From: an uncultured Thermoanaerobaculia bacterium
GTDB lineage: Bacteria; Acidobacteriota; Thermoanaerobaculia; Thermoanaerobaculales; Sulfomarinibacteraceae
Assembly (NCBI GenBank): GCA_964641415.1
Contig: CAZXMW010000005.1
Coordinates: 14,760 to 78,759 of the forward strand
Reading direction: 5' to 3'
Length of the DNA: 64,000 nt
In this document: one piece after another, positions 1 through 64,000 of the stretch
Layout: the number at the start of each line of letters is the position of its first letter
Position numbering within the stretch: the first letter of the stretch is position 1
Position numbers and translations under genes: made by a program
Notes under the pieces: model-generated
Databases searched by the model: none
What the model was told of the DNA's origin: nothing
The model's input: only the letters and a program-made list of their open reading frames with translations

Positions 1-33
1 AACGCAGAGGCGCAGAGGCGCAGAGGCGCAGAG
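1..33. repeat. Left arm of a perfect 33-nt inverted repeat made of tandem octamer cgcagagg (about 4 units). It may be truncated by the window edge.
   Basis: Sequence 1-33, aacgcagaggcgcagaggcgcagaggcgcagag, is the exact reverse complement of 557-589. Confidence 0.9.
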
Positions 34-125
34 CCATCGCACCATCGCAAGTCGAAGCCATCGCAGCCGTCGCACCGTCGCAGTTCATCGCAGTGGTGCG
101 GAGGAGCGGAGTCATCGCAGTTCGT
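34..125. repeat. Array of about 7 degenerate catcgca/cgtcgca motifs
   Basis: ccatcgca, ccatcgca, ccatcgca, ccgtcgca, ccgtcgca, tcatcgca and tcatcgca can be read directly. The complementary motif tgcgatg recurs at 590-610 and at 16355-16362. Confidence 0.8.
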
Positions 126-146
126 TGGTGAGGGTAAGGTGTTGAG

Positions 147-551
147 ATGAGAGGCGACGAGGAGCTGAATCTGCCCGAGAATCGGGTGAGTAGGGTGGTT
201 CTTGATGCGGCGATCGAGGTCCATCGGGAGCTCGGCGGTCCAGGGCTCCTGGAGAGCGTCTACGAGGAGGCTCTCGCGTTCGAGCTTGCCGAACGAGGGC
301 TCGTTGTCAAACGCCAGCTCGCGGTTCCGATCATGTATAAAGGGCATCGCATCAGCTCCGATCTTCGTCTCGACCTGCTGGTGGAGAACCTCGTGGTGGT
401 CGAGTGCAAGTCAGTCTCGGAGTACAACCCGATCTTCGATGCGCAAGCTCTGACCTACCTTCGGATGCTCGGGCTTCGCCTGGCTCTCGTGATCAACTTC
501 GGTGCGAGGCGCGTGGTGGATGGAATCCACCGCGTGGTGAACGATCTGTGA
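147..551 (+). CDS. GxxExxY family protein (PD-(D/E)XK nuclease superfamily)
   Basis: The 134-aa ORF carries the signature GPGLLESVYEEAL (GxxExxY) and a downstream D...E.K-type core (DLLVENLVVVECKS). The size is typical of the family. Confidence 0.85.
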   Translation: MRGDEELNLPENRVSRVVLDAAIEVHRELGGPGLLESVYEEALAFELAERGLVVKRQLAVPIMYKGHRISSDLRLDLLVENLVVVECKSVSEYNPIFDAQALTYLRMLGLRLALVINFGARRVVDGIHRVVNDL

Positions 552-556
552 TCCTC

Positions 557-589
557 CTCTGCGCCTCTGCGCCTCTGCGCCTCTGCGTT
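557..589. repeat. Right arm of the perfect 33-nt inverted repeat
   Basis: ctctgcgcctctgcgcctctgcgcctctgcgtt is the reverse complement of 1-33. It starts 5 nt after the GxxExxY stop codon. Confidence 0.9.
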
Positions 590-610
590 AACTGCGATGA
601 TTGCGATGGG
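590..610. repeat. Two tgcgatg motifs (complement of the catcgca array)
   Basis: The sequence aactgcgatgattgcgatggg lies immediately before the next start codon. Confidence 0.7.
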
Positions 611-1180
611 ATGGCGGGGGTGGTGCTGGCGGGAGGGGAGGGCCGGCGCTTCGGCGGCCCCAAGGCGTGGGCGACGCTGCCCGACGGCCGCACCTTTCTC
701 GAGGCCTGCGCCGCCGCCCTGGCCGGCGCCTGGCCGCTTCTCGCGACCCTGCCGCCGGGCTCGGACGATCACGACATCGCCGACCTCGAGGTCCTGGCCC
801 TGCCGCGGCCCGGCCTCGACATGTTCGCCTCCCTGCGCCTGGGTCTCGAGCGCCTGCTCGACGACCGCGGCTGGCGCCGCGCCGCCGTCCTGCCCGTCGA
901 TCACCCCCTGGTCCGGCCGGCGACCGTCGCCGCCCTTGCCGCCGCCGAGGGACGGGCGGTGATCCCGAGCTTCGGCGGCAAGCACGGCCACCCGGTGGTG
1001 CTCGACCGCGAGGTCGCCCTCGGGATCGTGAGCGGCGAGCTTCCAGGACCGACCCTGCGCGAGGTTCTCGCTGCCGTCGGCGCCGCGACGCTGCCCGTCG
1101 ACGACCCCGGCGTCGCCGCCAACTGCAACACCCCTGCCGCCCTCGCCGCCGCCTGGGCCGCGTGTCTTGCCACCCGCTGA
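611..1180 (+). CDS. MobA/MocA-like nucleotidyltransferase (molybdenum cofactor nucleotidyltransferase family)
   Basis: The N-terminus is MAGVVLAGGEGRRFGGPKAW (the LAGGxGxRxG NTP-transferase motif) and VLPVDHPLV occurs later. ATG 611 is in frame with the longer ORF 404..1180, whose upstream part overlaps the GxxExxY gene. Confidence 0.7.
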   Translation: MAGVVLAGGEGRRFGGPKAWATLPDGRTFLEACAAALAGAWPLLATLPPGSDDHDIADLEVLALPRPGLDMFASLRLGLERLLDDRGWRRAAVLPVDHPLVRPATVAALAAAEGRAVIPSFGGKHGHPVVLDREVALGIVSGELPGPTLREVLAAVGAATLPVDDPGVAANCNTPAALAAAWAACLATR

Positions 1181-1204
1181 GGCCGGTGCTAGAGTACGCT
1201 CCGC

Positions 1205-1279
1205 GCCAACGTAGCTCAGAGGTAGAGCAAGTGATTCGTAATCACTAGGTCGTCGGTTCAAATCCGACCGTTGGCTCCA
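1205..1279 (+). tRNA. tRNA-Thr (anticodon CGU), CCA encoded
   Basis: The acceptor stem is gccaacg/cgttggc and the D arm is gctc..gagc. The anticodon stem agtga/tcact has loop ttCGTaa. The T arm is gtcgg-ttcaaat-ccgac, followed by discriminator t and cca. Confidence 0.9.
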
Positions 1280-1293
1280 CAAACAACGGACTT

Positions 1294-1323
1294 ACGCGCC
1301 GGGAAACCGGCGCGTTTCTTCTT
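1294..1323 (+). terminator. Rho-independent terminator after tRNA-Thr
   Basis: A 9-bp GC stem acgcgccgg / ccggcgcgt with loop gaaa is followed by ttcttctt. Confidence 0.7.
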
Positions 1324-1731
1324 GGGCACAGCCGGGACACATGCCAGGCCGCGAGGATCCAACCGAAGGAGGATGTCGTGGGAATCGACCGGGATGCGTC
1401 GATCGTCGGTGGTGTGGAGCAGGATTCGGTCCGGGATCGGTGCCATGGGCTGAGTGCACTCCGGTCGATCCAGCGGCTGAGCGGTCGATATCGCCGTTGA
1501 GCGGTCGTTCTGGCGGGGGAGTGGTTCTCGCGTTTTACCTTTTTGCGTCAGCGCCGGCTGCGACGATCGGGCATTCGAATCTCGGTTCTCGCGGTTTCGG
1601 GATTGTCAGAATCTTGGCAGAGGACAGACGCCGCGAGCGAGAGAACCTTTGTAGAGCCGACCGCGGCAAAGGTGCGGATTCCGGTCGACTGCGATATGAT
1701 CTCAGGCCCACATCAACTCAGGAGCAGAACG

Positions 1732-2304
1732 ATGAACATCACGGACATTCTCAACCAGGTCGGCGGTGTGCAGTCGATGGCACGCGAGCTCGGCATCTCG
1801 GAGAACCAGGCGCAGAGTGGCGCGGCGGCGCTGCTGCCCGCGATTCTCGGCGGCTTCAAGAAGCAGGCGCAGACGCAGCCGGCGGGTCTCGAGGGGCTCG
1901 GCGGCCTGCTCGGCCAGCTCGGAGGTGGCGGCCTGCTCGACTCGGTTCTGGCGCCGGAGCCCACCGACGTCGGCCGCGGCAACAACGTGCTCGGCCAGAT
2001 CTTCGGCTCGAAGGACGTCAGCCGGACCGTGGCCGGCAATGCGGCTGCGAGCACCGGGCTCGATGCCGGCGTGCTCAAGCAGATGCTGCCCATGCTCGCG
2101 ATGGCCGTGGCCGGATTCATGGCCAAGGGAGGCGCCTCCTCGGCCTCGCCGCAGTCGAAAGGCGGTGGCCTCGGAGGCATGCTCGGCGGGCTGCTCGGCG
2201 GCAGCGGCGGATCCTCGAGCGGCGTCTCCGGGCTCGCCTCCATGCTCGATCTCGACGGCGACGGCAACCCGCTCGACGATATTCTGAAGATGGTCGGCAG
2301 ATGA
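1732..2304 (+). CDS. DUF937 domain protein
   Basis: The product reads MNITDILNQVGGVQSMARELGISENQAQSGAAALLPAILGGFKK and has a Gly-rich C-terminus. An aggag RBS lies 7 nt upstream of ATG 1732. Confidence 0.7.
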   Translation: MNITDILNQVGGVQSMARELGISENQAQSGAAALLPAILGGFKKQAQTQPAGLEGLGGLLGQLGGGGLLDSVLAPEPTDVGRGNNVLGQIFGSKDVSRTVAGNAAASTGLDAGVLKQMLPMLAMAVAGFMAKGGASSASPQSKGGGLGGMLGGLLGGSGGSSSGVSGLASMLDLDGDGNPLDDILKMVGR

Positions 2305-2533
2305 CGCGACTCTCGAGCGGTTCGACGGGCGGCACGAGCCGTCTCAGACGATTTCGGCAACGAGCGCGCTGCGGACGCCGACGCCCTGCGGACCCGAACA
2401 TCGTTTGAGGGGGCAATCGACGAGCCTGGTCGCGGTGGATTGTGGGCGCGAACCGGCGCCGCCGTGGCGAGGCGGAACCGGAAACTCACTGCCGCCGCAT
2501 GGGAGAGGGAGAGGGCTCATCGGGCAAGGGGAC

Positions 2534-2617
2534 CGCCACGGCCACGGATGCGGATACGGCCACGGCCACGGCCACGGACACGGCCACGGCTACGGATACG
2601 GTCAAGGCCACGGCCAT
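2534..2617. repeat. Hexamer microsatellite array 1 (acggNN units: acggcc/acggat/acggac)
   Basis: About 14 tandem 6-nt units can be read directly in non-coding sequence. Confidence 0.85.
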
Positions 2618-2696
2618 GCGCTGCTCGGGCGCCGGCGGCCTTCCTGCTCGCCGGAGCGCACCCCGGAGATCGAGGACTGGGCTCGGTGAGTGCCCC

Positions 2697-2753
2697 CTTG
2701 AACATTGTGAGGAGCGCGATGTGAGCCGGGAGACGCTCGGCACAATGGTCAAG
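2697..2753. other. Imperfect hairpin in the unique core between the two hexamer arrays
   Basis: cttgaacattgtg (2697-2709) is complementary at 12 of 13 positions to cacaatggtcaag (2741-2753). There is an inner 5-bp pair gagcg/cgctc. Confidence 0.6.
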
Positions 2754-2840
2754 ACGGCACATCCGTCCCAAGGCGCCCGTTCCGGCCCTGGAGGGCGGCG
2801 GTCGCTTCGGCGCGCCCGTGGGGGGATCGAGGCGTATCGT

Positions 2841-3000
2841 GCGGATACGGCCACGGACACGGAGACGGATACGGAGACGGATACGGAGACGGATACGGAT
2901 ACGGCCACGGCCACGGATGCGGATACGGATACGGATACGGATACGGATACGGAGACGGATACGGATACGGATACGGACCCGGCCACGGCCACGGACCCGG
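2841..3000. repeat. Hexamer microsatellite array 2 (acggat/acggag/acggcc/acggac, about 26 units), same orientation as array 1
   Basis: The array can be read directly and it abuts the stop codon (3002-3004) of the minus-strand lipoprotein gene. Confidence 0.9.
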
Positions 3001-3001
3001 G

Positions 3002-4441
3002 CTACGAGAACGGCCGTCGGTTCAGAAAGACCCAATCGCCGTCGGCGATGTCGAGAATCTCGGTCTCGCTGTGGACAACGCTGCCGCTCGGGCCGAGGTA
3101 GTCGACGCGGAGCTCGTGTCGTCCCACCGGCAGGCGAAGCCGGGCCACCGACAGCCGGGCGGGCAGAGTCAGCCAGCAGCGGGTATCGGCGCGCTCGGTG
3201 AGGACGCCGAAGAGGTTGACCAGGACTCCGGCAGTGGCGTCCTCGTTGGCGGCCGCTTCGGTCGCGGCGTACTTGACCAGGCCGCGCAGAAAGGCCTTGA
3301 ACAGGATCTGGCCCATCTCGGCCTCGAGGGTCGCCTCGGCGCGCCGCGACAGGTCGTCCGCCGGCAGCGACTCGACGCCGGCGCCGCCGGCGGACAGCCG
3401 AACCGAGGCCACCGGGCCCGGGTCGGCCCTGCCCATGGTCGGGACCGCGACCGTCAGCCAGTACTCGATGTCGACATCGTAGGACCTGGTCCAGCCGGGA
3501 CCGGCGCGGTTGACCAGACCCCAGGCCCAGTCCTCGTTGGACGAGTAGCGGCGATCGATGTCGAGGATCGGGACGTTGAGCTTGACCTGGTCGCGGGGAG
3601 CGATCCAGCCCGACTCGAGGACGAAGACGACCTCGCCTCCGGGCTGCCGAGGTCCGGCCGCCGATGCCGGGAACAGAGCCGTGGCCGTGGCCGTGGCCCG
3701 CAGCTCCTCGACCTCGTCGCGGAAACCGAAGGTCAGCCCGACCCGCTCGAGATCACGGCCGAGATCGACAGGGGGCGCGATCCCGATGAGGTCGCGATGG
3801 GCGAGATAGGCGCGGGCTGCGTTGCGGTAGGCGACGAAGGCGTCGTTCGCCGCGCCTTCGGACTCGAAGATCATGCCGGAGAACCAGTGCAGAAAACCGC
3901 TGTCCTGCAGCTTGCGAGCGATCCTTCGATCGTCCGGCCGCTCGATCCCGCGGATCGTTGCCTCGACCGCGTCGGCAAGGGCGAGCGTCGCCTTGCGAGC
4001 CTCGACCTGGGCGGCGTCCGCGTCGCCGAGCGACAGATAGTTGAAGGCGCGGTAGAAGGGCGCCATGGCGAGCTCGAAGGGCTTGCCGCGGTAGTCGATG
4101 GTGAGGTCGTTGACGATCAGCGACGCGGCAGCCTGGGAGATGCTCCGGGTGTAGAGCTCGGCGGCCAGATCCTCGGCCGCCTGGAAGGCGGCGTTGGACT
4201 CGTCGAAGCGCCCCGCGTAGTGGAGAACGTGGCCGCGCTGGAGCAGCTCGAGCAGCCGGTCGCGGCCGCCCTGACGGGAGTCGATCCGGTCGAGGGCGTT
4301 CTGGTAGTCCCGGGCCTCGAGCATGGTGCGCAGCTCGAGGTTGGAGGCGACATAGCTCGCGCAGCCGGTCGTCAGCGAGACCGCCACGGCCAGGACGGGC
4401 GCGGCGGCCGCCATGGCGCGGCTCCTGACCCTTGGGTTCAT
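3002..4441 (-). CDS. Lipoprotein of unknown function, co-transcribed with lpoB
   Basis: A signal peptide ends in the lipobox LTTGC. The gene starts 8 nt downstream of the lpoB-like gene on the same strand. Confidence 0.7.
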   Translation of the reverse strand: MNPRVRSRAMAAAAPVLAVAVSLTTGCASYVASNLELRTMLEARDYQNALDRIDSRQGGRDRLLELLQRGHVLHYAGRFDESNAAFQAAEDLAAELYTRSISQAAASLIVNDLTIDYRGKPFELAMAPFYRAFNYLSLGDADAAQVEARKATLALADAVEATIRGIERPDDRRIARKLQDSGFLHWFSGMIFESEGAANDAFVAYRNAARAYLAHRDLIGIAPPVDLGRDLERVGLTFGFRDEVEELRATATATALFPASAAGPRQPGGEVVFVLESGWIAPRDQVKLNVPILDIDRRYSSNEDWAWGLVNRAGPGWTRSYDVDIEYWLTVAVPTMGRADPGPVASVRLSAGGAGVESLPADDLSRRAEATLEAEMGQILFKAFLRGLVKYAATEAAANEDATAGVLVNLFGVLTERADTRCWLTLPARLSVARLRLPVGRHELRVDYLGPSGSVVHSETEILDIADGDWVFLNRRPFS

Positions 4442-4448
4442 GGACGCC

Positions 4449-5051
4449 CTACGGCTTGTACTTGCTGCGGCCGACGAATTTCTTGATCTTGGTGAACCCG
4501 GCCCAGACCTTGACGTTGGTTTCGAGGTCGACCAGGTACGAGTCGACCTGGTAGTACTTGACCTCCTTGCCCTTCTCCGAGTCGAACTGGGAGTTGATCT
4601 CGCCGATCAGCATGTAATCGGCGCCGAGCTCGCGGCCCCACGCCTTCATGCTCTCCTCGGAGGCGAAGCGCTGCTGGTCCTCGCGCTCGGCTCGAAGCTC
4701 GTCGCGCTCCTCGGCGGACGCCACCACGGTGACCCGCCCGGAGTTGATGAACGAGCGCTCGAGGTCGGCGACCAGGGTCTTGACGGCAATGTGCTCCGGG
4801 GTCTTGTTGCGCAGCGTCCCGATGATCACGGCCGGTTTGTCGCCGTGCTTCATCATGTACTCGTCGACCCACGGCGTCGCGGTCGACTGGTCGACCAGAT
4901 CCCCGGCCGCGGTCTGGCTGTCGGTGTCGTTCCACCGTCCGGAGAGATCGATGGTCTCGTCGGTGGGCACTCGAGTGACGGTTGTAGAGCAGCCGGCCAG
5001 CGCCAGCACCAGAATGGTGGCGGCGATCGGTTTGGCAATTCGAGCGGGCAT
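4449..5051 (-). CDS. lpoB: Penicillin-binding protein activator LpoB-like lipoprotein (COG3417 family)
   Basis: It has a lipobox LAGC. Family-typical blocks are present: KPAVIIGTLRNKT, GRELGADYMLIGEI and YYQVDSYLVDLETNVKVW. Confidence 0.7.
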   Translation of the reverse strand: MPARIAKPIAATILVLALAGCSTTVTRVPTDETIDLSGRWNDTDSQTAAGDLVDQSTATPWVDEYMMKHGDKPAVIIGTLRNKTPEHIAVKTLVADLERSFINSGRVTVVASAEERDELRAEREDQQRFASEESMKAWGRELGADYMLIGEINSQFDSEKGKEVKYYQVDSYLVDLETNVKVWAGFTKIKKFVGRSKYKP

Positions 5052-5191
5052 GTGACCTCCCTGTGGATCCCTGCGTCGTTTCGGTCCGTGGTTCGTGGAG
5101 TATAGCCAATCCGCATCCGGCGGTTGCGGTTCAGGGTCTCGGGTGAAGTTGTATTGATCAAATTGTTCGGTTATCGTGCTGTTACTGAATC

Positions 5192-5422
5192 ATGAATATC
5201 GGCGTCCTGATCATCATCGTCGTGACCGTCGCTCTTGTTCTGCTGGTCGTGCTGCCCCGGTTCCGCGGTTTCGCAAGCAGCGAGAAGACCACGGTCGAGC
5301 GCCGCTCGGGTCGTGACCGGCGGCACCGGAACATCACCGTCGCGAACGACCGTCGCAAGCGACCGCGACGTGCCGAGGACGCCGCCAGGGCCTTCGTCCA
5401 GAAGATGTCCGACCCGAGTTAG
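5192..5422 (+). CDS. Hypothetical small membrane protein with a basic tail
   Basis: One N-terminal TM helix (IGVLIIIVVTVALVLLVVL) is followed by an Arg-rich segment. An AT-rich putative promoter lies upstream. There is no clear RBS. Confidence 0.35.
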   Translation: MNIGVLIIIVVTVALVLLVVLPRFRGFASSEKTTVERRSGRDRRHRNITVANDRRKRPRRAEDAARAFVQKMSDPS

Positions 5423-5642
5423 TTCCCATTCGGAAACCCCGATGGGGACTGCGCAGTTCTCGATTCGGGAACGAGTTGAGCGATTCTGCAGGTCGGGGGT
5501 TGGACAGCCGGTGTTCGAAGCCTCGAACCGGACCTTCATGCCGGTCGCGCTCGATGTCGAGATCGCTCGTGACGACCGGGGTCGACGCGACCCTCGCCGT
5601 TCGGTCGCGGCCGTCAGGACGGGCGTCACGTACACTCGTGCC

Positions 5643-6257
5643 ATGGCAGATGCCGATCGCACGATCACCATCGATGGCGTGACCCTCGCGCTGCAGGTGA
5701 CCCGAAAGCAGGTCAAGAACATCAACGCCCGGTTGGTCGGAGGAGAGCTTCGGATCAGCGCGCCGCCCGCGGTGCGGGATACCGAGCTCGAGCCGATCGT
5801 CCGCGAGCTCGGACGGCGGTTGCTCCGGCGCGAACGCGCGCACAACGTCAACGACGCGCACGACGCGCTGGCATTGGCGCAGCGCGTGGCGCTCCGGTTC
5901 GCCGATCCGCCGCGAATCGAGGCGGCGCGTTTCTCCACCAACCAGCGGGCGCGGTGGGGGAGCTACAGCGTCCGAACCCGGACCGTGCACCTCAATGCAG
6001 CTCTGCGCACCATGCCGCCATGGGTGCTCGAGGCGGTCGTCGCGCACGAGCTCGCGCACTCGTTTCACCCCGATCACTCGCCGGCGTTCTGGGCCCTGCT
6101 GCGCGGGATCTGCCCCGAGACCGACCGGGCACGCGCTTTCCTGGAGGGCGTCAGCTGGCTCGCCGGAAGCTGGAATCGGCTGCCGCCGCCGGAGCGCACC
6201 CAGCTCGGAGCATGGACCGAAGGTGGAGCAGACACGGCCGTGAACCCTGCGGGTTAG
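5643..6257 (+). CDS. YgjP-like (DUF45/M48 family) zinc metallopeptidase
   Basis: It contains the HEXXH motif HELAH followed by HSPAFW. The family-typical N-terminus reads ...VTRKQVKNINARL.... Confidence 0.7.
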   Translation: MADADRTITIDGVTLALQVTRKQVKNINARLVGGELRISAPPAVRDTELEPIVRELGRRLLRRERAHNVNDAHDALALAQRVALRFADPPRIEAARFSTNQRARWGSYSVRTRTVHLNAALRTMPPWVLEAVVAHELAHSFHPDHSPAFWALLRGICPETDRARAFLEGVSWLAGSWNRLPPPERTQLGAWTEGGADTAVNPAG

Positions 6258-6266
6258 AGTGGTCGG

Positions 6267-9200
6267 GTGGCAACGAACGTCCGTTTTCCAAGTGTCGCGA
6301 ACCGGCTCGTCTCGGTCCTCGTCGTGCTGTCGGTTGCAGGAGGGTCCGGCGCCGTGCGGGCGGCGCAGCCGGTGTTGGCCGAGTGCGACAGGATCGGTAC
6401 GACTGCCGCGGTGATCCAGCTGGTGCACGATTACGGCGACCTCTGTCTCGTGCGTGTCGTCGGCGAGCCGCCGATCGCGACCGCCCATCGCGTCCACCCG
6501 GTGGCGCCGGTCGGCGCCGTGGGCTTTCGTCACTGGAGCGGCACGACCGTCGACGCCGGCCTGCTGCCGGACGGCGCGCCGATCGTCCTTGGGCTCATCG
6601 GTCCGTTGGATCGAAGGTGGCGGGCCGAGCTGGAGGCGGCCGGGATCGAGATCCTGGCTCCGGCGCACCCGCACGCGCTGGTGATCCGCGGCGACCCCGC
6701 GGCCGCGGCGCGGGTCCTCGGGCTTGAAACCTCGGAGGGCCTGCCGGTCGTCGTGGGTGCCGCCGTGCTGCCCGCCGAAGCCCGGGTCCACCGGTCTCTG
6801 CTGCCGTTGGCGACCGGCTGGGATGCGGCCGACCGCCCCCGGTTGCGGGCGATCGGTTGGGACGGGAGACCGATTCCGGTCGAGACCAAAGACGCGGCGC
6901 CCGGTGGTCTCGCGCGGCTGCTCGACGAGCGCCCCGACATCGGCTACGTCGAGCCGGTGCTCGGTATCGAGCCCCACAACAACCTCGCAGGACGGTCCGA
7001 ACTGCTCGGCGCCGAGGAGCCGTGGAGCCTCGGCTTCGTGGGCGACGGGGTCACGGTGCTGCACAACGACTCGGGGGTGGATCTCGAGCATCCGGGGCTC
7101 GCGGGCGCGATCGTTGCCGCGGCCGGTCGCATGGAGTACTTCGACACGGCGCACGGGACCCACACCGCGGGGTCGATTGTCGGCCGGCCCGCGACGCCCG
7201 CGCCGGTCAACGCCTCGGGATGCGGCGACCTCGTGCCGGGTCTGGAGACGGCGTCCGGCATGGCGCCCGGCGCGGCCTTGGTCACCAATAACATCTTCAA
7301 CGGGGGCTTCGGGGAGATCCCCGAGATGATGGCCTGGGGCGCGGGTCGCGGGGCGCAGCTGAGCAACAACTCGTGGGGGCTGCTCGGGCAGACCGGTCCC
7401 GAGGTCGGCTACAGCGCCGCCGCGGCCGAGGTCGACGCGGCTGTCCGCGATGCGGATCCGGCGACCAGCGGAGACCAGCCGATGACGGTGTTCTTTTCGG
7501 CCGGCAACACCGGTCCCGATCCCGGTACGGTGACCTCTCCGGGAACGGCCAAGAACGCGATCACCGTCGGCGCGGTGCAGAACGCGCGCTGCGGGGCATG
7601 GGTGCCGGCTCAGCAGCCCGGCCCCGACCCGGAGGTGGTCGTCACGAGCTCGGGTCGCGGCCCGTCCCAACTGCGGATCAAGCCCGACCTGGTCGCCCCC
7701 GGCTCGGACGTGATGTCGCTTCAGTCGCAGGACGGTTATGCGATTCAGCTCTGGGACCTGGGCTGGACCGGGCCGCTGCTCGCCCTGAACACCGGCACCT
7801 CACAGGCGTGCGCTCTGGCCACCGGGGCCGGCGCTCTGCTGCACGAGATTCTCTGGAGACACGGCCGAAGCGGCCTGCGACCCAGCCCGGCCCTGCTCAA
7901 GGCGGCGCTGATCGCCACCGCCGATCGGCCGGGCGACGCCGTCGACTCCGACCGGGGCTGGGGCCGGATCGCGCTGTCGCCGGCGCCCACGACCGCCCTG
8001 CCGATCGTCGCGTTCGACCAGGGGGAGACGGCGCAGCTGGCAACCGGCGACCGATGGTCGACCGAAATCGCGGTGCGGTCCGCGGACCGCATCCTCGAGC
8101 TGGCGATGGTCTGGACCGACCCGCCCGGCGAGGCCGACGCCGACCACCCCCTCGTCAACGACCTCGACCTGTTGGTGACGATGCCGTCGGGCGCGGTGCT
8201 GCGCGGCAACGTCTTCGACGGCGGCTGGTCGCGGCCGGACCCGGGCGCGCTGCGCGACGGCGACAACAACGTCGAGGTGGTCCGGGTCGAGCAGCCCGAG
8301 GTCGGCAGCTGGACGGTCGAGGTGGTGGGGGTGGAGGTGGCGGTGCCGCCGGTCGGCCTCGACGGCCAGGACTTCGCCGTGGCAGCGGTCGGCGACGTCG
8401 GCGCCTGTGTCGACCAGCCGCTGCCGCCGGCGGCGGTTCAGGCGGCGCCGGCTGGCGACAACGCCATCGCGGTGACCTGGTCGCCGGTGTCGGGCGCCAC
8501 GCGGTACGAGGTGGCGCGCGCCATTCGTCCCGGCGGGCGCCCCTACCAGGTGGTCGCGACCATCGGCGGCGGGGTCACGTCGGTCGTGGACGCAGGGCTG
8601 TCGGGAGGCACGACCTACTACTACGTGGTGCGGGCCGAAGGGGAGTGCTGGTCGGCCGACTCGTACGAGGTGTCGGCAGCGGCCACCGGGCCGTGCACGA
8701 CGGTGCCCTTGTTCGCCGGCATCGCCTCGGTGACCGGCGTCCCGAGCGCCTCGTGCTCGCTGGAGCTCGCGTGGTCGCCGGCGACCGCCACCTGTCCCGC
8801 GCCTGTGAGCTACGACGTCTACCACGGTTCGACGCCCGACTTCGAGCCTTCCGAGACCAACCGGATCGTCGAGGGCCTGGACGCCGAGACCTGGCTCGAC
8901 CGTGGCCTCGAGCCCGACCGCGAGGCCTTCTACCTGGTTCGCGCGTCGCACGCCGGAAGCGGCGACGACGACGGCAACACCGTGCGGATCGGGGGCCGTC
9001 CCGTCGGACCGGACGAGGCCTACCTGGATCCGATCACCGCGGAGTTCCTGCACACCTGGAATCGCCTTCCCGGGTCCGCGGTCGACCCCGGATCCGAGCC
9101 GTGGCGCAGAACGGAAGATGACGCCTGGGACGGCCTTCGGTCCTGGTTCGTCGCGGACGAGCCCGGGGTCAAGGACCAGGTGCTGGAGCTGCGCGAGCCG

Positions 9201-10829
9201 ATCCCGCTGGTCGAGGGGCAGCCGCCGCGCCTCGAGTTCCACCACCGGATGCGGCTCGACCGGGGCCGCGACGGGGGACGGCTCGAGTACTCCACCAACG
9301 GCGGGCTCGACTGGCACGACATCCGTTCCGGGGACGGCCAGACCGTGCCCGACGGCCCCGGACGCTTCCTCGCCGGCGGTTACACCGACACGATCGCGGC
9401 CCCCGCCAACCCGCTTTATCTCGCGGACGCCTGGTCGGGCGACACCGCGGGCTGGGTCGATACGGTTGTCGATCTCTCCGACCTCGCCGGCCTCCGGATC
9501 CTGCTGCGCTGGCGCTTCGCCGGCGACGACACGCCGGGGGGCGACCGGGGCTGGTGGGTTGACGGTATCCGGCTGGTCGTCGATCGGGAGTGCCAGGACT
9601 GCATCCCGCCCGACCCGCCGCCGTGGCTGTGGTCGACCGCCACCGGGGACGGTGTCGAGCTGAGCTGGCCCGAGGCCCCCGGGGCTGCGACCTATCGGCT
9701 CGATCGCCGGAGCCGGTTGTCGAGCCCCGGCGAGGAGATCGCGAGGGTCGCGGCGCCGCAGACCTTCCACCTCGACGGCGAGGTCTCGGGTGGAACGACC
9801 TACTACTACACCGTCAGAGCCGACGACGGCTGCCTGTCGGACGAGTCGATCATGACGACGGTGACCGCCGTCGGACCGTGCACCCGGGCGCCGGCCTTCT
9901 GGGGTCTCGACGAGGTGGTCGACCGCCGCGAGCCAGGCTGCGCCCTCGACCTCGCCTGGCGGCCGGCCGAGCCGGGCTGTGCCGGCGCCGAGGTCCGGTA
10001 CCGGGTGTACCGGTCGCCGACCGCCGGCTTCGAGCCCGGGCCTGAGACCCTGATTGACGACGGCGTGATCGCAACCCGCGTTCGCGATCTCGGAATCGGC
10101 GACCGCGAGCGCGTCCACTACCGCGTCCGCGCGGTCGACGCCGTCAGCGGCGCCGAAGACGCCAACCCGGTGCTCCAGACCGGTTCGACCACCGGACCCG
10201 ACGAGCTTCTGTTCGAGGACTCGGTGGAGGACGGTGCGGACGGCTGGTGGACCGGCGTCGGGTCGGGCGCCGACAGCGGCACCGAGCCGTGGCGGGTGGT
10301 CGACGACCGCGCCTTCGACGGGACGCACTCCTGGTTCTGCGCCAACGAGCCGCGGGTCAAGGATCAGGTGGTCGGCCTGATCGAGCCGGTGGAGATCACC
10401 GGGTCGACGACGGTGCTCGCCTTGTCCCACCTGTTCGATCTGGAGCCGTTCTGGGACGGCGGCCGGCTCGAGTACTCGACCGATGGCGGCGCCACGTGGC
10501 AGGACATCCTGAGGGGCGGCGGCGGCGCCGTCGGCGACAACCCGAACCGGTTTCTTCGCGGCGGATACAGCGGGTTCGTCAGCTCCGGGACCGGCCATCC
10601 GTTCGGCGGTGAGCCGGCGTGGACCGGCTTCGTCGACGGCTGGTTCGAGACCGTTGTCGATCTCGGCGACTTCGCCGGGCTCACCGTCGCCCTGCGCTGG
10701 CGGCTCGGCTGCGACCGGTCGGACGCCCGGACCGGTTGGTGGCTCGACAACGTCCGGCTGATCCGGACCGTGGCGTGTGAGCCGATCGCGCCACCGGCTC
10801 CGCGAGCCGGTGGCGAACGCCGACCCTGA
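6267..10829 (+). CDS. Secreted S8 (subtilisin-like) serine protease with P-domain-like region, FN3-like domains and a duplicated C-terminal supermodule
   Basis: The catalytic triad context is HNDSGVD (Asp), HGTHTAGS (His) and TGTSQACA (Ser). There is an N-terminal signal peptide and a GTG start. Two roughly 390-aa repeats each end in GGRLEYST.GG..W.DI ... GWW.D..RL. Confidence 0.85.
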   Translation: MATNVRFPSVANRLVSVLVVLSVAGGSGAVRAAQPVLAECDRIGTTAAVIQLVHDYGDLCLVRVVGEPPIATAHRVHPVAPVGAVGFRHWSGTTVDAGLLPDGAPIVLGLIGPLDRRWRAELEAAGIEILAPAHPHALVIRGDPAAAARVLGLETSEGLPVVVGAAVLPAEARVHRSLLPLATGWDAADRPRLRAIGWDGRPIPVETKDAAPGGLARLLDERPDIGYVEPVLGIEPHNNLAGRSELLGAEEPWSLGFVGDGVTVLHNDSGVDLEHPGLAGAIVAAAGRMEYFDTAHGTHTAGSIVGRPATPAPVNASGCGDLVPGLETASGMAPGAALVTNNIFNGGFGEIPEMMAWGAGRGAQLSNNSWGLLGQTGPEVGYSAAAAEVDAAVRDADPATSGDQPMTVFFSAGNTGPDPGTVTSPGTAKNAITVGAVQNARCGAWVPAQQPGPDPEVVVTSSGRGPSQLRIKPDLVAPGSDVMSLQSQDGYAIQLWDLGWTGPLLALNTGTSQACALATGAGALLHEILWRHGRSGLRPSPALLKAALIATADRPGDAVDSDRGWGRIALSPAPTTALPIVAFDQGETAQLATGDRWSTEIAVRSADRILELAMVWTDPPGEADADHPLVNDLDLLVTMPSGAVLRGNVFDGGWSRPDPGALRDGDNNVEVVRVEQPEVGSWTVEVVGVEVAVPPVGLDGQDFAVAAVGDVGACVDQPLPPAAVQAAPAGDNAIAVTWSPVSGATRYEVARAIRPGGRPYQVVATIGGGVTSVVDAGLSGGTTYYYVVRAEGECWSADSYEVSAAATGPCTTVPLFAGIASVTGVPSASCSLELAWSPATATCPAPVSYDVYHGSTPDFEPSETNRIVEGLDAETWLDRGLEPDREAFYLVRASHAGSGDDDGNTVRIGGRPVGPDEAYLDPITAEFLHTWNRLPGSAVDPGSEPWRRTEDDAWDGLRSWFVADEPGVKDQVLELREPIPLVEGQPPRLEFHHRMRLDRGRDGGRLEYSTNGGLDWHDIRSGDGQTVPDGPGRFLAGGYTDTIAAPANPLYLADAWSGDTAGWVDTVVDLSDLAGLRILLRWRFAGDDTPGGDRGWWVDGIRLVVDRECQDCIPPDPPPWLWSTATGDGVELSWPEAPGAATYRLDRRSRLSSPGEEIARVAAPQTFHLDGEVSGGTTYYYTVRADDGCLSDESIMTTVTAVGPCTRAPAFWGLDEVVDRREPGCALDLAWRPAEPGCAGAEVRYRVYRSPTAGFEPGPETLIDDGVIATRVRDLGIGDRERVHYRVRAVDAVSGAEDANPVLQTGSTTGPDELLFEDSVEDGADGWWTGVGSGADSGTEPWRVVDDRAFDGTHSWFCANEPRVKDQVVGLIEPVEITGSTTVLALSHLFDLEPFWDGGRLEYSTDGGATWQDILRGGGGAVGDNPNRFLRGGYSGFVSSGTGHPFGGEPAWTGFVDGWFETVVDLGDFAGLTVALRWRLGCDRSDARTGWWLDNVRLIRTVACEPIAPPAPRAGGERRP

Positions 10830-10994
10830 TCCGGGGTTGGCGCCGGCAGCGAGGTGCGAGTGTCCCAGAACGGCACATGTCTCGCGGCTCGGCCGGCGCG
10901 GCTGCCGGCCGTGATTGGCATGGGCCTTGCTGGTTCCGTGGTCGACGGCCGCGGTAGATAGAGCACGGCGGCCGGAGGGCGGGAAGGTCGAGAG

Positions 10995-11384
10995 ATGAGT
11001 CGAACACACACCGGCGATGTCTACTCCACCAGCGGCGGGCTCGAGATCTCCCAGTGCGTCTGGTGCCGGCACCGATCCCAGGACGGGCGGCGGTGTCGCG
11101 CGTTTCCCGACGGTATCCCTGCAGCGATTCTCGGCAACCGCCACGACCACCGCTCACCGTACGACAATGACCGGGGTATCCGCTTCGAGCCGGAGATGGT
11201 GGAGATCGAGTTCGTCGACGTCGACCATCAAGCGAAGGACGCCCCGCTCAGCGTAGAGCTCGCCCTCGCCGCGGCGCGTTCGCGAGCCGAACGGACCCGA
11301 GGAAGCGCGGCCGAAGATGTCAATGACGACGCGTGCGAGCTCGTCATCGACGCCGAGGCGCTCGATCTCGCTGAGACGGGCTGA
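10995..11384 (+). CDS. Hypothetical small Cys-motif protein
   Basis: A gggaagg RBS lies upstream of the ATG. The motif is CVWCRH-x8-CRAFPDGIP...H...P...D.GI.F. The C-terminus is acidic. Confidence 0.5.
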   Translation: MSRTHTGDVYSTSGGLEISQCVWCRHRSQDGRRCRAFPDGIPAAILGNRHDHRSPYDNDRGIRFEPEMVEIEFVDVDHQAKDAPLSVELALAAARSRAERTRGSAAEDVNDDACELVIDAEALDLAETG

Positions 11385-11489
11385 CCGGCGAGTCGCCGTC
11401 TGGCGCCGATTCGGCCCTCGGCTGCTCTGCGCAAATCGTTCGGCCTCCGAATGATACAATCGAGATGTCCGGAGCGCAGGAGGGCCGCC

Positions 11490-12341
11490 ATGAGCCGAGC
11501 AGCGCGTGTTCTGACGATCACTGTCTTGGTGTGCGGGCCGATCATGGCCCAGGATGGCCGGTTGGGCGACGTCGCAGGGTCGATCACTCTCGATCCGAAT
11601 GCGGTGGTCGAGAAGCAGGGTGTGGTCGAGGATCCCCGAACCGCGCTGAAGGCCGACAGCGATCTGCTCGGTGAGATTCTTGCCGGGTGCTCGGCCCGGG
11701 CGGACCGGCTTGACGAGCTCATCAACGAGGCGCGTGAGACCTTTCTGACCGAGGACAGCGACATCCCGGTTCGCCTGCGCGACTCCTCGCTCGAGCTCGA
11801 GACGGCGATCCGGGAGATCGAGCTTCTGCGCCTGACCGGGATCTTGAGCGAGCCGCTGACGGCCGCCCGCCGTGCGGCCGAGGTCTGTGACGAAACGACA
11901 CGAAGCGTGCGAACCGAGCTCGCTCGCGGCGGAATCGCCTTCCGTGAAGCCAATGAAAAGGTCGCTCGCTGCCGCGGCCTGCTCGACGATGCCGCGGCCC
12001 TGCTCGCGGACGCCACGACCACCGACGAAGCGGCGGGCAACGGCGCTGCCGAAGAGGAGCAGGAATCGCCCCGGACGGCGGCAACGTCGCCCGATGACGT
12101 CATCGCGGAGCTCTGTGAGGCCCGGCGGTCCGAAGGCGAGGCGGCGGTCGAGGACTGTCGGGGGCGGCAGTACCGTGCCCTGGCGGCCATCGAGTCGCGC
12201 ACCGCAGAGTACGAGATGCTCGACGAGCTGAGCTTCGCGGGTGTGCGCAGTCTGTGCGCGACCGTCCACCTGCGGGACTTCGTCGCCCGCAACGAGTGCG
12301 AGATCGAGAAGATGACGGCGCTTCGGCTCGAGCTCGAGTGA
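11490..12341 (+). CDS. Hypothetical secreted, Cys-containing helical protein
   Basis: The signal peptide is MSRAARVLTITVLVCGPIMAQ. An aggaggg RBS lies 6-8 nt upstream of ATG 11490. The upstream ATG 11451 is less likely. Confidence 0.5.
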   Translation: MSRAARVLTITVLVCGPIMAQDGRLGDVAGSITLDPNAVVEKQGVVEDPRTALKADSDLLGEILAGCSARADRLDELINEARETFLTEDSDIPVRLRDSSLELETAIREIELLRLTGILSEPLTAARRAAEVCDETTRSVRTELARGGIAFREANEKVARCRGLLDDAAALLADATTTDEAAGNGAAEEEQESPRTAATSPDDVIAELCEARRSEGEAAVEDCRGRQYRALAAIESRTAEYEMLDELSFAGVRSLCATVHLRDFVARNECEIEKMTALRLELE

Positions 12342-12352
12342 CGGTTGGTCGG

Positions 12353-14167
12353 TCAGGGTTGACCGGGCGCTTGGCGGCGAACCGGCGGGACGACGATCTC
12401 GGTCACAGCTCGTCGCAGATCGTCATCCGCGATGAGCTCGAGCAGAGCCGGGTTGGTCCGGCACACCCTCGCCAGATGGACGATCGCCTCGCCGCGTAGA
12501 TTGCGTGCGTCGAGCCGGTTGCCGGTGTCGCGGCGTCTGCGATCCTGGTCGGCCAGCGCGAGTCCGAGACCGAACTCGGCTTCCTCGTGGGGCCACAGCC
12601 CCATGGCTCGACGGAATGCGGTCTCGGCGCCGACGCCGTCGCCGCGCGCCATCCTGGCCTGACCGACCATTCGCCACAGCCACGGTTGGGCGCTCGCCAG
12701 CGGCTCGATCCGCGCCAGGATCTGACCTTCCACGGCGGCTGCGTGGGTCGCCCGGCGGCTCGGCTCGAGCCGCTCGATGGTGGCGAGCGCGTGCCCCAGG
12801 CCACCCCGCCAGAGATTGACGATCAGCTTGTGAAGCTGCCAGTAGACGCCGGCCAGTACCAGTGCGATGGCAACCGCGACGCCGACCCGGCGGCGCCAGG
12901 CAGCCGGCTCGACGACGATCTCCCGGCCGCCGGACAGCAGGCGGCCGAGCACGAGGACCGTCGGCACGAGCCCGACCGCGAGATGGGTCGGGAAGTGAAA
13001 CAGGAGGAAGGGCAGAAATGCGGCCACCGCAAGAGCGGGCAGCGGGTCGCCGCGCGGTTTGGCCCGGAGCAGCGCGGCCGCCAAGGCGGCCATCCAGAGC
13101 AGTCCCAGAACGCCGAGCTCGGCGGTCATTTGCAGCGGGTCGCAGTGGGCGAACCGGAAGTGGGTGGCGAACTCGGCGCGGTTGCCCACCGCGCCGGTTC
13201 GGTCCAAGAAGGCGAGTCGGCTCGGGTAGAAGGAGTGGGTGAAGTTGGCGGCGCCGGTTCCGATCAGCGGTCGGCCGCGGACCATCTCGCCGGCGGCGGT
13301 CCAGCCGTCGCTGCGGGCCGACAGCAGGAAGTACCAGTCACCCATCTCGAGCCTTCTGATCTGCCGCCGAATCCGGTCGTCGAGCCCGGTGGCGAGCCCG
13401 ACGGCGATCAGCGCCAGGACGGTGGCTGCGGCCACCACCCACAGCCGGCGCGATCGTCGCTGAACCAGCCAGAGACCCCAGACCAACACGACCGCAACCA
13501 GCGCAGTCATGGTCTGGGACACGACCGCCGCTCCGGTCAGCAGCACGGCGAGGAAGTGTCGGAAGCGCCTCTCGCCGGGTGAGCACTCCGGTGCGGCCAG
13601 CACCAGCGGGAGCAGCAGAACGGCAGCCGCCGCGAGGTCGGCCGGGTTACCGGTGAGCCCGGTGAGCGCGAGGCGCCCGGTGGGTCCGCTGAGTCCGATC
13701 GCGAACACCGCAGCGCCGGCCGCCTGGGCGAACATCACCAGTGCCGACACTGCGGCGCCGATAGCCGCAGCGTCGACCAGCCGGCGGTGCTCCGGGCCCC
13801 CGGTGGTTGCGAGCCAGAGCGCTCCGGACACCCAGATCGCCGACGACAAGGCGGCGTCGAGGGCGAGGCGCGGACTGCCGCTCCACAGCATTGACAGCGC
13901 CTGCAGGACGGGCAGGGCGAGCAGCACAAGGGCAGCGGGCGACCAGCGCAGCGTCAGCCGCCCACGGGCGAAGCCGGCGGCGGCGCTGAGCCCGACGACG
14001 GCCAGCAGCGCGGACAGCGCGACAACTTCCTTGGGCGCTCGAAACGGACTCGCCGCACCGGGCAGCACCACGATCTCGACGAGCAGAAAGGCCGCCGCGA
14101 GCAGCCACACGCTTTTCCTCACGGTCGCCGGTGTCGGCGGGGGAGTCGCTCGCTGTTTCCGTGCCAC
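12353..14167 (-). CDS. O-antigen ligase (Wzy_C)-like polytopic membrane protein with C-terminal TPR-like region
   Basis: There are about 10 TM helices and the motif GTGAANFTH...FAHCDPLQMTAELG. The start is uncertain: GTG 14167 or GTG 14122. The annotated 1180-aa ORF extends antisense over the POT gene and is not credible upstream. Confidence 0.6.
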   Translation of the reverse strand: MARKQRATPPPTPATVRKSVWLLAAAFLLVEIVVLPGAASPFRAPKEVVALSALLAVVGLSAAAGFARGRLTLRWSPAALVLLALPVLQALSMLWSGSPRLALDAALSSAIWVSGALWLATTGGPEHRRLVDAAAIGAAVSALVMFAQAAGAAVFAIGLSGPTGRLALTGLTGNPADLAAAAVLLLPLVLAAPECSPGERRFRHFLAVLLTGAAVVSQTMTALVAVVLVWGLWLVQRRSRRLWVVAAATVLALIAVGLATGLDDRIRRQIRRLEMGDWYFLLSARSDGWTAAGEMVRGRPLIGTGAANFTHSFYPSRLAFLDRTGAVGNRAEFATHFRFAHCDPLQMTAELGVLGLLWMAALAAALLRAKPRGDPLPALAVAAFLPFLLFHFPTHLAVGLVPTVLVLGRLLSGGREIVVEPAAWRRRVGVAVAIALVLAGVYWQLHKLIVNLWRGGLGHALATIERLEPSRRATHAAAVEGQILARIEPLASAQPWLWRMVGQARMARGDGVGAETAFRRAMGLWPHEEAEFGLGLALADQDRRRRDTGNRLDARNLRGEAIVHLARVCRTNPALLELIADDDLRRAVTEIVVPPVRRQAPGQP

Positions 14168-14332
14168 GGCGAGATGGTACCGGAAACCGCGCGCACGGTG
14201 TGAGCGCGGCCGGTCGCGATGCCCGATGACCCGAGCTCGCCTCACGATTTCGTTTCCGACCCGAGCTGCGATAGGATGCCGCGGGCCCGCCTCGGCGGGC
14301 CCGCGACTCGATGCGCTCGGAAGGAGACTCAC

Positions 14333-16288
14333 ATGGCGTTCGGACACCCGAAGGGACTCTTCCCGCTGTTCTTCACCGAGATGTGGGAGCGACTGGCCTT
14401 CTACACCATGGTCGGCATCCTGCTCCTGTACACCATCGATGCGGAACGCGGGGGCCTCGGGTTGCCGCGGGCGCAGGGCAACGAGATCTACGGGCTGTAC
14501 CTGGCGTTCGTCTACTTCACGCCGTTTCTCGGCGGCATGATCGCCGACCGCTACCTCGGGTACCGTCGATCGGTGGCGATCGGCGGGCTGCTCATGGCGA
14601 GCGGACTGTTCATGATGGGCATCCCGGGCTACACCTTCTTCGTCATGGGCCTGATCGGCCTCATCGTCGGCAACGGCTTCTTCAAGCCCAACATCTCGGT
14701 GATGGTCGGCAACCTGTACGAGCCCGGTGACCCGAAGCGCGACTCGGGCTTCAACATCTTCTACATGGGGATCAACGTCGGCGCTCTCGCGGCGACGCTC
14801 ATCGTCGCCCCGATCGTGCGGAACTACTTCGGCTGGCTGTGGACCTTCCGTGCCGCCGGCATCGGCGTGCTGTTCGCGGTGGTGCTGCTGGCGATCTTCT
14901 GGCGGTCCCTGGCCAATGCCGACCGGCAGCCCGAGCGGAGCGCAGGCGACACCTCGATGGGCGAGATCTTCGGCAAGATCCTGGCGCCGGCGTTCATCGT
15001 CGGGTTCATCGGCTACTTCGCCGCCAAGCAGTTCGAGATGCAGCTGGTCCGGCCGTCGGACTTCGGTTTCCTGGTCGGGATGATCCCGGTGGTCATCTTC
15101 TTCGTCCGGCTCGGGCTCACCGCCAATGAGGAGGAGCGCCCCGGGCTGCTCGCCCTGCTGCCGATCTTCGTCGCCGGCGGCGCCTTCTTCATGATCCTCC
15201 ACCTCAACGGCAGCGCCATGACCCAGTGGGCGCGCGACTACACCGACCGCAGGCCGGGGGTCGCCGCCAGCGTCCCGCTGATCGGGCAGATTCAGCAGGA
15301 TGCCCTGCCCAGCTACTACCTCAACGCCGGTCAGGACGTGCCCCGGCCCCATCCCGACAGCCTGCTCGTGGTGGCCTCGTCGGAGATCGCCAACCAGTTC
15401 GGTCAGAGCCGGATGCGGGAGAGCGCGGTGGCGACCCTGGACGGCTTCGCCGGCATCTCCGTCGTGCGGGTCGGACCGAAGGGCTCGGGTCAGGACCTCG
15501 ACTCCGCCTGGCTGGACCGGGCGGTCAAGGTCTACCCCGACGACGAGGTCAATGTCCGGACCGAAACCGGTTCCCACGGCGAGAAAATCACCACCGTCGC
15601 GCTCGGTGACGGTGCGGTGCCGACCGGCCAGGTCGTGCTGCTCAGGGAGCTCTCGGACGGCGTCCGGATCCCGGTGTTCGTCGTCGACGAGGCGACCAGG
15701 GATGCCATCTACGGTGGCTTCATCGCGCGCTACGGCCGCCCGCCCGACTACTTGCCTCCAGGTCGCTTCCTGCAGGTCGTCAACGCCGAGGTCTACCAGA
15801 GCTGGAACCCGTTCTGGGTCATCTTCCTGACCCCGGTCGTGGTCTGGTTCTTCGGCTGGAGGCTCAAGCTCGGCAAGCCGGTACCGACCGCTCACAAGCT
15901 GCTCTACGGCATGCTGCTGACCACCGCCGCGCTGCTCATCATGGCGGTCGCGGGGTCCCAGACGGACGCCGGTGCGGTCAAGGTGGCCGGGTTGTGGATG
16001 GCGATCTTCTACCTGGTGATCACCCTCGGCGAGCTCTGTCTGTCACCGATCGGGCTGTCGTTGGTGACCAAGCTCGCGCCGCCCCGGCTGGTCGGTCTCG
16101 CGATGGGCGGATGGTTCCTGGCGACCTCGATCGGCAACAAGTTCTCGGGCTTTCTGGGTGCGGTCCAGAATCACATGGAGCCCATGTGGTTCTTCGTATT
16201 CCTGGCCGGGCTGGCGGCCGTGGTGGCGACCTTCATCTTTCTCGTGCTGCCCAGGCTCGACCGCGCAATCAAGAAGTACGGAGCATAG
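14333..16288 (+). CDS. Proton-dependent oligopeptide transporter (POT/PTR2 family)
   Basis: The N-terminus is GHPKGLFPLFFTEMWERLAFYTMVGILLLY, followed by FTPFLGGMIADRYLG (PTR2 signatures). An aaggag RBS lies 7 nt before the ATG. Confidence 0.85.
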   Translation: MAFGHPKGLFPLFFTEMWERLAFYTMVGILLLYTIDAERGGLGLPRAQGNEIYGLYLAFVYFTPFLGGMIADRYLGYRRSVAIGGLLMASGLFMMGIPGYTFFVMGLIGLIVGNGFFKPNISVMVGNLYEPGDPKRDSGFNIFYMGINVGALAATLIVAPIVRNYFGWLWTFRAAGIGVLFAVVLLAIFWRSLANADRQPERSAGDTSMGEIFGKILAPAFIVGFIGYFAAKQFEMQLVRPSDFGFLVGMIPVVIFFVRLGLTANEEERPGLLALLPIFVAGGAFFMILHLNGSAMTQWARDYTDRRPGVAASVPLIGQIQQDALPSYYLNAGQDVPRPHPDSLLVVASSEIANQFGQSRMRESAVATLDGFAGISVVRVGPKGSGQDLDSAWLDRAVKVYPDDEVNVRTETGSHGEKITTVALGDGAVPTGQVVLLRELSDGVRIPVFVVDEATRDAIYGGFIARYGRPPDYLPPGRFLQVVNAEVYQSWNPFWVIFLTPVVVWFFGWRLKLGKPVPTAHKLLYGMLLTTAALLIMAVAGSQTDAGAVKVAGLWMAIFYLVITLGELCLSPIGLSLVTKLAPPRLVGLAMGGWFLATSIGNKFSGFLGAVQNHMEPMWFFVFLAGLAAVVATFIFLVLPRLDRAIKKYGA

Positions 16289-16421
16289 TGTTGAGTTTTG
16301 AGTGTTTAGTTTTTAGTTCCATCGCACATGAGTCCTTTCGCGGTGGAATCACGCTGCGATGGAAACTCAAAACTAAACACTAAAAACTGAGAACTGAGAA
16401 CTGAGAACTGAGAACTGAGAA
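16289..16421. repeat. AT-rich imperfect inverted repeat with a ccatcgca/tgcgatgg clamp and (ctgagaa)x5 heptamer array. It fills the whole convergent intergenic gap.
   Basis: The left arm is gttgagttttgagtgtttagtttttagtt-ccatcgca and the 28-nt centre follows. The right arm is tgcgatgg-aaactcaaaactaaacactaaaaa plus five ctgagaa units (16387-16421). Confidence 0.85.
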
Positions 16422-16422
16422 C

Positions 16423-18363
16423 TCATTGGCTCTTGCCCTTGAGGCGGTCGAGCGCCCGGTGGAGGCGCCACGCCTTGGTGCGCTCCATGGCCCCGATCAG
16501 CGCACCGAGCCGCTCGATTTCGGCGTGCAACCGCTCGATCTCGGACGCTCGTTCGTCGCACGCGATCTGCAGGGCCGTCTCCCGCTCGCCGAGACTCTCG
16601 ACCTCCGTTCGAAGCTCCCCGATCAGCTGTTGGCGCTCGCCGATGGCGGCGTTGGCCGCGGCGAGGTCGGCGCCGTGCCGCCTGACCTCGGCGGTCAGGC
16701 GTTCGCGTTCGGCGCGCAATGCCTCGACCTCGCCGTTGAGGCGGTGAGAGGCGTCGGCCGCCGCCGCGTCGGCAGCGCGTACCTTCGCGATGTCGCGCCG
16801 CGCGGCGTTCGCCGCCTCGCCGGCGGTCACCGCCTCGGCGCGCAGGGTGTCGACGACCCGGGCGACGACCTCGGGCCCGATCAGGTCGGCGTGACGGCCG
16901 ATGACCGCCGCCTTGAGGCGAAGGAAGTCCGCCCGACGGCGGGGGCTCTCGCCGAGCACATGGTGAGCAGCGCCCCGAAAGTGCCGGTACTCGGCGGTGA
17001 CCCGAGGCAGGTGGTGGAACGGAACCAGCGCGGCGAGCCGGATCAGGAAGTCCCAGTCCTCGAAGAACTCGAGCTCGGGGTCGAAGGGTCCCGCCCGGCG
17101 CGCCAAGGACAGGTCCATGATCAGGGTGTTGAACGGAATGTAGTTGTCGACGAGGAGCAGCTCGGGGTCGAAGTCTCTGCTGTACGGAAGTCGTCGTTCG
17201 ACCTCGCTCCAGCCGCCCTCCGGGCCGAGCTCGTAGATGCCGACGGCGGCGTCGGTGTAGGCGACGCGGACGTCCGCCGCGGCCACCAGACCGACCAGGG
17301 TGGCGATGTGCTCGGGCTCGACGAGATCGTCGTCGTCGAGAAAGCAGAGATAGGCCCCGGTGGCCGCGTCGACCCCGGCGTTGGCGGCGGCGGCCCGGCC
17401 CAGGGTGCGGCCCGTTTCGACCCGGACGACCGGGAAGGGAAAGTCGGCCGGCACCGTGGGCTCGGCGCCGCCGTCGTTGACCAGGACGATCTCAAGCCGG
17501 CGGTAGCTGCTGGCGGAGAGACTTGCCAGAGCCTCGGCGAGCAGGTCCGGGCGGTCCTTGGTTCGGACGACGACGCTGACGGTCGGACCCGCGGTGTTTG
17601 CCGCGAGCTCGACCATTGCCCCGAGCCGACGTGCCAGCTCGGTCGGGCCCTGGGTCACGATGTCGTTCAGGCCGATCTCGCAGTAGGCCTCGGCGGCGAC
17701 GGTGCCGGTCGGCAGCGACAGTGCCCGGAATCGGCGCATCCCGAGGGCAGCCTCTCGGTAGTTGTGCAGCTCGAGTTGGCTCGCGTGGGCCTCGATGGCG
17801 GCTGCCAGCCGGTCGAGCTCGTCGCTGACGTCGATCAGCAGGTTGGGATAGCTCGGGTGGTTGACCTCATAGAGCAGAATCCGGCACCCGGCCATGATCT
17901 CGTCGAGCTCGGTGCCGCCGCGCAGGGAGGTCAGGGCGAGATGGAGGGCAGTGAAGGCCGCCCGGTGATCGGTGGTGATCTCGCAGGGCGACACCGACAG
18001 AATGAGGTCAGGACGAACGTCGCGGATCGCTCCGGAGGCCGTTTCGGCGGCGGTGTCCACCCAGGCGGCGAGCTCACCGTCAGGGATCGACAGGACCTCC
18101 ATCCGGGAGATGCCCAGGACGCCGAGTCCCTGTCGGGCCTCGGCGCGGCGGCGCGCCCCATAACCCTCTCGGTCGGTGGTGACCTCGCTGCCCCCCGACG
18201 AATCGGTCAGGTAGACGATGCGGATGTCGGCGCCCCGGTCGGCGAGCTGGACGAGCAGACCGCCGCAGCCGAGGACCTCGTCGTCGAAGTGTGGGGCGAG
18301 CACCAGCACGCGTCGGGCGCCGACCGTCGTCGTGGTCGTCGGGGGCATCGGGTCGAGCTGCAT
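16423..18363 (-). CDS. Fusion protein: PIG-L/LmbE-type deacetylase, GT2 glycosyltransferase and a C-terminal coiled coil
   Basis: The PIG-L part reads VLVLAPHFDDEVLGCGG. The GT2 part reads VSVVVRTKDRPDLL...VLVNDGG ... FLDDDD. A heptad-rich tail is present. ATG 18363 precedes the PIG-L domain. Confidence 0.8.
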   Translation of the reverse strand: MQLDPMPPTTTTTVGARRVLVLAPHFDDEVLGCGGLLVQLADRGADIRIVYLTDSSGGSEVTTDREGYGARRRAEARQGLGVLGISRMEVLSIPDGELAAWVDTAAETASGAIRDVRPDLILSVSPCEITTDHRAAFTALHLALTSLRGGTELDEIMAGCRILLYEVNHPSYPNLLIDVSDELDRLAAAIEAHASQLELHNYREAALGMRRFRALSLPTGTVAAEAYCEIGLNDIVTQGPTELARRLGAMVELAANTAGPTVSVVVRTKDRPDLLAEALASLSASSYRRLEIVLVNDGGAEPTVPADFPFPVVRVETGRTLGRAAAANAGVDAATGAYLCFLDDDDLVEPEHIATLVGLVAAADVRVAYTDAAVGIYELGPEGGWSEVERRLPYSRDFDPELLLVDNYIPFNTLIMDLSLARRAGPFDPELEFFEDWDFLIRLAALVPFHHLPRVTAEYRHFRGAAHHVLGESPRRRADFLRLKAAVIGRHADLIGPEVVARVVDTLRAEAVTAGEAANAARRDIAKVRAADAAAADASHRLNGEVEALRAERERLTAEVRRHGADLAAANAAIGERQQLIGELRTEVESLGERETALQIACDERASEIERLHAEIERLGALIGAMERTKAWRLHRALDRLKGKSQ

Positions 18364-18418
18364 CGTGGTTGAGATAGTACACCGCTTCGACGACCAACAC
18401 GCGGGGGAACGCCGGTCA

Positions 18419-18579
18419 CCTGAGGTGAACGGTTCTGCCGGATGAGATGTGCCGAGATCGTGATGGGCTGATGGTTGCCGAAAACGGAGGCATACCCTTC
18501 GACGTGTCGAGTCTTTTCGCAGCCATCCAGGGCGCAGGAAATGTGGTGCAGATCGCCGGTGAGAATCGCTCATCTCAGG
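18419..18579 (+). repeat. Copy A of a dispersed, roughly 160-nt repeat family with 10-nt terminal inverted repeats
   Basis: It aligns end to end with 31191-31350, with about 30 mismatches and one 1-nt indel by eye. The termini are cctgaggtga and tcatctcagg. Confidence 0.85.
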
Positions 18580-18627
18580 TCTCTGCTACCATCCGCCCAT
18601 GGTCGAGACCGTGGCCGGGAGGCGTCG

Positions 18628-19908
18628 GTGAGCCGGGTGTTCATGATCTGTCCGGAGCCCGTGCGACGGCTCACCGCAGGCGTCGGCACCCGCTTCGTCG
18701 CCATCGCGGGAGTGCTCGGTCAGTGCGGCCATGCGGTGACTCTGGCGATCCCGAATCCTGCCGACGAGGCCGAGGCGGTTCCGGAAGAGGTCACGGTCGT
18801 CACCGCCGAACCGGATCGCATCGGCGTCCAGGCCGACGGCCACGACTGGGTGCTGATCCACGGCCACCTCGGCAACCACTACCTGGCGCAACGGGACGAT
18901 CTGCCGGTGGTGGTCGACCTCTACGACCCGTTCCTGATCGAGAACCTGCACTACCACCACCAGCTCGGATTCGAGCCCTACCGAACGGATCATGCGACCT
19001 GGAAGCTGCAGCTCGGCCGTGGCGACTTCTTCCTGTGCTCATCGTCGGACCAGCGCTACTTCTATCTCGGCTGGCTGGGCGCTCTGGGGCGGGTCAACCC
19101 GTCGATGGTCGATGACGATCCGACTCTGAACCGGCTGATCGCCGAGCTGCCCTTCGGCAGCCCGTCCGGCAACCCGCCGCCGAGGGCTCAGGCGTCAGAT
19201 CTTCTGCCGGGTGTCGGCGCCGGCGCCACCGTGCTCTACTTCGGCGGCATCTACGACTGGTACGATCCCGAGCTGGTGCTCGAAGCTCTGCCGAGGATCC
19301 TCGAGCTGCGGCCCGACGCGATCGTGCTTTTCGTCGACCACCCCCACCCGGAGGCGACGCCGCTTGCCGTCGCCGAACGGACGCGGGCCGAAGCCGAGCG
19401 CCGCGGCTGGCTCGGTACGACGGTCCGTTTCGAGCCCTGGCGCCCCTGGGATCGGCGCTTCGAGCTCGCTTCGGCGTCCGACCTCGCGGTGGTCACCCAC
19501 CGGCCGGGGATCGAGACGGACCTCAGTCTTCGGACCCGCATGGTCGACCTGTTGTGGCTCGGCCTGCCGGTGGTGGCGACGTCCGGCGGCGCCATGTCGG
19601 GGGTGGTCGAGACCATCGGCGCCGGTCGCGTGGTGCCGCCGGGCGATGATCGAGCGCTCGCCGACGCCGTGATCGAGCTGATCGTCGACGACGACCTGCG
19701 CCGCCGGGCCCGAACCGCCGGGCGCGAGTGGGCGGCCGGGCGGTGCTGGCGTGCGGTGTCTCGTCCGCTGCGCGAGTATGCCGCTGCCCCGTGGCGAGAC
19801 CCGCACCGGGACCGGTTCGTCGATCTTTCGCCGGCGGCGAGCTCGGCAACGGAGCCGTGGCGCGTCCGGCTTGATCGTGCGCTGCGCCGCCGGGGCGGCC
19901 GGTCGTGA
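18628..19908 (+). CDS. GT-B fold glycosyltransferase (GT4/GT1-like)
   Basis: The C-terminal half has the typical ...LAVVTHRPGIETDLSLRTRMVDLLWLGLPVVATSGGAMSGVVE... block. A gggagg RBS lies 6 nt before GTG 18628. ATG 18643 is an alternative start. Confidence 0.7.
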   Translation: MSRVFMICPEPVRRLTAGVGTRFVAIAGVLGQCGHAVTLAIPNPADEAEAVPEEVTVVTAEPDRIGVQADGHDWVLIHGHLGNHYLAQRDDLPVVVDLYDPFLIENLHYHHQLGFEPYRTDHATWKLQLGRGDFFLCSSSDQRYFYLGWLGALGRVNPSMVDDDPTLNRLIAELPFGSPSGNPPPRAQASDLLPGVGAGATVLYFGGIYDWYDPELVLEALPRILELRPDAIVLFVDHPHPEATPLAVAERTRAEAERRGWLGTTVRFEPWRPWDRRFELASASDLAVVTHRPGIETDLSLRTRMVDLLWLGLPVVATSGGAMSGVVETIGAGRVVPPGDDRALADAVIELIVDDDLRRRARTAGREWAAGRCWRAVSRPLREYAAAPWRDPHRDRFVDLSPAASSATEPWRVRLDRALRRRGGRS

Positions 19909-21158
19909 CGGCAGCTTCAATCATCGTCGTGTCCCACGCCGGGCTCGACCATCTCGAGGACAGTCTGGGATCGTTGGCCGACGGACGGGTCCGCTCCGGC
20001 GCTCAGGTGGTGCTGGTCGACAACGGGTCGGCCCACGACTGCGACGAAACCGTGGCTCGGCGCTGGCCGTGGGCCGAGGTCGTCCGGTCCGAGGTCAACC
20101 TCGGCTTCGCCGGCGGCGTCGCCCTCGGCGTCGAGGCGGCATCCGGCGACGTGCTGATTCTGCTCAACGACGATGCGGCGGCCGGCGACGGCCTGGTCGA
20201 GGCGCACGTCGAGGCCCTGGTCGACCACCCGCAGGCGGCGGTCTCGGCCGGTCGGCTCACCAGTTGGGACGGCGGCGGACACGATTTCGTCCGCGGTGTC
20301 GTCACCTTCGACGTGCACGCGTTCCAGCTCGGCCAGGGTTGGCCGCTCGACGAATTTTCGACCCCCTCGCGCGGCGAGCCGCTGGCTTTCCCGTGCGGCG
20401 GCAACATGGCGATCCGGCGGTCGGACTGGGACGCACTCGGTGGATTTGACCGCGACCTGTTCGCCTACTTCGAGGACGTTGACCTCGGCTGGCGCCTGTG
20501 GGCGTCGGACCGCGCCGTCGTTGCGGCGCCCGACGCCGTCGCCCGGCACCGCGGTGCGGCGACCTCGTCCCGGCTCGGCGATTTTCGCCGCGGCGTGCTC
20601 TTCGAGCGCAACGCCCTGCGGACCTTCTTCGCCTGCGCCGACGACGAGCACCGCACTGCGCTCGCGCCGGCGGTGATCACGACGTTTTTCCACCGTCTGG
20701 CGGCGTACGCCGAGACCGACCCGGCGCTGCGTGGGTTGGCCGCCGACCCGTTCGGGCCGGTCCCGCCACCGCCGGGCCGGGCCGAGCGTTGGCGGCGACG
20801 GCTGCGCGAGCGAGGCGCGTTCGGCGCCGCGCGGCACCTGCTGTCGAGGATCGTCATGGGCCCCGGTGCCGGGGCGCCGACAGTCACGGACGGACACTTT
20901 CTCATGCAGCTGCGGGCGATGAGCGGGTTCTTCACCGGGCTCGACGACACGAGACGGCGGCGTCACGAGCTCGACCTGCTGCGCAGGGTGCCGGACCGCG
21001 CAATCCTGGAGCGCTTTCCACGGCTCGTGGTGCCGACCTACCCGGGCGACGACCGGTGGTTCGCCTCCGGCGCCTTCGCCGATCTGCTGCCGGACGACTG
21101 GCCGATCGAGATGCGGCGTCTCGACGATGTGCTGCACCCGAGCATCGTGGGTGCGTGA
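19905..21158 (+). CDS. GT2 family glycosyltransferase
   Basis: The sequence reads SIIVVSHAGLDHL...VVLVDNGS...NLGFAGG...LLNDD. The GTGA start/stop overlap links it to the upstream GT4 gene. Confidence 0.8.
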   Translation: MTAASIIVVSHAGLDHLEDSLGSLADGRVRSGAQVVLVDNGSAHDCDETVARRWPWAEVVRSEVNLGFAGGVALGVEAASGDVLILLNDDAAAGDGLVEAHVEALVDHPQAAVSAGRLTSWDGGGHDFVRGVVTFDVHAFQLGQGWPLDEFSTPSRGEPLAFPCGGNMAIRRSDWDALGGFDRDLFAYFEDVDLGWRLWASDRAVVAAPDAVARHRGAATSSRLGDFRRGVLFERNALRTFFACADDEHRTALAPAVITTFFHRLAAYAETDPALRGLAADPFGPVPPPPGRAERWRRRLRERGAFGAARHLLSRIVMGPGAGAPTVTDGHFLMQLRAMSGFFTGLDDTRRRRHELDLLRRVPDRAILERFPRLVVPTYPGDDRWFASGAFADLLPDDWPIEMRRLDDVLHPSIVGA

Positions 21159-21167
21159 GACCGGCCG

Positions 21168-22016
21168 GTGACCACATCGGACCCCGGGCTCGAGCGACGC
21201 CGGCGCCACTTCGAGATCGAGCGCGAGCTCGCCGATCGGCTCCGAGCGGCGTCCGGAGCCGATCGACGGGAGCTGTATCCGGAGATCTACAGCGAGCTTT
21301 TCAGACGGATCGAGCTGCCGGATGACCGGTCGGCCCAGCGTGCCCAGGTCGGCCCGCTGCTGGAGCTTGCGGCACCGTTCGTCAGGCCGGACAGTCGATT
21401 CGCCGAGTTCGGCGCCGGCCGGTGCGATCTCAGCCGCGCCATGGCCGGGCGGGTCGCCCGGGTCTGGGCGGTGGATGCGGTCGATCCAGGGCTGGCGCCG
21501 GGCGAGGTTCCGTCGGGCTTCGAGTTCGTCATTTCCGGGGCGGTGGGCGCCCGACTGCCTGCCGGCGGCATCGACCTCGCGCTGAGCTGCCACTTCGTCG
21601 AGCATCTCCACCCCGACGACCTGCCCGAGCATCTGGCGCAGGTCCGGGACCTGCTGTCCGACCGTGGCGTGTACATCGTGGTGACGCCGAACCGTATCTA
21701 CGGACCGCACGACATCTCGCGCGGTTTCTCCGACCGGGCGCAGGGGCTTCACCTCCGGGAGTACTGCCACCACGACCTGGCCCGGGCCATGCGCCGGGCC
21801 GGCTTCGCCCGGGTCGGCGCCATCGGGAGGCCCGGAAGGCTACCGAGCGTCGGGAGGCTGCTGGCGGCAGGCTCGGCCGAACGGGTGGTCGATGCTCTGC
21901 CGGGCACGTGGCGGCGGGCGCTGCTGGCGTCGGCGCCGCGCAGGCCGCCGTTCCGGCCCCTCGAGCAGGTCAAGCTCGCCGCCGTCAATCGAGCAGCGTC
22001 AGGGTCCGGCGGTTGA
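21168..22016 (+). CDS. Class I SAM-dependent methyltransferase
   Basis: Motif I-like FAEFGAGRCD is present, with a later FVEHLHPDDLPEHL...GVYIVVTPN block. Confidence 0.7.
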   Translation: MTTSDPGLERRRRHFEIERELADRLRAASGADRRELYPEIYSELFRRIELPDDRSAQRAQVGPLLELAAPFVRPDSRFAEFGAGRCDLSRAMAGRVARVWAVDAVDPGLAPGEVPSGFEFVISGAVGARLPAGGIDLALSCHFVEHLHPDDLPEHLAQVRDLLSDRGVYIVVTPNRIYGPHDISRGFSDRAQGLHLREYCHHDLARAMRRAGFARVGAIGRPGRLPSVGRLLAAGSAERVVDALPGTWRRALLASAPRRPPFRPLEQVKLAAVNRAASGSGG

Positions 22017-22774
22017 CGACGCCGGTCTTCGTCTCCGACGGTCCACCGAGCCGGGACCTGGCCTTCGAGGGCGACATGCTGGCCCGGGCGGCGGCCGGGA
22101 CGCCGTCGCTGCTGACGACCTCGTGGCCGGGGCCGGTGGTCGTTCTCGGCTATGCCCAGCCGCCGACCGACGTCGATCTCGGGTGGTGCCGCGACCGCGC
22201 CATCCCGGTGCTGAGGCGCCTCAGCGGCGGTACCGGAGTGATTCACAGACAGGATCTCGGGGTGGCGCTGGCGCTGCCCCGGGAGCACCCCTGGGCATCG
22301 GCCATCGTCGGGCTCTACGACCGATTCCTCGACGCGTTGGCGCCTGCTCTCGTCGAGGTCGGCAGCCGCGTCGAGCGGGTTGCACAACCGCGCCGGGCGG
22401 GCCGGGTACGGTCACCGATCTGCTTCGAGGATCAGCTGTCGGACACCCTGGTCGTCGACGGCCGCAAAGCGGTCGGCTGTTCTCAGACCCGCCGCAAGAA
22501 CGCGGTGTTGATCCACGCGGCGATCATGCTCGGTCTCGACCCGTCGCTGTACGCCGGTGTTTTCGGTGTCGGTGAGGAGCGCGTCCGTCGCGGGCTGGCG
22601 CCCGCCCTCACAGGGGCCGAGATCGAGGACGTTTCGGACGCGGTGATCCGGCAGCTCGCAGAGCGTCTCGGTTGGACGCCGGCGGCGCCGGAGAAGCCGA
22701 CCCCGTCGGCCGAGGAGCTGGCGCGGTACCGCCATGAACGCTGGTCGATGGTCCCGGATTGCGGAATGCGGTGA
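22013..22774 (+). CDS. Lipoate-protein ligase / octanoyltransferase family protein (BPL_LplA_LipB domain)
   Basis: The sequence contains RRLSGGTGVIHRQDLG and GRKAVGCSQTRRKNAVLIHAAI (the catalytic Lys context). A TTG start overlaps the upstream stop. ATG 22076 is an alternative start. Confidence 0.6.
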   Translation: MTTPVFVSDGPPSRDLAFEGDMLARAAAGTPSLLTTSWPGPVVVLGYAQPPTDVDLGWCRDRAIPVLRRLSGGTGVIHRQDLGVALALPREHPWASAIVGLYDRFLDALAPALVEVGSRVERVAQPRRAGRVRSPICFEDQLSDTLVVDGRKAVGCSQTRRKNAVLIHAAIMLGLDPSLYAGVFGVGEERVRRGLAPALTGAEIEDVSDAVIRQLAERLGWTPAAPEKPTPSAEELARYRHERWSMVPDCGMR

Positions 22775-22904
22775 CAACCGCCCGAGTTTGATCTGATGCG
22801 GTCAAAACGGTGGCCACGGGTCGTGCCGCCTCCTTCTGCTGCGAAATAGCCACTCCACGAACCCTGTTCTCCACGAGGGAAAGCACGATCGGAAAGGCGA
22901 ACGT

Positions 22905-23978
22905 ATGCCCCTTACGCAGGTCTACCACGCGGTCACCGAGCGGCTGGAGATTCTCGGGCCCGACGGCTCCGTCGACGAGGAACTGCTGCCGAAGCTCGAG
23001 GAGGATCGCGTCCGTTCGATCTACCTCGACATGATTCGGATGCGCGCGATGGACGACAAGGCGCTCAAGCTCCAGCGTCAGGGACGGATGGGAACGTGGC
23101 CGCCGATCAAGGGCCAGGAGGCGATTCAGGCCGGCGTTGCCCAGGCCATGACCGACGACGACTGGTTGATCCCCGCCTTCCGCGAGCACGGCATCATGCT
23201 CCTGCGCGGCGTTCCGGCCCACCTGATCTACGCCTACTGGGCCGGCGACGAGCGCGGTTCGGCATTCCCCGAAGGCGTGCGGGTGTTCCCGGTTGCGGTG
23301 CCGGTGGGCAGTCAGTGGCAGCACGGAACCGGGGTCGGTCTGTCAATCAAGCTTCGCGGCGAGGATGCGGTGGCGGTGACCTTCGGCGGCGATGGTTCGA
23401 CGTCGGAGGGCGACTTCCACGAGGCCATGAACTGCGCCGGCGTGTTCCAGGTGCCGTGCGTCTTCGTGATTCAGAACAACCAGTGGGCGATCTCGGTTCC
23501 TCTGCATCGGCAGACCGCGTCCAAAACTCTCGCCCAAAAGGCGCACGCCTACGGCATTCCGGGCATTCAGGTGGACGGCAATGACGTCTTCGCAGTGTTT
23601 GCCGCGGCGTCTGAAGCCATCGAGCGGGCGCGCAGCGGCAACGGCCCGACCCTGATCGAGGCGGTGACCTATCGGATCGGCGACCACACCACCGCCGACG
23701 ACGCGAGTCGCTATCGCGAGGATGAAGAGGTCGCCGAATGGTCCCGGCGCGATCCCATCGTGCGGCTCCGGGCGTTCATGGAGAGCCGCAGCTGGTGGGA
23801 CGAGGCGCGCGAGGAGCAGGCCCAATCCGAGGCCCACGCGTGGGTCGACCAGGTGGTCGCCGACGCCGAGGCCATGCCGCCCCAAGATCCCGCCGACATC
23901 TTCACCCACATGTACGCCGATCTGCCGCCGCACCTTGCCGAGCAGATGGCCGAGGTGGTCGATCGGGAGGGGTCATGA
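22905..23978 (+). CDS. 2-oxoacid (pyruvate/acetoin/branched-chain) dehydrogenase E1 alpha subunit, TPP-dependent
   Basis: The TPP motif is FGGDGSTSEGDFHEAMNCAGVFQVPCVFVIQNNQWAIS. Confidence 0.85.
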   Translation: MPLTQVYHAVTERLEILGPDGSVDEELLPKLEEDRVRSIYLDMIRMRAMDDKALKLQRQGRMGTWPPIKGQEAIQAGVAQAMTDDDWLIPAFREHGIMLLRGVPAHLIYAYWAGDERGSAFPEGVRVFPVAVPVGSQWQHGTGVGLSIKLRGEDAVAVTFGGDGSTSEGDFHEAMNCAGVFQVPCVFVIQNNQWAISVPLHRQTASKTLAQKAHAYGIPGIQVDGNDVFAVFAAASEAIERARSGNGPTLIEAVTYRIGDHTTADDASRYREDEEVAEWSRRDPIVRLRAFMESRSWWDEAREEQAQSEAHAWVDQVVADAEAMPPQDPADIFTHMYADLPPHLAEQMAEVVDREGS

Positions 23979-25000
23979 GCAATGCCGAGGTCCGCGCTGT
24001 GGAGGCGCAGCCGTCCGGCGCCACCGGGAAGCTGACCATCGCTCAGGCGGTGCGGGATGCCATGCGCGACGAGCTGCGCCGGGACGAGACGGTCGTCGTG
24101 CTCGGCGAAGACGTCGGGGTCGACGGCGGTGTGTTTCGCGCCACCGAAGGACTCATCGAAGAGTTCGGTCCCGAACGGGTCATCGACACCCCGCTCGCCG
24201 AGAGCGCCATCATCGGGATGTCGGTCGGCATGGCGGCCACCGGCATGCGGCCGGTGGCCGAAATCCAGTTCATGGGTTTCGTCTACCCGGCGGTCAACCA
24301 GTTGCTGGCCCACGCCTCCCGGATGCGCAACCGCACCCGCGGTGTGCTGTCGGTGCCCATGGTGGTGCGGATGCCCTACGGTGGCGGCATCCACCCGCCT
24401 GAGCACCACTCCGAGAGCTACGAGTCGATGTTTCTCAACAGTCCGGGCTTCAAGGTGGTGGTACCGTCCAACCCCTACGATGCCAAGGGGCTGCTCACCG
24501 CGGCGATCCGCGATCCTGATCCGGTGCTGTTCATGGAGCCGAAGCGGATCTACCGGGCGTTCCGTGACAGCGTTCCGACCGAGCCGTACACGGTGCCGCT
24601 CGGCGAGGCCGCTGTGGCCCGCGAGGGAGACGACGTGACCCTGATCTCCTGGGGAGCCATGGTGCGAGTCTGCCTCGATGCCGCCGACATGCTGGACCGC
24701 GAGGACGTCAGCGTCGAGGTCGTCGATCTGCGGACCCTCAATCCCCTCGACCGGCCGACCGTGCTCGCCAGCGTCGAGAAGACCGGTCGGGCCGTGGTTG
24801 TCCACGAGGCGCCTCGCACCACCGGGTTCGGCGCCGAGATCGCCGCCCTGATCGGCGAGCACGCGCTGCTCCACCTGGTCGCTCCGGTCAAGCGGGTGAC
24901 CGGCTACGATATCGTGTTTCCGCTCGCCAAGAACGAGAAGCTCTACCTGCCGACCCGCGATCGGATTGCCGGCGTGGTTCGCGAGACGCTGGAGTTTTAG
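23975..25000 (+). CDS. 2-oxoacid dehydrogenase E1 beta subunit
   Basis: The sequence reads VLGEDVG..GGVFRATEGL...RVIDTPLAESAIIG. An ATGA overlap links it to E1 alpha. Confidence 0.85.
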   Translation: MSNAEVRAVEAQPSGATGKLTIAQAVRDAMRDELRRDETVVVLGEDVGVDGGVFRATEGLIEEFGPERVIDTPLAESAIIGMSVGMAATGMRPVAEIQFMGFVYPAVNQLLAHASRMRNRTRGVLSVPMVVRMPYGGGIHPPEHHSESYESMFLNSPGFKVVVPSNPYDAKGLLTAAIRDPDPVLFMEPKRIYRAFRDSVPTEPYTVPLGEAAVAREGDDVTLISWGAMVRVCLDAADMLDREDVSVEVVDLRTLNPLDRPTVLASVEKTGRAVVVHEAPRTTGFGAEIAALIGEHALLHLVAPVKRVTGYDIVFPLAKNEKLYLPTRDRIAGVVRETLEF

Positions 25001-25041
25001 CGGTCCCGGTGAGCGGCCGGGGACCGATCGAAAGGCAGACC

Positions 25042-26303
25042 ATGGCATTCGTCTTCAATTTTCCCGATGTCGGCGAGGGCATTCACGAGGGGCGCGTCGT
25101 CGAGTGGCTGGTCGCCGAGGGTGACGTGGTCGCAGAGGATCAACCGCTGGTCAAGGTCGAAACCGACAAGGCCGTCGTCGAGCTGCCGTCGCCGCGGGCC
25201 GGTTCGGTGATCGCCCTCCACGTTCCGGCCGAGACCGACATCGAGGTCGGCGACGCCCTGGTCACCATCGGCGAGCCCGGCGAGGCCGCAGTCGACGGGT
25301 CATCCGGGCCGGCGCGCGCCACCCTGACCGAGGTTCCGGCCGCTCCGCAGCCCAAACCGGCGTCCGAGCCGGCGCCCGAGCCGGTGAGCTCGGCCGGCCG
25401 ACGTCCGCTGGCGACCCCCAGAACCCGGGCGCTCGCCCGCCGCCTCGGAGTCGACCTCGCCGGCGTGACCGGAACCGGCTCCGGCGGCCGGATCACCGAC
25501 GATGACGTCGAGCGCGCCGCCGCAGCCGCCGCCCCGTCGGATGGACGGGATGCGATCAAGCGCGTGCCGGCGCCGGTCGGAGTCGCCTCGTCGACCGCAG
25601 ACGGCGACATCGAGCGAGTGCCGTTGACGCACCTGCGCAAGGTCATCGCCGGCGCCATGCGGACCTCCAAGCAGACCTCAGCCCACGTCACGCACGTCGA
25701 CGAGGCCGACGTCACCGAGCTGTACGAGCATTACCGCTCGGTCAAGGCGGAGGTCGAGGCGGACGGCGGCCGGTTCACGCTGCTGCCGTTCTTCGTCAAG
25801 GCGCTGGTCACCGTGCTCAAGCGCTACCCGATGTTCAACGCCAGCGTCGACGAGGAACGAGGCGAGGTGCTGCTCAAACGCTTCTACAACATCGGGATTG
25901 CGGTCGACACCCCGGAAGGCCTGATCGTGCCGGTGATCCGAGGCGCCGATCGCAAGAACATGGTCGAGCTGTCGGGCGAGATCGCCGATCTCGCGGAGCG
26001 GGCCCGCGACCGCAGGCTCGGGCTCGACGAGCTTCGCGGCGGGACCTGTACCATCACCAACATCGGTCCGCTGGGTGGGGTGTTCGCGACGCCGATCATC
26101 AACCAGCCCGAGCTCGCCATCGTCGGTCTGCACAAGATCCAGGATCGGCCGGTGGTGATCGACGGCGAGATCACGGTGCGCAAGATGATGTACCTCAGCG
26201 TGTCCTTCGATCACCGGTGGATCGACGGCGCCGAGGGAGCGCGTTTCATGACCGAGCTGGTCGGACTGCTCGCCAGCCCGGGTCTGTTGATGGCGAGGTT
26301 GTG

Positions 26304-26304
<1 letters not shown>
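25042..26304 (+). CDS. Dihydrolipoamide acyltransferase (E2)
   Basis: The lipoyl domain reads PLVKVETDKAVVELPSP. There is a PSBD region, and the catalytic part reads SVSFDHRWIDGAEGARF. Confidence 0.9.
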
Positions 26305-27722
<1,418 letters not shown>

Positions 27723-27925
27723 GTCACGGATGCAGGCGGCGTTTCCTCGGACCCTGCCGAGAGTCGGCTTCGGGTCGTCAGACATCGACCGACGATCCCG
27801 GAACCGGCGCCCTCGTGCGCCTCGTCCGGCCGCGGCTGAAGGGCGACTCGACCGGATGACGACTCGTGGTACGCTCGCAAAGGACGAGAGCGCCATCCGC
27901 GCGACCCCTTCGGGACAGATGTGCC

Positions 27926-28894
27926 ATGACCACGACTCCAGTGCCGCCGCCTTCGGTCAACGGTCTTCGACGTCGTCGTCGCGAGGAAGGGATCTTCTTC
28001 CACGCTGATGACATGGGCTCGACCCCGACCATCACGACGCGGCTGTTCGACGCCTGGGACCAGGGTCTGCTCGACGGTTTCAGCGTCTTCGGTGACTGTG
28101 ACCACCCCGAGATGATCGCGGCTCGCCTCCAGGCCCGGCCGGAGCGACCGGTCCGGCTCGCGGTTCATCTCAATCTCTGGGAGGGTCGGCCGCTGGTCCG
28201 TGGGTCCGGCGTCGACCGCCTGGTCGATCGGTCGGGCAACTTCGACGTCGAGTTCGTCGGCCTGCTGCGCCGGGGTTGGGGCAAGGGCTCGCAGCGCGAG
28301 AGAAACGAGCTGGTGTCCCAAATCGAGCGCGAGTGGCGGACCCAGATCGAAAACGTGATCGAAATGATCGCCGGGCGCTCGCTGACCGCGTTGGACGGAC
28401 ACCTGCACATGCACATGGTCCCGATCCTGTTCCAGCTCGCGGTCAAGCTCTCCAGGGAGTACGGAATTCCCGAGATTCGCAACGTTCGGGAGCCCTTCTA
28501 CCTGTCCCGGAACATCCGGGAGTGCGTCACGACCAGGTTCGTGAGGAACATCACCAAACGAACCGTGCTGAACACGCTCGCGGGCGGCAACGCCCGGATC
28601 GCCGCGGACGCCGGGCTGAGGTCGCCGGACCGTTTGCTCGGCGTGCTTTACAGCGGAATGATGAGCCGTGCCAACATCGTTGCCGGCATCGCCGCGGCTC
28701 GCGCGCGAGCGGCGCGGCGGGTCGAGATTGTGGTCCATATCGGCAGGGCCGCCCGAACCGAGCTCGGTCGTTGGAGCGGCCGCCCCGGCAAGGCCGCGTT
28801 CGTCCTGAGCCCGGCACGAGACGCCGAGTATCGGGAGCTGATGTGGCTCAGGGCGCCGAAGGCCATGGTCGCGCAGGAGCGACGGGCGAAATGA
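27926..28894 (+). CDS. ChbG/YdjC/HpnK-family carbohydrate deacetylase
   Basis: The sequence reads FFHADDMGSTPTIT, then LAVHLNLWEG and DGHLHMHMVP. Confidence 0.7.
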   Translation: MTTTPVPPPSVNGLRRRRREEGIFFHADDMGSTPTITTRLFDAWDQGLLDGFSVFGDCDHPEMIAARLQARPERPVRLAVHLNLWEGRPLVRGSGVDRLVDRSGNFDVEFVGLLRRGWGKGSQRERNELVSQIEREWRTQIENVIEMIAGRSLTALDGHLHMHMVPILFQLAVKLSREYGIPEIRNVREPFYLSRNIRECVTTRFVRNITKRTVLNTLAGGNARIAADAGLRSPDRLLGVLYSGMMSRANIVAGIAAARARAARRVEIVVHIGRAARTELGRWSGRPGKAAFVLSPARDAEYRELMWLRAPKAMVAQERRAK

Positions 28895-29922
28895 TCGGGC
28901 GGCAGCAGCGCCGGCGCAGTACGCATGATCCCGACCCGGGGGCCGCAGGACGAGAGCCGATGGTCGAGATCCAGACGGCGAACGACATCGACTACGACGC
29001 CTACGCGGCCTTTCAAAGACGAGCCTTTCGGGATCTTCTCGAGCGACAAAGAGCCACCGACGACCACATGACGGCGGAATACTATCGTTGGAAGTACCGC
29101 CCGCCGAGCGGCGCCGGGCGAGTCGCCAGGGTGGTCGCGGACGGCGTCACGCTGAGCTCGAGCGCCATCTTCCCGCTCCGGGTCAGCTGCTGCGGGAGAT
29201 CCGTGACGGCGTGGCAGTACGTCGACGTCGCCACGGTACCCGAGGCTCGACGGAGGGGCCTGTTGACGGCGACCTTGCGGCGCCTCGCCGACGGTGTCGC
29301 CGACGACGAAATCCTGTACGGCTTCCCCAACGCTGGATCGCTGGGCGCCTTCGCCGCGCTCGGCTTCGCCGAGCACGGGGTCGTCACCACGTGGGCCAGT
29401 CCGGAGGTCCGGCTGGTCGCGAGGCGGCACGACAGGATTGGTCCGGTCGACCGCTTCGGGCCGGAGCACGATCTTGCCGGACGCTGCGCGGGCGGCGACG
29501 GGCCGATGGTCGACCGAGGGCACGACTACCTCAATTGGAGATACGCGGATCACCCGATCCACGACTATGCTCTGCTCGCGTACGAGGACAACGGCTGTCG
29601 GGGGATCTGTATCGTGCGCTCGGCGTCGATCATGGGCCGCGATCTGGCGCTCGTCATGGAACTCCTGGGCACGGAGCCCCAAGTCCTGACCGCGCTGCTG
29701 TCGCATGCGTCCGACTGGGCCCGCGGCTCGGGGCTCGCAGCCATCGCCCTCATGACGACCGCGCTGCCCTTGCGCACGGCGGTGCGGGTGCTGCTCGTCC
29801 CGATTCCGAGCCGCCTGCTGCGCAAACGGCAGGTGCTCATCCTTCGTGCCGGTGACCGGGTGCCGTCGGTCATGACGACCCGAGGCTGGGCCGTGCAGAC
29901 CGGTGATTGGGACGTCTTTTAG
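28891..29922 (+). CDS. Putative GNAT-family N-acetyltransferase
   Basis: The acetyl-CoA pocket-like segment reads VDVATVPEARRRGLLTATLRRL. An ATGA overlap links it to ChbG. ATG 28960 is an alternative start. Confidence 0.5.
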   Translation: MIGRQQRRRSTHDPDPGAAGREPMVEIQTANDIDYDAYAAFQRRAFRDLLERQRATDDHMTAEYYRWKYRPPSGAGRVARVVADGVTLSSSAIFPLRVSCCGRSVTAWQYVDVATVPEARRRGLLTATLRRLADGVADDEILYGFPNAGSLGAFAALGFAEHGVVTTWASPEVRLVARRHDRIGPVDRFGPEHDLAGRCAGGDGPMVDRGHDYLNWRYADHPIHDYALLAYEDNGCRGICIVRSASIMGRDLALVMELLGTEPQVLTALLSHASDWARGSGLAAIALMTTALPLRTAVRVLLVPIPSRLLRKRQVLILRAGDRVPSVMTTRGWAVQTGDWDVF

Positions 29923-30036
29923 AGCCCGGGGCCTGCAGCGCATCGAATCACGGCGGCTTTTCGGACTTCGGGTCGGCCCGTCTTTGTCGGTTGCTCGCCC
30001 CGTACTTTGTCCGCACCATTCACGAGTGATCGACCG

Positions 30037-30441
30037 TCAGCCGTCAGCTTCTCCGGTCAGCTCCTGCCAGGCTCGGACCGCCCGTCTGAGGTGTGGGATG
30101 ACGATCGACCCGCCGACCACGAGAGCGATCGCGAAGACGTCCTGGATCTCCTCGGTGGCGACGCCCTCGTCGTGGCACCGGTCGAGGTGGTAGAGCACGC
30201 AGTCGTCACAGCGCAGCACCATGGACGCCACCAGTCCGAGCATCTCCTTGGTCCGGCTCGGCAGTGCGCCGTCGCGGTAGGTCTGGCTGTCCAGGCTGAA
30301 GAAGCGCTTGATCTCGAGGTTCGCCGTGTCGAGGGTCAGCTGATTGAGCGCCTCGCGCTCGGTCCTGAAGTCGTCGATGAGGCGGTGCGGCATGGAGTCC
30401 CCCTGGTGGGCGGCGTGCCCGGTCGAGACCGGGTTTCCCAT
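30037..30441 (-). CDS. Carboxymuconolactone decarboxylase / AhpD-like family protein
   Basis: The CxxC core reads [13 protein letters not shown] in a roughly 130-aa helical protein. Confidence 0.7.
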
Positions 30442-30563
30442 GCTACCCCGGAAACGCCCTGCGGTTGAAAAAGAGGATCGGATGCTCGAGCGCGACCGCG
30501 GTTCACGGACCGAGGATCATGTCACCTTGGCAGTGCTACCCTCCAGCTCATGAGAGACGCCCC

Positions 30564-31184
30564 ATGAGCCCCTTGCGTCCCGGAGGCGGGCGGATCGAGA
30601 TCGTCGCCGGACCGATGTTCTCCGGCAAGTCCGAGGAGCTGATCCGGTTGTTGCGACGTGCCGCCATCGCGCGCCAGCGGATCCAGGTCTTCAAGCCGGC
30701 GCTCGACAACCGCTACGCCGAAGAGGACGTCGTGTCGCACTCTCAGTGGCGGATCCCGTGCCAGGTGGTGGAGAAGGCGGACGAGATTCTGGTCCATCTC
30801 GATCCGCGGACCGAGGTCGTGGGAATTGATGAGGGACAGTTCTTCGACGATCAGTTGCCGAAGGTCTGCGGCCATCTCGCTGACCTCGGCAAGCGCGTGG
30901 TCGTGGCGGGTCTCGACATGGACTACCGGGGGGCGCCCTTCGGGCCCATGCCCGAGCTGCTCGCCATCGCCGAGGACGTCCGGAAGATCCACGCGATCTG
31001 CACCCGCTGCGGCGCGCCGGCGAGCTACACGCAGCGCCTGACCCGAGACGAGCAGCGGGTCCTGGTCGGCGCCACCGATGTCTACGAGGCCAGGTGCCGC
31101 CGGTGCCACGAGCCCGACGGTGGCGCCGGGGACCGGGCGCGCTGGTTGTTCCCGCCGAACCAGGAGACCCCCGAAAGCGGTTGA
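30564..31184 (+). CDS. tdk: Thymidine kinase
   Basis: The P-loop is [11 protein letters not shown], the Walker B-like segment is [10 protein letters not shown], and the zinc ribbon is C.RCG...C..C. Confidence 0.85.
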
Positions 31185-31190
31185 CTGCCG

Positions 31191-31350
31191 CCTGAGGTGA
31201 GCGGTTCTGCTGGATGAGGTGCGCCACAATCCCGATACGCTGGTGGCTGCGAAAAGCGGAGGCATGCCCTTGGGTATGTCGAGTGTTTTTGCGGCCTTTC
31301 AGGGCGCGGGAGACCGGTGCAGATCGTCGGTGAGGATCGCTCATCCCAGG
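31191..31350 (+). repeat. Copy B of the roughly 160-nt repeat family
   Basis: It begins 6 nt after the tdk stop and ends 18 nt before the kinase GTG. The termini are cctgaggtga and tcatcccagg. Confidence 0.85.
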
Positions 31351-31368
31351 CGCCGGTATCATGGACCG

Positions 31369-34017
31369 GTGACCATCGGTGATCTTCATGCCGGCACGGT
31401 TCTCGGGCGCTATCGGCTCGAGGTTTGCATCGGCGAGGGCGGCATGGGCTCGGTGTGGCGGGCGCGCGACGAGGTGCTCGAGCGGGATGTCGCGCTCAAG
31501 GCGCTGCCCCGGCATGTGGTCGTCGACCCGGCGGCGGAACGTCGGTTCGAGCGCGAGGCGCGCGCCATGGGCCGGCTCCAGCATCCCAACGTGGTCGGCA
31601 TCTACGACATCGGACGCGGCGATCCGGGAACCGGAGGAGAGATCCCCTTTCTGGTCATGGAGCTGGTTCGCGGTCGGCCGCTTCATGACGTGATCGCGGC
31701 CGGACGGCCCGGCGTGGGCGAGGTTCTGAGGTGGATGGAGCAGGTTGCCCGGGCGCTCGCCGAGGCCCACGCCGCCGGCATCGTTCACCGCGATCTCAAG
31801 CCGTCCAACATCATGGTCGACGAAACCGGCCACGTGGTCGTGCTCGACTTCGGTCTCGCGCGGCTGACCCGGCAAGACGGCGAGGTCACCGAGGAGACCC
31901 TGACCACTCCGGGCATGGTCCTCGGCTCGTGTCCCTACATGGCGCCGGAGCAGGCGCTCGGCCGGGAGGTGACGCCGGCGAGCGATCTCTTCGCCTTCGG
32001 CGCGGTGCTCTACGAGGCGCTGACCGGGACACGGGCGTTCCACGGCGACACTCCGATGCGGGTGCTCCAGGCCGTGGTGCGCAGCGAGCGGGTTCCGATG
32101 GAGGACCTCGCGCCCGGCCTGCCGACCGCGGTCGTCGAGATCGTCGACCGCTGTCTCGAGCGGGACAGCTCCCGACGCTATCCGAGCGCCGGCGCGCTGG
32201 CCGCCGATCTGGCGGCGGCGGGCGCGATCGAGGCATCGTCGCCGTCGGGTGTTCTCACGACAGTCGTCAGCCACGGTCCGGAGGTTGTGGCGAGTGTGCT
32301 GCGCCGCCGGCGCCGACGTCGCGGTTTCGCCGGCGCCGTGGCGGTCGGGCTTGTCGCCGGCACAGCCGCCGGCCTGTGGTTCGGACGGCGCGGTTACGAG
32401 CCGATCCGCCCGGACCCCGGGCGCTGGACGATGACCGAACTCTACCGGGGCAGCGGGGACCTCGACCGTCCGGCATGGAGCCCGGGAGGCGACAGCCTGG
32501 CGGTCGCCCGGACCGAGGGCGACACCGGCGTCGTGGTGGTGGTTCCGGTGAGCGGTGACGACCCGAGAGTGCTGGTCCGGGGCGGCAGCCACGAAGTGCC
32601 GAGTCGGCCGAGCTTCTCGCCGGAAGCAGCGGCGGTTGCGGTGTCGGTCATCAGTGGCAGCTCTCAATCGGTTCACGTGGTCCCGGCCGTGGGAGGGCCA
32701 CCGGCGTACGAGATCGAGAACGCGCTGCACGGCGTCTGGCTCGACCGTTCGACCCTCGCCTTCTCCCGGCTGGTCGATGGAAGGTCGGCGATCTGGACCG
32801 TCGAGCTGGAAACCGGGCGCGAGGGACTGCTCGTCGACGAGCGCGACGGCCTGTCGTGGTGGGAAGTGGTTCCGCGACCGGGTGGCGGCCTGGCGCTGGT
32901 CGGTGGCGCGACCGACATCGATCCCGGGATCTTCGTCAGCGACGCCGCCGGAGATCGAGTCGACCAGTGGCTGGCGCCGGGGCGCAAGGTACAGGGCGCC
33001 GACTGGGCCCCCGGCGGAGCGGTTCTCGTGGCCTCGGTGGACGGCCAATTGGTCAAGCTCGACGGTACCCGGGTGAGCCCCCTGCTCCCCGATTCGGACG
33101 AGGTCTTCCAGTTTCCTGCGTTTTCCGACGACGGCCGGCTCGCGGCCGTGCAGAACCGCCGGACCTACGACATCATCAGCGTCGATCCGGACGGTGGCGG
33201 TTGGGAATGCCTGGTGTGCGACAGGCCTCGATCGGGGTGGGGCAGCGCGGGATCCGATGGTTCGGTTGTCTACCGGTTGACGGTCGGGGACAGCTCCCGC
33301 GTATATCTGCGCGCGCCCGGCATCGAGGCGCGCGCGCTGACGACGCCGGACGAAATGGCCTCGTGTCCGGTGATGTCACCGGACGCGATCCGCGTCGCCT
33401 ATCTGGCTCGTGTCGAAGGCAGCACCGAGCTTCGGGTCCGGCCCCGGTCGGGTGGCGATCCGGTGACCCTGGCGCGTGACGTCGAGAGCTCCGAGCTCGT
33501 CGCATGGTCGCCCGACGGGCGCAGCATCGCCTACGCCGGCGGCCGGCCTCTTCAGGTATTCGTCGTGTCGACGGCCGGCGGGACTCCGCGGGCCGTCAGC
33601 CCGAGCGGCGGCGACTATCCGAGCTGGAGCCCGGATGGGCGGTTGATCGCATTCGCGGTCTGGAACGAAGCGTCGGACCCTGCCCAGGGAACGTGGGTGG
33701 TCGCAAGCGGCGGCGGCGAACCGCGCAAGGTCGGTGAGGCGCCGACGCGAGCGGTGTGGGATCCGGTCACCGGCGAGCTTCTGCAGCTTCGTCGGTCGGC
33801 CGACGGCGCGGTGCTCGAGCTGTGGAGCGCCGATTCCGGGCGATGGAGATGGCGCCGACGCGCGGAGCTGGACATCGGGGTGAGGCCTCCGATCCAGATC
33901 GAGTATCTGCCGCTGTCGACCGATTGGCGCACCGGACGACTCGTGATGAACCGGAGGTCGGGCACGGGGCGGTTGGTCGTCTTTGACGGCATCGAGCCGG
34001 AGCGCTGGGAAAGGTGA
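31369..34017 (+). CDS. Ser/Thr protein kinase with TM segment and C-terminal TolB-like (PD40/WD40-like) beta-propeller repeats
   Basis: The kinase motifs are GEGGMGSVWRA, VALK, HRDLKPSNIM, DFGLA and APE. The C-terminus has repeated SPDG/WSPDG propeller motifs. Confidence 0.85.
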   Translation: MTIGDLHAGTVLGRYRLEVCIGEGGMGSVWRARDEVLERDVALKALPRHVVVDPAAERRFEREARAMGRLQHPNVVGIYDIGRGDPGTGGEIPFLVMELVRGRPLHDVIAAGRPGVGEVLRWMEQVARALAEAHAAGIVHRDLKPSNIMVDETGHVVVLDFGLARLTRQDGEVTEETLTTPGMVLGSCPYMAPEQALGREVTPASDLFAFGAVLYEALTGTRAFHGDTPMRVLQAVVRSERVPMEDLAPGLPTAVVEIVDRCLERDSSRRYPSAGALAADLAAAGAIEASSPSGVLTTVVSHGPEVVASVLRRRRRRRGFAGAVAVGLVAGTAAGLWFGRRGYEPIRPDPGRWTMTELYRGSGDLDRPAWSPGGDSLAVARTEGDTGVVVVVPVSGDDPRVLVRGGSHEVPSRPSFSPEAAAVAVSVISGSSQSVHVVPAVGGPPAYEIENALHGVWLDRSTLAFSRLVDGRSAIWTVELETGREGLLVDERDGLSWWEVVPRPGGGLALVGGATDIDPGIFVSDAAGDRVDQWLAPGRKVQGADWAPGGAVLVASVDGQLVKLDGTRVSPLLPDSDEVFQFPAFSDDGRLAAVQNRRTYDIISVDPDGGGWECLVCDRPRSGWGSAGSDGSVVYRLTVGDSSRVYLRAPGIEARALTTPDEMASCPVMSPDAIRVAYLARVEGSTELRVRPRSGGDPVTLARDVESSELVAWSPDGRSIAYAGGRPLQVFVVSTAGGTPRAVSPSGGDYPSWSPDGRLIAFAVWNEASDPAQGTWVVASGGGEPRKVGEAPTRAVWDPVTGELLQLRRSADGAVLELWSADSGRWRWRRRAELDIGVRPPIQIEYLPLSTDWRTGRLVMNRRSGTGRLVVFDGIEPERWER

Positions 34018-34149
34018 CGGCTCAAGACTTCTCAGAGGTTCCAGGAGCTGTGGTCAAGCGACGCGAGCTCATTCGAATGCATGAATTTATAGTGATATAC
34101 TTATCTTGAAGTCGCTACTGGAACGCGAATCGGTCGCGGCGGGTTGCTG

Positions 34150-34178
34150 TTGATCGGGTTCGGCGGTGGTGCTACATT
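34150..34178 (+). promoter_or_regulatory. Candidate sigma70-type promoter for the cytochrome gene
   Basis: The elements are TTGATC-N17-TACATT, 43 nt upstream of ATG 34221. Confidence 0.35.
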
Positions 34179-34220
34179 CGTCACGGATCGGTCATCGAGA
34201 CCGGTGGGAAACAAGGGAGG

Positions 34221-34697
34221 ATGGAGATGAAGAGAACGACGATCACCGGTGCGCTGGGTCTTGCGGCCATTGCGCTGATTGCCGTGAACCTGCAGGCCGG
34301 CGATCATGCCTATGTCGGCGCCGAAAAGTGCAAGATGTGCCACAAGGTCCAGTACAACACGTGGATCGAAACGACCCACGCCAAGTCGACCGACGCGGCC
34401 AAGGCGTCGACCGACCCGGCGTTCGATGCCGCCTGCCTGAGCTGCCACGCGACCAACGCCGACGAGTCGCTGCCCGGCGTCCAGTGTGAGGCCTGCCACG
34501 GCCCCGGCGCAGACTTCAAGAAGATGAGCATCATGAAGGACCGCGAGGCCGCCGTGGCCAACGGTCTGATCATTCCGAGCCAGGAAACCTGCGACAACTG
34601 CCACAAGGATGACGGCCATTCGAAGGCTGTGGTCTACGCGGATCATCTCGACAATCCGGCCGCAATGCACGAGTTCAAGAACCCGCCCGGCGAGTGA
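34221..34697 (+). CDS. Small secreted tetraheme c-type cytochrome
   Basis: There are four CxxCH motifs (CKMCH, CLSCH, CEACH, CDNCH) and a signal/TM segment. A gggagg RBS is present. Confidence 0.85.
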   Translation: MEMKRTTITGALGLAAIALIAVNLQAGDHAYVGAEKCKMCHKVQYNTWIETTHAKSTDAAKASTDPAFDAACLSCHATNADESLPGVQCEACHGPGADFKKMSIMKDREAAVANGLIIPSQETCDNCHKDDGHSKAVVYADHLDNPAAMHEFKNPPGE

Positions 34698-34776
34698 TCG
34701 CCCGGCTCGAAGACCACACGACGGTGGGCGCGGTCGAACCTGTGCCCGCCGTTTTTTCTTGACCACCGCTGACGCC

Positions 34777-35076
34777 ATGCAGTCCTTCGAGTTCCAATCG
34801 ACCACGCCGATCGACTTCGTCGACCGGGTCCGAGCGGGTCTGGCCGCCCGCGGCTACGACCGCAACCTCGCGATCACACTCGAGAGTGATCGCTTGATCG
34901 TCCGGTTTTGCTGGCTGGGCGCCTCGAGCTTCGAGTACCGCGTGACCGAGAGTGGCGACGGTTTTCGCGCCGACCTCGTCGGCCAGCGGGTCGCCCCCCT
35001 CCACGCCCCCTTCGCCGACCGTTTCGAAGGCTACTTCAATCAGGCCCTCGAGGAACTGGGTGCAACGGCCGTGTGA
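34777..35076 (+). CDS. Hypothetical 99-aa protein
   Basis: The ORF has GC-typical codon usage and starts MQSFEFQSTT. It is followed by a strong terminator. No motif was recognised. Confidence 0.45.
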   Translation: MQSFEFQSTTPIDFVDRVRAGLAARGYDRNLAITLESDRLIVRFCWLGASSFEYRVTESGDGFRADLVGQRVAPLHAPFADRFEGYFNQALEELGATAV

Positions 35077-35086
35077 GGAAACGACT

Positions 35087-35142
35087 CTCTGAAAACGAGA
35101 GACGCTCGGGCCCGTCAGCCCGAGCGTCTCTCGTTTTCAGAG
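35087..35142. terminator. Bidirectional hairpin terminator, 25-bp perfect stem
   Basis: The stem is ctctgaaaacgagagacgctcgggc / gcccgagcgtctctcgttttcagag with a 6-nt loop. It lies between convergent genes. Confidence 0.75.
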
Positions 35143-35159
35143 TCTGAACCGCGTTCCGG

Positions 35160-36323
35160 CTACGCCATCTCGAGCAGATACGCGAAGCCCATTCCGCCAC
35201 CGATGCACATGGTCACGATGCCGCGCTTGGCGCCGCGGCGTTTGAGCTCGCCGAGGATCTTGACCGTCAGAACGGCGCCGGTCGCGCCGAGCGGATGTCC
35301 GGTGGCGATGGCGCCGCCGTTGACGTTGGTCTTTTCGGGGTCGAGTCCGAGCTCGTTGACGCAGTACACCGACTGGCTGGCGAATGCCTCGTTGATCTCG
35401 ACCAGGTCGATGTCGTCGAGGGTCATGCCGGTCTTGGCGAGGAGCTTGGGAACCGCCTTGACCGGCCCGATGCCCATGATGTCGGGCTCGACACCGGCCA
35501 CCGCCCATTGGCGGACGAACGCGATCGGTTCGAGACCGAGCTCGGCGGCCCGATCGTCGCCCATGATCACCACGGCGGCGGCGCCGTCGTTGATCTGTGA
35601 CGCATTCCCCGCAGTCACGGTGCCTTTGGGATCAAAGACCGGTTTGAGCCGGGCCAACCCCTCGACGGTGGTGTCGGCGCGCGGGCCCTCGTCCTTGGAG
35701 AACACCAGCTCCTTCCATGAACCGTTGACCCGGGTCCGCACCCCGAGGGGCACGATTTCTTCGGCAAAGACTCCCGACTCGAGAGCGGCCACCGCTTTCT
35801 TGTGTGAGTTGCAGGCGAACTCGTCCTGGATCTCCCGGGTGATGCCGAACTTCCGCGCGACCACCTCGGCGGTGGTTCCCATGGCGGCGTAGGCGTTGGG
35901 GAGGTCCTCCATCAGCTGGGGGTAGGCGATGGGTTTGTTGCCGCCCATCTCGACCATGGACATGGATTCGAGCCCTCCGGCGATGATGATGTCGGCATTG
36001 CCGGCTCGGATCGTGTCGGCGGCCAGTGCGATGGTCTGTGAGCCCGAGCAGCAGAACCGGTTGACGGTCATGGCGGGGACATCGACCGGGAAGCCGGCGG
36101 CCAGAGAGACCAGCCGCGCGACATTCATACCCTGCTCGCCTTCGGGCATGGCGCAGCCGAGGATGATGTCGTCGACCATGGCCTTGTCGAGCCCTGGGGT
36201 GCGCTCGACCAGCGCTTCGAGCATCTTGGATGTGAAGAACTCCGGTCGGGTGTCCTTGAGGCTGCCCTTCTTGGCCCGACCGATGGGCGTTCTCGCGACT
36301 GAAACGATGACGGCTTCTCGCAT
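35160..36323 (-). CDS. fadA: Acetyl-CoA C-acyltransferase (thiolase)
   Basis: The sequence reads [10 protein letters not shown] (active Cys), NEAFA and [14 protein letters not shown], and CIGGGMG lies near the C-terminus. Confidence 0.9.
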
Positions 36324-36336
36324 GGCTACTCCCTCT

Positions 36337-38763
36337 TCAGTTCCGCAGCGGCTTGTTGTTGACCAGCATGTACTTGATCCGGTCCTGGGTCTTGGGCTCG
36401 CCGCACAGCGAGAGGAACGCCTCGCGCTCGAGGTCGAGGATGGTCTGCTCGTCGACCGGATCGTTGATCGTCGTGTCGCCGCCGGTGAGGATCCGACCGA
36501 GGTGGGTGGCGATCTTCTCGTCGTGTGACGAGATCCAGTGGGTCAGCTTCATGTTGTGAAGCATCATCTTGAGCGTTGCCAGCCCTTCTTCGCCCGGTAG
36601 TCTGTAGGTCTTCGGCATCGGCGGCGTGTAACCCTCCTCAGCCATGGCGATGGCCATTCGTTTGGCGGTCCACAGCTGCTGTTCGCGGTTGATCTCCACC
36701 TTGTCGTAGGGCCGCAGGAACTTGCGGTCGCGAGCTTCCTCGCCCGACGTGGCGACCTTGGCCATACCGATGTTCTCGAAGGCGGTCCGGATGAAGGGAA
36801 TCTGCGACAGCACCGGCTGATCGATGCCCTCGAGCACTCGCTCGAGCATGTACAGGCAGCCGCCGCCGGCCGGAATGACGCCGACCCCGACCTCGACCAG
36901 CCCGATGTACGACTCGGCGGCGGCGCACACCCGGTCGGCGCCCATGGTAATCTCACAACCGCCGCCGAAGGTGAAGCCGAAGGGCGCTGAGATCACCGGG
37001 ACCGAAGCGCGGCGCAGACCGATGGTCATGCCCTGGAAGATCCCGATCATCTCTTCGAGCCCGGCCCACTGGTCGGCTTGAACCGCCTCGAGGATCGCGA
37101 GCAGGTTGGCGCCTGCGCTGAAGTTCTCCCCCTGGTGGTGGATGACGAGACCGCGGAAGTCGCGCTCAGCGATCTCGACGCCCTTGATCATGACTTCGGT
37201 GATGAACTCGTCGACCGGGTTGAGCTTCGGTTGCAGGGTCGAGTGGAACTCGATGCAGGCGATCCCGTCGCCGATGTCGACCAGGGAGGCGCCGCGGTTG
37301 CCGAAGACGACCTTGCGTTCATCGAGCTTGATCTGGGACAGCACCAGGAAGGACTCGGGCTTCGGCTCGGCAACGTGGGTCGAGGACGTGGGATCGTACA
37401 CGCTGCGGCCGTCGGCCGACTCGACGTAGAAGCTGTCGTGACCGGCGACGAGCATGTCCTCGACCCATTTCGCGGGCTCGACTCCGTCGGCGGTCATCCG
37501 GTCGACGGTGGCCTTGACGCCGAGCGCGTCCCAGGTTTCGAACGGTCCGAGAGCCCAGTTGAAGCCCCATTTGAGTGCGTTGTCGACATCGACGAGGGTG
37601 TCGGAGATCTCGCCGATCCGGCGCGATGTGTAGGCGAGGGTGTCACGCAGCACGGCCCACGCGAACCGACCGGCTCGGTCGTCGGTCTCGACCAGCTGCT
37701 TGATTCTCTGGCCGACATCGTTGGTCTTCTTGGCCTTGCCCAATGACGGGTACTTGTAGGTCTGCTTGGGCCTCTTTTCTCCGGTCTTCCAGTCCAGAAC
37801 GAGCTTGGTCTTGGACCCGTCGGGGTTCTTCTGAATGCCGGTGAAGCCGCCCTTGTCCTTGGTCTTGCGGCCGAGCGCGCCGTCGGCGATGAGCTTTTCG
37901 ACGAAGTCCGGAACCGTGAACAGCTCGCGCTCCTCGTCGTCCGGGCAGCCGTCGGCGATGGTCTTGATGACGTGGGCCATGACGTCGATCCCGACGAGGT
38001 CGGCGGTGCCGAAGGTGGCGCTGCTCGGGTGGCCCATGGCCGGGCCCGTGATGGCGTCGACCTCGTCCACCTGGTAGTCCATTTCGATCATGTGGCGGAG
38101 CGTCGCGGCGATGCCGTAGACGCCGATGCGGTTGCCGACGAAGTTCGGCGTGTCCTTGCCGAAGACGATGCCCTTGCCGAGCCGGAAACGACCGAAGTCG
38201 GCGAAGAAGTCCGTGATCTCGGGCAGCGTGTGTTCGCCGGCAACGAGCTCGAGGAGCTTCATGTAACGGACCGGATTGAAGAAGTGGGTCACCAGGAAAT
38301 GTTGCTTGAATTCGTCGGACCGGCCTTCGGTCATGCCCTTGATCGACAGCCCCGATGTGTTGGACGAGACGATGGCGCCGGGCTTGCGGACCTCCTCGAG
38401 GCGCGCGAACATCTTCTGCTTGACGTCGAGCCTCTCGACAACGACCTCGACGATCCAGTCGCACTCCGCCAGACGATCCCAGTCGTCGTCGAAGTTCCCG
38501 ATCTCGATGAGGGGAAGGAAGCGCGGGCTGTACAGGGCCGCCGGCTTGCTCTTCTTGAGCCCCTGGAGCCCGTTGAGCGCGAACTTGTTGCGGAACCGCG
38601 GGTCCGATTCGGTCAAACCCTTCGAAATGTCGTCCTCGGTGAGGTCGGACGGCACGATGTCGAGCATCAATACCGGAATCCCGGCGTTGGCGAGGTGGGC
38701 GGCAATCCCGGAGCCCATGACTCCGGCTCCGAGAACTGCGGCCCGTTCGATCTTTCTAGGCAT
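36337..38763 (-). CDS. fadN: Bifunctional 3-hydroxyacyl-CoA dehydrogenase / enoyl-CoA hydratase (FadN-type, dehydrogenase domain N-terminal)
   Basis: The N-terminal Rossmann motif is [12 protein letters not shown]. The crotonase domain in the C-terminal half reads [11 protein letters not shown]. The protein is 808 aa. Confidence 0.85.
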
Positions 38764-38852
38764 GGATCAACCTCCCGATATCAGTGATGGTGAGCCCCTG
38801 GACCGTCAGACGGTGTCGTCGACCGGTTTGGTCGCGGCAGGGGTGACGTCTG

Positions 38853-38872
38853 ATGAATGAACACTCATTCAT
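38853..38872. promoter_or_regulatory. 20-bp palindromic operator ATGAATGA-acac-TCATTCAT upstream of fadN-fadA
   Basis: It has perfect 8-bp arms and is AT-rich in a GC-rich context. It overlaps the -10/TSS of the predicted minus-strand promoter. Confidence 0.65.
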
Positions 38873-38899
38873 TCTGAACCATCTGCCGCGAGTTGGCAA
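38871..38899 (-). promoter_or_regulatory. Candidate sigma70-type promoter of fadN-fadA
   Basis: The minus strand reads TTGCCA-N17-CAGAAT. The -10 element overlaps the palindrome by 2 nt. Confidence 0.5.
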
Positions 38900-39117
38900 G
38901 AGCCGGATCCGAATGGCAGCGGAACGACCAGCGTCTGACCGGGTATCATCCGGAACGGCGAGTTCTATCTCTAGATTTTACTTGGACTTCAGTGAATTGT
39001 GCAGAGGGGCTCCCGGAAGATTGTCGCGCTGCGGCAACGACGTGGCGCCACCGACGCCACGAACGGCAGCGACCCTGTCCGCGGTCCGCGCACCGGAATC
39101 GGGATAGAATGGCCGAG

Positions 39118-39149
39118 GGAGATCGTCCGCGAGAATCGCCATCTCAAGG
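39118..39149 (+). repeat. Partial copy F (3' module only) of the roughly 160-nt repeat family
   Basis: gagatcgtccgcgagaatcgccatctcaagg compares with copy A cagatcgccggtgagaatcgctcatctcagg. Confidence 0.65.
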
Positions 39150-39156
39150 GAGAACG

Positions 39157-39258
39157 ATGCAAACCGGCCTGGACACTCTGTCCGAATTGAAATATGTTAT
39201 CCTCTTTTATATCGTGTATGGAGTGGTCGTATCAAGTACGAATCCTGAGTTGTCGTGA
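39157..39258 (+). CDS. Candidate 33-aa hydrophobic small protein
   Basis: The product is MQTGLDTLSELKYVILFYIVYGVVVSSTNPELS. An aagggag SD lies 4 nt upstream. The codon usage is unusually AT-rich. Confidence 0.35.
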   Translation: MQTGLDTLSELKYVILFYIVYGVVVSSTNPELS

Positions 39259-39308
39259 CGATCATGACGAGAACAACAGCTTCGGCAACGCAACTCGAGG
39301 AAGGATCC

Positions 39309-40562
39309 ATGATCAACCTCAGACCTCAGCTTGCGATGTGCCTCGCGGTGCTGGTACTGGCGGCGCCGACGGCGTTCGCCCAGCAGGGCCAGGGTGAGCT
39401 CGAACCCCCGAACGCCCAGTCTGGAAAGGTCAATCCCAATCCGAGCGAGGCGATCCCGATCGGACCGTTCCTGTTCAGCCCCGCGGTGCAGCTCAACTGG
39501 CAGCACCGCGACAATATCTTCTTCACGCCCGAGAATGAGGTCTCGGATCAGGTTCTGATGGCCCGCGCTCGTCTCCAGTTCGAGCTGCCGATCTACGAAT
39601 CCTATGTTCTGTTTTCGTACACGCCACAGTACCGCGCGTACAGCGACTACGAGCTTGATGACAAGTGGGGACATTTCATCGACGTTCTCGGCGGTTTTGA
39701 ATTCTCGAACGGAGTTGTCCTGGAGACCACGTACAAGTATATGGAAGGCAACCTCGAGACCCGCGAGGTCGATCCGGGCGGCGAGCTGGTGTGGGGCGAT
39801 CGGCTGTTCAAGAAGCACTTCGCGGCGGCGCGTCTCGACTACTGGATCACGAACACCGACGGGCTCACCATCTTCGCCGACTACACGGATCTGTCGCACG
39901 AGGATCCAGATCTGTTCTACGACTACACGCGGCTGATCGCAGGAGCCGGGTGGCTGCACCAGATCAGCGAGGTGCTGGTCCTGAACCTGGCCTACCGCCA
40001 CACCGAGTTCGAGCCGACCCAGACCGTCGAGTTTCGCGAGTCGAGCTCCGACGAGCTGACGGTGGGGCTGCGCGGCAATGTCAGCCCGGTGGTTGCGACC
40101 GAGCTCGTCGTCGGCTACCGGAACACGTCGTACAACGTCCAGCCCGGCGACCCGCCGGTGAGCGACTTCAGCGGCTTCATCATGAACGGCTGGGTCAACT
40201 GGGAGCTCGGCCACGGGTCGTCACTCAGGCTCGACCTGCTGCGCTCGGACTACCCGTCGAACTACGGCATCAACGCCAACTACGTCGCGACCGGCGGCAG
40301 CCTGCAGTATCAGTTCGACCGGCACCGTTTCTACGCCCAGGCCCGGGCCCGCTATCAGGTCAACGACTACGAGCTGCCCGACATCAGCACCGGCGAAGAC
40401 CGCGAGGATCCGATCACGACCTACGCTCTCGGTCTGGGCTACCGTTTCGGTCCGTACATTTCGTTGTGGGGCGGCTACCTCCGTGAGAACAGGGACTCGA
40501 CGATCCACCAGTATTCCTACGACTACAACGTCTTCACCCTCGGGCTGGTGGTCGGATACTGA
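39309..40562 (+). CDS. Outer-membrane beta-barrel protein (polysaccharide-locus type)
   Basis: The signal peptide ends AFAQQ. There is an alternating beta-strand pattern, and the C-terminus is ...YNVFTLGLVVGY. Confidence 0.65.
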   Translation: MINLRPQLAMCLAVLVLAAPTAFAQQGQGELEPPNAQSGKVNPNPSEAIPIGPFLFSPAVQLNWQHRDNIFFTPENEVSDQVLMARARLQFELPIYESYVLFSYTPQYRAYSDYELDDKWGHFIDVLGGFEFSNGVVLETTYKYMEGNLETREVDPGGELVWGDRLFKKHFAAARLDYWITNTDGLTIFADYTDLSHEDPDLFYDYTRLIAGAGWLHQISEVLVLNLAYRHTEFEPTQTVEFRESSSDELTVGLRGNVSPVVATELVVGYRNTSYNVQPGDPPVSDFSGFIMNGWVNWELGHGSSLRLDLLRSDYPSNYGINANYVATGGSLQYQFDRHRFYAQARARYQVNDYELPDISTGEDREDPITTYALGLGYRFGPYISLWGGYLRENRDSTIHQYSYDYNVFTLGLVVGY

Positions 40563-40608
40563 TCTGTTGTCGGACACCGATCGAGTGAAATTGTGGTACG
40601 GTCCGGCC

Positions 40609-41442
40609 ATGCGCCGGATGGTTGTTCTGTCGTGTCTCCTCGGGCTCGCCGCGTTCGTCATACCGGCCGGTGCAGACAGCGTCGTGGCGGAGGCGGGCTA
40701 TCGGGTCGGCGCCGGGGACGTTCTCGACGTGGAGGCTTACAGCCACGACGAAATCTCGGGCCGGTTCGCGGTCGAGGAGACCGGAGAGGTCAGCTTTCCG
40801 CTACTCGGCAGGGTTCCGGTTGCGGGACGCACCACGGCCGAGGTCGCCGAGCTGCTGGAAACCCTCCTCGAAAAGGACTACTACGTCGACGTCCAGCTCC
40901 AGGTCGAGGTCGAGACCTTTCGGTCGCAGCCGGTCACCGTGCTCGGCGAGGTGTCCCGCCCCGGGACCTACTATCTGGAAGGTCGGACCGGGCTGCATAC
41001 GATTCTCGCCGAGGCGGGCGGCCTCAAGACCTCAGCCGGGCCGGTGGTCGAGCTGCGTCGTCTCGAAATGGTCGACAGCGAGGAGCGCCCGGTGGTCCGG
41101 ATCTTCAGCACGGCTGCCCTGCTCACGGGAGAAGACGGCCGCGATGTCATTCTGAGGCCGGGCGACGTGATCTCGGTGTCGGCCAAGCAACGTTACTTCA
41201 TCACCGGCGAGGTCGCCAGCCCGGGTCAGTACGATCTGACGCCCGACATGACCCTGATGCAGGCGATCTCGCAGGCCGGCGGTCAGGGGAAGTTCGCGTC
41301 GCAAAGCGTCGAGGTGCACCGGGGCGGCAATGGGGACAAGGAGATCCACGAGTTCGACCTGGCCCAGATCCGCAAGGGCCGGATCCCGGACCCGACCATC
41401 GAGGCCGGCGACGTCGTCATCATCCGACGGCGCTTTTTCTGA
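40609..41442 (+). CDS. Polysaccharide export protein (Wza-like: Poly_export plus SLBB domains)
   Basis: The sequence reads YRVGAGDVLDVEAY...G.V.FPLLGRV.VAG.T..E... and has two SLBB-like segments, including VTVLGEVSRPGTYYL and YFITGEVASPGQYDL. Confidence 0.8.
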   Translation: MRRMVVLSCLLGLAAFVIPAGADSVVAEAGYRVGAGDVLDVEAYSHDEISGRFAVEETGEVSFPLLGRVPVAGRTTAEVAELLETLLEKDYYVDVQLQVEVETFRSQPVTVLGEVSRPGTYYLEGRTGLHTILAEAGGLKTSAGPVVELRRLEMVDSEERPVVRIFSTAALLTGEDGRDVILRPGDVISVSAKQRYFITGEVASPGQYDLTPDMTLMQAISQAGGQGKFASQSVEVHRGGNGDKEIHEFDLAQIRKGRIPDPTIEAGDVVIIRRRFF

Positions 41443-41464
41443 GCGCGGCCGCGCGGCGCACAGG

Positions 41465-41493
41465 TTGACACCTCGGTGGGCGGGACGTACGAT
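41465..41493 (+). promoter_or_regulatory. Candidate sigma70-type promoter
   Basis: The elements are TTGACA-N17-TACGAT, followed by a ggagg RBS and ATG 41520. Confidence 0.55.
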
Positions 41494-41519
41494 AAGTCGA
41501 GAGCACACGGAGGTCTCAT

Positions 41520-41978
41520 ATGCGATGGCTGTTGACGGTATGCGCGATGCTCCTTTTGACCCCTGCCGTGGCGGTCGCCCAGGGTGATCCGAAGGACGTC
41601 CGCTACGAGGGCGCCATCACCCATGGTGAGGCCGCCCAGCTCATGCTCAAGATCGCCGCCGGTTACGCCGAGGCGACGCCCGATCCCCAGTCCGCGCACG
41701 AGCGGCTCCAGAGCTGGGGCATCGTGCCGGTGACCTGGGCTTGGGACGACCCGCTGCTGCACGGCGAGCTGGCTCAGATGCTCGAGCACCTCGGAATCGA
41801 ATACCTGCCCGCCAAGGCCGACTCGCCGGTATCCGGGGTTTTTCTCGAGGCGCTGCTGTGGCGCGAGGTGACCAAGCTCCGCGACTACCACGCAAAACGT
41901 CTCGGCCACGGATTCTCGGCCAACCACGTGCTCGACGCTGGCGTCGACCGGGCGGTCAGTCCATCGGACTTCAACTGA
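41520..41978 (+). CDS. Hypothetical secreted protein
   Basis: The signal peptide is MRWLLTVCAMLLLTPAVAVAQG. It has its own promoter and RBS. Confidence 0.55.
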   Translation: MRWLLTVCAMLLLTPAVAVAQGDPKDVRYEGAITHGEAAQLMLKIAAGYAEATPDPQSAHERLQSWGIVPVTWAWDDPLLHGELAQMLEHLGIEYLPAKADSPVSGVFLEALLWREVTKLRDYHAKRLGHGFSANHVLDAGVDRAVSPSDFN

Positions 41979-42116
41979 ACGAGACCGGACGAAAAGCGTC
42001 ACACGACACGATCCACGAGGCGGCTCAGGCCGCCTCGTTTGGTTTGGTGGGCCGAGGTACACTCGCGTGGCTCGCTGCGGAAGCCGCGACCGTTCCCGAA
42101 AAGGAGGCACTTCGAC

Positions 42117-42899
<783 letters not shown>

Positions 42900-42995
42900 A
42901 CGGCCGTCGTCGGATCGCCGGACGCACGAATCGTCCTTGATGCGACGGCCGAAGCCTCGTAGTATTGTTGCATACGAGTATGTGAGGAGGACCGC

Positions 42996-43460
42996 GTGAG
43001 CGAAGGTGGTGATGGGCCGAGCAAGATCAAGGTTGTGGATCGGCGACGTTTCGACGACAGCGGAGAGCCGAGGCCGGATCGTCCGGCGCCCGAGCCCAAA
43101 CCGAAACCGGAACGCCAGGATCCGCTGACCGGATCGGTCGGGGATGGGCGGACGGCAGCGCCAGACAGTGCCGGCCCGGCCCCCGGGGCTTCGGCAACAG
43201 TGCCCGGTGAAGGGTCGACTGCCGATGCGGCGGGCTCGCCGTTGTTTCTGGAGCTTGTCGCGGCGCTCGCTCAACAGGCGGAGATCCTCATCACCGGCGG
43301 CCAGGGCCTCCCCGCTCAGCCTGCCGAGGCACAACGGGTCATCGACTATCTCGGTGTTCTGGAGAGCAAGACCCGTGGCAATCTTTCGTCCGAAGAGAAG
43401 CAGATTCTGTCCAATGTAATTTTCCAGCTCCGGACACTCTACGTTCAACAGGCAAGATGA
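42996..43460 (+). CDS. DUF1844 domain protein
   Basis: The C-terminal block reads FLELVAALAQQAEILI...AQRVIDYLGVLESKTRGNLSSEEKQILSNVIFQLRTLY. The start is GTG. Confidence 0.7.
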   Translation: MSEGGDGPSKIKVVDRRRFDDSGEPRPDRPAPEPKPKPERQDPLTGSVGDGRTAAPDSAGPAPGASATVPGEGSTADAAGSPLFLELVAALAQQAEILITGGQGLPAQPAEAQRVIDYLGVLESKTRGNLSSEEKQILSNVIFQLRTLYVQQAR

Positions 43461-45262
43461 AACCGCTGGCCCGCGTGTCGATCCTGGTGTGCGCCGCGTT
43501 CGTGGCGGCACCGGTGAGCGCCACGGTTGACGAGGCATGGCTCGGGGTCCAGGAGGTTCTGTCGGCGCCGGAGGATCGGGCGCTCGATGAGCCGGTCGAC
43601 GACCTGGTTCGAGCGGCGGAAGAGATCGATGTCCGACGCCTGACGCCCCAAGCCTCGGCGATGGTCGCCTGGTCGATCAGCCACCCCGAGCAAGGCGACG
43701 CGGCGATGCGAACGGCGATTCGCTTTGACTCGCAGCTGCCGGCGCCCCACTTCCTGCTGTCGAGTCGCAGCTGGCAACGTGGAGCCTATCTCGAAAGCGC
43801 ATCGCACTACGTGCGCGGGTGGTTGGCCGCGTTTCGCCACGAGGTGACGCGTCGTCACCTGGTGATGTCCCTGGGGATTTGGATCATCCTCGGCGCGGTG
43901 GCGGCCGGGACCGCGGCCATGATCGTGATGACGCTGTACACGCTCTCCCGAACTACATTCGACGCACTGTCGGTCGGCGACATGATCTTCGCGCGTGCCA
44001 ACGCCATCGTCTTCGGCGCAGTGCTCGTGCTGCTGCCGGTGTTCGCCGGGCTCGGACCGGCATGGCTGGTGGTCTATCTCTTCGTCGGTGGCTGGATCTA
44101 CCTGGCCCCCGGTGCGCGAGGCCTCGCGGTCGGGCTGTGCTGCTTCCTCGCTGTGGTTCCGGCATTGCTCGAGACCTGGCAGCGCTCGCTGCTCCGGGTG
44201 CCGCCGGTGACCGAACGGGTTTCGGTCATGCTCGACGAGAGGCAGCTCAACCCGTCAGCTCTTCGCGAGTTTCTCGACCTCAAGGGGGAGTTCGACGGCG
44301 ATCCGCTCTTCCACCTGATTCTCGGGGAGCTGCTGCGCATGCACTCGGCCGTCGAATCCGCCAAGGTCGAGTTCCAGACCGCGGCCGTCGAATCCGCTCA
44401 CGACTCTCGCCCGTACGTGTTCCTCGGCAACATGGCGCTGGAGGACGGCAATGTCCAGCTCGCCATCCAGTACTACGATTCGGCGATCGATCTTGACGAT
44501 CGGACGGCGCTGGCGTACCACAACCTGTCCTCCGCGTACGATCTCATTCGTCGTTTCCAGCAGGGCGATGCGGCCCGGGCGCGGGCCCGCGACCTCGCGG
44601 GCGGCCGCTCGGCAACACTCGGCGTGCGCGGGCGCGATCCGAGAGTCCGTTATCCCGGGGTGACTTCTGACGACGTCGACGAGTTCGTGGTGGGTCTGAC
44701 CGACGAGGGTCGACTCCAGGTCGGTTACAGCGCCGCCTCGTTGCGCTCGGCGGTGCAGCTGTTGAGCCCGACGTCGATGCTGTTCTGGCTCGGTGCGGTG
44801 ATGGGTGGAGCGCTGCTGGCGGCTCGGTCGAGGTGGTTTCCGGCCGCCCGACAGTGCTCGAAGTGCGGCAAGGTGTATCGACTCGAGGACGAACCGGGCG
44901 AGAGCCCACTGTACTGCCGCCAGTGCGTGTCGGTGTTCCTGCAGCGTGACCTGGTGCCCATCGAGCAGCAGACGGCGAAGCTCGCCCAGGTTCGCCGCTG
45001 GGATCGTTGGGTCGACGTCTGCCGCCGCGCGGCCTCGGTGCTCGCTCCAGGGTCGGCCATGATCGTGGGCGACCGGGTCGGTCTCGGTCTCGCGGTCGGA
45101 CTGGCTTCGTGGACCGCGCTGGTCGGTCTCGTCGTGTGGACGCCGAGATTTCTCGAGACCATCGAGCCGACCGTGCCGACTCAGCCGGTGATTGCCGTCC
45201 TCGCGGTCGTGCTCGCTGCGAGCTGGCTGCGCTCCGTGCTCGGGTCGTGGCGGAGGAGTTGA
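43457..45262 (+). CDS. Polytopic membrane protein with TPR-like repeats and a C-terminal zinc ribbon
   Basis: There is a signal peptide and several TM helices. TPR-like segments include AIQYYDSAIDLDDRTALAYHNLSSAY. The zinc ribbon is CSKCG...CRQC. An ATGA overlap links it to the DUF1844 gene. Confidence 0.65.
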   Translation: MKPLARVSILVCAAFVAAPVSATVDEAWLGVQEVLSAPEDRALDEPVDDLVRAAEEIDVRRLTPQASAMVAWSISHPEQGDAAMRTAIRFDSQLPAPHFLLSSRSWQRGAYLESASHYVRGWLAAFRHEVTRRHLVMSLGIWIILGAVAAGTAAMIVMTLYTLSRTTFDALSVGDMIFARANAIVFGAVLVLLPVFAGLGPAWLVVYLFVGGWIYLAPGARGLAVGLCCFLAVVPALLETWQRSLLRVPPVTERVSVMLDERQLNPSALREFLDLKGEFDGDPLFHLILGELLRMHSAVESAKVEFQTAAVESAHDSRPYVFLGNMALEDGNVQLAIQYYDSAIDLDDRTALAYHNLSSAYDLIRRFQQGDAARARARDLAGGRSATLGVRGRDPRVRYPGVTSDDVDEFVVGLTDEGRLQVGYSAASLRSAVQLLSPTSMLFWLGAVMGGALLAARSRWFPAARQCSKCGKVYRLEDEPGESPLYCRQCVSVFLQRDLVPIEQQTAKLAQVRRWDRWVDVCRRAASVLAPGSAMIVGDRVGLGLAVGLASWTALVGLVVWTPRFLETIEPTVPTQPVIAVLAVVLAASWLRSVLGSWRRS

Positions 45263-45263
45263 C

Positions 45264-46571
45264 GTGGCGTTGGAAGGCACTCTCAGGGACTTCTCCTTCG
45301 CTGACATTCTGCAGCTGATCTCGCTGCAGAGGAAGACCGGGGTCCTGACTCTCAAGTCGGATGACAACCTCACCACGATTTCATTCGTCGACGGCAACAT
45401 CGTCGGCGCCTCGACGCTCAACCAACACACCGAGGATCTCATCGGCCTGATCCTGCTCAAGCGCGGCGAGGTCGAGGCTGCGGCTCTCGACGAGGCGCTT
45501 CGGTGGCAGCAGGAAACACTCCAACGTCTGGGTCGGATCTTCATCGACCACGGCGTTGTCACGGTCGAGACGGTTCGCTCTGCCCTGCAACAGCAGATTC
45601 TCCAGATCGTCTACCGCGTCTTTCGCTGGAATGACGGCGATTACCACTTTTCTCAGGAATCGGACATCGACTACGATCGCGAGCTCACCGAGCCGATGGC
45701 TGCCGATCACATCATCATGGAAGGCGCCAGAATGACCGACGAGTGGCCGTTCATCGAGCAACGGCTGCCGGACCGCAACGTGGTTCTCGTTCAGGTCGAT
45801 CCGAGGCGCGAGCTCGAGATGGTCGAACCGGCGTCCGACGATTTTGACAATTTGGGCTTCAGCTTTACCGATACGCCACAGGAGGAGCCGCGGCACGTCG
45901 ACGGGCCCGGCGAAGGACAGGTCACTCCCGATCAACTGGCGGTGTACCGACTGGTCAACGGCAGGGATGACGTTCATGAGGTCATCCTGGCGAGCCCGCT
46001 CATCGAGTTCGAGACCTGCAAGGCCCTGGCGGAGCTCATCGAGAGCGGCCTGATTCGAGAACGCAGCAATCAGGAAACGATCCAAGCGGAGCTTCTGACC
46101 GAAGCCGGGTCGACGAGCCGTCGTCGGCGGATCAACATCAGCGCCTTGCCCTGGCTCGCGATTCCGTTTCTGGTTCTTCTCGGTTTCGCCTTGACGGTCA
46201 TGCCGCGCAACCCGTTCAACCCGACCTTCACGGTGCGGCAGGATTTCTGGCAGCGCTACGTGGTGCAGAGTCAGTCCTGGTTGAAGATGGACTGGCTCGC
46301 GCGGAATGCCGAGGCCGACTTCTTTCTCCGGGGCCTCTATCCCGCCGGGCTGGACACACTTTCGGCCTCGCGTCTCGGCCGCTCGATGGCCGAGGACCCT
46401 TGGCAGCGACCCTATCGGATGGCCATTCGGGGGCACAAGCTCATGTTCACCGGTTCGGACAGTCAGGGCCAGCCGGTGCCGATGCTGATTTTGAGCCGCA
46501 GCCTGGCCTGGGAGGGCGAGGTGCAGGATGCTGTGGACCGAACCGGGCCGGGTCTGATCCTCCTCCCGTAG
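45264..46571 (+). CDS. DUF4388 (PatA-N-like) domain protein with a TM segment
   Basis: The N-terminus reads LEGTLRDFSFADILQLISLQRKTGVLTLKSD...ISFVDGNIVGA. A GTG start lies 1 nt after the upstream stop, with a ggaggag RBS. Confidence 0.7.
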   Translation: MALEGTLRDFSFADILQLISLQRKTGVLTLKSDDNLTTISFVDGNIVGASTLNQHTEDLIGLILLKRGEVEAAALDEALRWQQETLQRLGRIFIDHGVVTVETVRSALQQQILQIVYRVFRWNDGDYHFSQESDIDYDRELTEPMAADHIIMEGARMTDEWPFIEQRLPDRNVVLVQVDPRRELEMVEPASDDFDNLGFSFTDTPQEEPRHVDGPGEGQVTPDQLAVYRLVNGRDDVHEVILASPLIEFETCKALAELIESGLIRERSNQETIQAELLTEAGSTSRRRRINISALPWLAIPFLVLLGFALTVMPRNPFNPTFTVRQDFWQRYVVQSQSWLKMDWLARNAEADFFLRGLYPAGLDTLSASRLGRSMAEDPWQRPYRMAIRGHKLMFTGSDSQGQPVPMLILSRSLAWEGEVQDAVDRTGPGLILLP

Positions 46572-46674
46572 CCGGTCTCGACGCGGGAGGCCGCGCCGCC
46601 GCCTTCTCGGTCGAGCCGCCCGCGCAATCTCACGACAATCCGCCACGTGGGGCGATGCGGTGTGGGTGACGTCT

Positions 46675-46727
46675 TCCTCAGATGAGCGACTGTCACCGGC
46701 GATCTGCACCAATCTGGACGGTTGCGA
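46675..46727 (-). repeat. Partial copy C (3' part, inverted) of the roughly 160-nt repeat family
   Basis: The plus strand cctcagatgagcgactgtcaccggcgatctgcacc is the near reverse complement of the copy A 3' end. There is an internal deletion relative to A. Confidence 0.7.
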
Positions 46728-46752
46728 CGATCGCGTGAGGCCGCCCGGTCTG

Positions 46753-46786
46753 CAGTCAAGAATATACTTGACAAAGAAACACTCAG
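46753..46786. promoter_or_regulatory. HAIR-like HspR operator half-sites overlapping the dnaK promoter
   Basis: CTTGACA-N7-ACTCAGG (46766-46786) compares with the HAIR consensus CTTGAGT-N7-ACTCAAG. There is also an upstream GTCAAG-N6-CTTGAC inverted repeat. Confidence 0.55.
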
Positions 46787-46795
46787 GTTTTATGA
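46767..46795 (+). promoter_or_regulatory. Sigma70-type promoter of dnaK
   Basis: The elements are TTGACA-N17-TATGAT, about 37 nt upstream of ATG 46832, with a gaggagg RBS. Confidence 0.65.
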
Positions 46796-46831
46796 TGTGT
46801 CCGGATCGCAGAATTTGAGGAGGACATTAGC

Positions 46832-48757
46832 ATGTCTCGTGTCATCGGAATCGACCTCGGAACGACCAACTCGGTCGTCGCCGTCATGGAAGGCGGGAAG
46901 CCGGCCGTCATCGCAAATCAAGAGGGAAACCGCACCACCGCATCGGTGGTCGCCTTCAATTCGTCCGGAGAGCGTCTTGTCGGCCAGGTGGCCAAACGCC
47001 AGGCCGTGACCAACCCCGAAAACACAGTCTTTTCGGTCAAACGTTTCATGGGGCGTAGGTTCGACGAGGTAGCCGGGGAGATCAAGACCGTTCCCTATAT
47101 GGTGGTCAAGGGCGAGAACGATACCGCCCGGATCGAGATCCTCGACAGGGTCTACTCGCCGCCTGAAATTTCGGCGATGGTCCTGCAGAAGCTCAAGGCG
47201 GCTGCCGAGGACCATCTGGGAGGGCCGGTCGACAAGGCGGTGATTACCGTCCCGGCCTACTTCAACGATGCCCAGCGGAAGGCAACCAAGGACGCCGGCC
47301 AGATCGCCGGGCTTGAGGTGCTGCGGCTGGTCAACGAGCCGACCGCTGCGGCCCTCGCCTACGGGCTCGACCGGAAGGAAGACGAAACGATTGCCGTGTT
47401 CGACTTCGGCGGCGGCACCTTCGACATCTCGATTCTCGAGGTCGGCGCCGGCGTTGTCGAGGTCAAGTCGACCAACGGCGACACCCATCTCGGAGGCGAC
47501 GACATCGACCAGCTGATCATCGACTGGTTGGTGGAGGAGTTCAAGAAGGACCAGGGCGTCGACCTGAGCCAGGACCGGATGGCGCTGCAGCGGCTCAAAG
47601 AAGCCGGAGAAAAGGCCAAGATGGAGCTCAGCGCGACCATGGAAACCGACATCAATCTGCCGTTCATCACCGCCGACGCCTCGGGGCCGAAGCATCTGGC
47701 GCTGAAGCTCACCCGGTCGAAGTTCGAGCAGATGATCGGCCCGCTGGTCGACCGGACGCTCGAGCCCTGTCGGCAGGCGCTCAAGGACGCCGGCATCGAG
47801 GCCAAGGACGTCGACGAGGTGGTTCTGGTCGGTGGTTCGACCCGGATCCCGATGGTCCAGAAGGCGGTGACGGACTTTTTCGGCAAGGAACCTCACCGCG
47901 GCGTCAACCCCGACGAGGTGGTCGCCATCGGAGCGGCGGTCCAGGCTGGCGTGCTCGCCGGTGAGGTCAAGGACGTGCTCCTGCTCGACGTCACCCCGCT
48001 TTCGCTCGGCGTCGAGACCCTGGGCGGCGTGACCGACGTCGTGATTCCCCGCAATACGACGATTCCGACCCGCAAGAGCAAGGTCTACTCGACGGCGGAC
48101 GACAACCAGAATCAGGTCGAGATTCACGTTCTCCAGGGCGAGCGCACCATGGCTCCGGACAACCGGACCCTCGGTCGGTTTCACCTGATGGGCATTCCGG
48201 CGGCGCCCCGCGGGGTGCCGCAGATCGAGGTCACGTTCGACATCGACGCCAACGGCATTCTCCACGTCTCGGCCAAGGACCGCGGAACCGGCCAGGAGCA
48301 GAAGATCCAGATCACCAGCTCGTCGGGTCTCAACGACGACGAGATCGACCGCATGGTGAACGAGGCCAAGACTCACGCCACTGACGACGAGGCCAAGCGC
48401 AAGCAGATCGAAACCCGAAACAAGCTCGACGGGCTCGTATACTCGACCGAGAAGCTGCTCGCCGAGAACCGCGACAAGCTGCCCGAGGGCGAGACCAGGA
48501 ACATCGACGAGGTCATCGCCGACGCCAAGAAGGCACTCGAGGAGGGCGACGAGAGCCGGATGGAGCAGGTGTACGAACAGCTGACCCAGGCGAGCCACCA
48601 GATCGCCGCGGCGCTCTATCAGACCGCCACCGGCGACGGCGGACCGGCCGGCGACGGCGCGTCGGACTCCGGCGCCGCGGCGGGCGCGGCGGGCGAGGAC
48701 GACGAGGTCATTGATGCCGAGTACGTCGACGTCGAGCCGGAAGAAGAAAAATCATGA
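46832..48757 (+). CDS. dnaK: Molecular chaperone DnaK (Hsp70)
   Basis: The sequence reads [33 protein letters not shown] and a C-terminal Gly/Ala/acidic tail. Confidence 0.97.
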
Positions 48758-48765
48758 TTGCGGCC

Positions 48766-48794
48766 GGGAGGCGGGCTTCCGGCGCCCGCCTCCC
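48766..48794 (+). other. GC-rich hairpin between dnaK and hspR (possible partial terminator or processing site)
   Basis: An 11-bp perfect stem gggaggcgggc / gcccgcctccc has a 7-nt loop. There is no U tract. Confidence 0.4.
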
Positions 48795-48921
48795 CCGGGC
48801 CCTCCTCCCGTCGTGACGACACGGCGGGAAAGGGGCAATGGTAGAGTCGAGACACAGGCACATCGAGAGTCGGTGCCGGCAAGCGGTCGTCATCGACCGG
48901 TCGTGGGTGTTTGGAGGCCTC

Positions 48922-49296
48922 GTGAAGTCCAAGCCGCGGTACCGCATGATCTCCTGGGTCGCGGAGAAGTACAACGTACACCCGCAGACGCTGCGTTTGT
49001 GGGAGCGCGAGGGTCTGATCCAGCCGAGCCGTTCCGAAGGCAACACGCGCCTGTATGACGAGCAGGCATGTCTCCAGCTCGAGACGATTCTGACTCTGAC
49101 CCGCGACCTGGGCGTCAATCTCGCCGGAGTCGAGATCATTCTCAATCTGAAGTCCCAGATCGGTCAGCTTCAGGCCGAGAACCGGATGCTCAAGAAGCTC
49201 GTCCGGCAGGCTTTGCGAAGCAAGCGGGAGGTGCCGCGCTATCACGCCCTGGTCAAGTTCGAGACCGGCTCGATCCAGGTCGTGGATGACGAATGA
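48922..49296 (+). CDS. hspR: MerR-family heat-shock repressor HspR
   Basis: The HTH reads YRMISWVAEKYNVHPQTLRLWEREGLIQPSRSEGNTRLY and a coiled-coil tail follows. It lies directly downstream of dnaK. A ggagg RBS precedes GTG 48922. Confidence 0.75.
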   Translation: MKSKPRYRMISWVAEKYNVHPQTLRLWEREGLIQPSRSEGNTRLYDEQACLQLETILTLTRDLGVNLAGVEIILNLKSQIGQLQAENRMLKKLVRQALRSKREVPRYHALVKFETGSIQVVDDE

Positions 49297-50162
49297 CCGC
49301 CTCCACCGGGCGACCGCGCAACGCCGAATCCGCTACCCTGCGCCGATACCTGGAAGACATCTCCAGATATCCGATGCTGAGCCACGACGAGGAGGTCGAG
49401 CTCGCTCGTCGTGTCAAGGCCGGCGATCACGAGGCCGTTCGGCGGCTTGTCGAGGCCAACCTGCGCTTCGTGGTTGCCTACGCCAAGCGCTACCGGACAC
49501 CCAACGTGCCGTTTCTCGATCTCATCCACGAGGGGAACCTCGGCCTGATCCAGGCGGCCAAGAAGTACGACCCGTTCGGCGAGGGCCACGACGTCAAGTT
49601 CATCACCTATGCCGTTTGGTGGATCCGCCAGGCGATCCTGCACGCGCTGGCGGAGCATGCAGGATCGTTCCGCCTGCCCCAGAAGCAGGCGAACAACCTG
49701 TACCGGCTCGAAAGGGTCCGGTCACTGCTCCAGGAGCGACATGGACGGGCGCCGACCGACGTCGAGCTCGCCGACGAGCTCGATCTGTCGGTGGACGACG
49801 TGCAGGTGCTGACCCAGGCGTCCCAGTCTTCGCTATCCCTCAACGAGCCGGTCGACGTCGACGGCAATTCCGAACTCGGCGATCTTCTCGAGCAGACGAC
49901 GCTCCCGGACACCGACGACCGGCTCGTTCAGGAGTCGTTCCGGGTCGCGTTGGCAGATGCCCTCGGCGAGCTGCCCGACCGGGAGCGACGCGTGCTCGAG
50001 CTGCGGTTCGGTCTCCTGGACGACCAACCCAAAACCCTGAGGGAGATCGGCGAGATCCTCGATTTGTCGCGGGAGCGCGTGCGGCAGATCGAGAGCCGCG
50101 CCCTCAACCGACTGCGATGCTCACACACCACCCAGTCCCTCTCCGGATACCTCAGTGCATGA
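49293..50162 (+). CDS. Sigma-70 family RNA polymerase sigma factor (regions 2, 3 and 4 present; group 2/3-like)
   Basis: Region 2 reads NLRFVVAYAKRY...DLIHEGNLGLIQAAKKYD...FITYAVWWIRQAI. Region 4 reads LREIGEILDLSRERVRQIESRAL. An ATGA overlap links it to hspR. Confidence 0.85.
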   Translation: MTASTGRPRNAESATLRRYLEDISRYPMLSHDEEVELARRVKAGDHEAVRRLVEANLRFVVAYAKRYRTPNVPFLDLIHEGNLGLIQAAKKYDPFGEGHDVKFITYAVWWIRQAILHALAEHAGSFRLPQKQANNLYRLERVRSLLQERHGRAPTDVELADELDLSVDDVQVLTQASQSSLSLNEPVDVDGNSELGDLLEQTTLPDTDDRLVQESFRVALADALGELPDRERRVLELRFGLLDDQPKTLREIGEILDLSRERVRQIESRALNRLRCSHTTQSLSGYLSA

Positions 50163-50210
50163 TGACCGCAGCTGTGCGATGTCATTGATCATTCAAAATT
50201 CATCATTGGC

Positions 50211-50765
50211 TCAGATTTCATCGCCATCCTCGGCATCGTCGCGGGCCTCTTCGTGCCGGGCAGCCGCCTTGTTCCGCACGACGACCCAGGTTCCGGCGAG
50301 GAGGTCGTGGAGAGCGCGTCTGTCTTCGCGAAGCACGATCAGGAGATGGCCCATTCCCGCCGTCACCGAGCTCACCGAGTACGCGGCGAGCCGGAGGAAA
50401 GCGCGGGACAGGCCGATCGGCCACTTCCCTCGATGATCGACGACGACAAGGCCGAACATCCACTTGCCGATGGTCGTCCCGACGAGACCCCAGCCGACTG
50501 CGAAGTAACACCACCACAGCGCGATCCACAGACCGATGATGCCGGCCACGTGGGCAATCCAAGCGGGGTCGGACAGCGAGTCGACGGCCAGCGTCGGGTC
50601 TCGGATCAGCGGTTGCCAGTCGATGGCCCGAGCGGCGGGGTAGGCGAGGAGAGCGCAGATACCGCAGTACACGACCATGTCGACGAGGGTTGCCGGCAGT
50701 CGCCGAAACAGGCCCGCCGGGAGCAGCGCGCCGGGTGGACGGCCGTTTGCGCGACCGTCGATCAC
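50211..50765 (-). CDS. RDD family membrane protein
   Basis: The sequence reads RRLPATLVDMVVY and has 3 TM helices. The GTG start overlaps the stop of the upstream gene (GTGA). Confidence 0.6.
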   Translation of the reverse strand: MIDGRANGRPPGALLPAGLFRRLPATLVDMVVYCGICALLAYPAARAIDWQPLIRDPTLAVDSLSDPAWIAHVAGIIGLWIALWWCYFAVGWGLVGTTIGKWMFGLVVVDHRGKWPIGLSRAFLRLAAYSVSSVTAGMGHLLIVLREDRRALHDLLAGTWVVVRNKAAARHEEARDDAEDGDEI

Positions 50766-52426
50766 AGCGGTGTCAGACCTCCGTTTTTCTGGTGATCCAG
50801 CCAAAGGCCGGCGTAGGCGTAGAGGAAGCGGAACCGAGACCTGTAGATCTGTTCGAGCTGCTCGGTTTCGGCCCGATACAGCATGTCGTCGATGAACCAC
50901 AGGAACCTGCGCTCGATCTCGCGGGCCCGGTCGAGGCTGCTCGCCGACGTCTCGAGCATCTCGAACAGGCGGTCTGGTTTGGAGCTCGAAGCCAGCCGTT
51001 CGATCTCTCGCCGTTCCTCCTCCATCTTGACCCTGAGGGCCGCGCTGGTGAGGAAAAACCGCTGCAGCTGACGGTCCTCGCTGTCATCAGACTCCTGCTG
51101 CTCGGCCATCTGACGGTAGGTTTCGACCTCCCACGCTTCGAGGCCGAGGCTCCTGATCTCCGGCGCCTCGACGACCTGTTCGGGCGTCCGGTCCCAGATC
51201 ACGAGTTCGAGCGCGAACATGATCTTGTGAAGAACCTCGTTGAGCAGCGGATCGCTGGGAAGGAGGTCGGTGATGGAAGTGATGGGCGGCTCGCCGGGCG
51301 ACCTGCCCCCGGCTGGTTCCAGCTCACGTTCGGGCCGAATCGGTGCGGGCTCGATCTCGGCGACCTCGTCCACGAGCTCGAGGGGTTTGGACGCTCTGGC
51401 GGCGACGCTCCGGTCGGTCGGGACGCCGGTTGCGAGCACATCCGCGGCGGTCGACTCGAAGTGCGCCAAAACATCGTGCATGGACTGGCGGAGCTCGAGA
51501 ATGTCCGAGCGCTTGACATTGTGCTGCCGTCGCGCATCCTCGAACCGGACCCGTGACTGCCGAAAGACGTCGATCTTGTCCTTGATCTCACGGGTCGCGA
51601 GCCCGGGATTCTTGGTCAGGTACCGCTCGATGTCGAAGATCCGGTTGGTGCCCTCGAGGAGCTGCCGTTCCTCGATGTCGAAGAGTTCGCGAAAGCGGTT
51701 TCGGGCGGCGATGTTGGTCGCCGTGATCTCGACCAGCAGCGGCGGGTGCAGCATGGCTCGCCCGATTCTGGTCTTGAAGCCGCGCAGACGGTCGTAGACC
51801 CTCGATTGGACCAGGGTGTCGAAGTCTCCGATTCGCTCGAACTCGTCGTGGAGCTCCTTGACGGCTTCGATCAGCGGTTTCTCCTCCTCGGGCGGCAGCA
51901 CGGCGAGCCCGGCGAACGCCGCCAGACGCTCGAAGGTCGAGAGCAGCTCGGGTCGCGCTCTCTGCATCAGCTCATCGTTGTCGGCCGGGGTCTCGGCGAG
52001 CCGGGTCAGCAGAATGTCGAGCTTGTCGAAGGTCTCCTGACTCGGGTGCTTCGCCATCAGGTAGAACTTGACCAGCGCAAACAGGATTTTTTCGTCCTGC
52101 CGCTTGAGATGGTCGAAAAAACGCCGCAGATACGATGGCGGAAACGTCCGTTCCAGGCGGGTCAGCTCGCCATGAATCCGTTCCAGCTCGCGCTCGATGG
52201 TCTCGAACTCGATGAGCACCAGCTTGTCGACGTGATCACCGATTCGGGGCACGATCCCCTGAATTCGCTGATACAGCGCCTGAAAATCATACTCGTACGG
52301 TATTGCTCCATCGCCGCGGTGCTTGTAGACCCCGGCCAGAAACTGGAAGAAGGTCCACAGTGAACGGAATCGATCCGAAAGCCCGGTGTAGCGCTCACTG
52401 ATCCCGTGGGCCCCAGCAGTTTTCAT
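50762..52426 (-). CDS. Conserved-looking hypothetical 554-aa helical protein
   Basis: It is a long ORF with GC-typical codon usage and starts MKTAGAHG. No motif was recognised. It is translationally coupled to the RDD gene. Confidence 0.6.
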   Translation of the reverse strand: MKTAGAHGISERYTGLSDRFRSLWTFFQFLAGVYKHRGDGAIPYEYDFQALYQRIQGIVPRIGDHVDKLVLIEFETIERELERIHGELTRLERTFPPSYLRRFFDHLKRQDEKILFALVKFYLMAKHPSQETFDKLDILLTRLAETPADNDELMQRARPELLSTFERLAAFAGLAVLPPEEEKPLIEAVKELHDEFERIGDFDTLVQSRVYDRLRGFKTRIGRAMLHPPLLVEITATNIAARNRFRELFDIEERQLLEGTNRIFDIERYLTKNPGLATREIKDKIDVFRQSRVRFEDARRQHNVKRSDILELRQSMHDVLAHFESTAADVLATGVPTDRSVAARASKPLELVDEVAEIEPAPIRPERELEPAGGRSPGEPPITSITDLLPSDPLLNEVLHKIMFALELVIWDRTPEQVVEAPEIRSLGLEAWEVETYRQMAEQQESDDSEDRQLQRFFLTSAALRVKMEEERREIERLASSSKPDRLFEMLETSASSLDRAREIERRFLWFIDDMLYRAETEQLEQIYRSRFRFLYAYAGLWLDHQKNGGLTPL

Positions 52427-52455
52427 GTTGAGTCTACGATACACTGCGCAGCGGC

Positions 52456-52998
52456 GTGACACAACGAGAAGAGATCTTCATGCTGGGACCGGTGGTGGTG
52501 CCGAGAGCCGACATCGAGACCATGATCGACCGCCTCTCGCGCGAGATCGAGGCGGATCTGAAAGGCCGGTCGCCGGTCTTCATCGGGGTGCTCAAGGGCT
52601 GCGTCTTTTTCTTCACGGACCTCGTGTCCCGCCTGAGTCAATCGGTGGAGATGGACTTCATCCAGGTTTCAAGCTATGGCGCGAGCACTACCTCATCGGG
52701 ATCCGTGGTCCTGGTCAAGGACATCACCGTCAACGTCCGCGACCGCGACGTCTATCTCGTCGAGGACATCGTCGACACCGGGTCGACCCTGACCGATGTC
52801 ATCAGTCTGCTCGAGGCACGACACCCGCGGTCGATCCAGGTGGTGTCGCTGCTGTCCAAGCCGGCTCGGCGTCAGGTCGAGGTCGACATCGCGTTTCTCG
52901 GCACCGAGATCGAAGATCGTTTCGTCATCGGTTACGGTCTCGACTACGACGAGCGCTATCGTAATCTGCCGGAGATCCACGAACTTGTGTCCGAGTGA
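52456..52998 (+). CDS. hpt: Hypoxanthine phosphoribosyltransferase
   Basis: The PRPP motif is VYLVEDIVDTGSTL. The sequence also reads GVLKGCVFFFTDL and FVIGYGLDYDERYRNLPEI. The start is either GTG 52456 or ATG 52480. Confidence 0.9.
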   Translation: MTQREEIFMLGPVVVPRADIETMIDRLSREIEADLKGRSPVFIGVLKGCVFFFTDLVSRLSQSVEMDFIQVSSYGASTTSSGSVVLVKDITVNVRDRDVYLVEDIVDTGSTLTDVISLLEARHPRSIQVVSLLSKPARRQVEVDIAFLGTEIEDRFVIGYGLDYDERYRNLPEIHELVSE

Positions 52999-53079
52999 CG
53001 CCCGAACTCGGTCGGTCCGGGTTACAATGCGCGCACCTTTGACACGCCCAGCTGCGAGGGCCGCCGACAGGGAGAGGCG

Positions 53080-53979
53080 ATGAAGCCAGTCGATGTTCGT
53101 GTGCTGATTCGTGGTGCCGGCGAGCTAGCGTCGGCGACCGCGCATCTGCTGTTCACTCAGGGGTTCGAGCGGATCCTGCTGCTCGACCGCCGATTCCCCA
53201 AGGCTGTTCGGAGACGGGTGTGTTTCTGTGAGGCCATTCTCGACGGGTCGCAGAAGATCCAAGGAGTGGTGGGTCGATTCGCTCCCGACATCGCAGCGGT
53301 CGAGGCGGCCCATGTCGACGGCGAGATCGCGGTCGGGATCATGAACCACGAGACCGTGCTCGGTCAGTGGCGCCCCGAGGTCTTCATCGAGGCGGCGATG
53401 CAACGCCGTAACTGGGGTCTGACCCGGGACCTCGCGCCCATCGTCATCGCCCTCGGCCCGGGCTATGTCGCCCACAAGGACTGCGACGCCCTCGTCGACA
53501 CCGTACGCGGCCCGATGGTCGGCAACATCATCGAGGACACCGGCGAGCACCTCGCCAATGAGCCGCCCGCCGAGATCATGGGTTACTCCGAGGAGAGGGT
53601 TTTGAAGGCGATTCGGGACGGCATCTTCTTCACCCAGCATGCGATCGGCGACACGGTCGAGCGGGGCGAGCGGATCGGAACGGTGGTTTCGGTGTACGGT
53701 GTCGACGACTACCGGCGAGGGGTGCCGGTGGATGCGTCGTACTCGGTGACGGCTCGGATCGGCGGGGCGATTCGGGGGCTGCTCCGCGACGGTGTCCCGG
53801 TCAAGGGCGGCGACCGGATCGGCGACATCGATCCCCGAGGCGCGACCGACGACCTCGATCACGTGTCCGACAAGTCCCATCGGGTGGCGGAGGGCGTGCT
53901 CGAAGCGCTGTTGAGCCTCATGTCCGAGCTCCGGAAATCACCTCCCGCCGAGGTCGAGAACAGCTACAATCCGCGTTGA
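53080..53979 (+). CDS. YqeB/EF2563-like protein (family linked to selenium-dependent molybdenum hydroxylase maturation)
   Basis: The N-terminus VLIRGAGELASATAHLLFTQGFERILLLD...PKAVRRRVCFCEAILDG matches my recollection of the family pattern. This was not verified by a search. Confidence 0.45.
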   Translation: MKPVDVRVLIRGAGELASATAHLLFTQGFERILLLDRRFPKAVRRRVCFCEAILDGSQKIQGVVGRFAPDIAAVEAAHVDGEIAVGIMNHETVLGQWRPEVFIEAAMQRRNWGLTRDLAPIVIALGPGYVAHKDCDALVDTVRGPMVGNIIEDTGEHLANEPPAEIMGYSEERVLKAIRDGIFFTQHAIGDTVERGERIGTVVSVYGVDDYRRGVPVDASYSVTARIGGAIRGLLRDGVPVKGGDRIGDIDPRGATDDLDHVSDKSHRVAEGVLEALLSLMSELRKSPPAEVENSYNPR

Positions 53980-54857
53980 TGGCTTGGCAGGGTTCGGTCC
54001 GCCGCGCCGCAATGCGTTTGCGGTCTCCGGTGCTCGCGCTCGGAGGCGGCGGCGCGCGCGGATTCGCCCACATCGGGGTGCTCCGGGTCATCGAACAGCA
54101 GTCTGTGGGTTTTCGTGCCGTCGTCGGGACCAGTATGGGATCGGTGATGGGGGCCATGTATCTGGTCCACGGGAGCGCCGACGCGGTCGAGGCTCGGTGG
54201 CGCGACGCGATTGAGGAGCGGATTCTGCCTGAAGTCCGTCAGGTCCGGATGGTGCCGCGGGCGATGCAACGTGAGCACCCACTGATCCAGGTCGCCCGGC
54301 AGATCAAGAACCGCGTCGTGGTCTCCTTCGCACTCAACCGCAGCACGGTGCTCGACGGTGCGGTGCTCGACCGCGCGATCGACTACCTGCTTCCTGATAT
54401 CGGGATCGAGGATCTTCCGAAACCGTTCATCGCGGTCGCAACAGACCTGGAGATCGGGACCGAGGTCAGATTGACCCGCGGTCCGCTCAGGCCGGCCGTC
54501 AAGGCGTCGAGCTCGATTCCCGGCATGGTGCCGGCGGTCGTCATCGACGGTGAGATGCTGGTCGACGGCGGGGTCATCGCCGAGGTTCCGGTCGCAGCGG
54601 CACGCGGCTGCGGGAAACCGGTGCTGGCGGTCGACGCGTCCATGGTGATTCCGCCGCTGGCCGACGATGATCTCGCGCTCGACACCATGATGCGTACCCA
54701 AATGATGACGTCTCAACGGCTGCGGGAGCGGCAGCTTGCCGGCGCACGCTGGGTCATCCGCCCCGACATCGGCCATGTGGCCTGGGCCGACTGGAACGCC
54801 CTCGACGACATGATCGACGCCGGGCAGAGCGCCGCTCAGGCATTTTTCGTCGGGTGA
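53979..54857 (+). CDS. Patatin-like phospholipase
   Basis: The motifs are GGGGARG (oxyanion), GTSMG (GxSxG) and DGG. The start overlaps the upstream stop. Confidence 0.85.
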   Translation: MAWQGSVRRAAMRLRSPVLALGGGGARGFAHIGVLRVIEQQSVGFRAVVGTSMGSVMGAMYLVHGSADAVEARWRDAIEERILPEVRQVRMVPRAMQREHPLIQVARQIKNRVVVSFALNRSTVLDGAVLDRAIDYLLPDIGIEDLPKPFIAVATDLEIGTEVRLTRGPLRPAVKASSSIPGMVPAVVIDGEMLVDGGVIAEVPVAAARGCGKPVLAVDASMVIPPLADDDLALDTMMRTQMMTSQRLRERQLAGARWVIRPDIGHVAWADWNALDDMIDAGQSAAQAFFVG

Positions 54858-54889
54858 CTGTAGCCCTTCGGGGCGCCTCGACTCGCGTG

Positions 54890-56407
54890 TCACTCTCCGA
54901 AGGTTTCGACGTGCCGCTCGTGCGCTCGTTCGAGCCACGGGCGCCAGGTTCGGGACGCGCGGAGCAGCTCGCTCACCTTGACCGGTCGCAGCCGGCGACG
55001 GGTGAGCTCCTGGACGAATCGCGGCAGGTCGGACCACGGCGGCTCCTCGCGCTCGGTCGCCAGGTGCATCAGGACGATGCCTCCTTCGAGCCGTGGAAAC
55101 GCGAGCAGCCGGTCGACCATCCGGCGCGAGTTTCGGTACAGGCGCGAGTGCTCGTCGGCGATCCAGTCAAGGGAGTCCAGCGACGCGCCTTCGAGCGAGC
55201 TCCAGCGGACGTGCAGGTACCCGAGTTCCATGCCCCACTGACGCAGCTCGGAGTTCTCTTCGCCGTACGGTGCGCGCCACAGCGGCACCATGGCACGACC
55301 GGTGGCCTTGCGAAAGGCGATCTCTGTCTGTCGCAGCTGGTCATGCAGCATGGCCCGCGTCACACCAGGGAGAGTGCGGTGGCGGCGGTCGTCCGCCCAG
55401 CTCGTCAGGTGCGGGTGTGAGTAGGTGTGACTGCCGACCTCATGGCCGGCGAGCACGGCCTGACGGACCAGAGTCGGGTACCGCTCGACGAAACGGCCGG
55501 TGACGAAGAGCGTAATCTGCAAATCAAGACGTTGCAGCAGATCGAGAAGCTCCGCGGTGCCGTTGGAGGACCCGTCGCCGTCGAAGGTGACGGCGATTCG
55601 AGGTCCGGCGTCGGTGACCAGGTGGAGCACCGGCGGCGACGGACCGCGCGACCTCGACCGGGTCGCCGCACCGTCGCGAATCGCCGTCGGCAGCCGATCT
55701 CGGGCAGGAGGCGCCGTGGCGGTCGGTCGTCGGGTCTCTGTCGGCGTCGTTGTCGGCGTCTCTGTCGGCGTCATTGTCGGTGTCTCGGTTGCGGTTGCAC
55801 TGGCGGTCTGCGTCGGGGACGAGGTTGCGGTTGCCGTCGGAGTCGAGGTCGCCGTCGGTGTTTCGGTCGGCAGAGGCGGGATCGTCTCCGGGGCCTCGGC
55901 GAACGAGGCGATGGCGAGCTCGGCGCCGGGATCGATCTCGAGATCGTCGACGAGCGCTTCGCCCCGACGATCCAGGGTCACGATCCTCACCGGACGCCCA
56001 TCGGCGATCAGAACCGCTTGAGAGTCCGGAGTGCCCCGGACGCGGACTGTGGGCCGGTCGCTGCCGCGCACCAGCTCGGCGACGGCGTGCGGCCCTTCGG
56101 CGAGTCCGGGTGCGTGCCGAATCTCGACCATCCAGCCGGCGAGCACGACACCGATCCAGGAGCTCGCGGCCAGCAGGCTGACGGCGACCACGATGGTTGC
56201 CCAAGGCCGGGGAACGCGTCGTCGGAGCCCGGTCCGACCGGTCGCGGCGAGGCGTGCTCCGAGGTCATGGAGTCGGCATCTCCAACCGCAGTAGGCGTAA
56301 CCGCTCCTCAGCTCGACGCAGCGGTCGCACAGCCACTTTCCGCAGCCGCGACACCGGACCTCGGCCTCGCGCGACGGGTGGTTCGCACAGCGCGAGATCA
56401 CCCGCAT
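54890..56407 (-). CDS. Polysaccharide deacetylase (NodB homology) with N-terminal zinc ribbon, TM helix and Pro/Thr-rich linker
   Basis: The zinc ribbon is C..H...E..C..CG...C..C. The linker is TPTATSTPTATATSSPTQTASATATETPTMTPTETPTTTPTE. The NodB part reads VTFDGDG...TLFVTG...GHEVGSHTYSHPHL. Confidence 0.8.
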   Translation of the reverse strand: MRVISRCANHPSREAEVRCRGCGKWLCDRCVELRSGYAYCGWRCRLHDLGARLAATGRTGLRRRVPRPWATIVVAVSLLAASSWIGVVLAGWMVEIRHAPGLAEGPHAVAELVRGSDRPTVRVRGTPDSQAVLIADGRPVRIVTLDRRGEALVDDLEIDPGAELAIASFAEAPETIPPLPTETPTATSTPTATATSSPTQTASATATETPTMTPTETPTTTPTETRRPTATAPPARDRLPTAIRDGAATRSRSRGPSPPVLHLVTDAGPRIAVTFDGDGSSNGTAELLDLLQRLDLQITLFVTGRFVERYPTLVRQAVLAGHEVGSHTYSHPHLTSWADDRRHRTLPGVTRAMLHDQLRQTEIAFRKATGRAMVPLWRAPYGEENSELRQWGMELGYLHVRWSSLEGASLDSLDWIADEHSRLYRNSRRMVDRLLAFPRLEGGIVLMHLATEREEPPWSDLPRFVQELTRRRLRPVKVSELLRASRTWRPWLERAHERHVETFGE

Positions 56408-56569
56408 GAGCTTCCCTGCCGCTGGCCGTTCAGACGGTCGTTCGCGTCCCGCGCCAGCACGAGCCGGCGTGCTGTAGAATCGGGGCGCCGACGCGTGGAG
56501 ATCGGGTCACGGCTGCAACCCGAGAGCAAAGCTGGATTCCTCGTCGGCCGAGCCGAGGAGATCATCCGT

Positions 56570-57112
56570 ATGTGGAATGTTCCCAACAGCTTGACGATTC
56601 TTCGCATCGGCCTCGCACCGCTGCTCGTCGTGGTGTTGCTGACCGAGTTTCCGGACAAGGAAGTCTGGGGTCTGATCATCTTCTTGGTCGCGGCGCTGAC
56701 CGACGCGCTCGACGGGATCATCGCTCGCCGCACCAATAGAATAACCGTTACCGGCGCGATGCTCGATCCGATTGCCGACAAGCTGCTCATGAGCGCTGCG
56801 TTCATCTCGCTCGTCGAGCTCGGTCTGGCGCCGGCGTGGATGGTGACGCTCATCGTCGGCCGCGAGTTTGCGGTCACCGGGTTGCGGCTCATCGCCATGG
56901 AGCGACAGATCCCGATCTCGGCCAATCGCTGGGGTAAGGCCAAGACGACGACCCAGGTGATCGCCATCTCCTTGTTGATCTTTGGGAAGCACTTGGGCGA
57001 GCTGCGAGTCGTCGGCGAGATCGTGCTCTGGATCGCGGTGATCCTGACCGTGATCTCGATGGTGGTGTACTTCCGCCAGAATTGGGGAATCGTGCGCGGG
57101 ACCGACGAGTGA
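56570..57112 (+). CDS. pgsA: CDP-diacylglycerol--glycerol-3-phosphate 3-phosphatidyltransferase
   Basis: The CDP-alcohol phosphatidyltransferase motif is DALDGIIAR....TVTGAMLDPIADK. The protein is 180 aa with 4 TM helices. Confidence 0.85.
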   Translation: MWNVPNSLTILRIGLAPLLVVVLLTEFPDKEVWGLIIFLVAALTDALDGIIARRTNRITVTGAMLDPIADKLLMSAAFISLVELGLAPAWMVTLIVGREFAVTGLRLIAMERQIPISANRWGKAKTTTQVIAISLLIFGKHLGELRVVGEIVLWIAVILTVISMVVYFRQNWGIVRGTDE

Positions 57113-57209
57113 GGAACGGATCGCGCCGTCGTGTCGAGCGGAGACCGGCGAGCCGACGGCGATTGAGGACACCAACCCGACCGACCGGTCGGAGACGCCC
57201 GGAGGGTGC

Positions 57210-59660
57210 ATGATTCGCAAACTCGAGTCCGAAGAACTGGCGTGGTCCTGCCCGGATGAGTGGCTCAGCTGGCAGGCGTCGAACGAAATCGAGCCGGCGT
57301 CCACGATCGTCGGTCAGGATCGCGCGGTCGAGGCCATCGCGTTCGGCCTCGCCATGCGAGGAATCGGCTACAACGTTTTCGTCACCGGCCTGTCCGGAAC
57401 CGGTCGACTGACCACCATCAAGCAGTTCCTCGAGCACATCGACGGCGATCCGACGATTCCGGACGACGTCTGCTTCGTTCACAACTTCCGCAACCCCGAG
57501 GAACCGAATGCGCTGTTCATCGAGGCCGGCGCCGGCCGTCGACTCCGGGACGGAATGGAAAACCTGATCGAAGAGCTCGCCGAGAACCTGCCCAAAATCC
57601 TCAACGACAAGGAGATTCGGGCGAGATTGGATCGAGCGGTCAAGAGCTTCCAGCGGCAGGAACGGGAGCTGGTGGAGAGCTTCGACGAGGAGGTCAAGAA
57701 GGCCGGCTTCTCGATGGTCCAGATCCAGTCCGGACCGATCACTCGTCCCGAGATCATGCTCCTGGTCGAAGGCGACCCGGTGGCGGTCGATGACCTCGAG
57801 TCTCTGGTGGAGGACGGCAAGATCGAGGCCGACCGGGTGAAGACCCTGACCGAGAAGCACCGTGAGCTGTCGGGAAAGCTGCGCGAGATCTTCGAGCAGG
57901 TCGGCGAGCTGCGGCGCCAGGCACAGCAGGAGATCGAGCGGGTCCGGGCCGAGCTCCTGCACCCGACCTTCTCCGAGGCGGTGAGGCGGGTTTTGGTCGA
58001 GGTCGGCGACGAGCGCGCCCAGCCCTACCTCGAGGCGGTGCAACAGGATCTCGAAGAGAATGTCCACGTGTTCGTGGTCGATGACGACGAACAGAAACGA
58101 GACCGTTTCATCCGTTGGCGCGTCAACCTTGCAGTCGACAACTCGGAGCTCGACGGGCGGCCGGTCGTCATGGAGACCGAGCCGACCTACACCAATTTAT
58201 TCGGCACCATCGAGCGCTCGTTGCTGCCGTCGGGAGAGGGCACGACCTCGTTCATGCGGATCCGGGCTGGCTCGATGCTGCGGGCGAACGGCGGATACCT
58301 GGTGGTCAACGCCGAAGACGTGCTCATGGAACCTCGGGTTTGGCCTGGTCTGAAGCGCGCATTGCGCTACCGGCGGGTACAGATCCAGGCCTGGGAGAGC
58401 GTGGTCTTCGGCGCGGCGGTCCTCAAGCCGGAGCCGGTTCCGCTCGACGTCAAGGTGGTGGTCATCGGCGACCGCGCGATCTACGATCTCCTGTACCGGC
58501 GGGATGCTGATTTTCCCAAGATCTTCAAGGTGCTGGCCGACTTCGAGCGCGTCATCGCGAAGTCGAAGGACCACGCTGCGGACATTCTCTCAGTCCTCCA
58601 GAAGGTGGCGACCGAGGAGGACCTGCTGCCTTTCCATCGGAGCGGGATGGCGGCCGTCTTGGAACATGCGGTGTATCTCGGAAGCTGGCGCCGGCGATTC
58701 TCGAGCCGGTTTTCGGACCTCGCCGACATTCAACGCGAGGCGGACTACCATGCTCGCCTGGACAATGCCGAGGCGATCGAACGCCGGCATGTCATGGCGG
58801 CCAAGCAGGCGCGAAACCGCCGCCATGGACTGTCCGAGGACCGGACCCACGACCTCATCGCAGACGGTGTGGTGCACGTTGCGACCGACGGCGAGACCGT
58901 CGGCCAGGTCAACGGTCTCGCGGTGTACGACCTCGGTCACCACCGGTTCGGCAAGCCGTCGCGGATCACGGCCAGGGTCGGTTTGGGTCGGGAAGGGGTC
59001 ATCAACATCGAGCGGCAGGCGGGCCTGTCCGGGCCGACCCACGACAAGGGTGTGAGCATTCTGACCGGCTTCCTGCGCGGCACCTTTGCTCGAAGGGTCC
59101 CGCTCACCATGGCGTGCTCGGTGACCTTCGAGCAGAGCTACGGCGGCATCGACGGCGATTCGGCGTCGTCGACCGAGGTCTACGCCATTCTGTCGGCGCT
59201 GTCGGGTCTGCCGTTGAAGCAGGGCATCGCGGTGACCGGTTCCGTCGATCAGTACGGACGGGTCCAGGCCATCGGAGGGGTCAACGAGAAGATCGAGGGG
59301 TTCTTCCGAGTCTGCTCGAGCCGAGGGTTGACCGGCGCCGAGGGGGTGATGATCCCGTCGAGCAACGTCGGAGATCTCCACCTCGCCGACGAGGTCACCG
59401 AGGCGGTCGAGGCGGGCCGGTTCAACATCTGGTCGGTTGACAGCGTGGAGGACGGGGTCGAGCTGCTGGCCGGTGTTCCGGCGGGGCAGTGGTCGGACGA
59501 CGAAGGCTGGTCCGAGGACGGAGTGTACGGCCGTTGCGAAGCCAGGCTGGAGGAGATGGCGAGGCTGCTGCGTCGGTCAATCAAGGACCCGGAAACGAGC
59601 GGGACCGGCGATGACGACGGAAGTTCTCGGGGCGGTCGCGACGAAGAGACTGATGCCTGA
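57210..59660 (+). CDS. Lon-like (S16) protease with degenerate AAA-like domain (LonC/COG1067-like)
   Basis: The Lon protease domain reads GIDGDSASSTEVYAILSAL (Ser) and GGVNEKIEGF (Lys). The P-loop-like segment TGLSGTGRLTT lacks the canonical Lys. Confidence 0.75.
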   Translation: MIRKLESEELAWSCPDEWLSWQASNEIEPASTIVGQDRAVEAIAFGLAMRGIGYNVFVTGLSGTGRLTTIKQFLEHIDGDPTIPDDVCFVHNFRNPEEPNALFIEAGAGRRLRDGMENLIEELAENLPKILNDKEIRARLDRAVKSFQRQERELVESFDEEVKKAGFSMVQIQSGPITRPEIMLLVEGDPVAVDDLESLVEDGKIEADRVKTLTEKHRELSGKLREIFEQVGELRRQAQQEIERVRAELLHPTFSEAVRRVLVEVGDERAQPYLEAVQQDLEENVHVFVVDDDEQKRDRFIRWRVNLAVDNSELDGRPVVMETEPTYTNLFGTIERSLLPSGEGTTSFMRIRAGSMLRANGGYLVVNAEDVLMEPRVWPGLKRALRYRRVQIQAWESVVFGAAVLKPEPVPLDVKVVVIGDRAIYDLLYRRDADFPKIFKVLADFERVIAKSKDHAADILSVLQKVATEEDLLPFHRSGMAAVLEHAVYLGSWRRRFSSRFSDLADIQREADYHARLDNAEAIERRHVMAAKQARNRRHGLSEDRTHDLIADGVVHVATDGETVGQVNGLAVYDLGHHRFGKPSRITARVGLGREGVINIERQAGLSGPTHDKGVSILTGFLRGTFARRVPLTMACSVTFEQSYGGIDGDSASSTEVYAILSALSGLPLKQGIAVTGSVDQYGRVQAIGGVNEKIEGFFRVCSSRGLTGAEGVMIPSSNVGDLHLADEVTEAVEAGRFNIWSVDSVEDGVELLAGVPAGQWSDDEGWSEDGVYGRCEARLEEMARLLRRSIKDPETSGTGDDDGSSRGGRDEETDA

Positions 59661-59684
59661 GGGCGCGCGCAAGAATCACTGCCG

Positions 59685-59749
59685 CCTCGGGTGAGCGATT
59701 CTCACGGGAAGTGAAATCTGCAGCACATCTGGGCGCGAAAAATCCACAC
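59685..59749 (-). repeat. Partial, diverged copy D (inverted) of the roughly 160-nt repeat family
   Basis: The plus strand cctcgggtgagcgattctcac...atctgcagcacat matches the reverse complement of copy A (cctgagatgagcgattctcac...atctgcaccacat). Confidence 0.6.
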
Positions 59750-59829
59750 TGACTCTCGCGCGGGCCCTGATGTGAGGGTGACACAGCGCACACAAGATGA
59801 GATCGGAGCCGTTTTGGCGTGGTTTCCGG

Positions 59830-59859
59830 TTGACATGCGTTGACGCCCCGGTTCATAAT
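59830..59859 (+). promoter_or_regulatory. Candidate sigma70-type promoter of the M23 peptidase gene
   Basis: The elements are TTGACA-N18-CATAAT, 39 nt upstream of ATG 59898. Confidence 0.55.
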
Positions 59860-59897
59860 TGGCGGGCATCGCACTCCCGCGGCTGGGGAGCAAATCG

Positions 59898-60791
59898 ATG
59901 GAGGGGGACGTGCCGCGAAGACTCAATACGATCATCATCGTGCCCCACAGCCAGGCGCGATTCATCAAGCTGACGTTCTCGACGCGCACCATGGTCACGG
60001 CCGGCGTGGTTCTCGTCGCTGCGGTTGTGTTGTCGCTGGTCGCGGTCGCGTTCTCGGGCAATGCGGTGAGCCGGCGGGCCGAAGCCCAGCAGCTCCAAGC
60101 CGAGAACCGCGAGCTCGTCGAGGTCAATCGGGAGCTGTCGCGCACCATTGCCGAGGTCCAGGCGAGGCTCGACGACTTCGAGGAGCGAACGGCGCGTTTG
60201 GCTCTGGCGGCCGGCATGCCGAACGACTCTCCGGGTGTCGTGGGGGTGGTCAGGGTCGACGGCCAGGTCGGCAGCGGCGGGCCCTATGATCGTCTGTCGG
60301 ACCCTCCCGAGTCGCTTCGGCTGCAGGGCCAGTGGATCGACCAGCAGATCAAGCTGCTTGACGAGACCTTGGCCGAGAACCTCGACATGCTCTCCTGCAC
60401 ACCGACCATCGCACCGACCATCGGCGTGCTGACCGACGGGTTCGGGACGCGGAACGACCCGATCACGGGTCGACGCGCCTTCCACCGTGGTCTCGACATC
60501 TCGGCGCGGCGCGGCACACCAGTGTATGCGACCGCTGACGGCGTTGTCGTGTTCGCGGCGCGCAACGGCGGACTGGGCAGGACGCTCAAGATTTCGCATG
60601 GATTCGGTTTCACGACCGTCTACGGCCACCTGCACGAGATCGATGTCGAGCTCGGCGCCGAGGTTCGCCGTGGCGATCGGATCGGCGCCGTGGGCAACAC
60701 CGGGCGATCGACGGGTTCGCACCTGCACTACGAGGTTCACCAGGACGGGGCGGCCAAGAACCCGCTGTACTTCATTTTGGACCGTTTCTAG
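59898..60791 (+). CDS. M23 family metallopeptidase (membrane-anchored, coiled-coil N-terminus)
   Basis: The sequence reads HRGLDISA..GTPVYA, then GHL and GNTGRSTGSHLHYEV. Confidence 0.85.
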   Translation: MEGDVPRRLNTIIIVPHSQARFIKLTFSTRTMVTAGVVLVAAVVLSLVAVAFSGNAVSRRAEAQQLQAENRELVEVNRELSRTIAEVQARLDDFEERTARLALAAGMPNDSPGVVGVVRVDGQVGSGGPYDRLSDPPESLRLQGQWIDQQIKLLDETLAENLDMLSCTPTIAPTIGVLTDGFGTRNDPITGRRAFHRGLDISARRGTPVYATADGVVVFAARNGGLGRTLKISHGFGFTTVYGHLHEIDVELGAEVRRGDRIGAVGNTGRSTGSHLHYEVHQDGAAKNPLYFILDRF

Positions 60792-60808
60792 GATCTGCCG
60801 GCTCGGAG

Positions 60809-60846
60809 AACCGCCGCACGCAGGCCATGCGTGCGGCGGTTTTCTG
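60809..60846 (+). terminator. Rho-independent terminator
   Basis: A 13-bp stem aaccgccgcacgc / gcgtgcggcggtt has a 7-nt loop and is followed by ttctg. Confidence 0.75.
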
Positions 60847-60883
60847 ATGGTGGCGAGCCGGTCGGTCCGAGATCCTGAGTCGA

Positions 60884-60912
60884 TTGAAATCGCCGGCGAG
60901 GTGGACTACCCT
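60884..60912 (+). promoter_or_regulatory. Candidate promoter of secA
   Basis: The elements are TTGAAA-N17-TACCCT. The -10 element is weak. Confidence 0.3.
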
Positions 60913-60980
60913 GCCGGCACCGTCTTGGAGAGACCGGAGTGGGCCGCCGGCCTTCGGTGACGGTCAGCAGTGAACAGGGG

Positions 60981-64000
<3,020 letters not shown>

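Follow-up and report, generated by a model that had tools for sequence, protein, structure and literature searches.

REP and REPIN sequences, together with their RAYT genes, consist of a gene flanked by inverted short repeats and of dispersed gene-less hairpins, and they leave no target duplication. Cyanobacterial short tandemly repeated repetitive (STRR) sequences are heptamer arrays, described as repeats with neither a gene nor a hairpin logic attached to them, while free-standing homing endonuclease genes are small nuclease ORFs that lie between conserved genes and are present in some relatives and absent from others. Closest to the locus described here are the intervening sequences (IVSs) of 23S rRNA, which carry an S23p / four-helix-bundle ORF (PF05635) and have been described in Leptospira, Coxiella, Xanthomonas and Brucella (PMC4990558). 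Cleavage of the Coxiella IVS by RNase III has been shown experimentally (Warrier et al. 2016, PMC4990558). The rRNA IVSs had been identified more than 25 years before that 2016 paper, and their origin, their mobility and the role of their ORF are still unclear (PMC4990558).

The cassette found at the start of the window (by which we mean the whole 64,000-nt stretch of DNA that was analysed) shares several traits with the IVSs. In each, inverted ends pair into a long stem whose loop holds a small ORF, the stem region contains short tandem repeats of variable copy number (GACAGAT, 2-3 copies, in Coxiella), and occurrence is sporadic and horizontally scattered. Both are considered selfish elements. 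The resemblance that the first-pass annotation had drawn is real. The same architecture surrounds PF05635 genes, which outside rRNA have the same purine-rich/pyrimidine-rich inverted arrays. There are also differences. The cassette lies between two protein-coding genes (DUF364 and MobA-like) rather than in helix 25 or 45 of 23S rRNA, its ORF encodes a PD-(D/E)XK nuclease-fold protein (PF13366) that is unrelated to PF05635, and its repeats are octamers that have CGCARAG as their conserved core. Furthermore, the cassette ORF is under purifying selection whereas that of Coxiella is decaying, and excision by RNase III, which has been shown for the IVS, is only inferred for the cassette. We considered whether the cassette is a true rRNA IVS and rejected this, as there is no rRNA context: window positions 1-3200 gave no rRNA match (the Rfam match was to a tRNA only), the 87 GxxExxY loci contained no conserved 16S or 23S rRNA motifs, and no GxxExxY cassette was seen in rRNA. 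Our preferred reading, to which we assign a probability of about 0.5, is that of an IVS-type selfish hairpin cassette residing in a protein-coding operon, with GxxExxY as its ORF, which would be co-transcribed, cut by RNase III and spread in a nuclease-linked manner. The locus displays the IVS architecture away from rRNA, around a cargo that differs from PF05635 and is clearly functional, and it bears on the open question of IVS origin.

The coordinates of the cassette are given in Table 1. Two exact reverse complements had been reported to bracket a 134-aa gene, and we confirmed an inverted repeat of 33 nt, 100% complementary, around the GxxExxY gene; when bases 1-700 were shuffled 100 times the longest perfect inverted repeat was 14 nt. 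Both arms are built from octamers, (CGCAGAGG)n in the 5′ arm and (CCTCTGCG)n in the 3′ arm, with CGCAGAG starting at positions 3, 11, 19 and 27 and CTCTGCG at 557, 565, 573 and 581. The second motif pair, put by the first-pass annotation at about seven catcgca and two tgcgatg copies, was recovered as seven C[AG]TCGCA units starting at 35, 43, 59, 68, 76, 86 and 113 (five exact CATCGCA and two CGTCGCA) and as TGCGATG at 593 and 602. Over the whole window the 16-mer octamer pattern was observed 6 times versus 0.2 expected, and CCATCGCA 10 times versus 3.6 expected. The right end runs straight into a start codon, as had been noted, with ATG 611 directly 3′ of TGCGATGGG. A chance stretch of low complexity or an assembly artefact might be suspected in a sequence so repetitive and so close to the window edge. 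This has practically no probability given the 33-nt perfect repeat against the shuffle maximum, and it is refuted because the same structure is carried by independent JGI, ENA and NCBI assemblies and by complete genomes.

As had been recognised, the window edge cuts the left side of the cassette, and its continuation was read from two near-identical contigs, L088 and L089, where the GxxExxY protein shares 98.5% and 97% identity, respectively, with that of the window. In both, the 5′ arm continues leftward (TT → TTAACGCAGAGG, then more octamer blocks), and the upstream sequence ...CATCGCAGCATCGCAACTTAACGCAGAGG... provides an extra CATCGCA block 5′ of the arm. The order A-B-gene-A′-B′ that had been proposed holds inside the window, but its interleaving is an artefact that arises because the window edge removes this further B block. 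The full order, as read from the two contigs, is B-A-B-gene-A′-B′, with B′ predicted to pair nested outside A/A′ in a stem of ~50 bp; the nested, extended stem of L088 gives an RNA fold dG of -320.7 kcal/mol (z -5.6). Bases 1-610 are therefore most of an insertion cassette, the left end of which is lost at the window edge. The 64-kb window contains one cassette and one further hairpin, the latter built from unrelated units. This further hairpin occupies the gap between convergent genes.

Table 1. Positions of the cassette elements and of the downstream host gene in the window
Feature	Position	Strand	Remarks
5′ arm A	1..33	+	AA(CGCAGAGG)x3 CGCAGAG; cut by window edge
Inner octamer array B	34..125	+	seven C[AG]TCGCA units of CCATCGCA type, CGCA core in common, ~8-nt spacing
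Spacer before ATG	126..146	+	purine-rich Shine-Dalgarno-like run GGTGAGGGTAAGGTG, read from sequence; putative function
GxxExxY / PDDEXK_3 gene, 134 aa	147..551	+	profile matches, motif residues
GTG within GTGA, overlapping the GxxExxY TGA stop	548..550	+	candidate coupled start, in frame with MobA-like ORF (210-aa product)
3′ arm A′	557..589	+	(CTCTGCGC)x3 CTCTGCG TT; exact complement of 1-33
TTAA at 3′ arm end	588..591	+	sequence
Outer 3′ array B′	593..609	+	TGCGATG x2; partner CATCGCA block left of window start (L088 sequence and fold)
MobA-like NTP transferase gene, PF12804	611..1180	+	host gene downstream of insertion

The ORF of the cassette scored 130.2 bits on TIGR04256 GxxExxY (cut-off 35) and 123.4 bits on PF13366 (PDDEXK_3, cut-off 22), a PD-(D/E)XK family with 24,341 representatives at 50% identity for the GxxExxY protein and with a function listed as unknown (Steczkiewicz et al. 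2012). The residues of the GxxExxY motif (G33, E36 and Y39) and those of the PD-(D/E)XK motif (D76, E86 and K88) are invariant in the homologue alignment, which for E36, D76, E86 and K88 covers 20 homologues. The AF2 model (pLDDT 92, pTM 0.86) has a restriction-endonuclease-like alpha/beta fold, and the best Foldseek matches, while weak, were consistently PD-(D/E)XK nucleases: Cas4 SSO0001 (the best, E 4e-3, TM about 0.5), AdnAB and lambda exonuclease. The gene is, to judge from its codon changes, under purifying selection, with synonymous exceeding nonsynonymous changes 17:4 and 55:28. The statement that no gene present explains mobility overlooked this cargo, a predicted nuclease-fold protein with an intact catalytic motif. 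PD-(D/E)XK was the only match in the Pfam/NCBIfam search, which revealed no HUH (Y1) transposase relative; the PDB sequence search gave no match, and an affiliation with anti-phage defence or with phage proteins was rejected, since the PADLOC and PHROGs models gave no match and no relatives were found in the viral contigs searched. The cassette encodes no transposase of a known class, the 134-aa PD-(D/E)XK core being its sole ORF. Flanking repeats are not described in the available portions of the literature that names GxxExxY, a literature search for the octamer strings found none, and no prior description of the cassette was found in the literature searched.

The junction between the DUF364 and MobA-like genes occurs in relatives in four states. 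It is empty in L094, L100, L103 and L112, where the two host genes overlap. The 134-aa type is present in L001-L007, L088-L090 and the window, and a 126-aa GxxExxY type occupies the same junction in L091, L092, L096-L098 and L109. Decayed cassettes are found in L099, L101 and L105-L108, and the remnant in L093 consists of arms only, with no ORF. Replacement is seen between L001 and L097, whose DUF364 DNA is 92.9% identical but whose GxxExxY genes are only 64.7% identical, and presence versus absence between L096 and L102, with DUF364 92.6% identical. The latter pair differs by a 554-nt indel (L096:811-1364, absent from L102), the limits of which are the outer repeat ends (AGAC...GTCT), and the flanks rejoin as ...CGA|CGTGA... 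with no target duplication at this one junction. A TTAA target duplication was considered and rejected: TTAA is absent from the empty sites, and no duplication is present where L096 and L102 differ. Because empty, occupied, replaced and decayed states are found at the same junction, the element is a discrete inserted cassette, as the first-pass annotation had supposed, and the unit gained or lost is the whole repeat-bounded hairpin, with no target duplication left behind. The polymorphism could be due to homologous exchange through the flanking genes rather than to transposition. The wholesale replacement of cassettes weakens covariation between the arms of orthologues as a proof that compensatory changes have occurred. 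With this natural series of states at one junction, the open question about IVSs becomes testable by comparison and by experiment.

These states also bear on whether GxxExxY is simply an ordinary resident gene, neither inserted nor mobile, with a regulatory or stabilising hairpin that acts as an attenuator, terminator, mRNA stabiliser or means of translational coupling. The retention of DUF364 - GxxExxY - MobA-like synteny in several relatives would be consistent with this, as would the Shine-Dalgarno-like 5′ arms and anti-Shine-Dalgarno-like 3′ arms and the terminator-like placement of the second hairpin of the window. However, the empty sites with overlapping host genes, the different types in near-identical backgrounds and the decayed copies all speak against it, the same cassette is found in unrelated operons of many phyla, and no terminator-like T-run was found. 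A resident gene is therefore strongly disfavoured and, in our estimate, highly improbable.

The arrays are not peculiar to this locus. In 61 of 81 homologous loci, from many phyla, purine-rich CGCARAG-type arrays lie upstream of the gene and their complement lies downstream, and none of the 81 loci has the reverse polarity. CGCARAG/CTYTGCG motifs reach a density of 0.4-0.8 per 50 nt up to 200 nt from the gene, versus 0.017 further away. Related octamer arms also flank distant members of only 42-47% identity from Bacteroides, Bernardetia and Sphingomonas, which sit inside operons (fabD-X-fabG, radA-X and ade-X). The suggestion that other GxxExxY genes are each flanked by their own inverted repeat is thus borne out as to the flanking, but the repeats are not gene-specific: on the sequences compared they are one conserved octamer family, CGCARAG(R), and conservation across phyla extends to the octamer core, to the TTAACGC ends and, at 60-70% identity, to the protein. 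The GxxExxY family, with its about 24,000 clusters at 50% identity, thereby gains a conserved DNA partner in the form of CGCARAG octamer arrays ending in TTAACGC. Hairpins of CGCARAG-type octamers without an ORF were also found (L040, L066, L049, L075 and L083) and are dispersed in some carrier genomes, and arm modules amplify, L033 having about 16 copies more than L039. The Sorangium paralogues L020 and L026 were considered as evidence of transposition and rejected, the duplicated region being a rearranged mosaic; apart from this rearranged duplication, no identical copies were found at different sites of one genome.

The distribution is relevant to a homing-endonuclease-like explanation, in which the product of a free-standing gene would cleave specific intergenic junctions in alleles that are empty or hold a rival, and repair would then copy in the cassette, with the arms as by-products or recombination handles. 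Like a homing endonuclease gene, the cassette has a small nuclease-fold ORF between conserved, translationally coupled genes and shows presence/absence polymorphism and allele replacement among close relatives; its distant members likewise lie inside housekeeping operons, and a target duplication is absent. Conserved inverted tandem arrays are, however, not normal for homing genes, the dispersed ORF-less hairpins have no counterpart there and would be left without explanation at many other sites, a single cleavage specificity fits poorly with the variety of insertion sites across genomes, and neither the PDB sequence search nor Foldseek revealed homology to a known homing endonuclease. We consider homing of this kind improbable.

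To return to the IVS-type cassette, its expected behaviour at the RNA level would be as follows. A perfect RNA duplex of 33-35 bp is a canonical RNase III substrate. Co-transcription of the cassette with its operon is inferred because it has no promoter-like or terminator-like site of its own (none was found in the L088 cassette, which also has no terminator-like T-run); in the transcript the arms would pair into an RNA duplex of 35-50 bp, a predicted target of RNase III, as in the Coxiella IVS. Cleavage of the cassette stem is plausible. Selection on the RNA stem as a primary claim was dropped: among 2,529 aligned arm positions the mismatches comprised 105 G·U versus 96 A·C, along with 133 transversions (p = 0.57). 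These mismatches show no RNA-type G·U bias, and therefore the complementarity looks DNA-level or freshly generated rather than kept by RNA-stem selection. At the DNA level, the conserved nuclease and the octamer and TTAACGC termini may act jointly to spread or retain the cassette, whose mobility would then be driven by the nuclease.

A rival reading is a mobile element that works at the DNA level alone, comparable to transposons/MITEs or to RAYT/REPIN systems. GxxExxY would be the element's own nuclease and would mobilise gene-bearing and ORF-less copies alike, recognising the conserved octamer arrays and the TTAACGC termini in the form of a duplex, a single-strand hairpin or a cruciform, and the RNA stem would be incidental. 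The cross-phylum conservation of octamer core and ends with the protein, the scattering of ORF-less hairpins with the same octamers in the same genomes, the strict polarity, the unbiased arm mismatches, the indel limits at repeat ends without duplication, the amplification of arm modules, and the intact catalytic residues and purifying selection are all consistent with this. As in REP/RAYT systems, a conserved gene lies between inverted short repeats, gene-less hairpins are dispersed intergenically (in relatives of the cassette carrier) and there is no target duplication, but RAYT is an HUH tyrosine transposase relative whereas the cassette protein is PD-(D/E)XK, REP is a single palindromic unit whereas the arms are tandem octamer arrays, and REP sequences are species-specific whereas the octamer core is common to several phyla. 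Like MITEs and TIR transposons, the cassette ends in inverted repeats whose tips are conserved, has derivatives that lack the ORF and is polymorphic for insertion; it differs from them in having no DDE or other known transposase, in the absence of a target duplication at the one resolved junction, and in arms that expand and contract. The missing transposase counts against such an element, the more so as a PD-(D/E)XK core of 126-134 aa alone is not, to our knowledge, known to transpose DNA. So do the absence of identical copies within one genome outside the Sorangium duplication and of relatives in the viral contigs. Finally, the unrelated four-helix-bundle cargo PF05635 is found in the same kind of hairpin, and therefore the nuclease cannot be a universal engine. 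On balance we judge a purely DNA-level element to be rather unlikely.

The PF05635 genes concerned lie outside rRNA. In L086 a PF05635 gene (4297-4659, 129.7 bits) is located between inverted GGGGCTA/GGGACTA arrays, and in the related L078 the site of this gene is taken by a CGCAAAG-type ORF-less hairpin. Among the plasmid PF05635 genes, clear inverted purine-rich arrays were present in five of the six examined, and the sixth (L135) has a downstream array only. Arrays next to PF05635 genes in Nostoc, Stanieria and Geminocystis resemble STRRs. Both STRRs and arrays of the cassette type consist of tandem units of 7-8 nt, in intergenic DNA as well as in structural RNAs; unlike STRRs, the cassette arrays flank an ORF as an inverted pair, and their host does not belong to the cyanobacteria. 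A literature search for a link between STRRs or tandem repeats and IVS proteins found nothing relevant. We tentatively suggest, while holding it more doubtful than the IVS-type reading itself, that GxxExxY cassettes, four-helix-bundle (IVS-protein) cassettes and ORF-less hairpins might be one unrecognised mobile-element superfamily that moves as repeat-built hairpins without target duplication, the element-encoded factor being a PD-(D/E)XK nuclease or, in the other branch, a nucleic-acid-binding four-helix bundle. If this is true, the classical 23S rRNA IVSs and the cyanobacterial STRR arrays would be special cases or debris of that superfamily.

The insertion also has consequences for the downstream host gene. 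At empty sites the MobA-like genes start at a GTG inside the end of DUF364, and the insertion would have separated the gene from this original start. Translation in this lineage may now begin at the GTG that overlaps the GxxExxY stop and proceed through the 3′ arm, or at ATG 611 where it is present; L089 has ATC at that position. The GTG/stop overlap is found also in L001, L004, L005 and L089, all six versions of the 134-aa type that were examined have an open frame from the overlapping GTG/ATG, and the gene caller chose the overlapping start except in L088. Taken as they stand, few substitutions and gene-caller choices being the basis of the coding reading, these data suggest that the MobA-like gene now probably takes its start from the 3′ arm. 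Consistent with this, the GTGA and 3′ arm of the L093 remnant are still in frame with the MobA-like gene, and in the decayed L101 cassette 43 aa of GxxExxY are fused in frame to the MobA-like protein. Arms of the cassette are sometimes annotated as coding sequence of neighbouring genes.

The cassette at the start of the window is bounded by octamer-repeat arms (A and A′): bases 1-33 read AA(CGCAGAGG)x3CGCAGAG, and bases 557-589 are their exact reverse complement (33 nt, 100%), confirming the perfect 33-bp stem that the first-pass annotation had described around a GxxExxY gene. By comparison, 100 shuffles of bases 1-700 gave no perfect inverted repeat longer than 14 nt, and the 16-mer octamer pattern occurs six times in the window versus 0.2 expected. 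This is the window's only cassette. Its second pair of motif arrays (B, CATCGCA-type; B′, TGCGATG) had been described as interleaved with the arms in the order A-B-gene-A′-B′, which proved to be an artefact of the window edge. Two members of the 90% cluster of the window's GxxExxY protein led us to two close contigs, L088 and L089; their own GxxExxY proteins match it at 98.5% and 97% identity, respectively. L088 carries an extra B block 5′ of the arm: it reads ...TTTCATCGCAGCATCGCAACTTAACGCAGAGG... upstream of the arm and ...CATCACATTCATCGCAGTTAACGCAGAGG... in the reverse complement of its 3′ side, so that the order is B-A-B-gene-A′-B′, with B′ pairing nested outside A/A′. The fold of L088:3780-4470 (dG -320.7 kcal/mol, z -5.6) has a continuous outer stem, ~50 pairs long, that includes two small bulges. 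The entire 366-nt spacer 3′ of the L088 DUF364 gene consists of octamer blocks with a common CGCA core, and L089 has three 5′ modules in tandem.

Features of the window, states of the DUF364|MobA-like junction in related loci (L-numbers), and arrays around genes for PF05635, the protein of 23S rRNA intervening sequences
Feature	Location	Details
C[AG]TCGCA units (7)	35-119	between the arms
GxxExxY / PDDEXK_3 ORF, 134 aa	147..551	between the arms; 130 bits (GxxExxY), 123 bits (PDDEXK_3)
TTAAC, then two TGCGATG units	593, 602 (TGCGATG)	3′ of the A′ arm
ATG	611	after the B′ units
MobA-like NTP transferase gene		next gene downstream of the cassette; PF12804 match
tRNA-Thr (CGT) gene	1205-1279	25 nt 3′ of the MobA-like gene
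Second hairpin, ORF-less	16287-16423	occupies the space separating the convergent ORFs 14219..16288 (+) and 16423..18573 (-)
Junction, empty	L094, L100, L103, L112	MobA-like start is a GTG within the last DUF364 codons; no octamers
Junction, occupied, 134-aa type	window, L001-L007, L088-L090	
Junction, occupied, 126-aa type	L091, L092, L096-L098, L109	units CGCAAAGG or CGCAATGG; cleanly nested A-B-gene-B′-A′ arms
Junction, decayed cassette	L099, L101, L105-L108	
Junction, arms only	L093	
PF05635 gene arrays	L134 (Nostoc)	unit GTAGGGA
PF05635 gene	L135 (Nostoc PCC 7120)	only a downstream CTGCCCT array seen
PF05635 gene arrays	L136 (Stanieria)	unit GGCAGAR
PF05635 gene arrays	L137 (Geminocystis)	unit AAGGGAA
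PF05635 gene arrays	L138 (Gemmatirosa)	unit AGGGCAGG
PF05635 gene arrays	L139 (Picosynechococcus)	unit AGGAGATA; between cas10 and cmr3

Homologues 75-83% identical keep the synteny (mevalonate-pathway genes, DUF364, GxxExxY, MobA-like) and have arms of the same kind. Scanning metagenome contigs with the DUF364 protein yielded 39 loci, and we mapped the junction states by tblastn; the related loci come mostly from metagenome assemblies. Empty, occupied, replaced and decayed states occur at the one junction, intermingled across the DUF364 tree. Between L001 and L097, DUF364 DNA is 92.9% and the MobA-like gene 84.9% identical, and the GxxExxY gene only 64.7%. The occupied L096 and the cassette-free L102 share 92.6% DUF364 identity, and the segment missing from L102 is L096:811-1364 (554 nt, AGACTCACGCGATGG...CCATTGCGTTTTGTCT). 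Once this segment is removed, the L096 flanks join as ...CGA|CGTGA..., matching L102; no target duplication is seen at this junction, the sole one resolved to the base. Taken with the junction states, this indel indicates that the repeat-bounded hairpin is the unit gained or lost. On these sequence comparisons the window element is an insertion cassette, which supports the earlier suggestion of a discrete inserted cassette; the empty sites sought in relatives are present at four loci. In L101, a deletion has produced a 231-aa ORF (3360-4055) in which the first 43 GxxExxY residues continue in frame into the MobA-like gene.

At empty sites the MobA-like start lies within the end of DUF364, and hence the insertion parted this start from the body of the MobA-like gene. 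Each of the six 134-aa-type versions has a GTG or ATG overlapping the GxxExxY stop codon, and from there an open frame crosses the 3′ arm; A′ comprises four octamers in every version, and B′ lengths vary by multiples of three. Relative to the window, L088 shows the synonymous changes TGC>TGT and GGG>GGC, L089 has ATC at the position of window ATG 611, and the remnant L093 retains GTGA together with an in-frame 3′ arm (206 aa). From these frames we infer that the 3′ arm has come to provide the start region for the MobA-like gene, with ATG 611 as an alternative in the window.

Across the wider family we analysed 80 loci from GTDB genomes (Planctomycetota, Chloroflexota, Verrucomicrobiota/Kiritimatiellia, Myxococcota, Geobacter/Geomonas, Acidobacteriota, Armatimonadota and others), with proteins 59-72% identical to the query. 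The best flank-to-flank inverted repeat at most loci has period 8, (TT)AACGCA[A/G]AG[G/A]CGCA[A/G]AG..., and scores 15-36 versus 8-12 in shuffles; the motif reaches a density of 0.4-0.8 per 50 nt up to 200 nt from the gene, and 0.017 farther out. Whether other GxxExxY genes have flanking inverted tandem repeats, as the first-pass annotation had asked, is answered by 61 of 81 loci, whose arrays are sense upstream of the gene and antisense downstream; the reverse polarity was seen in 0 of 81. Judged by this sample, the arms are not idiosyncratic to single genes. Members only 42-47% identical have related arms and are co-oriented within operons: radA-X in Bacteroides finegoldii (units CACAGAGG), ade-X in Bernardetia (CACAGAGA) and fabD-X-fabG in Sphingomonas (CGCGAAGG), where the annotated CDS tail takes in the 3′ arm. 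In Sphingomonas parapaucimobilis (L129 1471-1899, fabD-fabG) the GxxExxY CDS is annotated beyond its usual C-terminus (..RRIVND) and through the 3′ arm, which, read as coding, adds the tail YTPIASSRLRVNQRIGG. Some carrier genomes also have stand-alone hairpins of these same octamers at other intergenic sites (L040, L066, L049, L075, L083), with stems of ~35-45 bp and AT-rich loops. Compared with its close relative L039, a Kiritimatiellia MAG locus (L033 3399-4096) has ~16 extra copies (697 nt) of the 45-nt 3′ arm module CCTCTGCGTCTCTGCGTCTCTGCGTTAAAACCCCACAACCCACAA and five 5′ modules upstream, a minisatellite-like behaviour. In Sorangium sp. So ce1000, two cassette copies with 98% identity are separated by 5 Mb of the same genome (L026 3435-5377 and L020); one has a ~1.9-kb insertion beginning exactly within the 3′ arm, and the duplication around them forms a rearranged mosaic.

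Perfect RNA duplexes of 35-50 bp are canonical RNase III substrates. The L088 cassette has no promoter-like or terminator-like site and the genes around it are co-oriented, so read-through transcription would give such a duplex, and its cleavage by RNase III is plausible. However, alignment of the arms at 72 loci (2,529 positions) shows 105 G·U mismatches, 96 A·C mismatches and 133 transversions (p = 0.57). In these alignments the spectrum is that of neutral decay from a perfect repeat, not of an RNA stem kept by selection, because the G·U enrichment expected for such a stem is absent. Cross-phylum conservation of the octamer core and TTAACGC tips, strict array polarity, ORF-less copies and junctions without target duplication (one resolved to the base) all point to a DNA-level step. 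The nuclease may take part in this step, but hairpins of this kind also carry PF05635 cargo, a caution that the nuclease may not be the sole engine.

The GxxExxY protein is maintained by selection, given the excess of synonymous over nonsynonymous codon differences among orthologues (9:2, 17:4, 55:28). Residues E36, D76, E86 and K88 do not vary among 20 homologues. The AlphaFold model has high confidence (pLDDT 92), and its best Foldseek matches, although weak (E 4e-3, TM ~0.5), are PD-(D/E)XK nucleases: Cas4 SSO0001, AdnAB, an archaeal splicing endonuclease and lambda exonuclease. No solved structure matched the protein in sequence, it matched no defence or phage family, and it was not found in the viral contigs searched. 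The family numbers 24,341 50%-identity representatives at E <= 1e-3; a superfamily survey gives PF13366 as of unknown function, with multiple transfers between divisions (Steczkiewicz et al. 2012). A number of library proteins, e.g. P0125, P0128 and P0130 (263-295 aa), have two tandem GxxExxY domains.

One intergenic spot in two related Geomonas genomes links these cassettes to 23S rRNA intervening sequences (IVSs): L078:4253-4425 is an ORF-less CGCAAAG-type hairpin, and L086 holds a cassette whose 121-aa ORF (4297-4659), flanked by inverted GGGGCTA/GGGACTA arrays, matches PF05635, '23S rRNA-intervening sequence protein' (129.7 bits), and TIGR02436, four helix bundle protein. Clear inverted purine-rich/pyrimidine-rich arrays flank five of the six plasmid PF05635 genes examined. 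On the Picosynechococcus sp. PCC 7003 plasmid, such a four-helix-bundle cassette (L139 401-757, arms AGGAGATA/TATCTCCT) sits within a type III-B CRISPR operon (cas10/cmr2 | cmr3). The Coxiella IVS has 2-3 tandem GACAGAT heptamers upstream of its S23p ORF, variable among strains, and IVS origin and mobility are still unexplained (PMC4990558). The resemblance to rRNA IVSs proposed earlier thus holds for architecture, as the PF05635 cassettes and Coxiella heptamers illustrate, but not for site or cargo: the window element lies outside rRNA and carries GxxExxY. Since these two defining features differ, it is not a strict IVS member, and we rate it, from sequence, as an IVS-like element outside rRNA with nuclease cargo. 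In a bolder reading, GxxExxY cassettes, IVS-protein cassettes, ORF-less hairpins, classical IVSs and cyanobacterial short tandem repeat arrays (STRRs) may form one mobile-element superfamily. The openly accessible literature searched contained no paper with these octamers and nothing tying GxxExxY or STRR arrays to such hairpins.

Elsewhere in the window, the second hairpin pairs outer heptamer arms (AGTTTTG/AGTGTTG)n with (AAACTCA/AACTGAG)n, while its inner arms, CCATCGCA/TGCGATGG, are the cassette's B motif, around a 28-nt loop (DNA fold z -6.3). Long hexamer arrays at 2535-2616 and 2842-2995 (GCCACG/GATACG; CGGATA/CGGACA/CGGAGA types) are direct, not inverted, with a ~225-nt core between them; they occupy the gap between ORFs 1543..2304 (+) and 3002..4441 (-), and we saw no convincing ORF. 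In L088, a promoter-like site (5027-5055) lies just upstream of the position matching the tRNA-Thr (CGT) gene.

Follow-up and report, generated by a model that had tools for sequence, protein, structure and literature searches.

Near the beginning of the window (the whole 64-kb stretch of DNA that was analysed), two blocks of short tandem repeats, arranged in the same orientation around a core that carries a hairpin, occupy a gap between two genes. Such an arrangement raises the question of what the core is, and of how the repeats on either side of it came to be there. We describe below the setting of this locus, the conservation of its core in other genomes and its position relative to neighbouring genes, and weigh in turn the several readings that these features allow.

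The two genes that border the gap are convergent. On the left, the border is formed by the stop codon (2302-2304, plus strand) of a gene at approximately 1732-2304, which was assigned to DUF937 from the list of open reading frames and a match to Pfam family PF06078. On the right, it is formed by the TAG stop codon (3002-3004, minus strand) of a gene (3002-4441, from the same list) that encodes a protein of 479 amino acids, to which neither Pfam nor NCBIfam assigns a family. This second gene is preceded by a gene for LpoB, with which it forms a conserved pair, and orthologues of the 479-residue protein share its C-terminal residues in a comparison of orthologous loci. Within the same gene, three ACGGCC units encode TATATA, which the closest orthologue lacks. 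A 13-nt match to a tRNA at 3012-3024, considered as a possible tRNA-Thr integration site, falls in conserved coding sequence and was rejected as a chance resemblance. Sixteen loci carrying the LpoB pair, drawn from genomes and metagenomes and displaying 63-83% protein identity, were compared with the window, and the nearest relatives among them proved to be metagenome-assembled genomes of the Thermoanaerobaculales/Holophagae type (Acidobacteriota), at no more than 83% protein identity. None of these 16 loci carries arrays, a comparable core or a DUF937 gene downstream of the pair, at which point synteny stops, and they therefore offer no orthologous counterpart with which to compare the gap.

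Both arrays are composed of ACGGNN hexamers that read along the plus strand. The left array (2532-2615) contains 14 units, mostly ACGGCC, and the right array (2841-2996) contains 26 units, mostly ACGGAT, accompanied by ACGGCC, ACGGAG, ACGGAC and GCGGAT; these numbers, which were counted in register and are perhaps unreliable if the source is a short-read assembly, agree with the original prediction of two such arrays in the same orientation, and the core that they flank measures 225 bp. Tandem Repeats Finder reported a period of 6 on each side (2535-2616 on the left, with 13.7 copies and 80% matches; 2842-2977/2995 on the right, with 22.7 copies and 86% matches), and a search for three ACGGNN units followed by ACGG, with at most one mismatch allowed, returned 33 matches, all of them on the plus strand and inside the two arrays, where shuffled sequences gave an expectation of 0.01. 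Both arrays are hexanucleotide microsatellites, in that units of no more than 6 nt follow one another head to tail to an extent far above chance. They have unit types and a 16-nt block, GCGGATACGGCCACGG, in common, and are therefore related to one another by descent. The right array, which had been described as abutting a gene stop codon, indeed ends 0-5 nt from the TAG of the 479-residue gene, and along the minus strand the order of features is that stop codon, the right array, 68 nt, the conserved element described below, 20 nt, and finally the left array.

Three long open reading frames cross the core, and all three look like artefacts of high GC content, as had been proposed for the reading frames of this region in general. 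The GC content at the three codon positions of the core is flat, at 0.69-0.73 in every frame; in the neighbouring genes it is approximately 0.7, 0.5 and 0.9 at positions 1, 2 and 3. Pfam and NCBIfam return only low-complexity noise for the reading frames of the gap. The core is non-coding, and its spurious frames were put to use in searching for relatives, under the assumption that gene callers elsewhere also call them: the three open translations of the core were concatenated and compared with 1.84 billion representative proteins in an exhaustive phmmer search, which yielded three matches only, each of them again a spurious reading frame (P0001, P0002 and P0003). The first matches the minus-strand frame, at 47 of 60 residues and without gaps (approximately 2627-2806 of the window), the second matches a plus-strand frame, at 37 of 49 residues (2637-2783), and the third matches the same plus-strand frame as the second. 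That the matches fall in different frames and on different strands indicates that the conservation is at the level of nucleotides. The other three frames of the core, taken from the window and from the DNA that encodes P0003, returned nothing in the protein search.

P0001 and P0002, which derive from NCBI contigs, are known through the translations of their reading frames alone; P0003 was compared as DNA, which consists of two JGI metagenome contigs (L137 and L138) that are identical over 16.5 kb and have a GC content of 0.62. Within a gapless block of 96 nt, the window and L137 differ at 18 positions, distributed as 7, 5 and 6 over the codon positions, and there is therefore no coding signature in the core. 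The main copy of the element in the window occupies positions 2636-2772 of the minus strand (approximately 137 nt, scoring 159 bits with a covariance model, R1, of the window and L137 sequences), and is 86% identical to positions 8311-8442 of L137. The original prediction, which made the core part of a recurring element and named beforehand a core unique to this genome as the outcome that speaks against it, is upheld by this copy and by the homologues in the NCBI contigs. The gene neighbourhoods of the window and of L137 have nothing in common, and the element is thus an intergenic, imperfect palindrome that is conserved in non-syntenic places. Elsewhere in L137, 10 ACGGNN units adjoin the start of an IscS-like gene.

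Further searches for copies and relatives returned little. The 64-kb window contains one clear copy and one weak one; the covariance model found no other strong copy in the 200 kb searched, and no copy in 110 kb from the 16 relatives. Neither a BLASTN comparison of the gap with phage and plasmid collections nor an exact search of viral contigs with a 20-mer from the hairpin arm produced a match. Exact look-ups of three proteins encoded in the window, and of P0001 and P0002, yielded no contigs either. At the gathering threshold, Rfam 15 recognizes only a tRNA-Thr in the window and no family in the gap, and under permissive settings (E up to 10) the best scores within 2250-3100 all have E values above 4. 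No RNA or protein family described so far corresponds to the element. Inspection of the ends of the core found neither terminal inverted repeats nor a target-site duplication. At the P0001 locus, direct repeats of approximately 100 nt lie around the array plus core.

The hairpin at the centre of the element (2690-2760, minus strand) is formed by two arms of 27 nt (2690-2716 and 2734-2760) that are 81% complementary and enclose a variable loop of 17 nt; the 13-nt inverted repeat of the original prediction is the centre of this longer, imperfect one. Folding of the window element gives -42.2 kcal/mol (z -4.2) for the minus strand and -39.9 kcal/mol (z -2.6) for the plus strand, and folding of the L137 element gives -42.6 kcal/mol (z -2.9) and -36.6 kcal/mol (z -1.3), respectively; in addition, several of the hairpin pairs are G-U pairs on the minus strand. 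The better minus-strand fold in both genomes, taken together with these G-U pairs, points to a single-stranded, and probably RNA, form of the minus strand. All 36 consensus pairs are kept in the window and L137; at two of them, both partners have changed. This covariation is not significant (it is equalled in 118 of 500 shuffles), because only two distinct DNA sequences enter into it, and its support for retained pairing is suggestive. The positions at which the window differs from L137 are concentrated in the loop of the hairpin and spare the stem, and in the translations of P0001 and P0002 the arms are likewise conserved and the loop is scrambled. A Thr to Asn substitution in P0001 would turn the internal mismatch of the window stem into a Watson-Crick pair. 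In L137, the element is followed by a perfect hairpin of 22 bp.

Every copy of the element for which DNA is at hand lies just downstream of a gene, and is oriented as that gene; in L137 the element starts 27 nt past the stop codon of mfd, in the mfd orientation. A possible second and diverged copy in the window (2324-2461, plus strand), inverted with respect to the main copy, is found 20 nt past the DUF937 stop codon. Its covariance score of 19.1 bits (E 0.22 over 200 kb, and 0.00086 within the gap) makes this a weak match and the assignment a weak one; it shares with the element the best-conserved blocks, ACG.GCCGTCT and GAGGGGGCAATCG.CGAGCC, and its plus strand folds better than its minus strand (-53.9 versus -46.2 kcal/mol), with a z of only -1.07. 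If this copy is real, both convergent genes may each have an element of their own downstream.

These observations bear directly on the possibility that the core is neutral debris, that is, a recently transferred or decaying fragment devoid of function, which ordinary microsatellites adjoin by chance. The very low copy number of the element would be in keeping with such an origin, as would the 16 orthologous LpoB loci with nothing comparable downstream and the lack of a match to any known RNA family. We nevertheless consider it unlikely: two genomes whose GC contents are 70% and 62% share 137 nt at 86% identity in unrelated contexts, which is hard to account for without constraint or very recent transfer; the substitutions concentrate in the loop rather than the stem; and all copies for which DNA is at hand are oriented in the same way with respect to the gene upstream.

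The reading that we favour, with a probability of roughly 0.45, is that the locus represents an RNA hairpin element of gene 3' ends, either terminator-like or REP/MITE-like, with slippage-grown microsatellites at its edges. In this reading, the core would belong to a stem-loop element that is conserved and non-coding, measures approximately 140-165 nt and has the minus strand as its functional strand; it would act as a hairpin at the 3' end of RNA, where it might either end transcription or protect the end of the transcript; and it has probably spread between genomes as a small unit of the REP/MITE type. The arrays would be untranslated microsatellites, presumably enlarged by slippage from ACGGCC-type seeds at both edges of the element.

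Palindromes of the REP/BIME, ERIC and MITE-like types measure from tens of nucleotides to approximately 130 nt, are intergenic, and commonly separate convergent genes or lie within 3' untranslated regions; they are conserved across genomes in non-syntenic places and are thought to act as 3' stem-loops of RNA. The element of the window resembles all of these in being an imperfect intergenic palindrome between convergent genes that is conserved across genomes without synteny. It differs from them in the hexamer microsatellites that flank it, and also in its very low copy number so far and its lack of terminal inverted repeats or target duplication, both of which count against the favoured reading. 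We know of no transposase associated with it.

A further point against that reading concerns termination. Like an intrinsic terminator, the element presents a GC-rich stem-loop soon after a stop codon and in the orientation of the gene; unlike one, it has no U-tract, its stem of approximately 25 pairs is unusually long, its loop measures 17 nt, and its conservation reaches into the flanks. Of the two components by which intrinsic terminators are recognized, a GC-rich stem-loop and the U-tract that follows, only the stem is present: a terminator scan of 2200-3200 returned 0 sites, with no T-run or U-tract after the hairpin. Over the first 20 kb of the window, the number of canonical terminators with hairpin and U-tract does not exceed chance (5 found, as compared with 6.1 expected).

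A Rho-dependent mechanism was weighed for the same arrangement, in which the right array and the hairpin would form a candidate terminator, with the array as the rut loading site and the hairpin as the site of polymerase pausing, such that slippage in the array would tune termination through its length. The RhoTermPredict program looks for a 78-nt window with a C/G ratio above 1 and regularly spaced C residues, and for a hairpin at most 150 nt beyond it (PMC6407284); the right array together with the hairpin, which starts approximately 70 nt downstream, displays each of these properties. Read as minus-strand RNA, that array becomes (NNCCGU)n, a C-rich and weakly structured stretch with a fully open centroid (z +1.8), a C-rich dinucleotide every 6 nt, and C/G ratios of 1.5-2.27 in 78-nt windows, the highest of which rank in the top 0.5% of the window; the scarcity of canonical terminators in the window points in the same direction. 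The locus thus has in common with Rho-dependent terminators a stretch after the stop codon in which C exceeds G, at regular spacing and with little structure, and a hairpin no more than 150 nt away (PMC6407284), but its rut-like stretch consists purely of tandem repeats, and features of this kind are frequent along the minus strand, where many other windows reach similar C/G ratios through general strand skew. RhoTermPredict, moreover, has a high rate of false positives and assumes a hairpin loop of 4-8 nt, which the loop of 17 nt exceeds; the left array (C/G 0.93) is not C-rich in either sense; and the L137 copy, with only 27 nt from stop codon to element, carries no array. This mechanism, too, we judge unlikely.

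The possibility that the arrays are translated, or are the remnants of translated sequences, is raised by a scan of viral contigs, in which more than 120 loci carry seven-unit ACGGNN arrays. Nearly all of those lie in small, bounded reading frames, in the GGN-NAC frame, that encode (Gly-[Tyr/Asp/Asn/Ser/His])n and often occur as tandem paralogues in the same orientation; no curated family covers them. By analogy, the arrays of the window might encode, or once have encoded, dipeptide-repeat proteins, either (Gly-Tyr/His/Asp)n, as do small proteins of phages, or (Thr-Ala/Asp/Glu)n linkers. In the Gly-X frame they read GHGCGYGHGH... and GYGHGHGDGYGDGYG..., and the variable NN would correspond to the third base of the Gly codon and the first base of the NAC codon; the Thr-X frame is open over the entire gap (an open reading frame at 2442-3101), and Thr-rich linkers are present in real proteins of the source genome. 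In the Gly-X frame, however, the right array lacks a start codon and continues for 1.4 kb without a stop. For the left array, the only start available is a TTG located 130 nt upstream. In both respects the window differs from the viral frames, which are bounded and start near the array. In the same frame, three stops interrupt the core, and stops bracket the array of L137. The codons GGA, GAT, GTA and ATA are, in our own assessment, poor ones for a genome of 70% GC, and no Pfam, NCBIfam or PHROG family is matched beyond low-complexity noise. The Thr-X frame, for its part, shares 100 nt with the convergent gene and runs through the core, whose patterns of substitution and GC content are non-coding, which makes translation of the arrays here unlikely and would leave at most a decayed remnant. 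We regard a coding origin of the arrays as very improbable.

ACGGNN arrays accompany the element in other genomes as well. In P0001, TVSVSVSVAVSESVA lies on the flank that corresponds to the right array of the window, approximately 20 codons away from the core, and its S/A/T-V frame translates back into NNCCGT units, which are ACGGNN on the complementary strand; in P0002, RMRLRSRKRPRT...RIRIRS directly adjoins the core on the flank that corresponds to the left array, and its R-X frame translates back into CGG-NNA, and hence into ACGGNN. The units per homologous element accordingly number 14 and 26 in the window, at least 7 and at least 18 in the two NCBI contigs, and 0 in the L137 copy, and such strongly differing content fits the earlier description of the arrays as slippage-prone. 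At the position of the left array, the L137 copy contains a single ACGGCC, followed by GGCCATG, in the loop of its second hairpin, and the last units of the left array in the window align with that GGCCATG. A single ACGGCC in an arrayless copy is the pattern that would be expected from array growth out of a seed, and suggests that the arrays may have arisen in this manner. Long, nearly pure arrays of short period that are prone to slippage are also found at simple-sequence-repeat contingency loci. The arrays of the window differ from those in being placed at the 3' ends of convergent genes, rather than in a promoter or a reading frame, and offer no obvious on/off switch.

Within the units, positions 1-4 (ACGG) are nearly invariant, and positions 5-6 take at least eight states across the three arrays for which DNA is at hand, with further states inferred from the P0002 translation; a rough binomial estimate of this bias of variation to positions 5-6 (p approximately 0.003-0.07) is suggestive. 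The near-invariance of ACGG, and the fact that three genomes carry arrays next to the element, hint at a role for the sequence itself that slippage alone would leave unexplained, a point against the favoured reading. Such a role is provided for by a reading in which the arrays are putative binding sites, each composed of ACGG (or CCGU) and a free 2-nt spacer, for an oligomeric protein that binds DNA or RNA, in parallel with the recognition of spaced triplets by TRAP. That reading would account for the constraint on ACGG and the freedom at the two remaining positions, but we find it improbable: the positional bias is only suggestive, the L137 copy has no arrays, no partition or ribbon-helix-helix gene was identified beside the locus (its neighbours encode the DUF937 protein, the 479-residue protein and LpoB), and the orientation of ACGGNN arrays with respect to genes varies, one of them lying even within a coding region, which argues against a general role of the arrays themselves at the level of RNA. 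The centromere and operator arrays of ribbon-helix-helix proteins combine a short conserved box with a variable spacer, at a period of 7-8 nt (TP228 parH, PMC3130281; pSM19035 parS, PMC9499535). The arrays of the window resemble them in the conserved short box, the variable spacer positions and the two blocks around a core, an arrangement that the former sometimes show, and differ in their 6-nt period, their chromosomal context and the absence of visible partition genes. Among the array strands folded as DNA, only one, the plus strand of the right array, is more stable than shuffled sequences (z -4.1); none of the others is. A further candidate, a sponge for CsrA, arose from the right array read as RNA, in which ACGGAU resembles the core site of CsrA/RsmE; it was set aside because the element would have to be read on its antisense strand, because GGA does not occur in the left array, and because the window contains no CsrA-like gene.

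The hexamer locus had also been grouped with two others in the window, at 1-610 and 16287-16423, into one family, the copies of which would each possess a repeat unit of their own, with a length of 8, 7 or 6 nt. The first of these contains a gene of the GxxExxY / PD-(D/E)XK type, flanked by inverted 8-mer arrays and by CCATCGCA-type repeats; the second is a gene-less miniature, in which inverted heptamer arrays surround a ccatcgca...tgcgatgg hairpin (RNA z -5.0). In both, the arrays are inverted and an inner inverted repeat of the form CCATCGCA...TGCGATGG is present; CCATCGCA is over-represented in the window as a whole, and these two loci are the only ones at which it clusters. Judged by these shared sequences, the two form one family. 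No relatives of the GxxExxY gene were found in viral contigs. What the hexamer locus shares with the cassettes of this genome is a theme, namely short tandem arrays and a hairpin in intergenic DNA, and L137 carries both a homologue of the core and a CGCAGAG/CCATCGCA-type element, such that both element types co-occur in the same lineages. The arrays of the hexamer locus are direct rather than inverted, however, no PD-(D/E)XK gene accompanies them, CCATCGCA is absent from 2300-3100, and the core is unrelated. Furthermore, the ACGGNN unit flanks copies of the element in different genomes and is hence not private. Membership of the hexamer locus in that family is highly improbable, and neither part of this earlier proposal, the common family or the private unit, is supported.

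The favoured reading of a 3'-end hairpin with microsatellites at its edges can be extended to a more ambitious one, in which arrays and hairpin together would constitute a new mobile module of gene ends, the arrays would serve as length-tunable platforms for Rho or for an oligomeric protein yet to be named, and slippage would render termination or the stability of 3' ends heritably variable, in the manner of a 'contingency terminator'; we hold this extension to be quite unlikely. Should the element prove to be only a low-copy mobile hairpin with neutral microsatellites beside it, its interest would be modest and mostly one of annotation, in that the database reading frames that run across it are spurious. 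If, on the other hand, it represents a true family of RNA hairpins at 3' ends, it would be an undescribed structured non-coding element for Acidobacteriota-like bacteria, in whose lineages transcription termination is, to our knowledge, poorly understood. The repeated association of such an element with ACGG-NN microsatellites is unusual, and would provide a system in which to ask whether the length of a repeat at the 3' end of a gene affects termination or the stability of mRNA.

Beyond the arrays that flank the hairpin core, ACGGNN arrays were found in more than 120 viral contigs from IMG/VR (L017-L136; for example, L096 4229-4450 and 4715-4987), where they encode small (Gly-[Tyr/Asp/Asn/Ser/His])n proteins. 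These proteins, which are covered by no family in Pfam or PHROG, often occur as tandem paralogues with conserved short N- and C-terminal tags, and some of them (L043, L048, L065, L070 and L119) additionally carry, as a fusion, a conserved domain of approximately 150 residues at the C-terminus.

Units of the same type are present at or inside cellular genes. Within the 479-aa gene that lies beside the right array, TATATA is encoded by three ACGGCC units (3677-3694, minus strand); because the closest orthologue (L002) displays RATAPALF at that position, comparison of the two sequences indicates that the same hexamer has apparently been expanded within the coding region. On L137, a JGI metagenome contig carrying a homologue of the core, a 10-unit ACGGNN array (15875-15940, minus strand), in which CC, GC, AT and GT variants are grouped in blocks, is located either directly upstream of an IscS-like aminotransferase gene or within its possible N-terminal extension, and reads in frame as Thr-Ala/Gly/Asp.

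Around P0001, a spurious ORF (read as translation) on an NCBI contig of 18,419 nt whose product matches the core, direct repeats of approximately 100 nt (AAGRSGFHRAAMP.GDAGPRSP.GEGGPEGR when translated) are found on both sides of the array and core, with a partial third copy farther upstream; these could have arisen by target duplication or could belong to a different family of repeats. Two additional sets of repeats were noted in the window: three 20-nt direct repeats (1462-1521; CGGTCGAT.c.gc.g.TGAG), a candidate regulatory site located between tRNA-Thr (1205-1279) and the start of the DUF937 gene (~1732), and coding repeats of period 6/12/24 (55722-55869) that specify a Thr/Pro-rich linker (TETPTATSTPTATATSSPT...) in a 505-aa protein (54890-56407, minus strand).

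At window 1-610, a GxxExxY / PD-(D/E)XK gene (147-551) lies between perfect, mutually inverted 8-mer arrays (CGCAGAGG x4 at 3-33 and CCTCTGCG x4 at 556-587), accompanied by degenerate CCATCGCA-type repeats (34-130) and by TGCGATGG (590-610). The layout is A-B-gene-A'-B' rather than simple nesting, and its left end may be truncated by the window edge. A relative of this locus without the gene is found at 16287-16423, where a ccatcgca...tgcgatgg hairpin (RNA folding z -5.0) sits inside inverted heptamer arrays, with convergent genes on both sides. Because L137 contains CGCAGAG..CCATCGCA..TCGCGATG..CTCTGCG (~16050-16200, minus strand), the inverted-array element family is common to the window and L137 lineages. 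Hairpins with tandem-heptamer arms are also present in another phylum, since one composed of (AGTGCCT)x4 and (AGGCACT)x4 directly follows a stop codon in a Gemmatimonadetes MAG (L005 7220-7295).

Follow-up and report, generated by a model that had tools for sequence, protein, structure and literature searches.

The gap between two convergent genes of an uncultured acidobacterium is filled by an AT-rich hairpin of tandem heptamers that pair around a G+C-rich clamp and a variable centre, and this hairpin belongs to a broad and little-studied class of intergenic short-period-repeat hairpins, gene-bearing forms included. The element lies within a 64-kb stretch of genomic DNA, referred to here as the window. 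It looks functional, given its long retention in related bacteria, and it probably has a role in transcript processing or stability. The reading that we prefer, and to which we assign a probability of about 0.5, is that it constitutes an RNA stem-loop of the intergenic heptamer-repeat class, comparable to an intervening sequence (IVS) lacking an ORF or to a REP element, which provides a signal for transcript processing or stability.

Architecture of the hairpin element

The flanking genes and the parts of the element are listed below.

14333–16288, plus strand: POT/PTR2 peptide transporter gene, 651 aa (Pfam PTR2, NCBIfam TIGR00924; translation checked)
16289–16318: left arm, T/G-rich heptamer array TGTTGAG TTTTGAG TGTTTAG TTTTTAG TT (TRF, inverted repeat)
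16319–16326, plus strand: left clamp CCATCGCA, exact match, G+C-rich inner base of the hairpin
16327–16354: centre (loop region), 28 nt, differing between orthologs
16355–16362, plus strand: right clamp TGCGATGG, reverse complement of the left clamp
16363–16388: right arm, A/C-rich heptamer array AAACTCA AAACTAA ACACTAA AAACT, complementary to the left arm (TRF, inverted repeat)
16385–16423: outer array (AACTGAG)x5.6, equivalent to (GAACTGA)n (TRF, 100% matches)
16423–18573, minus strand: PIG-L deacetylase / family-2 glycosyltransferase (PIG-L/GT2) fusion gene (Pfam PIG-L, Glycos_transf_2)

The TAG stop of the POT gene directly abuts the element, and the PIG-L/GT2 gene, with its stop at 16423–16425 on the minus strand, converges on the POT gene. 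A database protein (P0001) is 100% identical to the POT protein of the window over 651 aa, and relatives at 78–88% identity carry the names Thermoanaerobaculales or Holophagae. The first-pass annotation, made from the sequence of the window, had correctly described the gap as convergent but had given its length as 133 nt; it extends over 134 nt (16289–16422) and is filled entirely by a single hairpin. The heptamer arrays start immediately (0 nt) after the stop codon of POT and share one base with that of PIG-L.

That the whole convergent gap constitutes one element, as the annotation proposed, is borne out by the tandem arrays detected with TRF, by the inverted repeat and by the single fold. 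TRF yielded period-7 arrays of AGTTTTG x4.6 at 16287–16318 and of AAACTAA x3.7 at 16363–16388, and the arms at 16287–16318 and 16364–16395 are 84% complementary as an inverted repeat, such that the AT-rich arms with a 7-nt periodicity noted earlier were recovered. The arms consist of AT-rich heptamers, AGTTNTN on the left pairing with the complement NANAACT on the right. The exact clamp also stood, with CCATCGCA and TGCGATGG enclosing exactly 28 nt, and the perfect repeats described as touching the stop codon correspond to the outer array, which TRF traced to 16423. The left arm of the window holds no partner for this outer array; a unit complementary to it, TTCTCAG, is still present in the left arm of the orthologous element of lineage L084.

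RNA folding yielded one hairpin for each strand, at −51.8 kcal/mol (z −6.8) and −53.2 kcal/mol (z −7.7), and none of 200 shuffled sequences folded as well as the element. When folded as DNA, the element gave −31.7 kcal/mol (z −7.1). The arms carry only one G-T (wobble) position and are, therefore, uninformative as to which strand's RNA is selected. The earlier description of a strikingly AT-rich element in a GC-rich genome agrees with the composition, GC dropping to 0.39 against a window mean of 0.669. Rfam 15 contained no family matching the element at or above the gathering score, although sub-threshold matches to miRNA-precursor hairpins were seen, and the sole passing match in the window was a tRNA at 1205–1276. 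No rRNA was detected in the window by Rfam, and the element sits between two protein-coding genes. Integron attC sites carry the core sites RYYYAAC / GTTRRRY; assignment of the element as an attC site was rejected because, by eye, the arms lack these cores and no integrase gene was noticed in the vicinity.

The same site in related lineages

The POT|PIG-L gap was compared in the window and seven further lineages (eight in all), for which orthologs were obtained by a homologous-protein search followed by retrieval of the contigs encoding them. A metagenome scan with the POT protein yielded, among the matches listed, mostly distant transporters (27–67% identity). PIG-L/GT2 is the neighbour of POT in all eight lineages examined, and none of the eight carries a gene inside the gap. 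The gaps of the further lineages, with the identity of their POT proteins to that of the window, are as follows.

L084: POT 84%, gap 109 nt; (AGTTTTG)n, ACATCGCA, an unrelated 28 nt, TGCGATGG, (AACTAAA)n
L168: POT 82%, gap 121 nt; (GAATTTT)n, a perfect G+C-rich inner hairpin CCCCCACCC...GGGTGGGGG, TTCAAAA/CTGAGAA units
L169: POT 78%, gap 149 nt; (GAGTTCT)n, an unrelated centre of ~60 nt, (GAACTAA)x5.7
L165: POT 88%, gap 92 nt; G+C-rich period-7 version
L166/L167: POT 87%, gap 92 nt; without arrays
L170: POT 86%, gap 62 nt; without arrays
L082: POT 86%, gap 15 nt; without the element

Heptamer arrays of the same family thus occupy the site in four Thermoanaerobaculales-like lineages (the window, L084, L168 and L169), and each of these array-bearing gaps folds as a single hairpin (z −5.0 for L084, −7.6 for L168 and −4.25 for L169), with arms that can pair in several registers differing by 7-nt shifts. 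In L084 the left clamp is ACATCGCA, and the right clamp is identical to the TGCGATGG of the window. In an NJ tree built from the POT proteins, L168 and L169, both array-bearing, branch first, which fits an ancestral element with later losses as the simplest history. By this comparison, the site already carried the element in an ancestor common to several Thermoanaerobaculales-like lineages; it was passed on vertically, its centre drifted, and some lineages lost it or converted it to G+C-rich sequence. The G+C-rich version in L165, together with the three lineages without the element, implies that it is dispensable. No target-site duplication was visible when filled and empty sites were compared.

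Retention of the arms can be set against the neutral divergence of the adjoining gene. At four-fold sites of the POT gene, 92% of which are G/C, the window and L084 are 50% identical, and 42% would be expected at random from composition. For the same pair, identity over arms plus clamp is 84% on the left and 87% on the right, at a G+C content of 34–38%, and similar values of 85% (left) and 87% (right) were obtained between the window and L169. The centres of orthologous elements do not align with each other. Since the arms and clamp were kept while neutral sites became saturated, it is selection or homogenisation that maintains both, with the centre left free. The element is, to judge from these alignments, old and constrained at its site, the opposite of a decaying remnant.

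The changes that did occur are informative about what is conserved. A double change that preserves pairing distinguishes AGTTTTG/CAAAACT of the window from AATTTTG/CAAAATT of L168. In L169 the same G-A mismatch recurs in every heptamer, so pairing alone does not explain the conservation of the arms; this mismatch argues for recognition of the heptamers or for slippage-driven homogenisation as the likelier causes, over selection on the helix alone.

Relationship to gene cassettes and known repeats

A comparison element is provided by a GxxExxY gene cassette at the start of the window, and a possible half-element occurs further downstream.

1–610, plus strand: GxxExxY cassette, with its gene at 147–551
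3–33: left array of the cassette, (CGCAGAGG)x4
34–120: left array of the cassette, CCATCGCA-type octamers
556–587: right array of the cassette, (CCTCTGCG)x4
593–609: right array of the cassette, TGCGATG x2
50163–50210: possible half-element, TGCGATG (50175) followed by TCATTGA TCATTCA AAATTCA TCATTGG

The clamp motif had been described as common to the hairpin element and this cassette, and the counts bear this out. The window contains 10 copies of CCATCGCA, where 3.6 are expected, and 6 of them fall in the hairpin element and the cassette; both the cassette and its syntenic relative L001 have this motif as their tandem unit. The motif contains a CGCA core that was seen by eye in most of the octamer arrays flanking GxxExxY genes in many phyla. 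Two additional, independent sites combining clamp and heptamer array were found, one at position 14020 of L084, where (GTGAGTA)n-TCATCGCA places the motif at the inner edge of a heptamer array, and the other the possible half-element at 50175, in a 48-nt gap (window 50163–50210) that is read as convergent from the ORF list only. In the window element and the orthologous one of L084, CATCGCA/TGCGATG directly adjoins the heptamer arrays, while in L168 and L169 a G- or C-run, for example GGGTGGGTGGG, often takes this position; the motif at the boundary is therefore specific to the lineage. Within the 2.3 Mb of DNA retrieved, the two orthologous elements alone contained close inverted pairs of the form CATCGCA-N(5-60)-TGCGATG, with 0.67 expected. 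In viral contigs the clamp pattern had at least 120 matches, none of them flanked by arrays among the matches listed, and thus the clamp pattern alone is not diagnostic.

Inverted octamer arrays of the NCGCAGAG/NCGCAAAG type enclose many GxxExxY genes. Searching strictly for the CGCA core by regular expression missed most of the degenerate arrays and a measure of periodicity was used instead. Arrays near GxxExxY genes showed period 8 in 153 of 172 cases, period 9 in 16 and period 7 in one, and TRF likewise assigned the arms of the window's cassette (CGCAGAGG / CCTCTGCG) to period 8 and not 7. A different period accompanies the 23S_rRNA_IVP genes: all six in the DNA retrieved had arrays in a flank, and each of these eight arrays was of period 7. 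Three of these genes lie between clearly complementary arrays (L032, L040 and L079), the arrays of L040 being (GGGGACT)n, and in L168 a 23S_rRNA_IVP gene is located one gap from the POT|PIG-L site. The repeat period follows the gene family, 7 with IVS-protein genes and 8 with GxxExxY genes. In the hairpin element the arrays have period 7 and each arm carries a single octamer with a CGCA core, the clamp, so that it combines an IVP-type period with a GxxExxY-type clamp.

Scanning of 80 GxxExxY loci from many phyla revealed about 45 gene-less hairpins with arms of tandem 7-, 8- or 9-mers, and gene-bearing and gene-less forms of inverted short-period arrays around a centre coexist. The heptameric forms are especially dense in L169, where AT-rich arrays occupy 8 of about 11 gaps exceeding 100 nt, with 14 arrays in 22 kb. 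Their units are diverse, they are usually paired around a centre and they start 0–17 nt past a stop codon. Some pairs in L169 are not complementary, for example (GGAATTC)n with (AACTCAG)n, and pairing is therefore not universal in the class. Two MAGs have units near-identical to those of the window arms: L033, deltaproteobacterial, with AGTTTTG/AGTGTTG, and L013, from Pirellula, with TAACTGA/AAACTAA units six bases before a start codon.

Heptamer repeats in cyanobacteria go by the name STRR. A close described parallel to the element is in Xanthomonas, where tandem repeats of the heptamer GGGAATC, almost always intergenic, include 70–75 cases of opposite-strand arrays able to form a stem-loop; these pairs lie near the end of the upstream ORF and are conserved in position across related species, with variable length and sequence, and in Nostoc inverted pairs of GGGGA(C/T)T repeats are rare (PMC4692102). 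Like the Xanthomonas pairs, the window element has at least three heptamer copies, an intergenic start near a stop codon and opposite arrays able to form a stem-loop. It differs from them in its AT-rich units (AGTTTTG/AAACTAA/AACTGAG), for which, unlike GGGAATC, no quadruplex is expected, in its additional G+C-rich clamp and variable centre, in its acidobacterial host of ~67% G+C and in that its constraint is shown against saturated neutral sites. Direct repeats of TAACTGA are known from Beggiatoaceae, cyanobacteria and Bacteroidetes, mainly as direct arrays just before start codons with one inverted case in the BOGUAY genome, and close relatives can have shorter gaps free of repeats; binders of the S1, Csp or CsrA type have been proposed, and CspB was reported to bind one heptamer per protein (PMC4679880). 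The outer unit of the window, GAACTGA, matches TAACTGA at 6 of 7 bases and is likewise heptameric and intergenic, but the window arrays form an inverted pair between two gene ends. Regulatory effects have been reported for TTTTGAA/TTCAAAA repeats of Nostoc (bioRxiv 10.1101/2022.06.06.494920). TTCAAAA is also a unit in the L168 gap.

Parallels exist, too, with elements defined by their stems. REP/BIME elements are extragenic palindromes, often located between convergent genes or in operons, which act as mRNA stabilisers and not as terminators, and in the REPIN-RAYT systems of proteobacteria a gene is flanked by the same palindromes that also occur scattered without a gene. The hairpin-GxxExxY-hairpin layout in L022, L038, L040 and others resembles the latter; unlike REP/REPIN elements, the class described here has site-specific unit sequences and no single high-copy family, its arms are tandem repeats, and no RAYT gene was noticed. 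ORF-less IVS occur in Salmonella and Campylobacter. The IVS of 23S rRNA genes are stem-loops with complementary ends, cut by RNase III and lower in G+C than the host, some of which carry an S23p/IVP ORF (PMC4990558). The window element shares the complementary termini forming a long stem and the G+C content below that of the host, but it is not inserted into a 23S rRNA gene, at helix 9, 25 or 45, and it lacks an ORF. With the GxxExxY (TIGR04256 / PDDEXK_3) cassette it has in common the inverted short-period arrays around a centre and a clamp unit with the CGCA core, and it differs in lacking a TIGR04256 / PF13366 ORF, in arms of period 7 and not 8, and in an unrelated centre. We found no paper on repeats flanking GxxExxY genes, and no solved structure related to the GxxExxY protein was found by sequence.

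Possible roles of the element

If the element acts as an RNA signal, both convergent transcripts would run into it and each would fold into a stem of ~40–45 bp whose 5' arm is U-rich and whose 3' arm is A-rich, a polarity expected to yield long double-stranded RNA rather than intrinsic-type termination. Such a stem could be cut by an RNase III-type enzyme, in the way that rRNA intervening sequences are, or it could hold back 3' exonucleases, as REP elements do, and it may also insulate the POT and PIG-L mRNAs from each other. The DNA strands fold equally well and the element may therefore act at the DNA level, as a cruciform or protein-binding array.

A bidirectional intrinsic (Rho-independent) terminator serving both convergent genes, close to the idiosyncratic terminator that the first-pass annotation kept as its fallback, might be expected from the position of the element between two gene ends, in contact with both stop codons, and from the very stable hairpin on each strand. 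We nevertheless regard it as unlikely. The element has the wrong polarity for an intrinsic terminator: on both strands a U-rich arm precedes the inner stem and an A-rich arm follows it, with no U-tract behind the hairpin. Moreover, terminators have a short G+C-rich stem and a loop of 3–8 nt, whereas here an 8-bp clamp encloses a centre of 28 nt and the remaining stem is AT-rich. A consensus scan yielded 0 terminator-like sites in the element, although the same scan also does not call the perfect 25-bp palindrome at window 35087–35142, which has the conventional polarity (GAAAAC-stem-GTTTTC) and lies in a gap read as convergent from the ORF list. L168 and L169 have elements of the same build within an operon, separating the E1-beta gene from the E2 gene, a position at which L082 and L084 lack them, and the class is therefore not tied to transcript ends. 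Nor is the element idiosyncratic, given its relatives at the same site. Still less probable is that it represents an emptied or decayed GxxExxY cassette, from which the gene between the clamps was deleted leaving arms and a remnant centre. This proposal is partly right on kinship, since motif and architecture are common to both, the clamp being the tandem unit of the window's own cassette and of L001, and gene-less hairpins of cassette-type octamers adjoin many GxxExxY genes; it is wrong on history. The likeness between the centre and the 3' end of the GxxExxY gene does not exceed chance, with 166 of 2000 shuffles and 13% of other window segments scoring as well, and local alignment against shuffles revealed no significant similarity of the centre to the gene. 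Copies with and without a gene do coexist across loci, as the annotation had envisaged, but not at this site, where the gene is absent from all eight lineages examined. The arms have period 7, against period 8 or 9 in 169 of 172 arrays near GxxExxY genes, and, with the clamp, they are conserved in a manner unlike that of a decaying remnant. Nothing in the sequences compared suggests that the gap element ever carried a gene.

The heptamer arrays could, alternatively, themselves be the functional units, each array offering a nucleic-acid-binding protein a row of sites at one per 7 nt, with the hairpin secondary or modulated by the protein; a single-strand binder (cold-shock-domain or S1-like) or a DNA-binding protein would be candidates. 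Consistent with this are the conservation of sequence and not of pairing alone, the mismatch repeated in every L169 heptamer, the near-identical units in distant phyla (L033, L013), the single base that separates GAACTGA from the TAACTGA repeats with their proposed S1/Csp/CsrA-type binders (PMC4679880) and the regulatory effects reported for the Nostoc TTTTGAA repeats (bioRxiv 10.1101/2022.06.06.494920). Selected pairing is indicated, however, by the exact inverted clamp and by inverted pairs in the gaps of same-strand genes, and the units differ widely between sites of one genome, so we consider this reading rather doubtful. We hold a similarly low opinion of a selfish MITE-like or IVS-like element without host function, its likeness between lineages kept by concerted evolution among genomic copies. 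Presence in some relatives and absence from others, arrays of the same unit family at several L169 sites (6130, 7979 and 12053) and the lineage-specific boundary (CATCGCA in the window and L084, G-runs in L168 and L169) would all accord with it, and IVS elements, with a G+C content below that of the host, are regarded as selfish (PMC4990558). Against it stand the lack of a visible target-site duplication and the absence of a near-identical second copy within the 64-kb window, with only unit-level matches elsewhere; the site is, moreover, occupied in four lineages, including the two earliest-branching, and AT-rich sequence has persisted there against 92% G/C at neutral sites.

A more speculative view, to which we give little weight, is that the inverted arrays and the lineage-specific clamp constitute the cis-acting ends of an undescribed multi-phylum cassette system in which small genes would move in and out of loops, the gene-less hairpins being docking sites co-opted as RNA signals. 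In such a system heptamer arms would go with 23S-IVS-protein genes and octamer arms with GxxExxY PD-(D/E)XK nuclease genes, and the strict link between gene family and period would then mirror the footprint of whichever protein or enzyme produces or recognises these arms.

Intergenic heptamer repeats in bacteria are over-represented and their role is unknown (PMC4692102, PMC4679880). To these the element described here, which we read preferentially as an RNA stem-loop, adds evidence of constraint and a dissected architecture of array, clamp and free centre, with a clamp that differs by lineage, and it links repeat hairpins to the gene cassettes that lie behind the name of rRNA intervening sequences. 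If the RNA-processing reading is true, such hairpins would represent a layer of post-transcriptional punctuation that is widespread among phyla difficult to study experimentally.

GxxExxY genes and their octamer arrays

GxxExxY genes showing 56-72% identity come from MAGs that carry the labels Planctomycetota, Chloroflexota, Verrucomicrobiota, Acidobacteriota and deltaproteobacteria, among other phyla (loci L001-L080, fetched from other genomes). The genes are flanked on both sides by tandem octamers in inverted orientation, of the NCGCAGAG/NCGCAAAG type (e.g., L004, L022, L026, L038 and L064). The flanking arrays frequently start with TTAACGCA and two layouts were observed, arm-gene-arm or hairpin-gene-hairpin. 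No description of inverted octamers around GxxExxY genes was found in the literature searched. At one of the loci, L016, a unit of about 45 nt, consisting of (CTCTGCGT)x3 and TTAAAACCCCACAACCCACAAC, is repeated in tandem about fifteen times 3' of the GxxExxY gene (10428-11150).

Locus L001, a G+C-rich contig of 1785 bp labelled as a Flavobacteriaceae MAG, is syntenic with window 1-700, sharing both the GxxExxY cassette and the gene downstream, and it also carries the CCATCGCA repeats. The contig was probably assigned to the wrong bin and comes from an organism related to that of the window. In the window, a tRNA gene (1205-1276; Rfam RF00005, 74 bits) is located a short distance beyond the gene following the cassette.

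Heptamer arrays at 23S_rRNA_IVP genes and other sites

Genes of the Pfam family 23S_rRNA_IVP, encoding four-helix-bundle proteins of 23S rRNA intervening sequences, lie between or beside heptamer arrays. The units of these arrays are diverse, one example being (GGGGACT)n in Geomonas. A period of 7 was found in all eight arrays detected at these genes, in contrast to the period of 8 at GxxExxY genes.

23S_rRNA_IVP genes with heptamer arrays
L040 11247-11713
L079 275-816
L032 6223-6755
L111 19557-19967
L168 14805-15377

Inverted heptamer arrays of the ATTGCAA / AATTTGC type are also present within a 2-oxoacid dehydrogenase operon, in the gap between the E1-beta and E2 genes, at two relatives' loci, L168 (21287-21415) and L169 (20396-20514); the gap is only 36-50 nt in the corresponding loci L082 and L084. 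Many heptamer arrays of the L168 and L169 genomes are bordered, on their inner or outer side, by G- or C-runs such as GGGTGGGTGGG (e.g., L169 12035-12052, 14071-14095 and 20515-20535). In the window and L084, CATCGCA occupies this array-edge position. Immediately behind the ORF that ends at window 50162, a short gap (50163-50210) contains TGCGATG and, adjoining it, the four A/T-rich heptamers TCATTGA TCATTCA AAATTCA TCATTGG; this arrangement looks like half of the hairpin element at 16289-16422.

Further repeats in the window and a partly shared centre

At window 35087-35142 there is a perfect palindrome of 25 bp (CTCTGAAAACGAGAGACGCTCGGGC / complement) whose loop measures 6 nt. The palindrome has A4/T4 flanks with conventional terminator polarity and lies in a gap that the ORF list suggests to be convergent; no further copy was detected in the fetched DNA. 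Degenerate tandem repeats of 6, 12 and 24 nt (GTCGGN...) occur in a G+C-rich stretch at 55722-55869.

The gap after the DUF937 gene contains long direct arrays of hexamers with ACGGNN units (GCCACG, CGGATA and others) surrounding a centre.

Features of the gap after the DUF937 gene (window)
2535-2616, direct hexamer array
2617-2841, centre, 226 nt
2842-2995, direct hexamer array

A segment of 85 nt within the centre (2682-2765) is approximately 80% identical, in reverse orientation, to L084 14109-14192. The L084 stretch belongs to the centre of an element that is flanked by heptamers and occupies another site in the genome. The shared stretch, which yielded no match in Rfam, includes the inverted repeat TTGAC(C)ATTGTG...CACAATGT(T)CAA and may represent a dispersed module, a small RNA or a promoter.

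Follow-up and report, generated by a model that had tools for sequence, protein, structure and literature searches.

A dispersed ~160-bp inverted-repeat family of Thermoanaerobaculales-like Acidobacteriota, most probably a MITE with 5-bp target-site duplications

Dispersed intergenic imperfect palindromes of ~100-160 bp, such as the ERIC/IRU and Correia repeats, occur in either orientation and can alter the expression or stability of neighbouring transcripts; for ERIC and bcr1, activity at the RNA level on neighbouring mRNAs has been proposed. REP/REPIN and IS200/IS605-derived elements are not known to duplicate their target or to have terminal inverted repeats, and the target duplications of the IS1380 family range from 4 to 5 bp. 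Non-autonomous DNA transposons of the MITE kind have sizes of about 50-800 bp (PMC11602168). The bcr1 repeat of the Bacillus cereus group is ~155 bp long, with 5-bp direct repeats and a hairpin kept by compensatory changes; it is transcribed, and related strains differ in where they carry it (PMC3184786). ISEcp1 has target duplications of 5 bp (e.g., TATGA; PMC2887853).

The window (the whole 64-kb stretch of DNA that was analysed) has a GC content of 67%, and its closest protein relatives carry the labels Thermoanaerobaculales, Candidatus Sulfomarinibacteraceae or Holophagae MAGs. A tRNA gene at 1205-1276 is its sole Rfam match at gathering score. Two sequences in the window, designated A and B, belong to a family of ~160-bp repeats that has ~130 full copies in Thermoanaerobaculales- and Sulfomarinibacteraceae-type Acidobacteriota MAGs and in metagenomes. 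We read A and B as old insertions of a ~160-bp non-autonomous DNA transposon (MITE) and a third, shorter sequence, C, as what is left of one half of such an element, with a probability of roughly 0.93. The copies and their surroundings are as follows (window coordinates; gene identities are from Pfam).

16423-18363, minus strand: PIG-L/GT2 gene, left neighbour of A, divergent from it
18414..18418, unstranded: left flank of A, GGTCA (2/5 match to the right flank)
18419..18579, plus strand: copy A, read as a full-length MITE of 161 bp; hairpin (nhmmer with the family model, E = 8e-39)
18580..18584, unstranded: right flank of A, TCTCT, overlapping the start of the block CTCTGCTACCATCCGCCCATGG
18581-18602: 22-nt block upstream of GT1, also at 2954-2975 of locus L187 and upstream of GT1 in locus L188
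18628-19908, plus strand: group-1 glycosyltransferase (GT1) gene, right neighbour of A
31182-31184: stop codon of the thymidine kinase gene tdk, left neighbour of B
31186..31190, unstranded: left target-site duplication of B, TGCCG
31191..31350, plus strand: copy B, read as a full-length MITE of 160 bp; hairpin (nhmmer E = 2e-39)
31351..31355, unstranded: right target-site duplication of B, CGCCG (4/5 match to the left)
31369: GTG start of the Ser/Thr kinase-PD40 gene, right neighbour of B
46676..46731, minus strand: copy C, read as a remnant with the 3' arm only (family model positions 103-168; nhmmer E = 6.5e-9), antisense between its neighbours, a DUF4388 gene and dnaK

We found that A and B align end to end with a single 1-nt indel at 78.9% identity (0.794 on family columns), a match that has a blastn E-value of 2.5e-34 within the 64-kb window, and that they differ by 26 transitions and 7 transversions. 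These figures bear out the preliminary description of this DNA, in which the two had been judged about four-fifths identical over their full length and most of their differences to be transitions. It had also placed both copies in the sense orientation 49 nt and 18 nt upstream of a start codon, and this is correct: A ends 49 nt before GTG 18628, the start of a protein 100% identical to public P0121 over the full 426 aa, and B stops 18 nt short of GTG 31369, the start that the kinase orthologue in locus L182 uses as well. Regarding the 10-nt terminal inverted repeat noted at that time, the end sequences stand (both copies start with CCTGAGGTGA, and the 3' end is TCATCTCAGG in A and TCATCCCAGG in B), but the length does not, the inverted repeat being far longer and the whole element a single hairpin. 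A and B each fold as one long imperfect hairpin, with RNA minimum free energies of -75.4 and -89.3 kcal/mol, respectively (z = -5.1 and -6.3 against dinucleotide shuffles). Since the arms are mutual inverted repeats over nearly their full length, either strand folds into a long hairpin.

The family was recovered with two independent patterns. A 23-nt pattern from the 3' arm matched 60 loci in contigs representing one genome per species; 8 of these were chance-like bare matches in other phyla and the rest were copies in Acidobacteriota MAGs, ~50 of them full-length, with at least 17 and at least 13 loci in two single MAGs. The 5'-arm pattern matched more than 120 metagenome contigs and brought 86 additional full copies. 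The further copies beyond the window, on which the preliminary description had staked its repeat family, are thus present in MAGs and metagenomes alike. Full copies range in length from 157 to 162 bp, only 4 of 128 lie inside a called gene, and many copies of the family are placed at contig ends. Median identity to the consensus is 0.89, and A (0.81) and B (0.77) rank with the most diverged copies; the two have 15 derived positions in common, and their nearest relatives are Sulfomarinibacteraceae copies. Mean identity between copies is 0.91 within one MAG vs 0.83 between MAGs, a difference that speaks for amplification within individual genomes. Conservation peaks in both terminal ~45 nt, and it does so also in the set that was not ascertained on the end in question. 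A blastn search of a plasmid collection with the consensus gave just one 49-nt match at chance level, and two pattern scans of viral contigs gave none. The family is absent from Rfam, no mention of it was found in the MITE literature searched, and it seems to be undescribed.

Several arrangements of copies were observed in passing. At locus L178 two full copies (9824-9987 and 9990-10151) stand head to tail with 2 nt between them. In two pairs of loci from different MAGs that have the same right flank, one locus carries a full copy and the other its last 40-50 nt (L044 7339-7505 vs L052 885-936, and L033 157-322 vs L032 5013-5055). Solo 3' arms such as copy C, for which the blastn match is 92% over 36 nt, seem to be a common decay product. 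Weak 3'-arm-like matches in the window (D at 39120-39146, plus strand; E at 59692-59728, minus strand; and 57305-57323, plus strand; blastn E = 0.008-0.1) were rejected as copies on account of falling below the family nhmmer threshold and, since the family model does not detect them, are probably chance matches or very old remnants.

A target-site duplication of exactly 5 bp, of consensus T-N-N-N-A, borders the copies, T at position 1 and A at position 5 of the duplicated pentamer being found in most copies. Perfect 5-bp flanks occurred at 11 of 46 copies in the genome set plus window (11 of 44 after re-alignment) vs 0.7% of permuted partners, and at 31 of 84 copies in the metagenome set, which was ascertained independently, vs 0.6% of permuted partners; flank identity at 3, 4 or 6-9 bp gave no signal in either set. 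At locus L182, where the tdk protein is 92% identical to that of the window, the tdk-kinase spacer reads TGA-C-CGTCG-GTATCATGGGCGG-GTG, and that of the window reads TGA-C-TGCCG-(160 bp)-CGCCG-GTATCATGGACCG-GTG. Since the L182 spacer is uninterrupted and has a single CGTCG pentamer, L182 is an empty site for B. A contig with a 93%-identical tdk has a tdk-kinase spacer of 19 nt. The third-codon identity of tdk between the window and L182 is 0.65, and the private divergence of B therefore fits an insertion after the split, followed by neutral decay.

The flanks of A match at two of five positions, which means that the duplication has decayed or that the left side has been rearranged. In the relatives L187 and L188 an nhmmer search of the regions upstream of GT1 found no copy at site A, and the block CTCTGCTACCATCCGCCCATGG, which the right flank of A overlaps, is conserved upstream of GT1 in relatives without the MITE. 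Homology between these two loci and the window starts at 18581, 2 nt past the end of A, and the left neighbourhood of the site also differs in relatives (e.g., the left neighbour in L187). The presumed mobility of A thus rests on its membership in the family and on its absence from relatives with a differing left neighbourhood. The 22-nt block CTCTGCTA(C/A)CATCCG(C/G)CCATGG is conserved 5' of GT1 in three genomes, starts 2 nt after A and includes TGCTACCAT, an extended -10-like motif; if this block is a promoter, A sits just 5' of it and hence is probably outside the GT1 transcript. No sigma-70-like promoter was seen in or beside A or B. The same intergenic place between the PIG-L/GT2 gene and GT1 holds a different, AT-rich palindromic repeat, AATTATGAATTATGAAT...ATTCATCATTCATCATT, in L188 (~2080-2270) and in L189, which has the same sequence; its occurrence there in a relative suggests a recurrent landing site for small repeats.

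With respect to neighbouring genes, the orientation of the 128 copies showed no significant bias: 37 were sense and 48 antisense next to gene starts, 34 and 43, respectively, next to gene ends, and 13 and 23 between co-directional genes. These counts are approximate, as the gene calls were crude, the caller having been trained on mixed loci and having mis-called the GT1 region so that the GT1 gene beside A was missed. The genes neighbouring family copies are unrelated to one another.

Shorter derivatives of ~88 and 44 bp exist as well. The 44-nt mini-elements consist of two 18-nt ends plus the loop GCCGGATG and have a common junction at an internal direct repeat, CCGGATGAG/CCGGTGAG, which marks this repeated motif as a deletion hot spot giving rise to them. 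The mini-element of L167 has a perfect duplication on its two sides (TCTTA/TCTTA), and some deletion derivatives still carry 5-bp duplications; the 44- and ~88-nt forms either move as such or are repeated deletion products. They were found at these loci.

44-nt mini-elements: L066 ~9103-9146; L083 14146-14189; L155 ~14036-14079
44-nt mini-elements, continued: L167 ~5678-5721; L175 1287-1330
~88-nt forms: L060, L085, L171 and L180

No autonomous element with the ends of the family was found in ~1.2 Mb of copy-rich sequence plus the window. Apart from A, B and the remnant C, the window itself contains no element bearing such ends, and a tblastn search with the ISEcp1 transposase against the loci and the window, which make up a small part of the carrier genomes, returned nothing better than E = 4.9; both results agree with the earlier remark that no transposase is nearby. 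Mid-contig matches to the left end only (L110, L113, L120 and others) turned out to be truncations beside ordinary genes, or 44-nt mini-elements. Pairs of end-like 19-mers 0.6-4 kb apart were considered as a partner element and rejected; they enclose histidine kinase, hydrolase or ETF genes, or represent two separate copies. The ends of the MITE are CCTAAGATGAGCG...CGCTCATCTTAGG, which read CCTA...TAGG, and those of ISEcp1 in pC15-1a are CCTAGATTCTACGT...ACGTGGAATTTAGG; the outermost bases alone agree, being CCTAAGAT...ATCTTAGG in the MITE and CCTAGATT...AATTTAGG in ISEcp1. Since the searches yielded no autonomous element, the transposase family is assigned solely from the similarity of ends and duplication, which points to an IS1380-like transposase as the probable enzyme moving the MITE in trans.

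Other classes of element were weighed against this assignment. A Tn3-derived miniature element (TIME) would also account for the length of the duplication, 5-bp duplications being made by Tn3-family elements as well (PMC2887853), but the 38-bp Tn3 inverted repeat in pC15-1a is GGGGTCTGACGCTCAG..., which begins GGGG and is unlike CCTAAGATGAGCG. REPINs and the ends of IS200/IS605 elements form hairpins, as our element does; a REP/REPIN or an IS200/IS605-type palindrome is nevertheless contradicted by the 5-bp duplication and the terminal inverted repeats, both of which are present here, and we consider origins from any of these three sources to be very unlikely. Very unlikely as well, in our estimate, is a cis-regulatory RNA, that is, a riboswitch-like or attenuator leader in which CTCATC would toggle between alternative helices for control of the downstream gene. 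One might be drawn to it by the sense orientation of both window copies shortly 5' of a start codon, the strong fold of A and B, a long hairpin that is backed by covariation, and the terminator-like apex hairpin of B followed by a T run. Among the 128 copies, however, sense copies do not predominate at gene starts (37 vs 48 antisense), the neighbouring genes are unrelated, the copies carry 5-bp target duplications, the orthologous leaders of the tdk-kinase pair and GT1 (L182, L187 and L188) carry no copy, and the T run is missing from one whole subfamily. Searches of 4227 Rfam families (including Acido-1, Acido-Lenti-1 and 6S RNA) left A, B and a near-consensus copy unmatched at E <= 10, the best scores of these three being 13-15 bits vs thresholds of 43-103 bits. 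Covariation among the pairing partners of CTCATC is confined to the terminal pairing, where two pairs showed coordinated double changes, in 33 and 7 sequences, respectively; compensated cells number 1 in the local GGTGAG/CTCATC helix and 0 in the 5' GGATGAG/CTCATC helix, each of which has many broken pairs.

These results also settle how the interpretive part of the preliminary description is to be taken. The three partners that it had listed for CTCATC are indeed present in the sequence, but coordinated change speaks for the terminal one only, and the switch-like arrangement built on them finds no support in the alternative helices, which do not covary. Among the identities that it had put forward, the MITE is upheld by the 5-bp duplications, the lack of orientation bias and the empty sites for A and B; the regulatory or riboswitch leader is contradicted by the occurrence in both orientations, next to unrelated genes, by the absence from orthologous leaders and by the Rfam result; and a small RNA family finds no support. 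Its statement that the element resembles no known riboswitch class accords with the Rfam scan, which found no family for it, whether at gathering score or at E <= 10. It had further held that a plain MITE would show clear target-site duplications, random orientation relative to genes and no covariation; the duplications (5 bp) and the absence of a sense bias are as it foresaw, whereas covariation along the hairpin is strong, as it can be in a MITE, bcr1 being an instance (PMC3184786). It is the duplications, the occurrence in both orientations, the empty sites, the lack of an Rfam family and the switch helices that do not covary which together lead us to regard the element as a MITE.

The apex of the hairpin was the subject of two side observations. 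In B an apex hairpin (window 31261-31280) followed by GAGTGTTTTT matches a terminator-like scan; a T run follows the apex in most subfamilies, the JAADFN subfamily having CATCGTCGC instead, and a terminator-like apex is present in certain subfamilies only. We also considered a coding role for the apex, which contains GGAGG...ATG and in B is in frame with the kinase, and rejected it: the ATG and the Shine-Dalgarno sequence are missing in whole subfamilies, and there is a frameshifting indel between A and B.

The covariation itself calls for comment. The two consensus arms agree perfectly over their first 18 nt and at 58 of 80 positions in all. Across the family, 19 of 52 pairs had changed on both sides vs 9.2 +/- 1.6 in shuffles, and the cells changed on both sides numbered 102 vs 31 in shuffles; none of 500 shuffles reached the observed values, and slid controls for pair changes were far lower than observed. 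In the central helix 10 of 18 pairs had changed on both sides, and most compensatory events separate subfamilies (e.g., GCGACGAGCGG...CATCGTCGC vs GCGAAAAGCGG...CATTTTCGC). Since a DDE transposase should not need complementary arms, an additional constraint or a repair process acts on the family, and the likeliest source would be selection on active master copies or arm-to-arm templated repair of them. That the MITE instead has a transcript whose function serves the host or the element, for example as an RNase III/E substrate that alters the stability of neighbouring mRNAs or as a source of antisense sRNA, we consider unlikely. Such a transcript would fit with a hairpin kept by compensatory changes over its whole length, including the central helix (10 of 18 pairs), and with the precedent of bcr1, a transcribed repeat of ~155 bp that has 5-bp direct repeats and compensatory changes of its own (PMC3184786). 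The plus strand, moreover, folds better than the minus strand in 127 of 128 copies (-94.6 vs -74.3 kcal/mol), but this bias is inherited from one ancestral consensus, so that the copies are not 128 independent observations and it is not strong evidence. Likewise, the arm mismatches of the consensus on the plus strand comprise 7 G.U and 1 A.C, an asymmetry that is not significant (p = 0.07), and the rare pair variants show no preference for G.U, 43 leading to G.U and 49 to A.C; since the two are equally common, inserted copies appear to be free of structural constraint as they decay. Relative to transcription the copies are oriented at random or with a slight antisense excess, and no conserved promoter or terminator was seen. 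It is doubtful, too, that the full-length hairpin itself is selected, with a single-stranded plus strand (RNA or DNA) needed for mobilisation by the partner transposase or as a processed, structured RNA with effects on neighbouring transcripts; if this is true, the uncultured clade would carry a repeat family that is RNA-active in the manner of ERIC and bcr1, with minimal mobile forms of 44 nt.

For the MITE, the reading we prefer, the course of events would be as follows. A transposase encoded elsewhere would recognise the CCTAAGATGAGCG...CGCTCATCTTAGG ends, make a 5-bp staggered cut at T-N-N-N-A and insert the element, and repair of the stagger would leave the 5-bp duplication; the enzyme would most likely belong to the IS1380 family, the bacterial relatives of piggyBac. 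Amplification would have proceeded separately in each genome of the Thermoanaerobaculales/Sulfomarinibacteraceae-like clade of Acidobacteriota, and deletion between internal direct repeats would have spawned the ~88- and 44-bp derivatives. In the window, B presumably landed in the ~19-nt tdk-kinase spacer and A just 5' of the promoter-like block of the glycosyltransferase operon, and both would have decayed since then, apparently neutrally. Any effects on neighbours would be side effects of insertion and not a conserved regulatory design; they might include a strong hairpin in the tdk-kinase co-transcript and a displacement of upstream promoter DNA at GT1.

The practical consequences concern assembly and annotation. 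Copies of the family break MAG assemblies of Thermoanaerobaculales-like Acidobacteriota, many of them being at contig ends, and its strong fold and its covariation could lead one to take the family for a regulatory RNA; where the sequence is an inverted-repeat transposon, covariation by itself is no proof of such an RNA. A window ORF at 31219-34017 runs in frame from within copy B into the Ser/Thr kinase gene, and automatic annotation could lengthen the N-terminus of the kinase by ~50 MITE-derived residues. The family model permits masking, and insertion polymorphisms can be used as strain markers. A MITE is an ordinary kind of element, and the family opens no long-standing question; it adds to a poorly known phylum a clean MITE case, its target being 5 bp (T-N-N-N-A) and its ends CCTA...TAGG.

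By comparison with known systems, the element has the features of a MITE: it is small, has no transposase gene or conserved ORF, has terminal inverted repeats beyond the minimum of 10-15 bp for such elements and a duplication of fixed length, and its copies are dispersed, mainly intergenic and polymorphic for presence or absence at orthologous sites. Acido-1 and Acido-Lenti-1 are structured non-coding sequences of the same phylum, and the MITE has no match to either. The ERIC/IRU and Correia repeats are enterobacterial and neisserial and differ from it in sequence, host and target duplication (TA in Correia). With ISEcp1 and the IS1380 family, prokaryotic relatives of piggyBac, it shares the 5-bp duplication and target sites with A/T at the ends, and its own ends, like those of ISEcp1, read CCTA...TAGG, although the likeness extends to ~5-8 terminal bases and ISEcp1, at 1.6 kb, encodes a transposase whereas the MITE encodes nothing. 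With bcr1 it shares the size, the 5-bp flanking repeats and a long hairpin with compensatory changes, a likeness taken from the description of bcr1, and the Acidobacteriota family belongs to a different phylum.

Follow-up and report, generated by a model that had tools for sequence, protein, structure and literature searches.

A previously undescribed 160-bp MITE of Thermoanaerobaculia very probably accounts for the structured spacer between tdk and a Ser/Thr kinase gene

The repeat that separates a thymidine kinase gene (tdk) from a Ser/Thr kinase gene in the 64,000-nt window (the whole stretch of DNA analyzed here) is very probably an insertion of a 160-bp MITE of Thermoanaerobaculia (Acidobacteriota) that had not been described before. 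The element is ordinary selfish DNA, common in marine-sediment Acidobacteriota, rather than a regulator dedicated to the kinase. The family is a MITE of known type, i.e., a hairpin-forming bacterial MITE like ERIC and Correia, and literature searches did not find a description of this 160-nt repeat. It combines the features by which MITEs are recognized: non-coding copies of less than about 500 bp, terminal inverted repeats, a TSD of fixed length, dispersed copies, and filled as well as empty sites. Such an insertion accounts for the unusual length and the structure of the kinase gene “leader” and averts its mis-annotation as a riboswitch, a small ORF, or an N-terminal extension. On the best reading, this copy (copy B) is a passive and old insertion.

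Copy B is full length and lies on the plus strand at 31191–31350, with 77.5% identity to the family consensus and an nhmmer E-value of 3e-39 against the family profile. Its position in the preliminary description was exact. The plus-strand tdk gene (30564–31184; Pfam TK, E 2e-53) ends in a stop codon at 31182–31184, six nucleotides (CTGCCG) follow, and the element runs from 31191 to 31350, 18 nt before a GTG at 31369. This GTG opens a plus-strand gene (31369–34017) whose product is a Ser/Thr kinase (Pfam Pkinase, E 1.5e-41) that carries beta-propeller repeats (Pfam PD40) at its C terminus. The plus-strand termini of copy B, CCTGAGGTGAGCGGTTCTGCTGG at 31191–31213 and CGGTGAGGATCGCTCATCCCAGG at 31328–31350, are inverted repeats that pair with each other.

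Comparison with related genomes identifies the junction without the element. Homologs of tdk are abundant in Thermoanaerobaculales and Sulfomarinibacteraceae, with identities of up to 93%, and the tdk-kinase gene order is conserved in relatives. In locus L035, where tdk is 92% identical, the 19-nt spacer reads tga-C-CGTCG-GTATCATGGGCGG-GTG and contains a single CGTCG, whereas the window, where the site is filled, has tga-C-TGCCG-(160 nt)-CGCCG-GTATCATGGACCG-GTG. Spacers of 30 nt (L037), 26 nt (L038), and 19 nt (P0001 contig) occur in other relatives, and nhmmer searches found the element absent from L035–L038 and from L161. The left TSD copy (TGCCG, 31186–31190) and the right one (CGCCG, 31351–31355) agree at 4/5 positions, an assignment supported by the L035 empty site and by family-wide TSD statistics. 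Empty orthologous junctions together with the flanking 5-bp duplication thus mark copy B as an insertion into a very short intercistronic spacer. The kinase GTG occupies the same position after GGTATCATGGnCGG in the window and in L035, and the original 13 nt that precede it, as in relatives, are intact downstream of the insertion. The earlier proposal that the element essentially constitutes the kinase leader is not supported, as the orthologous tdk-kinase junctions have 19–30-nt spacers without it.

A second full-length copy in the window, copy A (18419–18579, plus strand; 82% identity to the consensus, nhmmer E 1.4e-41), lies between two divergently oriented genes, a PIG-L/GT2 gene (16426–18363, minus) and a GT4 glycosyltransferase gene (~18628–19908, plus). 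The element is missing from this locus in relative L161, whose GT4 is 82% identical, and homology to the window picks up again right at its 3′ edge. The similarity of copies A and B noted in the preliminary description was reproduced, with 129/162 aligned positions identical (80%) and 33 substitutions (26 transitions and 7 transversions), as was the 1-nt indel between them, at position 124 of B, about 36 nt from the 3′ end. Chance expectation for element cores (17–30-mers) is 0.00–0.06 occurrences in the window. Copies A and B are the most diverged of the sample, and the TSD of copy A is degenerate (2/5). Both insertions are old and probably immobile.

Across the family, the flanking 5-nt sequences match only in a 5-nt register. 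Among 28 copies, 102/140 positions match, compared with 50.9±5.1 after shuffling; the 94 non-redundant copies give 323/470 matching positions vs 176±9 shuffled, and 22 of them carry perfect TSDs where 0.9 are expected. The target consensus is C-TNNNA-G (hyphens mark the edges of the TSD), and the TSDs have a GC content of 0.32 vs 0.62 for the loci.

The nhmmer profile of the family parted the copies cleanly. A pattern scan for the 3′ arm across species-representative genomes yielded 34 loci in 11 MAGs, with up to 13 copies per MAG. The host MAGs belong to Acidobacteriota, Thermoanaerobaculales, and Ca. Sulfomarinibacter, with the exception of one MAG labelled Deltaproteobacteria. A scan with the 5′ 18-mer gave at least 120 metagenome loci, and the profile search returned 74 full-length copies among the matches listed. 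Copies measure 158–162 nt, with a median identity to the consensus of 90%. Family boundaries are sharp: similarity ends at CCTAAG...CTTAGG, and the flanks beyond are unrelated. The consensus reads CCTAAGATGAGCGATTCT...AGAATCGCTCATCTTAGG, in which the outer 18 bp form a perfect inverted repeat; the inverted-repeat ends read CCTAAGATGAGCG.... Many copies lie at contig ends, showing that the repeat breaks MAG assemblies. Two MAGs carry copies at the same orthologous site (L005, 3553–3713; L016, 4903–5062), where the flanks are alike and the gene downstream starts at the same point, so some insertions are older than the divergence of these species-level MAGs. These uncultivated, ecologically important marine-sediment Acidobacteriota harbor a well-defined MITE family, with a consensus, a 5-bp TSD, a target motif, and mini-derivatives.

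The mini-derivatives retain only the ends of the element. Forms of 44–78 nt recur at unrelated loci with their own 5-bp TSDs (L087, L091, L101, L145, L098, and L072); the 44-nt form joins positions 1–24 to 141–160, and further forms measure 66–78 nt. Recurrence of the 44-nt derivatives with TSDs indicates that about 20 bp of each end appears sufficient for mobilization. In L098, a minus-strand gene that by eye resembles the one for ribosomal protein S7 lies between a full copy (2271–2430) and a 44-nt mini copy (2918–2961) flanked by a perfect TCCTA duplication. Solo 3′ arms (profile positions ~100–160) are several-fold commoner than solo 5′ arms (L050 and L063). They occur at L031, L039, L061, L074, L115, L139, L147, and L156, as well as in the window at 46677–46751 and 59686–59728. 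This excess may reflect detection bias, one-ended events, or preferential retention. Just 3′ of the solo 3′ arm in L031 (~975–1100), the sequence GGGAAGACGGTGCGAATCCG...CCACTG resembles a cobalamin riboswitch core.

For mobilization, we infer a DDE-type transposase acting in trans, which would bind the ~20-bp ends, cut with a 5-bp stagger, and insert the element. Judging from the 44–78-nt derivatives, the ends alone would be needed. The autonomous partner was not found in the ~0.9 Mb of flanks around the collected loci. Pairs of terminal repeats 0.25–6 kb apart occurred only at L065, with etfAB between them, and at L098, with rpsG between the full and the mini copy; neither pair enclosed a transposase. 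Sequences adjoining the solo ends are mutually unrelated, and that route did not lead to the partner either. A scan of viral contigs gave one chance 18-mer and no element.

Known systems offer partial parallels. ERIC elements of enterobacteria and Correia/NEMIS elements of Neisseria are MITEs that form imperfect palindromes over their whole length and give RNA hairpins when co-transcribed. The present family shares with them a size of 100–160 bp, terminal inverted repeats, a TSD, copies of either orientation scattered through intergenic and intercistronic DNA, a hairpin that spans the whole element, and short internally deleted variants. It differs from them in having no sequence similarity and in its host lineage, Thermoanaerobaculia. 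Correia elements use a TA dinucleotide, unlike the 5-bp TSD of this family at its own target motif. RNase III processing and promoter creation are documented for Correia elements.

Two families of transposable elements bear on the source of the transposase. ISEcp1, of the IS1380 family, generates 5-bp duplications of AT-rich targets, e.g., TATGA, and Tn3-like transposons give 5-bp repeats and end in the 38-bp inverted repeats of the Tn3 family (PMC2887853). The 5-bp AT-rich TSD of the present family resembles that of ISEcp1; a transposase gene with these ends was not found in the collected loci. IS1380-family ends begin with CC (CCTAGAT... in ISEcp1), a possible likeness to the CCTAAGAT with which this element begins. 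These CC-starting ends would make an IS1380-like source the favored candidate. Tn3-family ends typically start with GGGG. Like Tn3-derived TIMEs, the present element is non-autonomous and has a 5-bp TSD; unlike in TIMEs, CCTAAG opens its ends, of which some 20 bp appear to suffice in the 44-nt derivatives.

The element has a pronounced secondary structure. The plus-strand RNA folds into one long, near-continuous rod hairpin of 59–70 bp, with -89.3 kcal/mol (z -6.3) for copy B and -75.4 kcal/mol (z -5.1) for copy A, whereas the minus strands reach about -50 kcal/mol (z -1.3 and -1.5). The preliminary description had placed the conservation at the nucleotide or RNA level, and the family alignment bears this out. 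Pairing of the long hairpin is kept, with 96.4% of cells paired over 59 consensus pairs. Changes on both sides of a pair, which are compensatory, affect 16 pairs vs 8.1±1.6 in shuffled and 3–5 in slid controls. Copies A and B diverge by 20%, and yet 53 of the 59 pairs persist in A and 55 in B; 17 pairs differ between them, and in 9 of these both copies are still paired.

The two strands are not equivalent. The plus strand is the more stable in 28/28 copies (mean -98.6 vs -75.3 kcal/mol), and the consensus rod contains 8 G·U pairs and zero A·C oppositions within helices. Variant types that create G·U or A·C number 50 vs 45, at similar frequency. Among the types present in at least 4 copies, 16 create G·U and 4 create A·C (Mann-Whitney p = 0.002). 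Selection acting on a single strand, as RNA or ssDNA, might underlie this asymmetry, as might inheritance from successful master copies or strand-biased mutation. Purely selfish DNA would not readily account for it.

At the tdk-kinase junction, the element would have landed in a ~19-nt spacer. Because the gene pair is probably co-transcribed, the element probably belongs to the joint transcript, in which it would form a very stable, near-continuous 60–70-bp hairpin. The effect on the kinase would most likely be small or incidental, i.e., a dsRNA segment with possible RNase III cutting or altered mRNA stability. The suggestion that the element is a purpose-built insulator, terminator, or attenuator is not supported: the element occurs in unrelated contexts and in either orientation, and its terminator-like feature is not conserved. 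That weak feature, an 8-bp hairpin at the apex of the rod with GAGTGTTTTT after it (31261–31280, plus strand), was flagged by the terminator scan in copy B alone and was rejected as an intrinsic terminator, the T-run not being conserved in the family (ATTTTC in the consensus and ATCGTC in one subfamily). A promoter-like site was not found in copy B. Any effect on read-through from tdk to the kinase would be a by-product. Filled and empty tdk-kinase junctions nonetheless constitute a natural experiment on how a 60–70-bp RNA hairpin in an intercistronic spacer influences operon expression.

The alternative that survives best, although unlikely, is an exapted MITE, which arrived by transposition and was kept for a useful one-strand RNA hairpin. 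Such a hairpin could serve as a module for RNase III processing or for stability, or as a partial terminator or insulator uncoupling the kinase from tdk. The greater stability of the plus strand in every copy, the G·U pairs without A·C oppositions together with the wider distribution of G·U-creating variants, the compensatory covariation, the pairs that copies A and B retain, and the apical hairpin and T-run of copy B all fit this scenario. However, orientation relative to flanking genes, called by a crude codon-position GC method, is random (60 copies on the same strand and 62 on the opposite one), with 10 sense vs 14 antisense copies between co-directional, probably co-transcribed genes, which argues against an orientation-dependent cis role. 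The lack of the T-run in other subfamilies and of a promoter-like site counts against exaptation as well, and relatives manage without the element at this junction. Moreover, the G·U pairs held in common may simply descend from a master copy, and compensatory changes in a palindrome can arise by template switching without selection.

A related and slightly more doubtful possibility extends to the whole family: the rod might be a mobile structured-RNA module that rewires expression at operon spacers. The one-sided wobble pattern (the 8 G·U pairs, the wider distribution of G·U-creating variants, and the more stable plus strand of every copy) would then mean that selection acts on one strand as RNA or ssDNA. 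If so, the family would scatter, for example, a portable dsRNA processing site or a small-RNA source into spacers like that between tdk and the kinase.

We consider it very unlikely that the element is a riboswitch or attenuator acting as a dedicated cis-regulatory RNA leader for the kinase, or that it belongs to a stand-alone family of structured small-RNA genes. The strong z-scores confined to the plus strand, the covariation, and the end of copy B 18 nt before the kinase start would suit such a role. The empty sites largely refute it, as the element is missing from orthologous kinase leaders; copies also sit beside unrelated genes in both orientations and are flanked by TSDs, and promoter and terminator are unconserved. 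Rfam searches, at the gathering score and at E-values up to 10, returned no matching family, with chance-level matches (E 0.8–6) around copy B.

Even less credible is a REP/REPIN palindromic repeat spread by a RAYT, an IS200/IS605-like tyrosine transposase. The element is likewise a high-copy, dispersed intergenic repeat that forms a long hairpin, and its single-strand fold is strand-specific. Yet it shows a clear 5-bp TSD, and the REPIN and IS200/IS605 mechanism makes none. Its ends read CCTAAG instead of the GTAG or CGTC heads given for REP superfamilies (PMC3733652). An unsystematic look at the flanks noticed no RAYT gene.

A small protein-coding module, either as an ORF in the frame noted earlier or as an in-frame N-terminal extension of the kinase, can be practically dismissed. 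As the preliminary description stated, the ORFs at 18447.. and 31219.. lie in one frame. Both begin at element offset 28. In most copies, this frame stays open for ~50 codons beyond codon 3, and that of copy B continues into the kinase ORF (31219–34017), where gene callers could annotate a false 50-residue N-terminal extension. Orthologous kinases start at the GTG 3′ of the insertion point, so that such an extension would be a false annotation. Nearly all copies have a TGA at codon 3 of the frame, frameshifting indels affect 5/28 copies and separate A from B, and the translated consensus has no Pfam match. The substitutions between A and B are spread over codon positions 1/2/3 (13/8/12), as first reported. 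Statistics over 94 non-redundant copies extend this observation, with equal variability of 0.094/0.106/0.093 and no excess at third positions. The earlier judgment that conservation is not at the protein level therefore stands.

Two further traces of the family, additional to the A/B pair described earlier, lie on the minus strand of the window. Partial copy C (46677–46751; nhmmer E 1.2e-8) is an inverted-repeat match covering profile positions 74–159 with an internal deletion. It contains a 30-mer match with 2 mismatches and has a DUF4388 gene on one side and, on the other, the promoter region upstream of dnaK. Relic D of a 3′ arm (…GTGAGAATCGCTCAcCcgAGG; 59686–59728) covers profile positions 122–159 at an nhmmer E of 0.05, a weak match that is marginal alone.

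Other features of the window were observed alongside the repeat. In the stretch at 46755–46772, and up to ~46790, which precedes dnaK (start 46832), GTCAAG-N6-CTTGAC forms a perfect inverted repeat that overlaps CTTGACAAAGAAACACTCAGG. It resembles the HspR-binding HAIR motif (CTTGAGT-N7-ACTCAAG), and this would suggest HspR control of dnaK. The sole Rfam match at gathering score in the window is a tRNA gene at 1205–1276 (74 bits). A long array with a 6-nt period (CGGATA, CGGCCA, and CGGAGA units) extends over 2503–3015 in two blocks; it may encode a low-complexity repeat or else be non-coding and microsatellite-like. The segments at 9122–9527 and 10310–10715, which are ~73% identical and 1188 nt apart, are probably tandem paralogous genes or domains.
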